Assembly: GCA_002189035.1 (NCBI GenBank)
Contig: CM007992.1
Location: forward strand, 2,418,001-2,482,000
Source of the DNA: Utricularia gibba
Taxonomy: Eukaryota > Plantae > Magnoliophyta
DNA length: 64,000 nucleotides
Direction of reading: 5' to 3'
The notes under the pieces are model-generated. The model had not been told where the DNA came from, did no database searches, and saw only the letters and a program-made list of their open reading frames with translations. Position 1 is the first letter of the stretch. The number at the start of each line of letters is the position of its first letter. Below, piece after piece: positions 1 through 64,000 of this stretch. The position numbers and the translations under genes were made by a program.

Positions 1-927
1 GTATCATCTCAACACTTGATTTTGTGCAAGTAGAGAACAAAGAAAGAAACAAGGACTGAATTTTGGGGCAACACAAAACAACCAAATGAAGGTGAAAATC
101 TTCAAGAATCTGAAATGATTTCTAAGAACACAACATTTTCTTATAACCTTACATGTTTATAGTGAATCTTTTCCACTTAGTGTGTGAGTACTCTCGATTT
201 TTTTGTTTTTTAAGTTATCATCTCTATATTCTTTATTTTTATCATCTTAAATTGATTAGATATTATGAAAATTTCCATAAATAGACTAAATCATCAAATC
301 CATAAAAATAATGTTTTTGTTTACGTCATTCTACTCTTCCATAGGTCTATATATTCCATAGATTTTGAATAACATTGAAATGAATGATATTAAAAAAGTA
401 TATGAATCTTTGACATTCCAAATTTATACTGTACCATATATGACAGCATATCTAATGGAATATACCATATATCAATTATTTCCAAATTTGTATACATAAC
501 TGTAGCTATAATAATCTCAACTCAACCAACAATAATTGGAATATAAAATGTATACCACAAATTTACAAACAAATAATCCACTACCAATATCGCACAACAT
601 TCATACTTTCAACTTACAAGTACAAGGCAAGAAATCACAAAATCAAATACATACCAAAGCAAGGAAAAACAAAATCCTCTCCTCGATCCTCTATCTCCGC
701 TGCTCATACAATTTTCTAGAAATCAGAAACCAGAATGGGTCTTGTGAGTGCATCCTGCACAAAGCAGTTAAGCTCCCAACAGAAGTTTCCCTTGGTCAAG
801 GGTCATTGTGCAAGTTCAAACAAGCATCCGTGGAGGAGTTCACGCAATGAGTATATGGTACTGAGTTTAACTTATCAGAATGGACCAAACATGGTGAAGT
901 TAGGCCCATGTGCTCCTCACTTCTCTT

Positions 928-3900
928 TGTTAGAATTAATTCTAATTTAAGGGCCTATATGTATTAATCGTTGTCCTTAATCCAAATAATAATAAAGTGA
1001 TCAATTTATTATTACTGTTTGGATAATCTTTTAAGGTGGTTTTTGGTTGGTTTTGTTGGTGATTGTATAGGGACTAATGTAAGTTTTGTTTAGTGATGGG
1101 CTAAATGAAATTCCAACTCTATAAATAAAGGAGTCATGGTCCCCAAAAAAACATCGAATTTTCTCTTGATGTCCCATCGATTGAGAGAAATGGAGATTGC
1201 TTGAAGGCTTTTCCAAATTGTTGTACTTCTTGTAAGATCGCTGTCTGCGCTTTGGTTCTAATGAGAAGTCTTAAGTTATGGATTCTGGTATACATTTGCA
1301 CTTCAGCTGCATAAAACCCTCAACCATTTCTAATAATTGGTATTAGAGCAATATCGGAGTTATTGAGTGTTTCTTTTGGTTTTATGATTTTCTAAAACCA
1401 TATTTGTGAAAAAAGAAAAAAAGAAGAATGAAACATCAGTTTAAAGATATTTCAAACCATAGTCTTTTGGATTACATTTTTCTGTGGAAGGGGTTTTCAA
1501 CCTCAAGTTATTTTCAAATGATTTGGATTATCATATTGTTCTTCAAAATGAAATCCCTAGGGTTTCCTTTTCTTTTGAGTGAATTAAATTGAAATGAATA
1601 GTCATATGATGTTGCCAAAGTAACATCTCTATGAAAGCATAGGAGGATAATGCATATTTAATTTTTGAAACTGTTATCTACCCAAAGGAAGATAAATATT
1701 GGATGAAAATCATAAGGATGCATTTGTAGTAATAACATAGTGATAATTATTGTGTCTTGCATATAAGTTATGAATCTACCCAAAGGAAGGTTCACCTCTT
1801 GATGTGTAGTTTATTATCAATGTTTGATTCCTACTCCTAGACATCATTGATTAATTAATATTTTGTCCAAAGATAGAATATTGATGTAATTAGATGTTTT
1901 CTGATGGGATATACCTCTATTTATTTTATTTTTTATCTAATAGTGAGCCAATTTTCTTCTCTTTTCAGCAACTTTGGCCACTGTTTCCAGCCACCATGAA
2001 TGCCATTCCTGTACTTCAGAGTACCAACTTTAAGGATTGGAAAGAAAATGCGATGATTGCTTTGGGCTGCATGGATCTTGATTCAGCACTTCGAGAAGAA
2101 AAGCTTGCATCTCTTCAAGAAAATTCCCGAAATGTTTAGGGATACTGTTTCTGATGAGATTACTAATGCTAAAGAATTTCTCAATGAAATAGAGAAACGT
2201 TTTGCTAAAAGCGAGCAGGCTGAATTAAGTACTCTACTTAAGTAATTGCTTAAAATGAAGTACAAGCTTGGTGGAAACATCAGGGAGCACATAATGGAAA
2301 TGTCCAATCTTGCCTCAAAACTCAAACCTTTAAAGATTGATATATCTGATGATATTCTTGTTCATTTAGCTCTCTTCCTTCATACTTTGTACAAAACTAC
2401 TTTTGATTGTCAAAAGGAAATTTGAGATAACAGAGAGTGCGCATTTGGCTTATACTAGAAAGGACAAGGGCAAAAGGAAATTCAACCTGGTCAAGGATGA
2501 AGCTGTAGGTAATTCCAGTAAAAAGCAAAAGGAAAATACATGTTTCTTTTGCAACAAATCTGGACACATGAAAAAAGAATGCACTAATTATCATGCGTGG
2601 CTTGATAACAAAGGTACACTTAAGGTTTTGGTTTGTTCTGAAATTAATTTAACAGAAGTGCCTGGAAACACATGGTGGTTAGATTCAGGTGCCTCGTCTA
2701 ACATTAGTGTTTCAATGCAGGGCTGCCGAAATTAGAGAAGCCCAAGTGACGATGAACAGTTCATGTATGTGGGAGACGGCTACCCAACAAAAGTGACAGC
2801 TATAGGGCACTTTAGGTTACTACTTAGTAGTGGTTATTATATGGATTTAGTAGACACCTATGTAGTTCCTTCTTTTAGAAGGAATCTTATTTCAATTTCT
2901 TGTTTAGAAAAATTAGGATATCATTGTCACTTTGGAAAAAATAAAGTTGTCTCATTAGATTCAAAGGTTATTGAATATGGATTACGTCACTCTAATGATG
3001 GTTTATATTTACTTAATACAATTTCCAATCGAGAATCCTTTAATGTGGAAACTCGGGTATAAAATATAAATCATCAAATGAGAATTCTGGTTCATTATGG
3101 CACAAATGCTAAGGCCACATCTCTAAAAATAGAGTTGACCAACTTATATCAAGTGAAATATCAAAGTCTATTGACTTTTCCAATTGTGGTGTTTGTGTTC
3201 AACACATCAAACGCAAACAAACCTAACAAAGGAAATTGGATGCATATAGAGCAAATGCTATTTTAGAATTGATAAATATAGATGTTTGTGGCCCTTTTCC
3301 AATATCTTCTTGTAATGGCCAAAAATTCTTTGTATCATTTATAGATGATGATTCTCGATATGTATATTTGTATCTTATTTATGAGAAGTCACAAGTTTTG
3401 GACATGTTCAGATCTTTCAAAGCGTAAGTTGAAAATCAGCTTCATAAGAAAATTAAGCAAGTCAAATCTGACCGTGGAGGTGAATATTATGGTCACTACA
3501 ATGGCTTAGGTGAACAACATCCAGGACCATTTGCTAGCTACATAAATGAGTGTAGAATTGTTCCTCAATACACCATGTCGGGTTCTCCTACATAAATGGT
3601 GTGGCACAGAGGTGAAACTGCATATTGAAGGACTCGGTTAGAAGCATGATTTGTCATTCTACTCTACCAGAGTCATTATGGGGTGATGCATTGAAAACTG
3701 TAGCTTACATCCTAGATAGAGTACCAACTAAAGCTACTTCTAAGACTCCTCCTGAGTTTTGGAATGTCAAGTTGAAGTTAGACCCTATCGGCCTACTAAA
3801 TGGAAGTTAGATCCTCATACTATTAGCAACCATTTTATTGGATACTCCAAAACATCCAGGGGTTATAAATTTTATGATCCCGCATCGAAAAACATTTTTT

Positions 3901-5271
3901 AATCAAACATAGCGATATTCTTTGAGGACATTGAGTTTGGAGGGACAAATGACTCAAGAGATTTTGTCTTTGAAGAAGAAACACTCTTGCATATATAATC
4001 AAATGATTCAACTATTGAATTTCTAGAGAGTGTTGCTTCTTCTCCATTAAATATAAACATTTATGAAGAACAAACTCAACATTCTCAAGAACAACTGGAG
4101 TTATCACCTTTAAGACGATCTACTATAGAAAGAAAAAGTGCTATTCTAAATGACTTTATAGTATTTCTTCAAAAAAATGAAGAAAAAGATCATCTGTTAG
4201 AAGATGATCTAGTTACCATATCTCAAGCCATTACTTCTTCAAAGTCAGAAAAAGTGGATTAAAGCTATGAATAATGAGTACAAGTCGATACAAGATAATA
4301 AAGTATGAGAACTTGTGCCATTACCTGAAAGGATCAAACCAATCGATCATAAAATGGATATTTAAGACTAAAAAGGATTTCAATGGTAATGTGGAATGAT
4401 ACAAGGCCCGTCTTGTAGTCAATGGTTATACTCAAAAAGAAGGAATTGATTATAAAGAGACATTTTCTCATGACTCATCTAAAAATTCCTTTAGAACTAT
4501 CATGGATTTTGTCGCTCATTTTGACTTAGACCTCTATCAGATGGATGTCAAAACCGCTTTTTTTAAATGGATGACGGTGAGAAACCATTTATTTGAAGCA
4601 ACTATAAAAGGTGATTCGAAGAAAATGGTTTATAAGTGGACTAAATCTATCTATGGATTAAAACAAGCATCTAGAGAATGGTATCACAAATTTTGTGAAA
4701 TAATTCTATCATTTGGTTTCAAATCAAATGTTATTGATGACTATGTGTATCATAAGTTTATTGGAAAAAAGTTCATTTTCTTGATATTGTATGTCGATGG
4801 CATCTTACTTACTACCAATGATATGAATACTTTACTTTAGACTAAGAAATTTTTAGTAGATAACTTTCAGATGAAAGACCTTGGTGAAGCTTCTTTTGTA
4901 TTGGGAATTGAAATACATCGAGATCATTCTTGAAGTATACTTGGGTTGTCACAAAAGAGCTACATAGAAAAGGTCATGAAAAGATATATGCAAGATTGCA
5001 AACCTGGAAGTACTCCGGTTTTTAAGGGTGATAAGTTCAATTTGAAACAATGCCCAAAAGGAAAGTTTGAACTTGATGAAATGAAGAAAATTCCTTATGC
5101 ATAAGTTTTCGGCAACCTAATGTATGCTCAAGTATGTACCTGTCCATGTATTGCATTTATTGTAGAATTGTTAGGACGGTACTTGAGCAATCCTGAAATG
5201 GTTCATTGGAAAACGGCCAAGGGAGTTCTCATGTATTTGAAAAGAACAAAGCATTTCTTGCTCGCATATAA
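928..5271 (+). mobile_element. Degenerate Ty1/copia LTR retrotransposon, 3'-truncated (5' LTR, PBS, gag, protease, integrase, RT; no RNase H or 3' LTR)
   Basis: LTR TGTTAGAA...TTCTAATA at 928-1335; PBS TGGTATTAGAGC at 1338-1349 (tRNA-iMet type). Fragmented ORFs: gag (IPVLQSTNFKDWKEN..LGCMDLD), CCHC knuckle (CFFCNKSGHMKKEC), protease (WWLDSGASSNI), integrase (IDVCGPF, FIDDDSRY), RT (QMDVKTAF, LYVDGILL). Many stops and frameshifts; breaks at 5271. Confidence 0.92.
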
Positions 5272-6990
5272 GGGCATCGTTATTCATGTTCGGAAATGGT
5301 GACATGGATGTGTATTTTTATTAATTAAGGTTTCGAACATATTACAGGCAGCGTTTCCGATTTTCGAAAACCGTCTATGTGGAAACCCAGTTTCCACAAG
5401 GAAACTTAATAAAATAAAAACAATGCTTCCCTCTTTCAGTCTCTATTCGCACAGGATTATTCTAGGTCATGCATATAACAGGTAAATGTTTTTTTATTTC
5501 TTCATATTTCTTCAATGTTTTCTTGCTAGGTAAAATTCTGTGAGTGTGGGTACGAGAGATACAGATTGTTGGAGTTGCGTTGTGAACTAATTTTGAGGAA
5601 TTGATGTAGAGTGTGTGTTGTATCACCAAGTTGCTTCTTGTATTCAGTGTTTCACTACTAACAAGAAGGTTTCCCTTTTTTTCCTAGTTTATCTTGTTGT
5701 GTTGTATATAACATTAATAGGTCCTCAATCCATCGTGGCTGTTGGTGTGTTTTTTTCTTCAACAACTATCTTTTTGTTTATTTTCCCAATTTTGCAGTGT
5801 TATTTTCGATGAATATGAATTTGGATTGCTTGGATTTTTCCTTACTTATATGAAGTTCTATTCTCTATCATTTGCTGTGGTTTTTATCCATGAATAATAT
5901 TTTCCATACGTAGGAACCTTGCTGTGTATTCCAAGAGGTTAAGTCATTTGGTTTTCAACAGCCCCATGTAGCTCAAGTTTCATTATTGATTAATGGTTTG
6001 TTATCAATCTAATCCTTTATCCCTGAACTATTTCTTATCTCGATTCTAATGTTGTCTATAACATTATCTTGCTAAGGTTTCCCTGTTTTATTCAATGTTT
6101 TATTTCGGTTCTAGTGTATTTTGTTGATTTCATTTTTTTAGGAAATGGCTACCAAGGATTAACATCCCAAAAATGGGCCAAAGAAGATAAGGTTACTCTT
6201 GTTTCAGCATGGCTAAATGTTAGAAAAGATTTAGAGAAGGAAATGTCACAAAAAGGAAATAGGTTCTAGAAGAAAATTTTTGATTATTATCGTAAAGCAG
6301 TGCCCCTAATTCCTCGTAGCATGAATACAATAAGAAGAAAGTGGAAAAGTTTAAATTCCGATGTCATTAAATTTGGAGGGTGTATAGATAGGATAATGTC
6401 AAGAGGAGGCATTGGCTATAACGAATTTGATTTCAAGCAATAAGTCGTGGAGCTTTTTAAAGTTGAAGAGCAGAGGGATTTCATTGATATCAAATCTTGG
6501 GAGATATTACGGCATGAGCCAAAGTAGATGGCGGTACGAAAAATTATACCATATTTTTATGTGTTTTTACTAATATTAAACATATGTTTTTTTTTTGTAA
6601 GGCACAAAAATTGATAGGTAGCATAAATGGTAAAAAATCACCAAAGAGTGTCACATGTTCATCAAATGAACAAGGATCAGCTACAAAACCTTCATTGATT
6701 TTAGTAGAAGAAGAATGAACTTTAGGAAAAAAGGCTGCAAAGCATAAATGGAATGGTAAACAGTTGGATGAGTCAAGTTTATCTTCTTTCAAGACCAAAT
6801 ATCTAGAAGTTATTGACAAGATGAATACAAATCTTGAAAAAAGAAATCAATTGGTATGGTAGTTCAATCAGATATATTTGGTTGATATGCTTGAAAGATT
6901 TTGAAATAAAGATGTGAACAAATTTACTTCAAGACAAAATGCAATCCATGATATGGCTTATCATAGCATTGCAAATGCAAAGTTAGTGAG
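5272..6990 (+). mobile_element. PIF/Harbinger-like DNA transposon remnant with a degenerate Myb/SANT-like ORF1
   Basis: Begins GGGCATC right after TAA (5269-5271), matching Harbinger TIR start and target. About 6170-6540 reads KWAKEDKVTLVSAWLNV..F*KKIFDYY..RRKWKSLNSDVIKF..KSWEILRHEPK*, typical of Harbinger ORF1. Right end not located. Confidence 0.62.
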
Positions 6991-7839
6991 TGGACAAAAA
7001 GCAATTCATGATATTGCTTATTGTGACAAGTCAGATTATTAAGTATTTTGTTGTGTTCTTTTGCTATCACTATGTTTTGATCATTCTTTCTTCTGTTGTT
7101 ATTGCTAGAATTTACCTATGGTTATGTATCTTGGAATTGTTGTTATGGAAGAGTACTTGGCTTTTAAGTGCGGTTTGAATGCTCCTCGCTCAAGGAGATC
7201 GTATCAACTTTTTGCTTCTATATTATCACCATTGTCATAATGATGGACTCTACTACTTGTTTCTCTAGAATCTGCTATACTTCCTTTGCTTGTAGTCGGA
7301 AGACCAAATCACTCGTATTCCTAATTGAGAAGAGTGGCAGCAATGACACATGATGATTAGTTTCTCAACAACTAAAGCAATCCAAAGTAATTAGACATAT
7401 TATCTAGTAACCAGTTGTAGCTCTCATCTCTAGAACAACAGCTTATGCATGTTTCATGCTACTAGAGAAGACTCTGGACAACAAGGGCGGAAGCTCCTCG
7501 ACCTCCGTAACTGATAACACTGTTTTTATTATGTTTTTGTATGTGTTTTTAGGGGTGTTTTGTATGGTAAAAGGTTGTTTCGTGTGTCTAACTGCCTCCT
7601 TTTTGTGTATCTAGTTGGCAGGAATGTGTTGTCATGAAAATATGCTCAATTGACAAGAATTGTTATTGTTATTTTCTACATTTCCATGCTTTCCTTTACG
7701 TTCTTGCTGCTTGGTTGTGAACAAGAAACATCTTGTAATCTTTATTTCAGTTTAAGAACTTGTTTATGTTTGAGTTCTTTGGTATTTTTGAATTTAACAT
7801 GTTTACTATTCCCGTGATCCTTTGCTCTGTTTTTAGGCA

Positions 7840-8445
7840 TGTTAATGATGGGTAAAATATGAATTCTTCAATAATATTAAAATGCTCCCAAATCCAAGAT
7901 TTTTGTCTAACTTAGTGGTTTTCTTTACCCATTTCATCCAGACAACGCTTATTTCCAATTCCATCACTTTGACTTTGAGTAGTGGCTTGAGATGACATTG
8001 AAGAAGATGGTGGTTGTTCGGTTGCTTTCTCTTCATTTTCTCCTGTCATTGATATGAGCTTTAGTTGAATGCTAATCAAGTGTCAAGACTACAGAAAGAA
8101 AATACTATGACTGAAGTCTACACGGCCGTTCATGATATTGAAATGTGATAGAATAATATGTAGGGTTTTTGAAATTTGTGCTTTGGCCTTTGAGCTTAGT
8201 TTTTACATTTGTGTAAATATATATACAATATATATATATATATATAATAAATTTATAATTTATATATTAATATATGTATCATAATGGATCGGATCGGATT
8301 TTTGATCGTAGAATCCATAAACCAATCCAATCCATATTTTTCAAAAAGTCGGATAATCCACAGGATTGGATATCCTCAAATTTGGATTGGTTTCAAATCA
8401 GTATCCATGGACTTCTGATTTATGCAAGATCCATGCACAGCCCTA
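7840..8445 (-). mobile_element. hAT transposon 5' end (TIR, subterminal repeats, start of BED finger)
   Basis: Minus strand starts TAGGGCTGTGCATGGATC at 8445, an hAT-type TIR. Dense GGAT/ATCC subterminal motifs at 8285-8435. About 7860-7900 reads RQKSWIWEHFN (BED-finger W.HF motif). Truncated. Confidence 0.7.
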
Positions 8446-9498
8446 GTGCCTTGAATATGGTATGCATTGCATGTTATTTTGGAACGGTAGTTAGAATATA
8501 TTGGACATTGTTTGTTATTAAATGTAACGTCCAAAATATTTACTTTTTAAAAAATATACATACTCAAGAAAACTATTATATATCGATTACATCATTATAC
8601 AATAAATGAGAAAATAATTTTGGATTAAAAAAATGAATTGAAATCATTTAATGTAATCATTTTGGATAAATATTTATGTATTCTGTGGGAATTGATTTAA
8701 TATTAGAAAATATTTATAATAATTACCAAATATTTATATCAATATATATCAAATTTTATTATAATTTTTTCAATGTTATATAATTTAAATACAAATAATA
8801 TGATATTCATTATTATTTTTGAAACTTTTAATAAAATAATAAATATGAATAGAAACATAAATGCACAGATAAAAAAATATTAAAAATATAAATACACTAG
8901 TATGTCAGTATATTTCATTTTTTATACATTTAATTTTAAAAAAATATTAAGAATGATCATTTTTAAATTATAGAGTAGATATATGAATACTTCTCAAATA
9001 AACCTGGCTATATAATCTATGGGTACTTCTTGAAAGACATGTGTACTATTCTATCAGTTGTCAACACTTTTCAACAATAATAGTCAATATTTTTACTTGT
9101 GTCATTTACATATTAAAAGAAGATTGTAATATTAACAATATTTTTCAATAATGATCATCCATCAATTTTTTTTTTGTTTATTGAAATTCTCTTTCTTCAA
9201 ATTTCATTTTTTTCCTATAAACTCTCAATTAATTTTCTATTGAATTTTGACGAAAATCATTTGAGTTTTGTAGCAATTATTTTAAAAAGACCAAAATTCT
9301 CCTTTTTATTATCTAATTTAAGATGTGAAATATGACTTTAAAACTGATGAATTATTATTTGAAATCCACATCAACTAAATTTTATTTTAATTCAATCTTT
9401 TTATGCTCCCACTCTAAGCAAAACCATTTTGCTTGCTTTTAAAAATGCTCATCAATTTAAATAAAAGTCTTCATTTATTTCAAATAAGTAGAACCAAA

Positions 9499-9720
9499 TC
9501 ATGTCAACTTATAAACATTAAATCTTGTGACTGGAGTTAAAGATAGATGATTAAGAACTCTTATTTTGATGTAATAATTTCTTATGACATAATATCTGAT
9601 TCTTATGTGTTTCACTTTCTTGAACTTGATTGGATCATTGGACATAGAGATTGCAGCTCTATTATTTATAAATTGATTTACAGCTTCCATTTGTATGAAT
9701 TCAAGTTCACTTAGCATCTA
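9499..9720 (-). mobile_element. Copia RNase H fragment
   Basis: ORF reads NNRAAISMSNDPIKFKKVKHIRIRYYVIR, resembling the copia DNQAAI..A.NPV.H..TKH motif. Confidence 0.55.
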
Positions 9721-9948
9721 TTTCAAGAATATCATATAAATATTTTAAATTATAATTTTCTATTATGACTACGAAAAAGAATTAGGGTCAGCCTTAACAC
9801 CTCATCTTTCCTTTCATGATTTTTATTTATTGGATTATTCAAAAAAAGACAATCATCAATTAAAGAATATTTTGCATCTTCATCAAAGGAAACATAAACT
9901 TCTTCTTATAAGGTATATAAACTTTGTATTCTTTGATAGTATTATTAT

Positions 9949-11371
9949 TGATAAACGGGAATTTACTAATATCGTTGAAAATAAAAATAGAAAATCCGTA
10001 TCAAATAAATTTATAATCCCTAATCTACAAAAAATACAAATTTGGAAAACTTGTATAGTGGATATCGGGATCGATCACGAAGACCTTGTGTTTGCTAAGT
10101 GTTTTAGTAAATGCATGATTTCGGATAACAGTAGGTCTTAGTCTAAGCTCGGACTAACGGTGGTAAACAAGTTCAGTAAACAAGGTAGGTAAGCAATATC
10201 AGGTTTCTATGCTAGGGTAACAGGTACTGGTTTTGACTCAGACTAATACGAGGACGCCTTAAGGATCTGCGGGTGGTGTTATGCTAAGCTTCCTAACTTA
10301 ATTTATTATCTTCCTACACTCACAACTTCAAATAACCGAAGTCTACCCAGGTCATTCATCATATTTTTGACTTAAGCTAGTCCCCAATATCATAACCAAC
10401 ATTACAATTAGGTCTACCTGCATGCAAGACATATAGAACTAGGTCTACCCGGTTCTACTGGTTCTATCTTGAACTAACACCGACTGATCCTATCTTGGTT
10501 TGTTGGTTTACCTCTAAACCAAGCATCTAAGTTGTGAAACTACTTGCTCCCCTCCTTAGGTCTATCCATGATTTGTTAGAAACAAGAGTTAAGGAAGACA
10601 ACTAAATTTCATCATCAACCTAAGCACATACCACCCACTTCTCTTTAAGGCATCCCTAAGACTCTAGCCACTCATGCTTTGGAAACAAAACACAATTTCA
10701 TTCACATAAGCTGGCCAAAATGACAGAAACATTGTAAATAATTAAAATGCAGAAATTCGAAATGTTCAGAAAACTAGAAAGTAAATAAAGATTGTTCTTC
10801 CGCTCGTTAGCTACTGTTCACAACCCGGAACAGTAGCGCTGGACTGGGCTCCGGTGCTTTTCTAGGTGATAAAGGCGTTTCTTCCCTCTTCTCGTTGGTG
10901 TTTTTCCCGTTGGGGAAGAAGACCCCTTTGCGTCCCCCCCCCCGGTGGCTTCACTCCGTTCTCCTTCCTCCTTTTTTCCAAAAAATAAATTTCTCCTTTC
11001 CTTCACTCCATTGCACTGTGGCTGTCCGCCAGTACTGTTCCCGACCGCCAGCATTGTTCCTGGCCTGAACTTGCAGACTGCGGTGGCGGCAGAACAGTGC
11101 TCTTTGTCCTTCTCCGGATTTTGTGCCCCTTTTTTGCTTGTTTTACACGTTTGCAAGTCTGATTTTCGTCTCATCTCCCTGCTGAACTTACTGAAATGTT
11201 AGTAATAAAAGTTGTGGATTAAATCAAAGGATTTAGTCCACTTTTCAACATAATCACATAGGATTAACATGAACACCACTAAAGCATGAAAAACTACATT
11301 TTATCTAACCTAAATCATGATAAAATATATCTATTTTGTGTTATGAATTTTAGGAAAAATGTGTGTTATCA
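9949..11371 (-). mobile_element. Gypsy (Athila-like) solo LTR, family A
   Basis: TGATAAAC...GTGTTATCA termini, 1423 bp, flanks ATTAT/GTTAT (4/5 TSD). Homologous to 19815-21199 and 55615-~56440. Confidence 0.88.
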
Positions 11372-12925
11372 GTTATAACCAACAAACACACTAAATATAG
11401 ATTTCTTATCAAGTTTTTTCATTTTTGGTTTAGTACACGAGTAAAACACAAGTTACTAATGATTCTGAGATGATTTGCTTTTTCAATACAACATATCATT
11501 TCTCATGAGTAATCCTTTCACCAATAATTTTGGATGGTAGCAAGTTCAATAGATATACAAATGTAGATATAGATTTAGCTTAGAAATTTATTGGAATATT
11601 TTTTTCAAACAACAAACTTCTTGATATGCCAATCATTGCTCTGTTTTTTCTTTTGCATATATCATGTTGTTGTGGGGAGGGTACTATAAATTTATGAATG
11701 ATTTCCTCATTTTCATAGAACACTCTTATACTATTATTAGAAAATTATCCTCCATTATTTGACTTGATCATCTTTAAGAAGCGTTCACTTTGGTTTTGAA
11801 CCAGTACTTTGACTTTTTTAAAAATATAATGAATTTTTTATTTGCTTTTAAGAAATTAAACCGAACAGTAATATAAATAATTATCAATAAATGTAATAAA
11901 ATATCTACTCCCTTCCAATGAACATTTTTTAAATGATCCACATATATCAATATGCATAAATTTTAAATTATTTTTTGTTATTGAATTACTGAAATAAATG
12001 TTTTTTTTGTTTTGTTTACCTTAGTGACAAATTTCACATATGGTGTTAGTAAACTTAATGTTTTTTAGTTTCAATACTTTATTACTTTTTTGTAATATTT
12101 TCAGATTGTTGAAATGATAATACTCAAAATGTTTGTATCAAAGACTGTTTTGATTATGAAGTGAGAAAATACAATTTTTGTAATCGCCTAGATTACACAA
12201 GGAATGAGTCATAATCCTACAAAAAAAAAAAAAAATAGTTCCAATAACCTAGTTCAGCGGTTTTAATTGCAATATCCTTTAAATTTTAGATAGAGTATAT
12301 GAGAATGATTAATTAAATTCATAAAATGGAAGGAAATCCATTTTACAATTCAAGCATTATTAATAAAAATATAAATTTTTACTTTTTTACTCTTTAAAAG
12401 AAGAAAATAGGTACGTTGGTAAGACTGTTAATTTATCATTCTAAATGGAAATGATTAAACATACCGAAAATGCCCTAAATAAAAGCTAGCTTGACTTTCT
12501 TAACCGAAGGTCTCCAGGTTTGACAAACCGTGGATGCCACCAAAGGGAACCCTGCAAAAAGATGAGAGTTGACTCTTCCCATTAAAAGGGTCGTGGGGTA
12601 TTTTTGGAATTTTTAGATTTGAATCCAACACACAGCCAAATTATAAATAAGCAGTGTGATGATTTTGAATTACGATTATTTATATCTTTAAAATTACAAT
12701 TACTTTTTAATTATAGATTTTTAATTTAAAAAACAGAGAAACAACCAACCTAACAGAGACGCATGATCGGACCCATGGCCCCAGCCAGTTTTAAACCGGT
12801 GGTTCGTTGGCCGGAATCTTGGTCTATTTTCACCCATTCGCGGGGTTTCTCTGGTTTTTCCTCCCCTGGTATCTTTTCCTTCTCCATTGGCTCGATTGCG
12901 ACCGGCCAAGGGGAGCTTTAGCGAG

Positions 12926-26360: not shown

Positions 26361-27093
26361 GACGTGCACCTGAACTTCAATGCACGTGTGCTCTTCCATG
26401 GCTCCACGTGTCTCATATTTTGAGTGTATGAAAACACACAAAATGTAATGTGCGTACGGTCTACTTGACACATCGGATTCTTGTTCCTACTCTGCTTCAT
26501 CTTTTTATCAAGCCATTTGCGGTAAGGGATCGTGATAGGAGTGTTTCAGACCATGCAACTAAACATCTGCCTTTCAAGAATCAAGCGTCTTTGAAAATAA
26601 ATTCATGATCCAGCTAATTCACACGTGTTTTAAAATTGGGTTTTCAATCCAAGCACGTGGGGCATCAAAGTTTGAATCCATTATTTTTTTAATTTTTTTC
26701 GCTAATTTTGTGTGTTATAATTAAAAAAAAAACAAGACGTCTGCGGTTATGTCATACAATTGACCAAGTATCAAATAAAAAATGATTTAATTTTTTTAAG
26801 TGATATGTTTGATTGAAGACTTTAGATTGGACAAGTTTTGAATGTTTCATTAAAAATGTGAAAGAGGGGTTATGTCTTATAATATTATTAGAGCAGGATA
26901 AAATCATCAAATGCCATCTTCAAACACCTCCAAATTTCAGCCTCCATACCGTACAACACATTTCACTTGCCATGTTCTCAAATTCCCATAATTATCCTAT
27001 ATCAAACATTCCCTTGTAACTCAGTTACCTTCATTTTTCACGTCCATTATTCTATGCATGACTTTCGTACCAATGTCACTTAAAAGACACGTG
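26361..27093. promoter_or_regulatory. G-box/ABRE cluster, candidate enhancer
   Basis: Perfect CACGTG at 26383, 26405, 26622, 26654 and 27088, plus GACGTG at 26361 and further ACGT cores. Confidence 0.55.
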
Positions 27094-27609
27094 GGTATTA
27101 TCATTCGGTTTTCAAAAATAATAAAACGTCTGCTAGTTTTGTCCAAACGAAAGAGTCAAAAAAAAAAAAAGAAAGAAAGAAAGAAACTACCACGCGCAGT
27201 TGAAGCGTGTGCGTTTGGGATACCAGAGAAAAAGCACGTTTTCCTCTTAGAATAGGGCATCTCTGTGCTGCACACAAACCCTCCTTCGCATTAGTCGTTA
27301 AGACAATTTATCCACGTTTCCTGTCTCATCCTTCCACACCCAATGCTCGTTCTTATGGATATTAATTATGATGAAGCATAGAGCACGACCTTTAGATATG
27401 AGCCTAATAATTTGTTTGATATTAGTTTATTAGTATACTTAGGTATAGTATAAGTAAATATGTATATATTTTATTGTGTATAACGTTTGATATATAAGAA
27501 TAGAAATTTGAGTATATAAGTGATCCCCTTCCCTCTTTTCCATCCATTTATGTATATCATCTACATACATAAAAAATAAATATGTAATTAATATAGTTAT
27601 ACAAGGCTG

Positions 27610-27612
<3 letters not shown>

Positions 27613-27648
<36 letters not shown>
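27613..27648. repeat. (TA)18 microsatellite
   Basis: Uninterrupted TA run. Confidence 0.95.
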
Positions 27649-27652
<4 letters not shown>

Positions 27653-28477
27653 TTAATCAAACAGTAAATATATGTAAACATGTATATAAATCTTTTATAT
27701 TATAATGTCAAACATACTTTATTTGATTCACTAGGATGGTATAACCTCATCAGAATGCATTTTCATTTTCATGGATATATTTCTTTTCTAACTTCATATT
27801 TTAAACTATAAAATTCCATTTTAAAAAAAAATGAAAAAAGAAATCAACACCAATCCATTGATAATAGGATGTCTAGACAAGTGTCCACTACCTAAACTCC
27901 CTAATGACTTCTCTTTCTTATCCAATAACCCACCCTCCACCTCATCTGGGTTCATTAATTATCCTAAATTCAGGCCCTTTTTTTAATAATTCTTAATCCT
28001 TCTCGGTATTCCTTATCCAATCAAAGCTATGTTTTCAATCATATTGAAAAAAAGAATTAAACTATTTTCTACGAAAAAAAAAAGAATTCAAGAGTACTAT
28101 GGAGTTGCCTCTAATTCATCATTCAAGCGTTGGATTCTTCTGATAGTAATAATAATAATGTAAAAGTATTAGTTTTAATTTCATTGATGTCACGACCACA
28201 ACTACTATATATTATAATTATAGAGTATTATTGCATGGGGCGGTCATTTTTTATCATCTTCGTATTTTGAAATATATATCATATTCGGATCGTCACAATA
28301 CTATTCCTAAAGTGCACATCTCGTTCTGTGCATTTATTTTCAAGACAATAGGTTCTAATGCATGTAACCAATGAGATTTTTTGTCCTATTTTGATTGGTT
28401 GTAGTGTTAATTAGTCAAATTTTGTGGCCAATGAGACTGAATTTGATTACGTCCTTTTTGTGGAAAGCTTGGTTCAC

Positions 28478-28512
28478 ACGCGTTCGCGATCCGCCCCTCT
28501 CTCAGTATAAAT
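28478..28512 (+). promoter_or_regulatory. S40 core promoter: CGCG boxes and TATA box
   Basis: ACGCGTTCGCG from 28478 (CAMTA-type vCGCGb) and TATAAAT at 28506-28512, about 55 bp before the ATG. Confidence 0.6.
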
Positions 28513-28563
28513 CCCCCGGCTGCTGCTATCTGGCCTACGTTTCACCTCCAAGTCTCCGGCTGC

Positions 28564-28895
28564 ATGGCGGATGAGTTCGACGAGTCCGAGATTGTGTTCT
28601 CCGGCGGCGCCGACCACCCGGCGCGCGATCAGGCCACGACGTCGAAGGTTCTAGCGCGGAGGAAGACCGGCTCCGGTCCACTCAGAATCCATTGACCACC
28701 ACACACAACCGGCGGGTGGAGGACGACTACGAGGGAGGGGAGATGGTCCCCCCTCACGTCATCGTCGGGCGCCGCGTGGCCGGGCAAATGATGCCCCACT
28801 CTGTCTGCGACGGCAACGGGCGGACTCTCAAGGGCCGGGATTTGAGCGCGCTTCGGAATTCCGTCTTGAGAATGACAGGTTTTTTGGAGAATTGA
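28564..28895 (+). pseudogene. Senescence regulator S40 (DUF584) gene with a 1-bp frameshift, or a sequence error
   Basis: ATG 28564 gives MADEFDESEIVF...GPLRIH* (TGA 28693-28695). The conserved C-terminus (EMVPPHVIV..SVCDGNGRTLKGRDLSALRNSVLRMTGFLE) is in another frame ending at 28895. One added C (ATC CCA TTG) restores a ~110-aa S40 protein. Confidence 0.88.
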
Positions 28896-30299
28896 TTTTT
28901 TTGTTATTTAATAATGGGAGTACAAGTAAATTAGCTCTTCTTCTTTTTTTTTTGTTTCTTTCTTATCTCTGTAATTGCCGAGTTTTCAATGTCGAGGATG
29001 GTGGTGTTGTTGCATATTACCACCCAACCCAACCCGGTTTGACTTTGTGGGCTGGAGACAGCAAGTGTGAATTTAAACTTTAATTTATTTAAATTACCCG
29101 AAGAATTAAATGGTTTGACAAAGAATAATATAGTATTTTTTTTCAGTGTAGGCATTTTGTATCTAGGATAAGATAATTAAATTAAAATCCAAGTAGTATG
29201 TATTTTAATGGTGACCTAGTTTTGGTGTGTGGGCTTCCCGTGAGAACTGTAATGGGCCAATCCCTGGGAACCTTAAATACGACAGGTATTGGCCCAATAA
29301 TCTCCAATCACCAGCATACCCCACAAATCATGTGGTCCCGTTCTCAATAATAGGGGATTACGTCATGGAAAATTGCGCTTATAGTTATCTTGCTTATCTA
29401 AATAGCATAGTTGATCCATAGAAATAATGTTTTTAATCTCCTCCATTCCAAAATTATTAACACTTGATTTTCATTGTTTCAAATTCGAATAAAAATAGTC
29501 TTGATTATTTACCCAAATAACAATAATATTTCATTTTTATTTAAATGATATAATTGATCTCTAAAAATATTATTTTAATTTTTAATATTTCAAAATCATT
29601 TATAGTTGATCCCTATTATTTTCAAATCGATCAAAAACAGTTTTCATTATACACACTAATGATAAAATCGAGTCCCAATTTAAAATCTTTTTTTTAATTA
29701 AATTTCACTTTTACCAACCGCCATCCCGCACCCACTCGCTGTAGTCATCGTCTGGACGACGGGCGTGTGGGGGCGGCAAGCACCAGATGATCATAAAATG
29801 GAGACCTATTTTACCAAATTATAAAATAATGAGAGACCCAATATATCTAATTTTTTAAATATTAAATGCTAATTGTAACTGATATTTAAATTGTGGGAAC
29901 CAAAAATGATTGACATAAAAAATTAAGGACTAAATATATTCGATATGTTATAATTTGAGAACTAAATATGCCAATGGAATAACCATACAATTTTCATTAA
30001 ATATTGGGAACTAATCGTGTCAATTTTAGTAAATAGTAGAAATGTATCTGACCAAGTACTTGTTCCATCATACGTTCATTGTTTTATTGTTAATTATGTG
30101 AAACACATACACACATTATATTTAAATAAAATAAATTCAATTCAATTTTTTAAATAAACTAATTGTGACAATTTTTTTAAAGTATTGTAACATTGTGGTG
30201 GAACGAGAAGTTTCAAATGATGTAATGAGATTTCATCTATTTGCATTTACACTATATCAATCTTTTAGAAGGTGATTTGATTATATCTCATATAGTTCT

Positions 30300-30720
30300 A
30301 ATTTCACTTGGAAATAGATGGAAAATGCACTTTTAAACATGTACTTTGAGCTCATGAAGTATTCTATCACTAAGTTTGAAATCACCTCGTTGTATATGGT
30401 GAGGAGGAAAGTATAACAAGAGCTTGGGAAAGATTTCCATGAAATTACCTAAGTCACTGATATCTAATAACCATGATCTTAACCTTACAGTATCAATATA
30501 TGCTTACATGATGGGCTAATTAGGCAAACCAATGAGCTACTCAATGTAGCTTTGAACCAAATAAATCCTAGGAAAGCATGGGGATTCATTGATGAATTTA
30601 TGAAACTCAAGACACGATTATGTCAATTAGTAAGTGTATGAAAGTATGATTCTTGGAAAAATATGCATGGCAATACCATGTTAAAGATCAACGAGACTAT
30701 CAAAATTGGATGATAAAATC
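30300..30720 (+). mobile_element. Gypsy/Athila gag remnant
   Basis: Fragments GEEESITRAWERF..HDL..Y.DGL...LNVA..AWGFIDEF resemble Athila gag (E.LYEAWERF...FYNGL...LDAA...A..LIE). Heavily disrupted. Confidence 0.5.
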
Positions 30721-32155
30721 AACAAGCTTCATCCTTTCATGGCTTATATTTAGGAAGCCTTAAAAAAAATAGAGAGGTTAAGTAGGAATGAATGAGCATG
30801 AACTTTGTAAAACTGCGCAAGGACCATGAGGAAACAATTGGAGAAATCAAAGTAGCACCTCACAAAACTAGAACCAAAATCAGCAACCCTAACATCTATG
30901 CTTGCATGATATGCTTAGTTAATTTATCAAGAGATAAGTGATGATGAATAAAGGAATTGTGAAGCAAATAAAACAACTAAATGAATTCTTTATGGAGCAA
31001 ATTCAGCAAGTAAAAGGGAAATTTACTGATCAAATGAAGAAAGTAAATGAACATTTGGAATTAGGTATTACCACTCACATATAGGATTGTTGAATGAATA
31101 ACCTAACCCAAAATTATAAGGCTTCAAAGCTCCAATGTCGACCTAAAAAGAACTGTATTGAATGCAAAGCTTTGGAAACCAAAAGTAGACTAGAGATACA
31201 AGCCCACGAGTTGAATGAACGTGCGTAGGTTGACGAATTGTTGAATACTCTAGTACACAAAACTTATCTAAAAATGTGTGCAAAATCATCAATATTCCAA
31301 TCTGTTGTATTAGATATTGTTTGTTCAGCAAATATAATTTTGTTTGTGTGTTTTTTCTTTCAATCATTACATCATGCGGTTTATTTTATAATTTCATTAA
31401 ACAAAAATATTATACAATTAACGAGTAATACGATTTTAAAATAATACTTCCAAAGTTATAGAAACAAGTCAATTTTTAAGATTTACCCATATACATATAT
31501 GCAAACTTTTGCATCGATGAGATTTTGATCTAAAATCTTTATCTTTCGTATTTTTACACATGTTTTCTTGTTCCTTTTAGGTTAATCTATCAAATTTGGA
31601 AGGGAATGAATAATTATACTGCTTAATATTTGCAGTAGTCGAATTCCATTTGGATTATGATTATCGAGAATTCAAATGAATTTTTTTAAGGGGCATCGTG
31701 GCATGAGGTTACACTAGTTTTGAATAATTATATAAGTGGAAGGGAAGAATGGTCGGCAGCGATCTAAGAGCAAAGAATTGGAGATATCTCAGCCGTAGAC
31801 AAGATAAGAAGGTCGTGATTTTTACAGAGAGCGACCGTAGGGTTTTCTCTCTTCTCTCGGAAGCTGACAAACTCCGCTTTCACCAAAGAGGGATAAATAT
31901 CAATCGTCTTCTCTTCGCTTCGGATTTTGCAGAAAATCGTTCCACTTCTGTATGCCTCTCCCTCTACATATATAAATTTTGTGAGCTCCACACTCGCTAT
32001 TTTGCGTTCGTGGCTCTGCTGCTTGCGTTTTCTGATTGTTCTTTCTTTTTGTTTTTTTTTTGTTTTTCGCGTTTTCTGATAAAGGAAAAGGAAAAAGTGA
32101 CGGTTGAGACGAAAGAAAAGCCTGGGCTTTGTGGTAGATCTGGTTTCGCGTTAGG

Positions 32156-35100
32156 ATGAGAGGGAGCAAGGGAAACGGTGCCGGAAATGGAGGCAACGCG
32201 CAGCCTATTCCGGCGGGGTCGCGGAGTATGGTTCACAGTTTGAAGGAGATAGTGAACTGCTCCGAGGCCGAGATCTATGCTGCTCTTAAAGAATGCAATA
32301 TGGACCCTAACGAGGCGGTTAATCGTCTCCTCACGCAAGGTTTAGAAGCAAACTTCATTTTTCAGTGGATAAGATTGTTGTTTTTTACTGTTTTTTTCTC
32401 TTCAAAATGCTCTATTTGGGATTATGCATCTTGGGTGTTATTGGCGATGAAGGGAACTTGAGGGTCATCTTGTGAATAGTTTACCCTATTGTTTTGGGAA
32501 TTTATGGTGAAGTTTTCACCTTGAAGAATATGGTTAGGGAATCAAAGGCACAATGCTCGTAGAAATTATGCTCCTTTGCTTTGTCGGGAAAGTATCTGGT
32601 TCCATGAACTGGTAGCACATTCTGATGCTAAAATTTTAGCTAAGGAGAGTGGTTCACAGCTCTAGCGAAATGCTTTCATAGATTTCAGTGAACCAAGAAT
32701 CTAAAACGTATTGAAGGCGTGGTTTTTTAACATAGCTAAGGCAGTTTTCCTGTATTATGCATTCGCATCCTTTACTATTTGTTGGAACCATCCCTTTGAG
32801 GATCCTACTGTAGTGATAGTCTGAAATTTTTCATTTTGAACGACTTTTCTTTTCATTCACAGAAGGTAGAACCTGTCAACTTCAGTCTTGTATTACTTTT
32901 TTAATCACAAGAAACCGTATTTGATTTTTTATGTTTGTCTATATTTCTGATATGCTTTTGCATTTTCAGATCCTTTCCATGAGGTGAAGAGTAAACGAGA
33001 AAAGAAGAAAGAGGTGTGTTGATTCATCATACTCCGTTTTGTAAACAGGATCAAGTGGCTGCATCCATATTGCATATAGTATTGTCTTTATACTTTGCTC
33101 TTGATTCGGGAGACCTCATTTCCTGGGTTGTGTACTGTGGGCCATTATAATTTTTCTTTTTTGCTATGGGATGCTAGTAATTTTTCTTTTCTGCCAAGTT
33201 GTTCGTGTGTGTGTGTATTCATTTTTAAGTTATGAACCGACATTCTTTCTTAGCTGCTTCAGTTATATGTCCTAGCATTGTAAAATTTTTTTTGTCATCA
33301 TTATATGTTTACAGGTTAAAGATATCACAGAACCTAAGTCTCGCAGTACTAATAGTAATTTAAGTCGAGGTGGCAAGACTGGTAATGAGCGAAATCTTGG
33401 CCGTAGTGGTTCAACTCCATATAATTCGTCTGGTAAAGTTAGCGTGGCTTTTCGTACTCCCATTCTGAAATGTCTGAAATGATGTTAATCTCTTTCCTTG
33501 TTTTTTTCCCATTAGAATCTTCTCATTTTCCTGGGAAGTCATTATATAAGAAAGAAAATGGATCGCATTCTCAGGCAAGCTATATGTCCTCATTTCACTC
33601 TATGGAGGGGTATGGTCAAGGCAGAGGACCTGCTGCATCAAGGTTTGGCCTCGCTTAATTTCAAATTCATTTTGAAAAGCATATGAACTAGAATTTTATT
33701 TCCTGCCTCTGTAAACGACCCACCCATGTTTTCTATCAATTAATTTTGCGTGGATTGCTAAAGCATTACTTGTTGAACAAGTTTTTGCAGTTTGATTCGT
33801 AAGCTCAGTTACACGCATTCAATTTCCATTATGTTGCATGGTGTTTAGTATGATTGACAATATTTTATTTCCTGGCCATGACATTGCAGTGACAGTGTTT
33901 CTGCACAAAGTAAACCACAATTTTCTGGACTAAATGATGATGAATCTGTTGGCTCTGTGCTTCCTTCAAAATCTTTCTGGGTCAGTAATCCAGGTCAAGT
34001 ATCCATGGCTGATATTTTGAAGGGAAGGCCATATAGTAATTTTCCAAGTGCTCACTCTACAACTCACCAAACGGCACACAGTAATTTGAGACATTCTGAA
34101 GATCTTGAACCTAAAATCCCTGAGCCTGGAATATCTCCAGTGTCGAATATGCAAATGACTGGAGAGTGGCTTCCCATGGAGAAGATCCCCACGTCAACAG
34201 TGTCCTCGTCCCCTGAATATATTATTGGCTCTGAAGATCACGCTGAAGTTTCTGGTGTACCTCCAGATCAGATAATTCATGACTCTAAGCTGGAAGCAAT
34301 TCAAGAAACAGAAAACTACGTTGCTGAAATGTCTCAAGTGAACGAAATGGGATCAGGGTTTCTCACCAGTGGAAAGATTCTGGATGTTAGTTCTAGAGAC
34401 CCGTCTTTATGTGAGAAAGGTTTGTGCAAAAATATGAGTTTGTACCATCATCATTTTCAGGATTTGCATGGAGGTGATTGCCGTCTAGTTCTTTAGTAAC
34501 TACATGAAACTAAAAGAATTGTTGTGAAGTGATCCTCAATCCGAAACACCTGAAATGAAGATGCTTATTGAAGTGCTAATATCAAAATTTATGAGAAATA
34601 CTGTGGATTTTCCCGTTTGGCTTTGCATGCGCATAGACTGTATTTATCATTCCTTCTACTATTTTGTAGGTGTTGCACCAGATGAATTTGGCGAGTCCAT
34701 ATCATCCATCACCCAAAATTTCCAGAAATTAAGTGTGGAGAAAGATGACAGAAGTTTACAGTCTGAGGGATATGTGCCTTCAGTAGTGATTCCAGATCAT
34801 CTACAAGTTCATGATGCAGATTGTTCTCATTTGAGCTTTGGTAGTTTTGGAACTGCCTTGAGTATTGTTTCGTCTGGAACAGTGATATCCGCACCTATGC
34901 ATATTAATTTAGATGAGGAGCAGCAAAGTGAGCCCAATCATTCTTCAACTGGGCAAACTGAACAGTAGGGCCTCTAAATTCTTATTCTATCTGGTGTCTC
35001 TTATTTTTTCCCTGTTGATCATTAGAACTTATACATTCATTGCGTTCCTTGTTATACAGAAGTCCCAGGTACTATGCAGATAGTTCTCTGAGAAGTGCCT

Positions 35101-36756
35101 CTGATGGCAGTTTGCTCCATGGAACCGGTGCTGGTCTTGGGAGTTATGATCCTTCTGTGTCACAAACTGAGGAGTTGAAGCACGAGAGTGCCGAATTGGC
35201 TCACAGAAATCAGTATTCTTTTTCCTCAGCCAACACAAGCTACAATTTTGAGGATAAACAGCAGATGAACGTCCCGTTTAGCCAAACAAGTTTGCAGATG
35301 CAGGATCTTCCTTTCTCAAATGTCATGGTATGTTGTGTTCAGTGCGTTGCTTTTGCTCATACAATGATACATGCAGAAATTCGTGAGCGCAGAAGGTTGT
35401 ATCTGATAAAGAATTTTTGGAGGATAAAACCATCTAATTGGTGGAAACCGGCATCAAGCTAGGTGGAAAATGTTTTGTCTCTGGGATTTCACAGAGATTT
35501 TTCTTTACTGTCATATCCTTTGGCTGTTTGTTTTGTTATTCGGATTAGCTCTCTAGATTTATCAAATTTCAGCATTGTTTGTTTAAATTAGTGTATTAAG
35601 TAGACGGTGTGCTTTCCATGGCAATGGTAATCATGATTTTTGGTGATCAATGTTATGTTCCATAATGTCATCGGCCTTTCATATTCAGCATGTTGTTGGA
35701 TTTTAATTTCCCTGCAAGTAATTGGTGCTTGGATGTGCATTTCTGATCTGCATGATGTTCTTTTCATACATTTTCTAGGTGTTCTCTTATTCATGGTTTT
35801 TGTTGTCAGCAGTCGTACACGAATTCTCTCCCAAGTGCTTTCTCTGCTACAAATGCTCACCCCAGCAGGGAATCTGATCTTCAGTACACCCCATTTCCTT
35901 CTTCTCAATCAATGTCTGCTAAATATGGGGATTCTATCGCCACCATTGGTGGGTCAGCAGTTACATCGGAGGTAATTTGCATCTTGCAAGCAACCCATTT
36001 TATCTGCATGCATCTCACTTTATTTTTTTCGTTTTTCTCATCGGGATCTGAAGGCATCAACTTTTTCGCAAGTTCAGCCACCAGCTTCCAGAGCTGGTGT
36101 CGCCACTGGGCCACCTCTTTCTCAACATGCTCCAGTACATCATCCGTATTCTCAGCCTAGTCTTCCTTTGGGACCTTTTACCAACTTGATCCCGTACCCT
36201 TTTGTGGCGCAAAGCTACACATATATGCCTTCAGCTTTTCAACAAGCATATGGAGGCAACAGCGCTTACCCTCAGTCCCTTGCAAGCGTACTTCCTCAAT
36301 ATAAAAACACTGTTCCTCCCAGTACTTTGCCTCAATCTGCAGCTGTCGCCTCTGGGTATGGTGCATTTGGAAACAGCACGGCCGTTCCCGGAAACTACCA
36401 AATGGCTCCACCTGCTGCACCTTCTGCAACGAGTTTGAATTATGATGACGTGTTAAACTTGCCGTACAAGGAGAGTAGTCAACTGATGTCGTTGCTGCAG
36501 GTATTCTCCCTTCTTGTGGATTCTGGACTAAGGTTTTTGAGCCCCTTGTGCAACATGTGTCTTGCTGCATATTTTATACTTGCATTTCTATCGAAATCCA
36601 AGGGACTTGTTTTTTGATGGGTGCTGTTTATTCTCAGAATGATAACCCTGCGTTGTGGCTTCAAGGACCGAACTCCAGAACAATGCCAGCAGTGGCAGCG
36701 AACACATATTACAATTATCCGGCGAACCACCATCCTTCAGGAGGATTCCGGCAAGC

Positions 36757-36789
<33 letters not shown>

Positions 36790-36949
36790 ATCCCAGAGCT
36801 ACGGCGCAGGTTTAGGCGGTGGGTACCCCAACCTGTACCACGCTCAGGTGGGTTCATTGCCGGAGCAGCCGCAGAATGCAAGAGATGGGTCTCTTGTGGG
36901 CACCCAAGGGCAGCCTAAGCAAGCCCAGCTTTGGCAGAGTGGCTACTAA
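32156..36949 (+). CDS. GBF-interacting protein 1-like protein (N-terminal DUF1296/UBA-like domain), 10 exons
   Basis: Exons 32156-32339, 32970-33013, 33315-33432, 33516-33642, 33890-34473, 34670-34964, 35060-35327, 35810-35971, 36054-36500, 36638-36949, with consistent phases. Motifs SLKEIVNCSEAEIYAALKECNMDPNEAVNRLL, DPFHEVKSKREKKKE, VVIPDHLQV..DCSHLSFGSF, terminal QLWQSGY. Confidence 0.92.
36758..36787 (+). repeat. (CAG)10 coding repeat (polyQ)
   Basis: Ten perfect CAG codons in the last GIP1-like exon. Confidence 0.95.
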
Positions 36950-38705
36950 TCAATCATCTCCTGGCAGACGCGCGAATGGCCTGCCCTCCCTCTCCCTCCC
37001 CCTCATGGTTGTACGTACTTGTACGCATTCCCGTTACCGGTTGATGTAACATTAGGAAACAGAGTGCTGATTTTGTTGTTAGTGGAGTGGTCGTTTAACC
37101 CTCTGCCCCCGCGCGCATTCTCCTTAAGAGCCATTTTACACAGTGTTACTTCTTCGTGCATGCATCAATCTTATGAAGAGGTCATTTGGTTCACATGTGG
37201 CCCTTTAATTTAGGTTTATTTTATTCAATTATATAAACGTGTTTTGCGTGTTTAAAAGTTGTTTGATACATAAATTTTTATAATATGTTTAATATTTGAA
37301 TTGAGAAAAAGGTTAATTTTGGGATTTTCGTATTATTTCATTAACAAAAGTAATAATCATTCCTTACTTCTAACTAATGCATTGCATCTACTTATCCCCG
37401 TTTCTTCTTCCTCCAAACCTATTCCTCTTGTTGTATTGTATGTCATTGCCTTGAACTGAGAAATTTTGAATTCGCACCTAACAACTGACTAATTTCCTTT
37501 GCGTTTGTCACATTTGTGCATTGGTTCAACTAGAGAGTCATAGGCTGTTTCTTTCTGGATCGAGTTGATTGATGATGCTGAGATGGGCCCCTGTTTAGCA
37601 AGACTCTCAAGGACAAATACTTCCATCATCAATTATCGTAGATCAACAATATCCATTTCAATTGTGGCTAATTATTGGTTGTGCAGCAAGTTGAGGGCTC
37701 TCCCTCATATTCTGTGGTGTGTACTGCACCCTCTTGGGTACCTTGATGAATCAAATGGAAGCTGTAGATCATCATCATCCATTGTTTGTCATAACTCAAT
37801 CATCGTAGAATTTCATTAGGTGATCCAGAACTAGAACAAGCCCAATTGGTGGTGTTACAAATCTTGCCTTTTGGGATCAATTCCAACAAGGTTTCATGGT
37901 TGTGGTTAAAAATCAATAAAAGATACAATGATTTGTCATGCTTCATAGAACCGGAAGAACCCAAGTACCGACAGGAAACCCTTTGAAGAAAAGGGTGCTC
38001 ATGAATATTGGTACGAAGTTGTGGTTCTTTGACTAGGGAACTCTATGGAGTGTGATTGTATTTCGGTTCCATGGATCCTCTAATATGATGGTAGACACCT
38101 CATTTTATAGGTATCTGTAGAATACTAGATTGCGTAACTACCTTCCACAAGTTATGACCAGCATCAAGTAGAATACGTGCAATGCTTTTCTGTGCAGCTA
38201 CCCTTGATAAGTTACGAGCAACACATACTATAATACAAATGTGTATAAAATACACAAGGTGTTGCTCTTCGCTGTTACCCTCCGCAAGTTTTGAGCAGCA
38301 TCGAGAGTCACAGGCCCAGCTAACATGTAGCGGTGTTCGTCATCAGCGAGTATATTATACATGATTTTCATCAAGCAATGTCTTAAAGTTATTTGATATT
38401 ATGTAAATTATTTAAAAAAAAACACCAAAGGTTATCTAATACATGTAATAATAGTAAAATTATTTCTGAAATTTTTTGTTTACAAACATGAGTTGTTGGC
38501 TATTTTTAATTTGGACAGTGATTCGATTGGTTGAAATTCAGGGAGTCAAGGGGAAATTATAAATGGTTCTACGGGCGTTACCGCCATTGCAAGATTTTCT
38601 CTATAATTCCCGAACTTGTCTTTTTCCCCGAACGCGAAACTCAAAACCTTCAACTACTCGCCGAGTATCAGACCCCCCCGCGCGCGATTCCCCATATCCA
38701 GATTG

Positions 38706-40293
38706 ATGGAGAAAGAGCCACTTCTTCCTTCCAGGCGATTGCAACCGTCGCCGGTAGGATCGCTGTGCCCTTTGCCGGAGGATACCGAAATCGCCATTCA
38801 CCAGGTACCCATTTCTTCGTCCTTCGAAGAATTCAAGGATAGGCTGATTTTCGGGCCATCCTCGTCTCCTCCCTGTTCGACGCCGGATACGGAAAGACTG
38901 GGTTTTGAGAACCATACATTGAATTTCGACCCAGAAAAACAGCAGTCCTGGTTAATTGATCCTGATTATGCTCCATCTAAGAGCAATCTTCACCGCTCGA
39001 AAACTGCGCCTGCCATGGCTACCATTAATGACATCCAGCAATCCGATGACACTAACAAGCCACCTTCGTTTGTTAGCCCTTCGATTGTCAGGCAAGGGGT
39101 TATTTTCTTGGTCCTTTACTTGAGCCTAGGGGTGGTTATATACTGGTTGAATAGACATAAATTCAAAGCGTCCGAGACTCACCCCGTTGTTGATGCGTTA
39201 TATTTTTGCATTGTCACCATGTGTACTATTGGTTATGGGGATATAACGCCAGATAGTGCTGCTACCAAGTTGTTTTCGATCACCTTTGTTCTTGTGGGGT
39301 TTGGTTTTATTGATATTTTGTTGACTGGGATGGTGAGTTATGTTCTCGATTTGCAAGAGAATTACCTTTTGAAAACTATCAAGAGCGGTGATTCTCATGA
39401 CCCAAGGTCTTATCTAGTTGACGTGAAGAAGGGGAGGTTGAGGATTAGAATGAAGGTGGGGTTGGCACTAGCTGTTGTCATTCTTTGCATCGGAATTGGG
39501 GTGGGAGTGATGCATTTTGTTGAGAATTTAGATTGGTTGGATTCATTTTATTTGTCAGTTATGTCTGTCACGACGGTAGGATATGGTGACAGAGCATTTA
39601 CATCCTTGTCTGGGCGCATTTTTGCATCAATTTGGTTGCTGGTGTCTACCCTTGCTGTGGCAAGAGCCTTTCTGTACTTAACGGAGGCAAGAATTGACAA
39701 AAGGCATAGGAAAATGGCCAAATGGGTGCTTGACCAAAAACTGACAGTTGCTCAATTTCTTGCTGCAGATATCGATAACAATGGCTTCATCAGGTATTTA
39801 AATTACAGTCGCGTATTGTGATAAGATGCTGCTCTGATTTTGTGCATTCTGCTGTTTAGCTTTTGCATGCTACTGATCTAGCCTCTTGGGATATTTTCAA
39901 GTTAACTATGCCTAGACAATATATATTGTGTTCGAATCTGGCTCCTTTTACGATCAATATTGCAACACTGTCATTCATGTATACAATGGTAAAGTATGGT
40001 GTGCATGCATGGACTTTGGGTTTGAGCTACGAGTAGTATTTGATGTGCTGCATCTGTTCAGTAAGTCAGAGTTCGCCATATACAAGCTGAAGGAGATGGG
40101 CAAGATAACAGAGAAAGACATCTCACTGATCTGCAAGCAGTTCGATCGGCTGGACAAAGGGAACTGTGGGAAGATCACTCTTGGTGATCTCATGGAGAAC
40201 AATCACAGTTGTAATATCAGAAGACAGGTCTCATCAGGCCCTCTCCGTATACAGCCCCATCCTCAAAAGACAGATGTCTTCCAACCCCGGTAG
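38706..40293 (+). CDS. TPK3: Two-pore (tandem-pore) K+ channel, TPK3/TPK5 type, 439 aa, 2 exons
   Basis: Exons 38706-39793 and 40062-40293. Two GYGD pore motifs (TIGYGD, TVGYGD), 14-3-3 site HRSKTAP, EF-hands DIDNNGFISKSEF and DRLDKGNCGKIT. TPK3 versus TPK5 not resolved. Confidence 0.93.
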
Positions 40294-43200
40294 CAAAGGC
40301 ATCTCATCCTGCCCAAGTTGCATGCAATGCAAAACTGCCTTCACCTTCTGGAAGGAACTACTGGGATTTGATGCTCATTTAGGAGCCGCGAGTCTAGCTG
40401 AAGCCGCTTGCTCTGCCCTCTTGGCCTAAGCAAGCTTCATTCTTGCTCTAGTTTTACTGACGGTTTTCCTGAAATTTGTGCCTTTCTCTTGGTAAATAAC
40501 ACAGAATCTGCACAAATTTCAGTGGAAAACCGTGAAGTTGGAGCTACTTGTGTACGCTGTATATCTTAAATGGGGTTGCTGCTTTCGAAATAATAAGAAG
40601 CTGGTTGAATGTGATCATCAAGCGCGCATTTATCCATTTCCAAATTTGTGCTATCCAAACAACTGTTATGGATGTATAACACCCATTTCAATGTATACAG
40701 TTTTTAAATTTTAAGGAATCAAATCACGTCATGCTACGCAAACTATGAAATTAATGAATATCAGTGCGTGGAACCCATTACAAAATGGTGAAAGTTTACT
40801 GCAGTAATTTATTGGTTTAATTATGTCATTTTTTTCCCCAAGCTGCATGTGTTTTTTTCTTTATCAAAATAACTGTAATTTCTTTCTTATTTTAAAAATA
40901 CATGTTCTACTTGTATTTTATTGAAATACATCTCCTTTATTGTTGTGTTTTGTTGAAATTATTGTTTTAATACCTGTCTTATTTTGAAATATTTCTGTCA
41001 CATTTTTAATTATATCATCAATTAAAAAAAATTTCATCGTATTTTTCACAAAATCAAAAATACCCTTAAATAATTATGTGTATATAATACCATTTTGTTT
41101 TCTAAATTTACCTAATAGTGAGATTGTGGGAAAAAAAATAAATCAATTTATGTAATGAAGTGTAATCCTAACTATTGAAGAAATTTAGAGTAATTTTATT
41201 TCAATTTTTTCTTAACTCATTTAATATATGATTATTTTTCATTTCCTAATATCTAATTACCCAATGATATAAAAATCATAAAATCATTGACTATAATATG
41301 TAAGTAGATGTATAAATTTATGAAAATTTAAATATTTTATATTTGAAATAAAACTTTATTTATTAGTAATATAATTTAATTTTAAAAAACTTCAGTTATT
41401 TTAATAATAAATTTAAAAAAAAACACAGGTATTTGAATAATTATAAAAATTAAAAGATGTTTTGACAAAAAAATTTAATAACAAAACAGAAGCATTTTGA
41501 AAAAATGTCTTTTTTTTTTTTTGTTTTTTTCCCCATAGTTTGCAGGCTGCAAGTACACAATGCTCTCCTCTCTACAGCAAACCCATTAGTAGCAATTGCC
41601 AAGGAAACTTGACATACCCAACGCAATATAAACTTGAAATGACAGCATTGTCGTACAATACTTATTGCATACAACTGCAACCCAAAAATGATACCAACGC
41701 AGTCGAAACCATGAAACAACAGGTGAAGATGACAGCGACGGACAAGTGAATGAGTAATACCCTTGCAACAACTTCAATGGCAAAGAACAATAATATGATA
41801 CGACCAACACCTCTAGCAAGCGAAACCAACAAAAACCAGGAATAAAAGAAATTACCAAATCAATAAACACATATGATAAGTTTTGCTGTTTCTCCTTCCT
41901 GGTTGGGGGAAATTCATTATTTTTGTAACATGGGATGTCTGTTTTCGTCAAATTTCAACACATGATGTGTATATATGAATCAGATTGTGGACACATCATG
42001 TGTTGATGACCGTTATTTGAGTAAAAATTGCAATAAAAATATTGATTTGTGACAAATGAAAGTTACCAAATCCATCACACGTGTGCGGTTGTTTTAGCCA
42101 TTTTGCCGAGCGACAACAATGCTTACAAAAATGCAGCAACAACGTTGGTTCAGACATGTCCCGAAAGGGCGCGTAATGGGCATGGCGGCGGGTTCGGGCC
42201 ATCGGTGATTCATAGATATGCGATGTGTCCTTGATTTCTCTGATTTGTTTTATTCCGCGCTCCTGGATTCAATGGTTTCTTTTTACGGGGTTCCCCTTTT
42301 CGTCACTGTGTGTTTCCTGGATCCGTCTACCCGTTTGTTTGATACTTCAAGAGTTCAATGCGGAGAGGAGACAAAGCAACTTTCCTCGATTCTCGCTTTT
42401 CAGCCGTTCCCATTTAGAGATATGGATGATTCTCTCAACCCATGTTTATTAGGTAGGTATAAATTATTAAGGTTTAAGTTATTATGGTTTAATTAATTCA
42501 ATGAATGATGGTTTATTCAACATAATGTGTTTGGTGAATAGGTTATAATTATTTAGGATTAAAAATTTATATTTTTGTTAAAGATATTTAAAAATGAGTA
42601 TGCGCAGACAAATATTATAAATTGTATATTATATTCTTATTATATTTAATAATTAAAATACTTCAATCGTACTATTATGATGGCTACATTAAGTAAGTAG
42701 TTGAACTCCATATGTGTTTATATTAACCACTATAACAAACACATATAAAAACTTTTATCCAAGGGTTTGGAGGGTTAAACTCACCTAACAAATGTGGCCT
42801 AACCGATTCTTGCTTCTGTAATTATTTTATTATCTTGTTGCTGAATTTCTTAAATCTGTGTCATCTTCAAGCCATGCTGTGGAAGGTAGTAGCATCACAC
42901 ATTTGTCAAGACATTGAGATAGATCAAATGGACTGATGAAGATGAGATACTATTAACCGTGTTGGAATAAAGGTATTGAAGAAGGTAATGGGGTATCCCT
43001 CATTGCTAGTTGAAGTTGTTTTTAACTAATTTATAAGAGATACCAATCCATCAATATTAATGAGCTTGAGAGTGAGTTAGGTCTCGCATGCACACAGAAT
43101 TTTAATTTATTAAATCGAGTTGGGCTTTCGGATAGCCTCGAAACCCAAAATTCAATTGATTTCTGAGTCCGAGAGGGTAGCTCTCGAAGAGACTCTTGAA

Positions 43201-46200
43201 TCTTGAAGAATCGAGAAATCTTTTAGGACAACGTTTTATATGCTTGAGGTTTTGATTTTTTATTCTTCTTCATATTCGATTTAGGACCCGTGCACTGTTC
43301 ACCAATGTCACACCGACTCCAACAGTCCTCTTTGTTGCAGATTTGATCCCTATGCTGCCGCCGCAAACAAACTCTATCCACAATCTACTTGTCTCGACAT
43401 ATCTGCCATTGGTTACCTCTGATGTTCACAAATTGTCTCTAAATCATCCGGTTGTTTGGTGTCAGTTCCCTGACACTGCAAAAATCGACCATTTTGATGG
43501 AAAGAACTTTTGGCATTGGAAAGATCGAATCTTTTGAGTTGCTGAATATGCATGGCGTTGCCTAGGCTCTCGATGTCGCCAAACAGTCAGCCACAAACTT
43601 TGAGATCCTTGTTGTGGATTGGGATTGGGCTAACCATGTATGTCGCCACAGGATAATTACCATCTTTATTGATAGTCTCTTCGATGTGTATGTAGTCTAC
43701 AAAGATCTCGCGTCCATATGGAAGTTGATGACTAAAGTACATCGCAGAGGAGGCCGTTACATCTTGATTTGCAGTCACCAATTTCCTGTAGTGGGAGATG
43801 TCTGATGACAAGAAGGTGGTTGTCAAGATCAATGAATTCCATGGCCTCTTGGACAACATGGCTGCTCAAAACATCAATCTACCTTCAGAGTTCATCACTA
43901 ATTCGCTAATACACAAGTTGCCATGAGGATGGGATGATTATAAGGTAAGGATTAACCAATATGATCGATCAAATAGCCATTGAGGAGAGGCAAAGGAAAA
44001 CTTGAAAGAAGTCTATCAGCCATGAATATCAAGTGAATGTCCTCAAGCATAAACATGGGAGGTATAAATCTTGCTCGAAACATTTTGATGCTGGTTTTCA
44101 TATTGTCTTAGCTTCTACTAATGATCGTATTAAAAAGAAAAAGGACCATTATTTTGTTTGTGGTAAGATAAAATACTAAACTGCACAATGCAAGCACAAG
44201 AAGATTGGCAAACTTGGTAATGAGCCTCCCAAAGCCAATATTAACATGTCTCAGGGAGATGATAATGATGAGGTGATTGTTACCAAACTTGGTTACTTGA
44301 ACCCAATTGAGGCTAGTGGTGATTGGATCATAGACTTAAGAACAAACTATCATTCGGGGAGGGGGAAACTAACCCTCCCCGAATGCCACACCGCGTGTGT
44401 GCACGTCGTCCATCAACAAAGACTAAGGCTAATGAAGTAATCAAAATATTGTTTATCTAAAAAATGATTAAAAAATATAATATGAACTTTATTATATAAT
44501 GTTAATAAATAATAATGAGTTGATATTTAGATATAAATATAATGTAATATTAATGTAATTAATTTGAGTAATATTGTTGATATTGTTTTTTTGAATTTTT
44601 CAAGTATTATTTAAATATTTTTTAAATTTGAAGAGAATTTTATGATTATTTCTAGTGTTATCATACTTATCAATTTATTAAAATGATATATAGATAGAAA
44701 AAAAAAACAATACTAGAAATCTCAAAGACATTATTCATCCATTTCATTTGGTATTCGAGTGGCACAACGTCGACCTCATCCGTGTTTCTCTCAGCATTTA
44801 TCGTGATACAAGTACCATAGAACCTCTTGCCATCCATGTTCTTGACCTAAATCTTGTAAAATCTTGTCAGCATACTGCATTTGTAACAAATCCAAGGTCG
44901 ATTCTCGAATGACCATTTGATTTAATGACATTCGATACATTTTCCCACATTTCAGAGCATGAGCGCAAGGAAGACGATAGATCAACCACTTTCCACATGT
45001 ACATGTTTGGGCTTGTAAGTCAACAGTTTGTCGGTTCCACTTAGCACGTTTTCTACTGACGACGTAAACATAACCTATAAGTTGATCAGGATCCCAATAA
45101 TACAATTGATAACGACCTACCTTTTGTTGTTGTTTATGAAACCATGAGTTCGTCTCATCTATAAACATCTACAAAAAAAATTTAAATTAGTAAAAATAAC
45201 ATAGTAATGCAATTAAAAATATCATAATTTACCTTTCTATTATCATTGAAATGAGCGATCTCTTGTCGTCTTTTAATGAACATTGTTTGAGTCCAATAAA
45301 AATTGGAATCTACAATGTGTCTACCACCATCACGACAAACAACAATTAATAATTTATGATCATACCTGTATATCAAAATCATATTTAGACTATGAAAAAA
45401 AACACAACATTATACGAGAGTAGAAATATTATCATGCATAAAGACGTGTTGCATCAATTGAAAGGGTCAGGGTATACAATTGATATGCCTCTACACAAGG
45501 CTTAAAAGCCCAAAAAACATACCGAAATATCTTATGATCTGGACCCAATTGCGTATCATAAACCGACCATTCTACAATTGTCCCCGGATTTGTCACTTGG
45601 AGCGCATACATATAATGTAGCAATTTATTCATTGATGATTCCCAAGATCCATGAACAAGTTCAAATGTACATTGAACACCAAACCAGGCTTTTTCATAAT
45701 CAATAATATAATTGTACCATATTTGTATCTCAGCAAATGCCTTACGAACCGTCAACTCTGAAATAAATAAATAAATTTTAAAAAATAATGCTAATTAAAC
45801 CAAAAATAAATAATAAAAAATCATATTTCCTTACATATTCCAAACGTAATCTATCAAATCTTGTCTAATGAAACTTATAGAAATGTTTCTATGTTTGTTT
45901 ACCTCAATTCCACTTCTACAAGTATGAGGATATGAAACTTTGAACTACTAGATCCCATCTGGCTTCGATTCATAGAGAAGAATATGAAACTCACATTGAG
46001 TTGCTAAAGCAGAATAACATTTTAACACCAGATGCTTTGATTTCCTTTCAACGACACAAAACTGAAAATGCTTCTTGATGTGCCAATGACGAACACAAAA
46101 ATAAGCTTCATCTTTAGATTTAAATCCTAATCCTACTTCCAGAACAGGATTATCAAGGTCATAGCTCATATATACTCGTTTAGTAGGCAATTCATTGGCC

Positions 46201-46599
46201 AAAATCGGCTCTCCCCATTGAAATAAAATAGCCAATCTTTTAGAAGCATTACCTGAAAACTGATACCCCAAACTTGTTGCATGTAAAATAGGAACTCGTA
46301 ACAATTGATTATTGATATCAAAATTTTCTTGAAACCCATCTTCATCAATGTTTCAAATTGTCACTGGCTCATGTTCTTATTCAAAAAGATGAAGAATCAA
46401 AATCATGTATTGGAAGAGAAGTAGATGCTATTGTGTTATCAAAGTTTTCAATGGAAAAAGAAACACAATTGAAAATTGCAAAAGTGAATCAATTGCTCTT
46501 GATTGAAGTCTATATTGATAGTTGAAATAACCTAATTTCTAATTTATTTTATGAGTACTAAATTAATTTAAAAATTAAAAAAATCCACCGTTCTCAATT

Positions 46600-46759
46600 A
46601 TAAGATCACATGCACCGAATACGTAATTGATGGATCTTGTCCGAGCAAAGGGATCACGAGATAAGATCACATGCACTGAATGGGTAATTGATGGATCTTG
46701 TCCAAGCAAAGGGATCACGAGCACCGAATTCATAATTAGTGGATCTTGCGGAATAAAGG
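46600..46759. repeat. 61-bp tandem repeat (2 full units plus a partial)
   Basis: 46600-46660 and 46661-46721 differ at 4 positions; degenerate partial unit at 46722-46759. Confidence 0.9.
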
Positions 46760-46768
46760 ATAAACTAT

Positions 46769-46920
46769 GAATAGTCTCTTGCTTAAATGGCAAGAGTCTT
46801 GCTTAGTAAGTGAGAATATTCGAGGTAGGGCAGAGTCTTGGTTAGTAGGCAAGAGTCTTGCTTGTGTGGCAAGAGTCTTGCTTACATGGTAAGAATCTCG
46901 CTTCAGTGTCAAGATTGTTT
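46769..46920. repeat. ~20-bp-period array with palindromic core GCAAGA-G-TCTTGC
   Basis: GGCAAGAGTCTTGCTT exact at 46789, 46848 and 46868; degenerate units near 46769, 46809, 46828, 46888 and 46908. Confidence 0.88.
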
Positions 46921-48411
46921 ATTTTCTTTACACATAAACGCGAAAAAGCCCAATTTCCACAATCAAGGTATAAAGTAGCCTACATAACCCATTTTGCCTA
47001 TGGATGGAGGCTATTTAAAGTAACATGGATTTGATCCATCAGAACAAGGCATGGGAAGTAGTGGACCTACCCCCTGGGGCAAAGTCAATTGGGAGCAAGT
47101 GGATCTTTAAAAAAAAGTTCATTGCGAATAATAAAGTAAATAAATACAAGACTTGCCTTGTAGCAAAGGGTTTCACTCAAAAACTGGGTGTTGACTACCT
47201 TGAGACATTTGCCCCAATAGTTTACTTATGTATCATACGACTACTCTTTGCAATGACATATGTGCACAATTGGACAGTTCACCAAATGGATGTCAAAACG
47301 ACATTTTTGAATGATGAATTGGAGGAAGAAATCTTCATGTTTCAACCTAACGGTTGTATAAAAACTGGAGATGGACACAAAGTGTGTCGAATGAAGAAGT
47401 TATTGTACAGCTTGAAACAAGCAATTGACAGATGTGCTTACCCTAAGACTTTTAATGATCATGTGTAATCATAATCCTCTATGTGGATGATATGCTGATC
47501 AAATCTAGACACTATGTTAGAGGCCAAGAAATTCTTAGTCTCTAAATTTGAAATAAAGGACATGGGAGAAGCTTGTTATATACTGGGAATCAAAATTGTA
47601 AGAAATAAAGTCATTACACTGAGAAACTCTTAAAGAAGTTTGGTTTCCATGATGTGAAACCAATGAGGACTCCATATGATCTCAGTATTAACTTAAAGAA
47701 AAATAGAGATGACCTTGTGTCCTAGAGTGAATATGCTCAGATAATGGAAAGTGTGATGTATCTAATGAGCTCAACTTGGCATAGCGTATATAGTCGATAG
47801 ATTGAGTAGATACACACACAATCCTAATAAGAGTCATTGGGCAGCTATGAGATGGTTATTGAGATACCTCAAAGGGACAATTGACTATGACCTTCAATAT
47901 CATAGAGAACTCATTGTATTGGAGGGATATAGTGGTGCTAATTGGGTATCTGGGATATAAAAGCCAAAGGCTACAAGTAGAGTGATTTTCACTTTGGGCA
48001 GAGGAGTTGCATCCTAGAAATCCACCAAATAAATCTTGATAGCTAGATCAAAAATGGAAATTGAATTCATTGCATTAGATCTAGCAAGAATCAAGGCCGA
48101 GTGGTTGAGAAATTTGTTGATGGGAATCCTACTCAGGCAACATGGATCCTTCTCACTGGTACTGCATTGTGACTATCAAGCAATAATTACCACGACCAAG
48201 AATCAATCTTATAATGGAAGAAATACACATATGCAACTAAGGCATGGAATATTGAGACAACTGTTGAAAACCAGTGTGATATACATTGAATACATGAGAA
48301 CATTAGTGAATTTGGTCAATCCATTGACCAAATCTCTCAATAGAGAGAAAATTTGTGAGCTTTCGAGAGGAATGGGACTAATGACGTTAAGCAAAAGATA
48401 GTGATGGTAAT

Positions 48412-49634
48412 TGATGAACGTTGGAATGGGTTGCTAAATGTCGCGGTCTAACACATTCAACGCATCAAAAGAAATTTATAACCTAGCTATTCCATTACAC
48501 AAATCACAAGAATTAATGTAGTGTGGCAAGTAAGGATCGAATCTACAGGGAATGGTTGTAATTTCTCAAAGTTCATTGCATTTACTGAAAACAGGGGGAT
48601 TTCCTGGGGTTTAGTTCTAACACGGGTAGGATCTAAAATAGCAGTGACTAAAATAAACGAATTGAAGAGTTGAAAGGGGCACTAAAATTAAAGTTGAGGT
48701 GCAGAAAACATAAAATAAGAGTATCTGGGCTAGGTTTTACACCAGGGTCTGGCTCTTGTGTCACTCAAAAGAGCCCATAGGCTTAAACCCAGCTTAGAAA
48801 TGCTTAAAACAGAGTAAGAGTGTGCGAAAACAGAGTATGCGTGCGCAGGAACAATAAATGACATATTAAGCTTAAAAGAAAATTTGAAAATCTTAAACAT
48901 AAACATGTTTTTAAACTAAGGCAAGGTCTACAACAAGTTTCCTATTCACAGTAAGGTACCGAAAAGCAGCATAAAGCATAGAAACGAAAACAGTAACGAT
49001 AACAGGTTCTCGCAGAAATGAAAGTGGAGAAAATGTGCAAATAAAAGTTGCAGGATGCTTCTGTGGGCTGGAAATATGCTAGAAATCAAGGTTCTAGCCG
49101 AAACGGTGGTGTAGACTCGTAGATCTGGAGGGCACCGGAGACTTTCACCAGAGAAACGACGTTCTCCTTGCTCCCGCTCGCTCTTGTTTGCTGTCTGTGC
49201 ACTCTACGTGCACAGTGTACGTTCTTTCTTCTCTCCCTTCCTTTTCCCTTTTGCAGCTCAAAAGTAAGGGTAGTCTTGTCTTTTCCTCAGGCTTCTAGAA
49301 GAGAGATCCTGCTCCAAATCTTATCTTTGCATAAGGGCGGCTGCTTTCGGCGAAAGTGGCTTTTGTACAGCTTTTTTTGTCCCCTTTTGACTTTTCAACG
49401 CGGAAAGTATGCTGCTGTAGTACTAGCTCTTACCTTGATAAGGCTTAAAACACGGACTAGACAAAATATTAGAGTTTTCGGCTCAATTGTTGCCAATTGA
49501 GCCTATTTTCACAATAAACATATTTCAACAGTCCAAATACAGAAAATAAGACATTTTAGCACCCTAAGCAACATTTAATCCTATAAAACACACTTAAAAA
49601 CATATATAAAAACACCATAAAAACGGTGTTATCA
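48412..49634 (-). mobile_element. Gypsy solo LTR, family C
   Basis: TGATGAAC...GTGTTATCA, 1223 bp, perfect TSD GTAAT; inserted just after the copia pol stop. Confidence 0.9.
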
Positions 49635-51231
49635 GTAATCCAACCTGTGAGAAGAGAAACATCTTGATTAGGTTCATATAGGTAATAACAAGTCACTGCT
49701 AGTTCTGAAAGCACATTTCTTGGCAAGTGGTCGTTCTTATGGAATATGTGTTTTACCTAAAAAATGAAGGATGAATACTTACTTTTAATGTCTCTGTAGC
49801 TGATGAAATTCAGTAACACATATAAGCAGGGTATGTTAGGCAGAAACACTTATATAAATGTGGAGGATAGCCAGTCATATGAGATATGCGTGATCTTTAG
49901 AGCGTTAATGAATCAATAGGAGGTGCATCGGGCTTGTAGGTGCACTTGAACATTAAAGAGTCGATAATTGTGGGGGTGGGGTTGATGTGATTGACTATAC
50001 CTTTATATCACGAAATAGTATTCAGTACATGGAAATACAATTTCACCATTTACTTAATGATACATGTGTAGGGCAATCAAGGGATTGGTTCATAATTGAA
50101 AGATATCATTATCCAGACGTTAGAGCCTCTGCATGACTTAGGCTTTCTCTAATATGTGGGGGATTGTTGGAATAAAGGTATTAGAGAAGAGAATGGGGTA
50201 TCTCACATTGATAGTTGAAGTTGTTTTCAATTAGTTGGAATACAAACCCATTAACCTGGATAGGGCTGAGAGTGAGCTGAGTTTCATGCGCATGCATGGT
50301 TCTAATTTATTAGATCAAGTTAGGCTTCCAAAAGGCCCCGAAATGACTATGCGTAGAGGGGGGGGGGGGGACGCACCCCAAAAGCCTCTCATGTGTGTAT
50401 GGATTAAACCCAAGTTTTACTTCACTTTGTCTCAAGTTCATTAGGGTTTAGGGTTCATGTATATATTCCACTGATTTATGAGGAGCCTCTTGAATCTTAG
50501 AGGATCGAGAAATCTTTTAGGACAGTGTACTTGAAGTTTTGATCTTTTATTTTTTTTTTTGTGTTCGATTTACAACAAACCGAAGCATGGGGTAAAAGTA
50601 GCCTAAGATGGAGAACATGTTCCTAGTGCAAAATGAGAGACCTCTTGGATTAAGTTGATGGCTTACTACAACAAATATGTACGGAATCGGATGTCAAGAA
50701 CTTACAATCATGACAAAGAAATGGATCCGCATGAATCAGCTTCTTAAGAAGTTTCGTCAACACCATGAGCAGGTAGCTTCCGTGTCCCTGCGGATGTCAC
50801 GGATGACGGGTTGATGGAGCTTACTTTTTGTTTAGGATGTGCAAGCAATCTAAGGAGTATGCCTCATCGGAGTGTCTGGGATAATCTGGAGCTGGAGGCA
50901 ATGGAGCGCCAGATGAGCTCTCTGTCGAGAACGTAAGTGTGGAGAGGGAGGAGGAGGAGCCTGCGAAAGAGGCATGTGCTTTGGTTGCTTCTGGGGAAGT
51001 TGAAGAAAGTGATTCCAGGGGTATACAGGATACAGGGCGTTAAACTGAGACTTTGATGGATCAAAATGAAATTGCGCCTCTCACTGATGATAAATCAAGA
51101 ACGCCAACTGCTCAAGAAATGAATCCTTACGCAGGGAATTAGTTCTCTGTAACCGTCTCGAGTTAATCCTTCTGTTGCTGCAAATTCAACTAATCATTCC
51201 ACAGTTACACTATAAAAAATGTGTGAACGTG

Positions 51232-52483
51232 TTACATCAGACGACCAACATAACTAGCTCGAGGGTATTTTTGCTGCAGCTGCGGCCATTGCACAAATAT
51301 TTGATCAGCCATCCGAAGTTTATAAAGAAGCAAACAGCTCAAAGATAGTCTTTTTACTCTAGCAATGCTTTCAACGTAAAAAATCGACGACCATCTAATC
51401 CCCAGAACCTGAAATTCCATAAAAACAAGTTCAATAAGTCCAATTCTCTAAGCATACTGCGACAAACCAACAGTGAAAGAGATATGGACCTTGAAAAAGA
51501 ATGCAATGACGCAGAGTGGTATGCATGTTCCTGGTCCATTACATAGAATCTGCAGTTCAGAATGAGATGAGTCAAGGCATCAACGCAAAGATGAGTGAGT
51601 GATTAGCAGAAAAAGAAGATCACGAGGATAATGATACATTACCACTTGAGGTCTGGTCTTGATCATAAGCCATAGAGCATGGGCTAGAGCAAGCAATGTT
51701 GTGCCAACAGAAGTTATGTATGACTGCCCAACTTCCCGGCTTCGATATATTTGCAGAAAGTGGCAATCTTCAGCTGCCTAAAACAAACAAAATCCCATCT
51801 TTTAATGATATTCTATCCAAGAATTTTGAAGAGAATGCAAGGAGATGAAGATGGAGGCTTTTCACAGCATCCTCCATCAGAGTAGGCCATCTTTGCACAC
51901 AATGAACGCTCAACTACCAAACTAGGCCAGATAGCCGAAGAACTCCACTGTCTCAAGCTCATATCCAAAACCTTGAAGATTCGAAATAGGAACATGAATT
52001 TTACCCTGTCTGAAAATGATTCCTCAAACGCACGAGCCTTTTGAAAGCTCATTTTATCAGTGGCAGCGGCGATATAATACCTGGGCTTAAACCTACTCAT
52101 CTGCAGAACAGCCAGTAGATTCAGCATTTCTGCAGTATGGCCACCTGTACCAGAAAACAACTACCCAGATCAGAAAAAGACAGAAACAATCTCATCGTTA
52201 AAATCTAAAATTACAGCATTGGATGCCCAACAGGATGTAGAATCACAATAAAGGGTTATACTCATCGATTTAAAGACGCAGAAGAGTAATTACCCGAACC
52301 CAGAATAACTAAGATGCTGAGGGGTCCTGATGGGTGAGCGCCCATAGGTTTGCTACTCCGATGTATAACATGCATAACTCGAATAGAAATCAAAGTCAAA
52401 GCTCCGACGATGAGCAAAGCTAAAACTTTGAAATGGATCAATTCGTGGAAAATCAACAAGGCTTCGAAGGAGCAGAGATTCAT
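51232..52483 (-). CDS. ALG14: UDP-N-acetylglucosamine transferase subunit ALG14, 233 aa, 5 exons
   Basis: Exons 52483-52294, 52144-52005, 51777-51643, 51549-51490, 51408-51232; GT-AG, 702 nt. Motifs VILGSGGHTAEM, QIYRSREVGQS, ILCNGPGTC, FYVESIARV, VQWPQL. An in-frame upstream ATG exists at 52645. Confidence 0.95.
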
Positions 52484-54559
52484 TCCGAATTGGCGAGATA
52501 AGAATGCACAGACGATGGACCCTTGTTCCAACGGAATCGTCACCGGCGAAAAAAAAGTGGGCGACTCGTTTGACCGGAATGGCGCAAGACAGAACTTTTT
52601 TTCCTTTTCGTTTGTTGGAATTTTTTTTATTTTCTTGTTTGCCATAAAAATTCTCGTTTCTCACTTGCACATGTTTTTGGTTTTTTTTCTCAAATTGGTT
52701 AGTTATCTTCCCCACCCATTTGCCTGTCTAGCTGCTTGCTTGATGACTATATCATCTTGAGACCTCTAGAATGGGTCAAATAATATCTTATTTTTATCGG
52801 AAATGATTTTAATGAGATGCTAACCTCATAGAAGTTTCAGCTCATATCCTTGTCATTGAGGCCTCGTTGTGGCGATACCTCCTCCGGTGTTCGTTGTATG
52901 ACCTCCTTGGAGGATACTTTCTCAAGTGTTTGTTGTATAGTCTCATTGGGCGATGTTGATAGACAAAAGATGGTATCAACTCTGAAACAATAGTGTATAA
53001 GAAAAAAAACAGTAACATAACAAGCTTTGCATTGAAGAAAGAAGCCAAAAGCGAATAGAATTTTTTTAATGGAAAAAGTCATTCTTACAATCAGGATTCA
53101 TCGGGTCGTCCTCTTTCAACGATTGCGGAAATTTCGTCCCTTAACAACATTCAAATTTTACAATGTTAACTTCCAACTTAACATCAACTCAGTCCAACAC
53201 ATGCACCTTTTCACTTGTCCAATTGGTATCTTTGAGATACCTCGCAAATCCCTAAACTCGATCCGCTTCAACTAAGAGAAAAACACTCAACTTTCTTGAC
53301 AGACGTCTCCTCAGATTTTCGTTACATTGGACGATGCATAAACAGAAAGTGTCCCGAGCATTTTCTTTTTGGTGTGTCTGTAGTTCAAATCTTGTTCTCT
53401 TTGCAATTTGGTTTACGTCACAACATTCTTCACAATGCTATTTACAAATAATTGTAAAATCACAAAAATGAAACTTTAACTAAATGATATCATTCAATTT
53501 GAGAGGTGGAAGTGAATTTTAAATATAAAAACATGTCAATTACTAATGGTTAATTTAAGATTATAAAAACATTTTCAAGATAATTGTATGATTAATTTTG
53601 AATTTTTATTTAAAATAAAAATATCACATACAAATTTAAATGCCAACTCTCATGTATTTTTATTTAAATTCAATTTTTGAATTATAATAAATATGATTTA
53701 TATAAAATATCACATTCCTATCGTTTTTATAAAATCATACGCACAACTTTTTGGCATCATCCATATCGAATGGGTTATTGGAAAATATAGCCACCATACA
53801 ATCCATAGCTTAGAAATCTACCTTTTGCATCTAATATAATAAAATGTATCTATCTTAGGTTGAAAATGAAAAATGTACTAATTAACATAACTCAAATGTA
53901 ATTTATTTTTCATGAGTTAGCAACCAGGTTTTCTTATATTCAAATTTATTATTTTAACATTCTCTCTTATATTAAATTAAGTAGAAAACCCAAAAAATGG
54001 GGAAATGTGACTTCCTTTAGTCAGATGTGGTTCTTACTGATAAAAGTGCTTCGTATTGGCACCACCTATTGAGGGTGTACGTGCTACCCTATGCTATAGT
54101 TGGTATATGTTCTTAGCTCCTATCACGTAGTTCGTCGAACATTATTCTTTGATGGAGTTTCTCATTGGAATTAAACAGCAATTAAATGAAAACTGTTATC
54201 TCTGCAAATAGCCTCTTGGCACTTGTTCGCTATCGATTAAAGCCAAAATTAAAAACCAAAGATTAAAAGTAACATGAATAGGAAAAGTAAACAACAAGGG
54301 AAAAAGTAGACTTCGGAAAAAAATGTAGTTATGAAATCAGAAATTCTGGAATAAAGAGTAGAGTAAAGCATAACAAACTTGTTTTTATCTAGTGACAAAT
54401 AAACCAGAATGCTCCGTGTGGTTATGGTGGCTCCTAAGTGCTCAAATCTATGGGTACATCACATCAACCTCTTCCATAATTCTCAAGAGCATAACCCTGT
54501 TGAAAACATTTGAGACACTGGATTTTACCATAAACCCCAACTCTTATACCATTGACCCC

Positions 54560-55610
54560 TGCCACCGGCCCCATCGGTGCACGTAGAAGAATTCACCGGC
54601 TATACAAGGTTTACCTCCCTTATTTGCTTTATCAATGATGATCACTACTGCAGTTAGGAACATTTTGGTGATGACATAAGATCCATTTCATCTTGATTTT
54701 AACTTCCTTGGAAGCAAATAAAACTGTTAATTAAAAAGAGGAACTTTATAACCTTCAAGGAACTCCTTCCACTGCATGTAATAGTCACACCACAATTTAT
54801 TTTGTTTCTTATAGAGTTTTTAATTTTTGTAAGTTTCCAATTCATTTTATCTAGCTTATATAATTGCAAGGTTCATTATTCCATTGGCTTTTTACCATCC
54901 ATATTCATTTATTTTGATCCCCTAATGTACCTTGTGTTCTAGCTCACCAATAAATGACAAGTCTTTCTATACGCTAGGCGACATGTGGTGGTGTTCAATG
55001 GTGTTTTGTCTGATGTTCTATAGACCCACAATGTTTTATTGAGCTTGTTGGCTCAATCTTTTCCAGATTTTGCTACTTTTCGTTGAAGGATGTGTTTCAA
55101 CACTCGACTAGTCACCTCACCTATCTGAAAGACTATGGATAGATAAGTTTGGAGACTCTATGCGTAACTCTGAACTTGCAAATAAGTTTCGTGAACTCTT
55201 TTTCCATAAACTTTTTAACCCCATTACTAATGACAAACCTCATGGCTCCAAAGCATGATAAAATGGTTTGTTTCAATAATTTGACAACTAATTTACTATC
55301 TATTGTGGAAATTGCTATTACCTCCACAAATGTTGACACATAATTCACAACTAAAAAAATATGTGTATCCTAGTATGAGGATGGAAACGGTTCCATGAAG
55401 TTCAAGTTCCATACATCTAAGACTTTGACCACTAGTATGTTTACTATGTTGGAGTGTCATTTAATGTTGTGTTTAAAGTTGACATTCAATTTGTCATGTT
55501 GTGGCTATATAAATAAGGGTAATAATGAATGTAAGGAGGTGACTCTGTCCTTCAATGATTGAAGACTATTTCTCATACTGATTGTTCTTCGAGTTCATCC
55601 TCAAGCTCAG
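54560..55610 (-). mobile_element. Gypsy/Athila pol (integrase) remnant
   Basis: NYVSTFVEVIA..DSKLVVKLLKQTILSCFG..VISNG..VTHRV, then LNKTLWVYRT..KTP..RLAYRKTCHL, matching Athila integrase. Degenerate. Confidence 0.8.
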
Positions 55611-55614
55611 AAAT

Positions 55615-56440
55615 TGATAAACGAAAATTCCTAATGTCATTGTAAAATTCAAATTTTCGTATCAAATAAATTTATAATCCCTAATCCTCATAAAATATAA
55701 ATTAAACACAAAATATAAAATGGAATTCAAGGTCGATCATAAGGACCAAGTGCTTGTTGTGTGTTTTAGCAAATGCAGGATTACGAAATATACGTGGTAC
55801 TCTTAATCCAAGGTTAGACTAACAATGGTAGATAAGTTCAGTAATTAAGTACAAAATAATACTAGGATGCCTCAAGATGATGTAGGTGATGTGGTACTAA
55901 GGTCTCTAATTTAATTTATAATGTTTCTATGATCACAACTTCAAATAACTGAAATCTACCTAGGTCATTTGTCATATTTTTTTATTAACATAGTCCTGGA
56001 TTTCATTACCCATCATACACTTAGGTGTATCTATGTGCAAAATATGTAGAACTAGGTATATCCAACTCTACTGGTTTTACCCAGGATTAACATCTACTAT
56101 TCCCGCCTTGATTTGTTGGTCTATCTTTAAATCAAGTATTTGAGTTGCGAAGCTGTTCATTCCTCCCCTTAGGTCTATTCGAGAAATGATAGAAACGAAA
56201 GCTAAGATACAATCATAGATAACTTAGAACTCCTAAACTACATCACCATTCTACATCTTAAGTCATCCTTAAAGTTTAACCACTTATGTTCAAGAGATAA
56301 AACATGATTTCATGAATATAATTTGAAGAAAGCATCTCAAACATTGTTAAACAGACAGCCATGGCGAAATAGTAAGCAAAAAAATTAAAAAAAGTAGAAT
56401 AATCTTGTTCTCCATCTACTACTATTCAAAGCACGGAACA
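55615..56440 (-). mobile_element. Partial family-A LTR
   Basis: Starts TGATAAACG and follows family A for about 800 bp, then passes into unrelated LTR-like sequence (~56450-57420). No matching end or TSD found. Confidence 0.7.
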
Positions 56441-58723
56441 ATAGTATTAAACTGGGTGCTAACTTGCATGCAAAGGAAAGTTGATGGCACACGTAAGACA
56501 GAAGGAACGATGGGAAGAGGTCTAGAAGAAGTTAATGGACGAGGGGAGTAAGATAAAACCAATTTGGAACAATGACTTCTGGACTTTCGACATTTTCTTT
56601 TGAGACTTAGAACTTTTGGGTTCTTCTTCTCCTTCAAGGAGGAAGAACATTTGGCTCTCCTTTTAGTTTTCTGTTTTCATAGCCCTTTGTGGCAAACTCT
56701 TTTAGTCTCTGGGAGTAGAGGAAGTTTTCTTCCAAGATTTGAGCACTAAACTCGGTTCTTCATTGAATTCATTCCGAATTTTGCATACTTCCATACGTCT
56801 TGTTGTAGTCATTCTATAACGACTCCTAATCACGATCTACGAGTAGCAGGTCACTCCTCGTGGGTCTTGATGAAGAGCAAGGTGAAGAGCACCAACTCCA
56901 ACCCTACTGGTTTGAGGGAAGTAGCGAATTGTTCGTAATTGAGGTATCGCGACAGTGGATGAGTAGTGACCTTGTACTCGCCACTGGTCATTGGCAGCAT
57001 GTGTACAATTCGGTTTTGAAGGCAATCGACGACAATCCTCTTGTCTTCTCAATCATCCAAGGGGGAATCAAATGAGGCTATTCCATTGCCTCCTTGTCAA
57101 TCAGATTGTAAAGTAGAGTAGGTTATTCCTTGCTCTTATAACTAACTATTCGGAAGGAATCAATGAAAGCCGAAGCAAGGATAGACAAAAGGAGGAAACA
57201 GAATCCATTTCCCAGGAATTGTAACCCTTAGTCAAAGTCAATTACTTAGGTTGTATATTTTATTCTTGTACCTCTAAAATCCCCTTTTACAAATCAGTGA
57301 CAATTTGTGAAAGTTTTCTACAAAATACTTTTCGCAAAACTCAACTCCCTAAGATCGATACTCATACTACACTCTTTTATGTTTTACGTTTTATATATTT
57401 AAAATTTGTTGAGGAAACGACATGCAACATGTGTCCTCCTAGAAGTAGAATTTTGATTTCATAAGAAATCATTTCTTCTTGTTGAAGTTAATGTTCAAAT
57501 GCAAGACTCCTCCTATGAGGTAATAGACACTATCTACATATCATGAAAGATCTTTCCATTGTGCAACTAGCATCCTCTTAATTACAACATTTTGTTCATG
57601 TTTTTATGATATAAATTTAATATGCTTAGTAGTGAAAATAGTTTTATGTGTGATTTTTCATATTTTAATAGACATAGTACTATTTATATTTGTTAAGGGT
57701 GGAAATCGGTCTCCGAGTTGGGGCCGATTTTTGGGTTATAAATGCGATCGGAAATATCGTGTCTTTTTATGATTTTTGGCGATTTGTTCGATCTGATTGA
57801 AAGAAATAAGGGCAGGCAGAGGTTTTTACGTGGAAATCACCGTAAGAAGGAAAAAACCACGGAGCTGTCGGAGCTCGTCGGAAAAATTCCTTACTAGACG
57901 GAGGTGGTGAAGATATAGGTTGGGAGGCTTAGGGTCGAACCCTTTTTCCTTCGGATCTTCTCCTATTTATAGGTGAGGTCAATCTGTCCGAATCCTCACT
58001 TCTGCAGGTGTCGGTTACTTTTGCGTATGCTATGCGATCTTGCTTTTCAGATATTGACCGCTTGTTTTGTTGTAATTCGGCTGCTTTTCAAACTGTGTCA
58101 TATGGCCACCGCTGTCAAATTTCTGGCACATATCAGTCTATCGACTGGCGTTATCCTATCAGGGCTCCTTTTAGCAGCCTTTCAGAAATCGATTATCCTC
58201 AGCCGATTTATACCCCATCATTCAGCCGCTCTGATCCACCAGCATTGGCCTTTTCAAGGCAAGTCGGTGGATCAGAACTACAACTATACTGGTTGGGGAT
58301 ATACTACTTTTCTAGGGGAGAAATCTCAAACCCATTTAGTACGATTTCATTGCCACGTGTCACCTCCTGATCATGCCATGTCTTTTCTCGCTCATTTTGG
58401 GCACCTCAAACGTAGCGTCGTTTCATCTCCCAAGTACCTTTTCTATAAGTACATGCCTCTCCCGTCGCTTCTCCCCTTTGCTTCCTCTGTTCACTTGCGA
58501 GATTTTAGCGCCATCCGTGCTCCGTTGCGCTCGTCTGCCATCGCCGCTGTCGTGAAAACCATCAGAAACTGCACATTTTCAGGTACCAGTTTGCGTTTCC
58601 TCTTCCTATTCGCTTTCTTTGGGTTTTGCCGGAGCCACCGCCCCCTCTTTCTCTTCCTAGTCTTCTCCCTTTGGCCAAATTTCGCCCAGTTCTTATGCAA
58701 GCCTTCCCTTCTGATTTCTAAAA

Positions 58724-60556
58724 ATGATTAGGAGGTCTAGTGGATTGGACATCCCCTCTCTCCGTATTCGGTACTCGATTCCCGAGGAGTACATAGTTTC
58801 TCACGCTCGAGATACTGAGATCCCTTGGGGATTGGGTGAAAGCCCCCGATACTCACCATGATTGTTGGTCTTCTTTCGTTTGGGTGGCACCTCCTTTGGG
58901 TTTTTGGTGGAACTTCCTGAATGATCCCCGACGCCTTTCCGAGTAAAGCTCTCCGGTGCATATCGGTCTTCTTCAGAATCCCGTGAAATTCTTTATGAAA
59001 GACTCAGCCGGGGTTCTATCCGTTTTGAATCTAGTGCCCTTATGTTTTCGGGTGAGTCGCTGAAGAGATCAAATATCATTGGCCGTTCTCACGATCCTCA
59101 TTGGCCTGATATTGTGCCTTCCGAGGGTTCCGGTTTACAAACTTTGCCCCCTCATTCCCCTTCGAATCTTCGCCTTGTTCCTGCTTCAACTCCGTCTTCC
59201 TCAACTACTCAACCCGCGGCCCCCAGAAAAAGAAAAGGGTAAAGGCAACCGCCCATAAACCTTCTGCGAGGCAGCAAGGTAGTTAGGTTCCGTTTTTCCG
59301 AGTTTCAGATTCGGTGTGGGGTCTTGCGATTTTCCCGCTTTACGTTTGCAACTGACGATATGGCCCGAAGGAGTGCCTTGGAGGATTCGATGATGGCCCG
59401 CTTTTCTGCTAAAATGCAGAGGATGCAGGGATTGGAAGCGGCTCATCCTGTACAGGTCTATCTTACATTTATCGGTCACCGTAGGTTTCCGATTTTACCT
59501 CTTCCAATTCTTCCTCCAGGTCAGTTCGCCTGAAAACCGCCCGAATGCTGAGGGTCACTCTGTCGAGGAGGTTCAAATGATAGCGGCGTCCGGGGCTCGG
59601 GATTCGAATTCTCCCCCCCCCCCCACCGGAAAAGGGAAAGAAAAGGTACCTCCTTCGCCTGGTCTCAACGAAGCCCTAGTTCTCGGTACGGGGCTTTCGG
59701 CGAGCGCTTTTACATCGGCTCCCCCAAGTGAGGAAGATGAGGATCAGGCTCCGATAGAGATAGAGGACAACCAAACGCTCCCTCCAACTTTGGTTCCGAC
59801 TGAATAAAAGAGGATGCTGGATGAAGTTGTACCGAGCCTTCCGGACGTTCAGCCGGAAGTAATACTTAAGGAGATTTGGCAGGTACTAATCTTCTGCCTT
59901 CTCAGTGCCATTCATAGCTTATTTCCAACTTAATAGTGTTTTTTCAGGCCTTGACTTTTAGATGGGGACTGGCCAAGAAAGTTGAGTCTCAACCCGCGGA
60001 GGTTGTTTGGCTTTAAAAGCAGGTGAAGGCTCAAGATGCCAAGATGAAGTTAATGGCTGAGGAAGGGAGTTCTCTGCAGAGCATCCTCGGAAAGTGTGAT
60101 CGTCGGGAGGGAGAGTTGCAAAACGTGATCAAGGAGATGGGGAAGGTGGTTGACGACGCCCAATTGGAGAGGGAAGGCTTCAAGGTTAGGTTCGAGGAGG
60201 CCGAATAGGAGTTGAAGTGGGCACAGAAGCGCATTTCGGTACTCGAGACGGAGTTACACCACCACAAATCATCTCGGCAGGAGCTCCTCACCGATTTTGT
60301 TAACTCGGCTTGCTTTTCCGAGTTATCAGATATCTATACTAGAGATCTAATCGACTTGCTCCTATATCGGCAAAGGCGACAAATCAGCCGAGAATTCAGG
60401 TTAGCGATCACGGATCCGCGTATTGACAGGGTCGATCCCTTGAGGAAAGACGAGAACATGCTGGATGTTATCGCAGATGTGTATCCAGCTCCTGAATTCG
60501 AATTCGAAGTAGATCGGGAGCAACTGATAGCACTCATCCGGGCAAGGATCGGGTGA
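58724..60556 (+). pseudogene. Spliced antisense ORF of the Tat element (N-terminal gypsy-aORF-like motif, basic cluster, C-terminal coiled coil), now decayed
   Basis: ATG 58724 gives MIRRSSGLDIPSLRIRYSIPEEY. GT-AG introns 59456-59519 and 59883-59947 each rejoin adjacent ORFs in frame. Probable third intron 59279-59351 with a mutated acceptor. In-frame stops at 59805, 60014 and 60206; ends TGA 60556. Confidence 0.72.
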
Positions 60557-61499
60557 GAGAACAAAGCCAAGTTGCGAGCAAGGCTAGAGGGGCATGTCGG
60601 CCCCACTATTGATCCTCCTACTAATCCCCCGCCACCCCTGAACTTTAGTTTTTCCTTACTTTTCCTCCGCTCCCCTGGAGCTAACATTTTTGTCCCCGGT
60701 TTGGGGGTTTTTGGATATTTTGGGAGTCTCGATTTGGGATTACTTCCTTTACCTTCCTTATTTTGGCCAGATTGCCTTCTATTTTTACCGGTTATTCCAG
60801 TCTACGAAACACATGGTTTGTTCGGCTAGTTATTTAGTTGGAATTTCGTGCCTGAGTATTCGTTACGAATGGATCCTCGCCTTGGTTGAGTTATCTTCTC
60901 ATCTCGGATAGGTCCTCTTGGGCAAGGTCCAAGCCTTTGGGATATATTCGGACTTGTTTCAGGTGCGTTTACCATATCTGGATTGAGGAGCACGGGCTCT
61001 GCGTAGAGCTTTCTGAGGGGTTTTTCAGTGCTTATGCGAACGGTTTGAGGAAACCGATTATCCGAGTTGTAATAGGGGTTACCCTTATTATTGGAGTCTA
61101 GACTTCTTGGATCACATATTTCGGGGAGAGCCCCGAGTTGGTTTGCTGTACCCATAGCGAGGCTTAGGTTTGGAGGGTTCGCCTAGGCTTTTGCGAGCCG
61201 GGGGATAGGTGTCTTTTTGCCAGCCCTTTGGTCGGGCTTTTGATTTTGGTTTGCCTTAATATTACCTTACGCGAGCTGAACCATTGCTAGGGAAGTAGAC
61301 CAAGACCCCTCATGGGTCGAGTGACTTCCCCAATCCGAACGGGCCCTCTTCTGGCCGAAATCCCATTGTTTTGAAGATGGGTGGATTTGCTTAGGGTGCT
61401 CTTGCCGTCTCAAGATTTCGGCGGTAAGGTTGGTACTTAAGGGGAAGCAACAGTTTACCTGAGTTGAACTCTAAATTCCCCCTGGTCTTGATCTCTGTA

Positions 61500-62959
61500 G
61501 GAAAAAAAAAAAGGGAAAAGAGAGAATGAAAAGAAAAGAAAAAAAAACAATAGTGACAATCAGCACTCTTTGGAGATAAGCACATGCCATTTTTGCTCAT
61601 TTAATCTTCGAATGCACCTTTCAGGATGAAATTGTCATGTATGCTTGAGTGGCACCCTTACATGCACACTAGCACCCCTACAACTCATGCGTTTTTAGCT
61701 GAATGTTAAGCATCCACATTGCTCTGTAGGAGATTCATTGACTATTTACCTCCTGTTAGTCTTAGTTAGGATTTGAGGACAAGTCTAGTGTCGTTGTAGC
61801 ATAATGTGATAACACATATTTTTGAGTGGCTCAATGCATGGAATTTACTTATTTTGTGCTATAAAAATTAAGCTTAATTGCGTTTTTCTATATTTTTGCA
61901 CATAAGTACCGTAGGAGTGCACTTTTAGTCTTAGTTGGGACTAAATTGCAAACCTTCTAACAGTTCCCTTCGAGTAATGCAGCATAGGTCGCAACACAAA
62001 TCCCAAGGAGCCGAATATGAACAGTGTGGTGGCAGAGAAGGTGACAGAAGTCAGAAAAAGAGTACACACAAAGTCCACGAAGGTGAAAAAGGGAGATTTT
62101 GGACAAAAAGGGAGAAAAGGTGGAGAGAGAAGGTAGATCTCCCCTTGGAGACTCACGAACAACTTTCTGGAGAAGGTTTTATGGGGAGGAAGACGAACAG
62201 GAACTAAGCTCATGCTTGAAGATTGTTTTCTGTTTTCCAAGGATTATTACTCCTAGCTAGATTAGCTAGCGACGTTTTCTAACTTTATGTCGAACATTTC
62301 AGTTTCCTGCTTGTTTATCTTCTAGTAGTCGACTGAGACATAAGTGCATTGTGGATGATGTTTTCTTTTCTATTTTTGTTTGTCTCAAGTATGAGTGGCT
62401 AAGTAATTAGGGGGTGCCTTGGGGTGAAAGGGGAGAAACATGTTAATCAATTTTTAGATCTAAACAGCCATAAGTCACGCCACTTCCTTAACAAAGCAGG
62501 ATAGAACAACCCTAATTAGAGGGTAGTAGTGAAACCCAACTTAACAACCCTAATTAGAGGTAGAACAAAGATAAGGGGGAAAAACAAGAGTTCGGGTAGA
62601 CCTAGACCTTGTGAGTTAGTTGTATGATTTGTGGTTCGTATGAGCTTGTTTGGTGATAAGCATACATCCCCTAGGAGTCTCAAGGCATCACCCATTTCAT
62701 TTCAGAAACAACCGAACTCCAGAACGTATTACTTTTCTTTACTGTATTTCGTTTCAGTTCTGCCTTAGTCCTAGCTAAGACCAATTTTACCAGCGTGACA
62801 TTAATTTCATGCATTAACTTTCACATAGCAAGCACCTACTCTTTGTGTTCGACCCTAATCACTATGCTCATAATTGTTTTATGCTTGAAGGTGTATTAGG
62901 TTATAAATTTATTTGATAGGAAGATTTACATTTACAAAGTGTAAATTTTTCGTTTATCA
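61500..62959 (+). mobile_element. 3' end of a family-B (Athila-like) element: 3' UTR plus 3' LTR (61807-62959)
   Basis: LTR TGATAACAC...CGTTTATCA is the reverse complement of the family-B copies. Flanks TAATG/CTCAT do not match. Preceded by TTGAGGACAAG (Athila-like pre-PPT motif) and A-rich UTR-like sequence. Confidence 0.82.
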
Positions 62960-63278
62960 CTCATTTTAGTAGCCTTTCAGAAGCTGATTATCCTCAGCCG
63001 ATTTATACCCCATCAATATTTGTACATAAACGTAGACTAAATCACTGATTCAATTCATCTTATGTTTTCTGATATTTACTTAATTGTTAGCAACGATGTC
63101 ATGGAACAAATCAACCTTAAAAAATATACACAACGTCATTGAGTCATGATAAACAAGCAGGGGAGACAATGGAATATTTAGCCACCGACAATCTCTAGCT
63201 TCAAGGGACAATGGATGCTTTGCAAAAGTGAAAGAAATGAGAATAGAGGATGGATATTTTTTTCTGGACAATCAACAC

Positions 63279-63811
63279 TGATAGGGTATAAACCGGTCGG
63301 ATATAATCGGTTCCTAAAAGGCTGCCAAATGAGATCCCGAGGGGATAACGCCAAACGACAGATCGACATCTGTCAGAAATCTGACAGGTATGGCCATATG
63401 ACACAGTCTGAAAAGCGGCCGAATTACGGCATGACAGGCGGCCGATATCTGAAAAGTGAGATCATATAGTAGGAGCAGAAAGCAACCGATATTTGCAGAC
63501 ACCAGAATTTGGTCAGAGTGAGCTCTCCTATAAATAGGAGGAATTATGATGAAAAGGGGGTTTTTTGGACTCAAAAAGATTTCTTCAAGTTGTATTCTCC
63601 TTTTCGTGACCTCCATCTAGTGAAACTTTTTTCCGGCGAGCTCCGGCAGCTTCGTGGTTTTTCCGCTCTCCGGCAGTTTCCACGCAAAAAATCCTTGCTC
63701 ACTCTTATTCTAATCGCACCAACCGTGAAGAACGTGACTAGGCGCGGCATTCCCGACCGCGCCTATCACCTGAAATCGGCCTCCCACCAGATACCGATTT
63801 CACCCATAACA
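63279..63811 (+). mobile_element. Tat-family solo LTR
   Basis: TGATAGGG...CCATAACA, 533 bp, perfect TSD AACAC, TATAAATAGG near 63529. Inverted homolog of 57691-58220. Confidence 0.92.
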
Positions 63812-64000
63812 AACACAATATAGAGAACTTAGATGAGGGGGAAGGAGAAGAAAATTTGAGAAGAACTTTACTTGAAACATTAACTAATGAAGAATAGAAC
63901 TTGAACTCTATTTTATTTTGACTTTCAAACATTTACTATTATTAACTCTATTTTTGAACATGAATATTAATCTATATTTAGTTTTAGTTCACTAAATTGT

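Follow-up and report, generated by a model that had tools for sequence, protein, structure and literature searches.

A decayed gene with two probable short introns, most likely antisense to the truncated LTR retrotransposon that carries it, in Utricularia gibba

The window analysed here is a 64,000-nt stretch of the Utricularia gibba genome (contig CM007992.1, positions 2,418,001 to 2,482,000), and at 58724-60556 it contains the broken remains of a gene lying inside an LTR element. This gene copy is dead. It most likely reads antisense to the element, and its better preserved part is probably divided by two short introns. Taken as a whole, the picture of an element-borne, antisense gene with two introns is our preferred reading, and we hold it with moderate confidence.

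The host element, its truncation and its orientation

The insertion of an LTR retroelement occupies 57691-63015 and is bracketed by a 5-bp target duplication, ATATT. The parts of the element outside the gene region are as follows.

57686-57690, no strand: left target-site duplication ATATT, a 5-mer identical to 63016-63020
57691-58220, minus strand: complete LTR of the host element, 530 nt, TG...CA, interpreted as its 3' LTR, with the element on the minus strand
60557-61804, no strand: residual internal DNA with no recognisable coding content in Pfam searches of both strands
61805-62959, plus strand: LTR of an unrelated family, 'B', 79-86% identical to solo LTRs at 16060-17229 and 24808-25964
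62960-63015, minus strand: right LTR of the host element, outer 56 nt only, the 5' LTR in the minus-strand reading
63016-63020, no strand: right target-site duplication ATATT, abutting the right LTR stub

The original prediction had placed the gene within a retrotransposon, and this is borne out by the LTR at 57691-58220, the stub at 62960-63015 and the ATATT on both sides. The LTRs are direct, bounded by TG..CA and flanked by the duplication as in an LTR retrotransposon, with the right LTR incomplete. The left LTR, whose termini are TGTTAAGGG...CCCCATCA, aligns end to end with a solo LTR at 63279-63811 and gives a terminal match to the stub. The stub lies in direct orientation relative to 58165-58220, is 91% identical to it and has the same end, ...CCCCATCA. 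Five positions differ in this 56-nt overlap, which indicates that the insertion is old; this age is in line with the decayed state of the antisense gene. The solo LTR at 63279-63811 is inverted, about 70-76% identical and carries its own 5-bp duplication (AACAC), from which it follows that the LTR family of the host element was mobile.

On the right-hand side, the 1.15-kb family B LTR stands in place of approximately 470 nt of the host LTR. The two family B solo LTRs elsewhere in the window (16060-17229 and 24808-25964) have 5-bp duplications, AATAT and ATGAA respectively. A target duplication was also looked for around the copy at 61805-62959 and none was found, which points to a deletion after that copy had inserted. 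Gag-pol is absent from the element at 57691-63015, a truncation that the original prediction had not recognised. The residual internal DNA at 60557-61804 has no similarity to the LTR or to the rest of the window, and the junction of the gag-pol deletion would lie somewhere within this segment or at its right edge. The copy is thus best described, from its sequence, as truncated rather than as a demonstrable member of a mobile non-autonomous family. Searches of the element with Rfam and for tandem repeats returned nothing. A further repeat, 'A', of about 650-700 nt occurs at 9947-10593, 19812-20533 and 55612-56290; its first ~80 nt are similar to the terminal ~70 nt of the family B LTR, and it is probably an LTR from a family related to B.

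The left LTR contains a canonical CTATAAATAGG box (TATAAATA) in the minus-strand reading. No TGG-type primer-binding site occurs on the plus strand within 22 nt past this LTR, so it is unlikely to be the 5' LTR of a plus-strand element. The minus-strand DNA beside the 3' LTR is only moderately purine-rich and makes a poor polypurine tract, and the DNA that once bordered the 5' LTR on its inside has been deleted. The left LTR is therefore most likely the 3' LTR of a minus-strand element, which would make the gene antisense, as had been predicted; it is so called because of the TATA orientation and the missing primer-binding site, and not from pol. The start of the gene is some 500 nt from the inner edge of the LTR, and the direction of reading is away from the LTR, towards the expected pol side. 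At 58228-58241, 7 nt from the inner edge of the LTR, the string GCTCTGATCCACCA resembles a tRNA 3' end in sense. It was rejected as a primer-binding site, being the reverse of one and so misplaced by strand whichever way the element runs, and is probably a coincidence. A primer-binding-site-type pattern was likewise dropped, as it occurred at chance frequency across the window.

Former coding status and probable introns of the gene

The gene region is divided as follows, with all features on the plus strand.

58221-58723, plus strand, direct reading: pyrimidine-rich region 5' of the first ATG, no periodicity
58724-59278, plus strand: proposed exon 1, with an LRIRYSIPEEY string and a basic cluster; badly broken, of uncertain coding status
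59279-59351, plus strand: conjectural intron, 73 nt, donor AAG/GTAGTT, proposed acceptor without AG
59352-59455, plus strand: exon 2, open in frame 2, the frame favoured by the phase map
59456-59519, plus strand: probable intron 1, 64 nt, GT..AG, polypyrimidine tract
59520-59882, plus strand: exon 3, 121 codons rich in Pro, Ser and Glu, interrupted by a single stop at 59805-59807
59883-59947, plus strand: probable intron 2, 65 nt, GT..AG, with a run of T preceding CAG
59948-60556, plus strand: exon 4, predicted long helix followed by a predicted helical C-terminal part

Exons 3 and 4 were certainly protein-coding once, because both show strong 3-base periodicity (chi-square p=1.9e-6 and p=8.5e-7, respectively). 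When they are joined in the phase of the model, the signal strengthens to p=5e-11, with codon position 1 rich in G and position 2 rich in A; the DNA upstream and downstream of the gene has no such periodicity. Stop codons are depleted in the same frame. Exon 3 has one stop in the model frame where the other two frames have 6 and 7 (Poisson p 0.011), and exon 4 has three, including the terminal TGA at 60554-60556, against 12 and 10 (Poisson p 0.0012). The two internal stops of exon 4 lie at 60014-60016 and 60206-60208.

The N-terminal region (58724-59278) shows neither periodicity (p=0.26) nor a clear phase, and several frame changes are needed to read through it. In the frame originally proposed it is interrupted by additional stops (58859, 58922 and 59240), which the earlier count of 'three internal stops' had omitted. 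It had also been noted that the counted stops are each one C-to-T change from a glutamine codon; this is true of every TAA and TAG and hence carries no weight. Among 64-nt windows of the gene region, T content is highest within 58862-58948, where a T-rich GT..AG interval of 81 nt (58868-58948) may be an additional intron, whose removal drops one of the N-terminal in-frame stops. Exon 2 has an in-frame ATG at 59360, and a shorter gene beginning there is equally possible.

Upstream of the first ATG, a TATA-like CTATAAGT occurs near 58441, about 280 nt 5' of that codon, and is followed by a CT-rich leader containing a GT..TAG interval of 78 nt (58583-58660). It is possible that 58221-58723 is the gene's own promoter and 5' UTR, in which case 58583-58660 could be a 5'-UTR intron.

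The two GT..AG intervals that were predicted to be introns are present, with lengths of 64 and 65 nt, and each joins its flanking frames in phase 0. The interval at 59456-59519 (CAG/GTCTAT...CTCCAG/G, slashes marking the boundaries) joins frame 2 to frame 0, and that at 59883-59947 (CAG/GTACTA...TTTTTTCAG/G) joins frame 0 to frame 2. The exactness of these joins, to which the original prediction appealed, is real and is weak evidence by itself, since a further 11 GT..AG pairs at junction 1 and 30 at junction 2 also give stop-free joins. At junction 1, two frames are both open over 137 nt (59394-59530). The donors are weak past the GT, with C at +3 in the first and C at +4 in the second. What makes the two introns persuasive is base composition. 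Their T content is 41% and 43%, compared with 20-23% in exons 2-4, and both come within the top four when the gene region's 64-nt windows are ranked by T content; a reference host intron from the window, in the TPK channel gene (CAG/GTATTT...TTCAG/T), has 38% T. In addition, a phase map derived from the composition of codon positions changes from 2 to 0 and back to 2 exactly at the two intervals. In boundaries, length, T-richness and restoration of frame, 59456-59519 and 59883-59947 resemble U2-type introns, and the two short introns are probably real.

The third intron that had been proposed, at 59279-59351, has a good donor and ranks third in T-richness among the windows of the gene region (41% T). 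It has no AG at its acceptor and the frame upstream of it is itself uncertain, and it is best regarded as conjecture.

Of the protein features named in the original prediction, the LRIRYSIPEEY string, a basic cluster and a stretch rich in Pro, Ser and Glu were all found in the sequence, together with a long helix. AF2 modelled 60017-60205 as a single helix (pLDDT 91), in agreement with the earlier suggestion of a coiled coil. The C-terminal 115 aa (60209-60553) gave an all-helical model whose low quality (pLDDT 48) precluded a fold search.

Competing explanations and a proposed history

The frame changes might have arisen by decay alone. If the gene had always been one continuous frame, indels near 59456-59519 and 59883-59947 would be needed, and a single one at each junction would be enough, since both frames are open over 59394-59530 and again over 59916-59930. 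The N-terminal part has demonstrably changed frame, and the number of GT..AG pairs that fit by chance would also suit a gene that never had introns. The T content of the two intervals, however, rises sharply above that of the exons (41-43% against 20-23%), their boundaries are canonical and polypyrimidine tracts are present in them, reading through them would place hydrophobic stretches in an otherwise charged protein, and the 969 nt of exons 3 and 4 contain no other indel, all of which makes an intronless origin unlikely. It is far less probable still that the locus was never a gene and consists of chance open frames in GC-richer repeat DNA. Such an origin would fit the lack of a homologue or domain and of a coding signal in the N-terminal part, and is opposed by the periodicity of exons 3 and 4 (p 5e-11) and their frame-specific depletion of stops, both absent from the flanks.

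The relationship of gene to element can also be read in other ways. A captured host fragment, or a hAT/MULE-type passenger nested in the element or fused to it by deletion, would be compatible with the lack of a pol tying the gene to the element and with a deletion junction to the right of 60556. This non-native origin is improbable given that 58221-61804 contains neither terminal inverted repeats nor a second target duplication, that no host homologue was found among the 1.84 billion proteins searched, and that the gene, roughly 500 nt from the inner edge of the LTR, reads outwards as the published Retand antisense ORFs do. The same position past an intact LTR would suit an element on the plus strand, with the gene as a sense ORF after the 5' LTR (gag-like or of the Ogre ORF1 type), and TATTTATA is also usable as a plus-strand TATA box. 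The missing TGG... primer-binding site, the missing gag or zinc-knuckle signature and the canonical TATAAATA on the minus strand all argue against a plus-strand element, as does the tendency of sense-strand introns to disappear on retrotransposition, and we give this orientation a low probability.

Under the preferred reading of an antisense gene with introns, an old LTR retrotransposon would have inserted on the minus strand at 57691-63015. The insertion of an unrelated LTR element and a later deletion would then have removed gag-pol and most of the 5' LTR, leaving the 3' LTR together with about 3.6 kb of the DNA that, in an intact element, separates it from pol. The plus strand of this remnant would bear a dead accessory gene made up of an uncertain N-terminal exon and three well-supported exons (59352-59455, 59520-59882 and 59948-60556), the latter split by two short spliceosomal introns. 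Transcription is proposed to have run from the gene's own promoter, away from the 3' LTR. Each round of retrotransposition would have reproduced the introns faithfully, since they are present in the genomic RNA as reverse complements that the spliceosome does not see; the argument that antisense introns survive reverse transcription, made in the original prediction, is logically sound. The product would have combined a disordered linker, acidic and proline-rich, with a long helix (~60 residues or more) and a C-terminal part that was also helical.

Relatives, known systems and the surrounding DNA

Relatives of the gene were sought exon by exon. Pfam searches of the stop-free gene pieces in the relevant frames and of minus-strand ORFs gave no match, and no gag or zinc-knuckle signature was found in the gene. 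A likeness to PF04195 had been suggested; no match to this domain was found at E<=1 or even at E<=10 in stop-free pieces from the three plus-strand frames of 58724-59239, which are short (20-105 aa) and come from a frame-shifted region, so that a decayed domain could escape detection. A by-eye fit of the N-terminal part to the conserved positions of TRP28 (PMC11963269) was at chance level, with about 0.4 matches expected, and was discarded. A word search with the C-terminal piece and exon 3 found no relatives in a protein database without this species' genome, and phmmer with the C-terminal 115 aa found none among 1.84 billion proteins, also a collection without this species' genome. Five ATG ORFs were absent from the protein collection by exact look-up. 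Metagenome contigs searched with the C-terminal 115 aa and the 105-aa N-terminal piece gave no match, two gene pieces gave no usable match in the ESM Atlas, and the 105-aa N-terminal piece had none in viral contigs. A viral-contig match to the C-terminal piece, of 15 residues, lies in a 41-codon stretch antisense to a real ORF and was set aside as chance. The 300 longest ORF pieces of the window matched in Pfam only copia and MULE domains and host genes, with no PF04195. Ty3/gypsy reverse transcriptase, RNase H and integrase were found neither in the element nor in the window, and copia RVT_2, rve and gag_2 occur only outside the element. The earlier assignment to Tat/Retand thus stands on architecture and goes without a gypsy pol or a PF04195 domain in the window; the element is classed only as an LTR retrotransposon that is Retand-like in architecture. 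The suggested role of the product as a nuclear regulator or anti-silencing factor is speculation.

The position and orientation of the gene are similar to those of the antisense accessory ORFs of the Retand/Tat lineage. In every recently active Retand element surveyed, the stretch from pol to the 3' LTR contains antisense ORFs, of which an element often has several (PMC11963269; PMC7264820), and some of these have been annotated as Smc-like, coiled-coil proteins (PMC11963269). As in Retand, the gene lies beside the probable 3' LTR, reads away from it and, in the proposed orientation, opposite to the element, and has consecutive antisense frames and a long helical or coiled-coil part, in an element with a 5-bp target duplication and an LTR of comparable length (530 nt, within the 315-1194 nt of Retand). 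The region between pol and the 3' LTR spans 2.9-6.6 kb in Retand, and the corresponding internal DNA here would be about 3.6 kb if the orientation is as proposed. The element differs from Retand in having no PF04195 match, no pol and no tandem-repeat array. The share of Retand clusters with PF04195 is 97% (PMC11963269), and Neumann et al. 2019 give 23% for the extra ORFs of Retand (PMC6317226). Some Retand clusters lack the polyprotein domains GAG, AP, RH or INT (PMC11963269), and these defective derivatives also keep the region between pol and the 3' LTR; in the present element the loss is at least partly secondary, with an unrelated LTR without a duplication replacing most of one LTR. Grande gene23 of maize, RIRE2 and PvRetro13 offer a parallel in that, between pol and the 3' LTR, there is an antisense gene driven by a promoter of its own, which is putative here. 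The Grande gene23 product is reported to be nuclear (as cited in PMC7264820); the gene described here has a basic cluster.

Ogre provides the precedent of a spliceosomal intron kept in a Tat-clade LTR retrotransposon (cited in PMC6317226). That intron lies between gag-pro and RT on the element's own strand and survives through partial splicing, whereas those proposed here would be antisense to the genomic RNA. The antisense ORFs of Retand are already published, and introns within them are unmentioned in the literature examined. The word 'intron' occurs 0 times in PMC11963269, where the antisense ORFs are treated as separate, and Neumann et al. 2019 report introns only in the form of the Ogre sense-strand intron (PMC6317226), while Vicient & Casacuberta 2020 urged attention to antisense and spliced transcripts (PMC7264820). 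If the introns are real, annotations that list separate antisense ORFs in Retand/Tat elements would under-describe one spliced accessory gene, and the element would be a clean natural case of orientation protecting introns during retrotransposition. The present copy, being dead, truncated and without detectable relatives, is unable to carry that argument. A broader and rather doubtful extension is that Retand-like antisense 'extra ORFs' are in general the exons of one multi-exon Pol II gene whose introns are shielded by orientation, with a Lamiales version lacking a recognisable TRP28 kept by elements without gag-pol. Were this true, selection for the spread of the element would act on the antisense gene as well, beyond the polyprotein.

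Elsewhere in the window are host genes (PP2C, a two-pore K+ channel, ALG14 and a GIP1-like gene), copia fragments and a MULE. The MULE transposase remnants, on the minus strand at 44794-46352, include a MuDR DNA-binding domain and a SWIM zinc finger. They adjoin copia RT and RNase H fragments at 47019-48398, and no TRP28-type passenger gene was detected beside them. The two-pore K+ channel gene (38706-40210) has a first exon from 38706 to about 39795, an intron of about 260 nt and a second exon from 40060; its first exon shares 81% identity with a partial protein from Genlisea aurea, the best match, and about 70% with proteins from other Lamiales, and no near-identical match turned up. A senescence-regulator S40 (PF04520) gene at 28447-28895, with no obvious intron, has its MADEFDESE... 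start and its conserved C-terminal part in different frames and may be a frame-shifted pseudogene.
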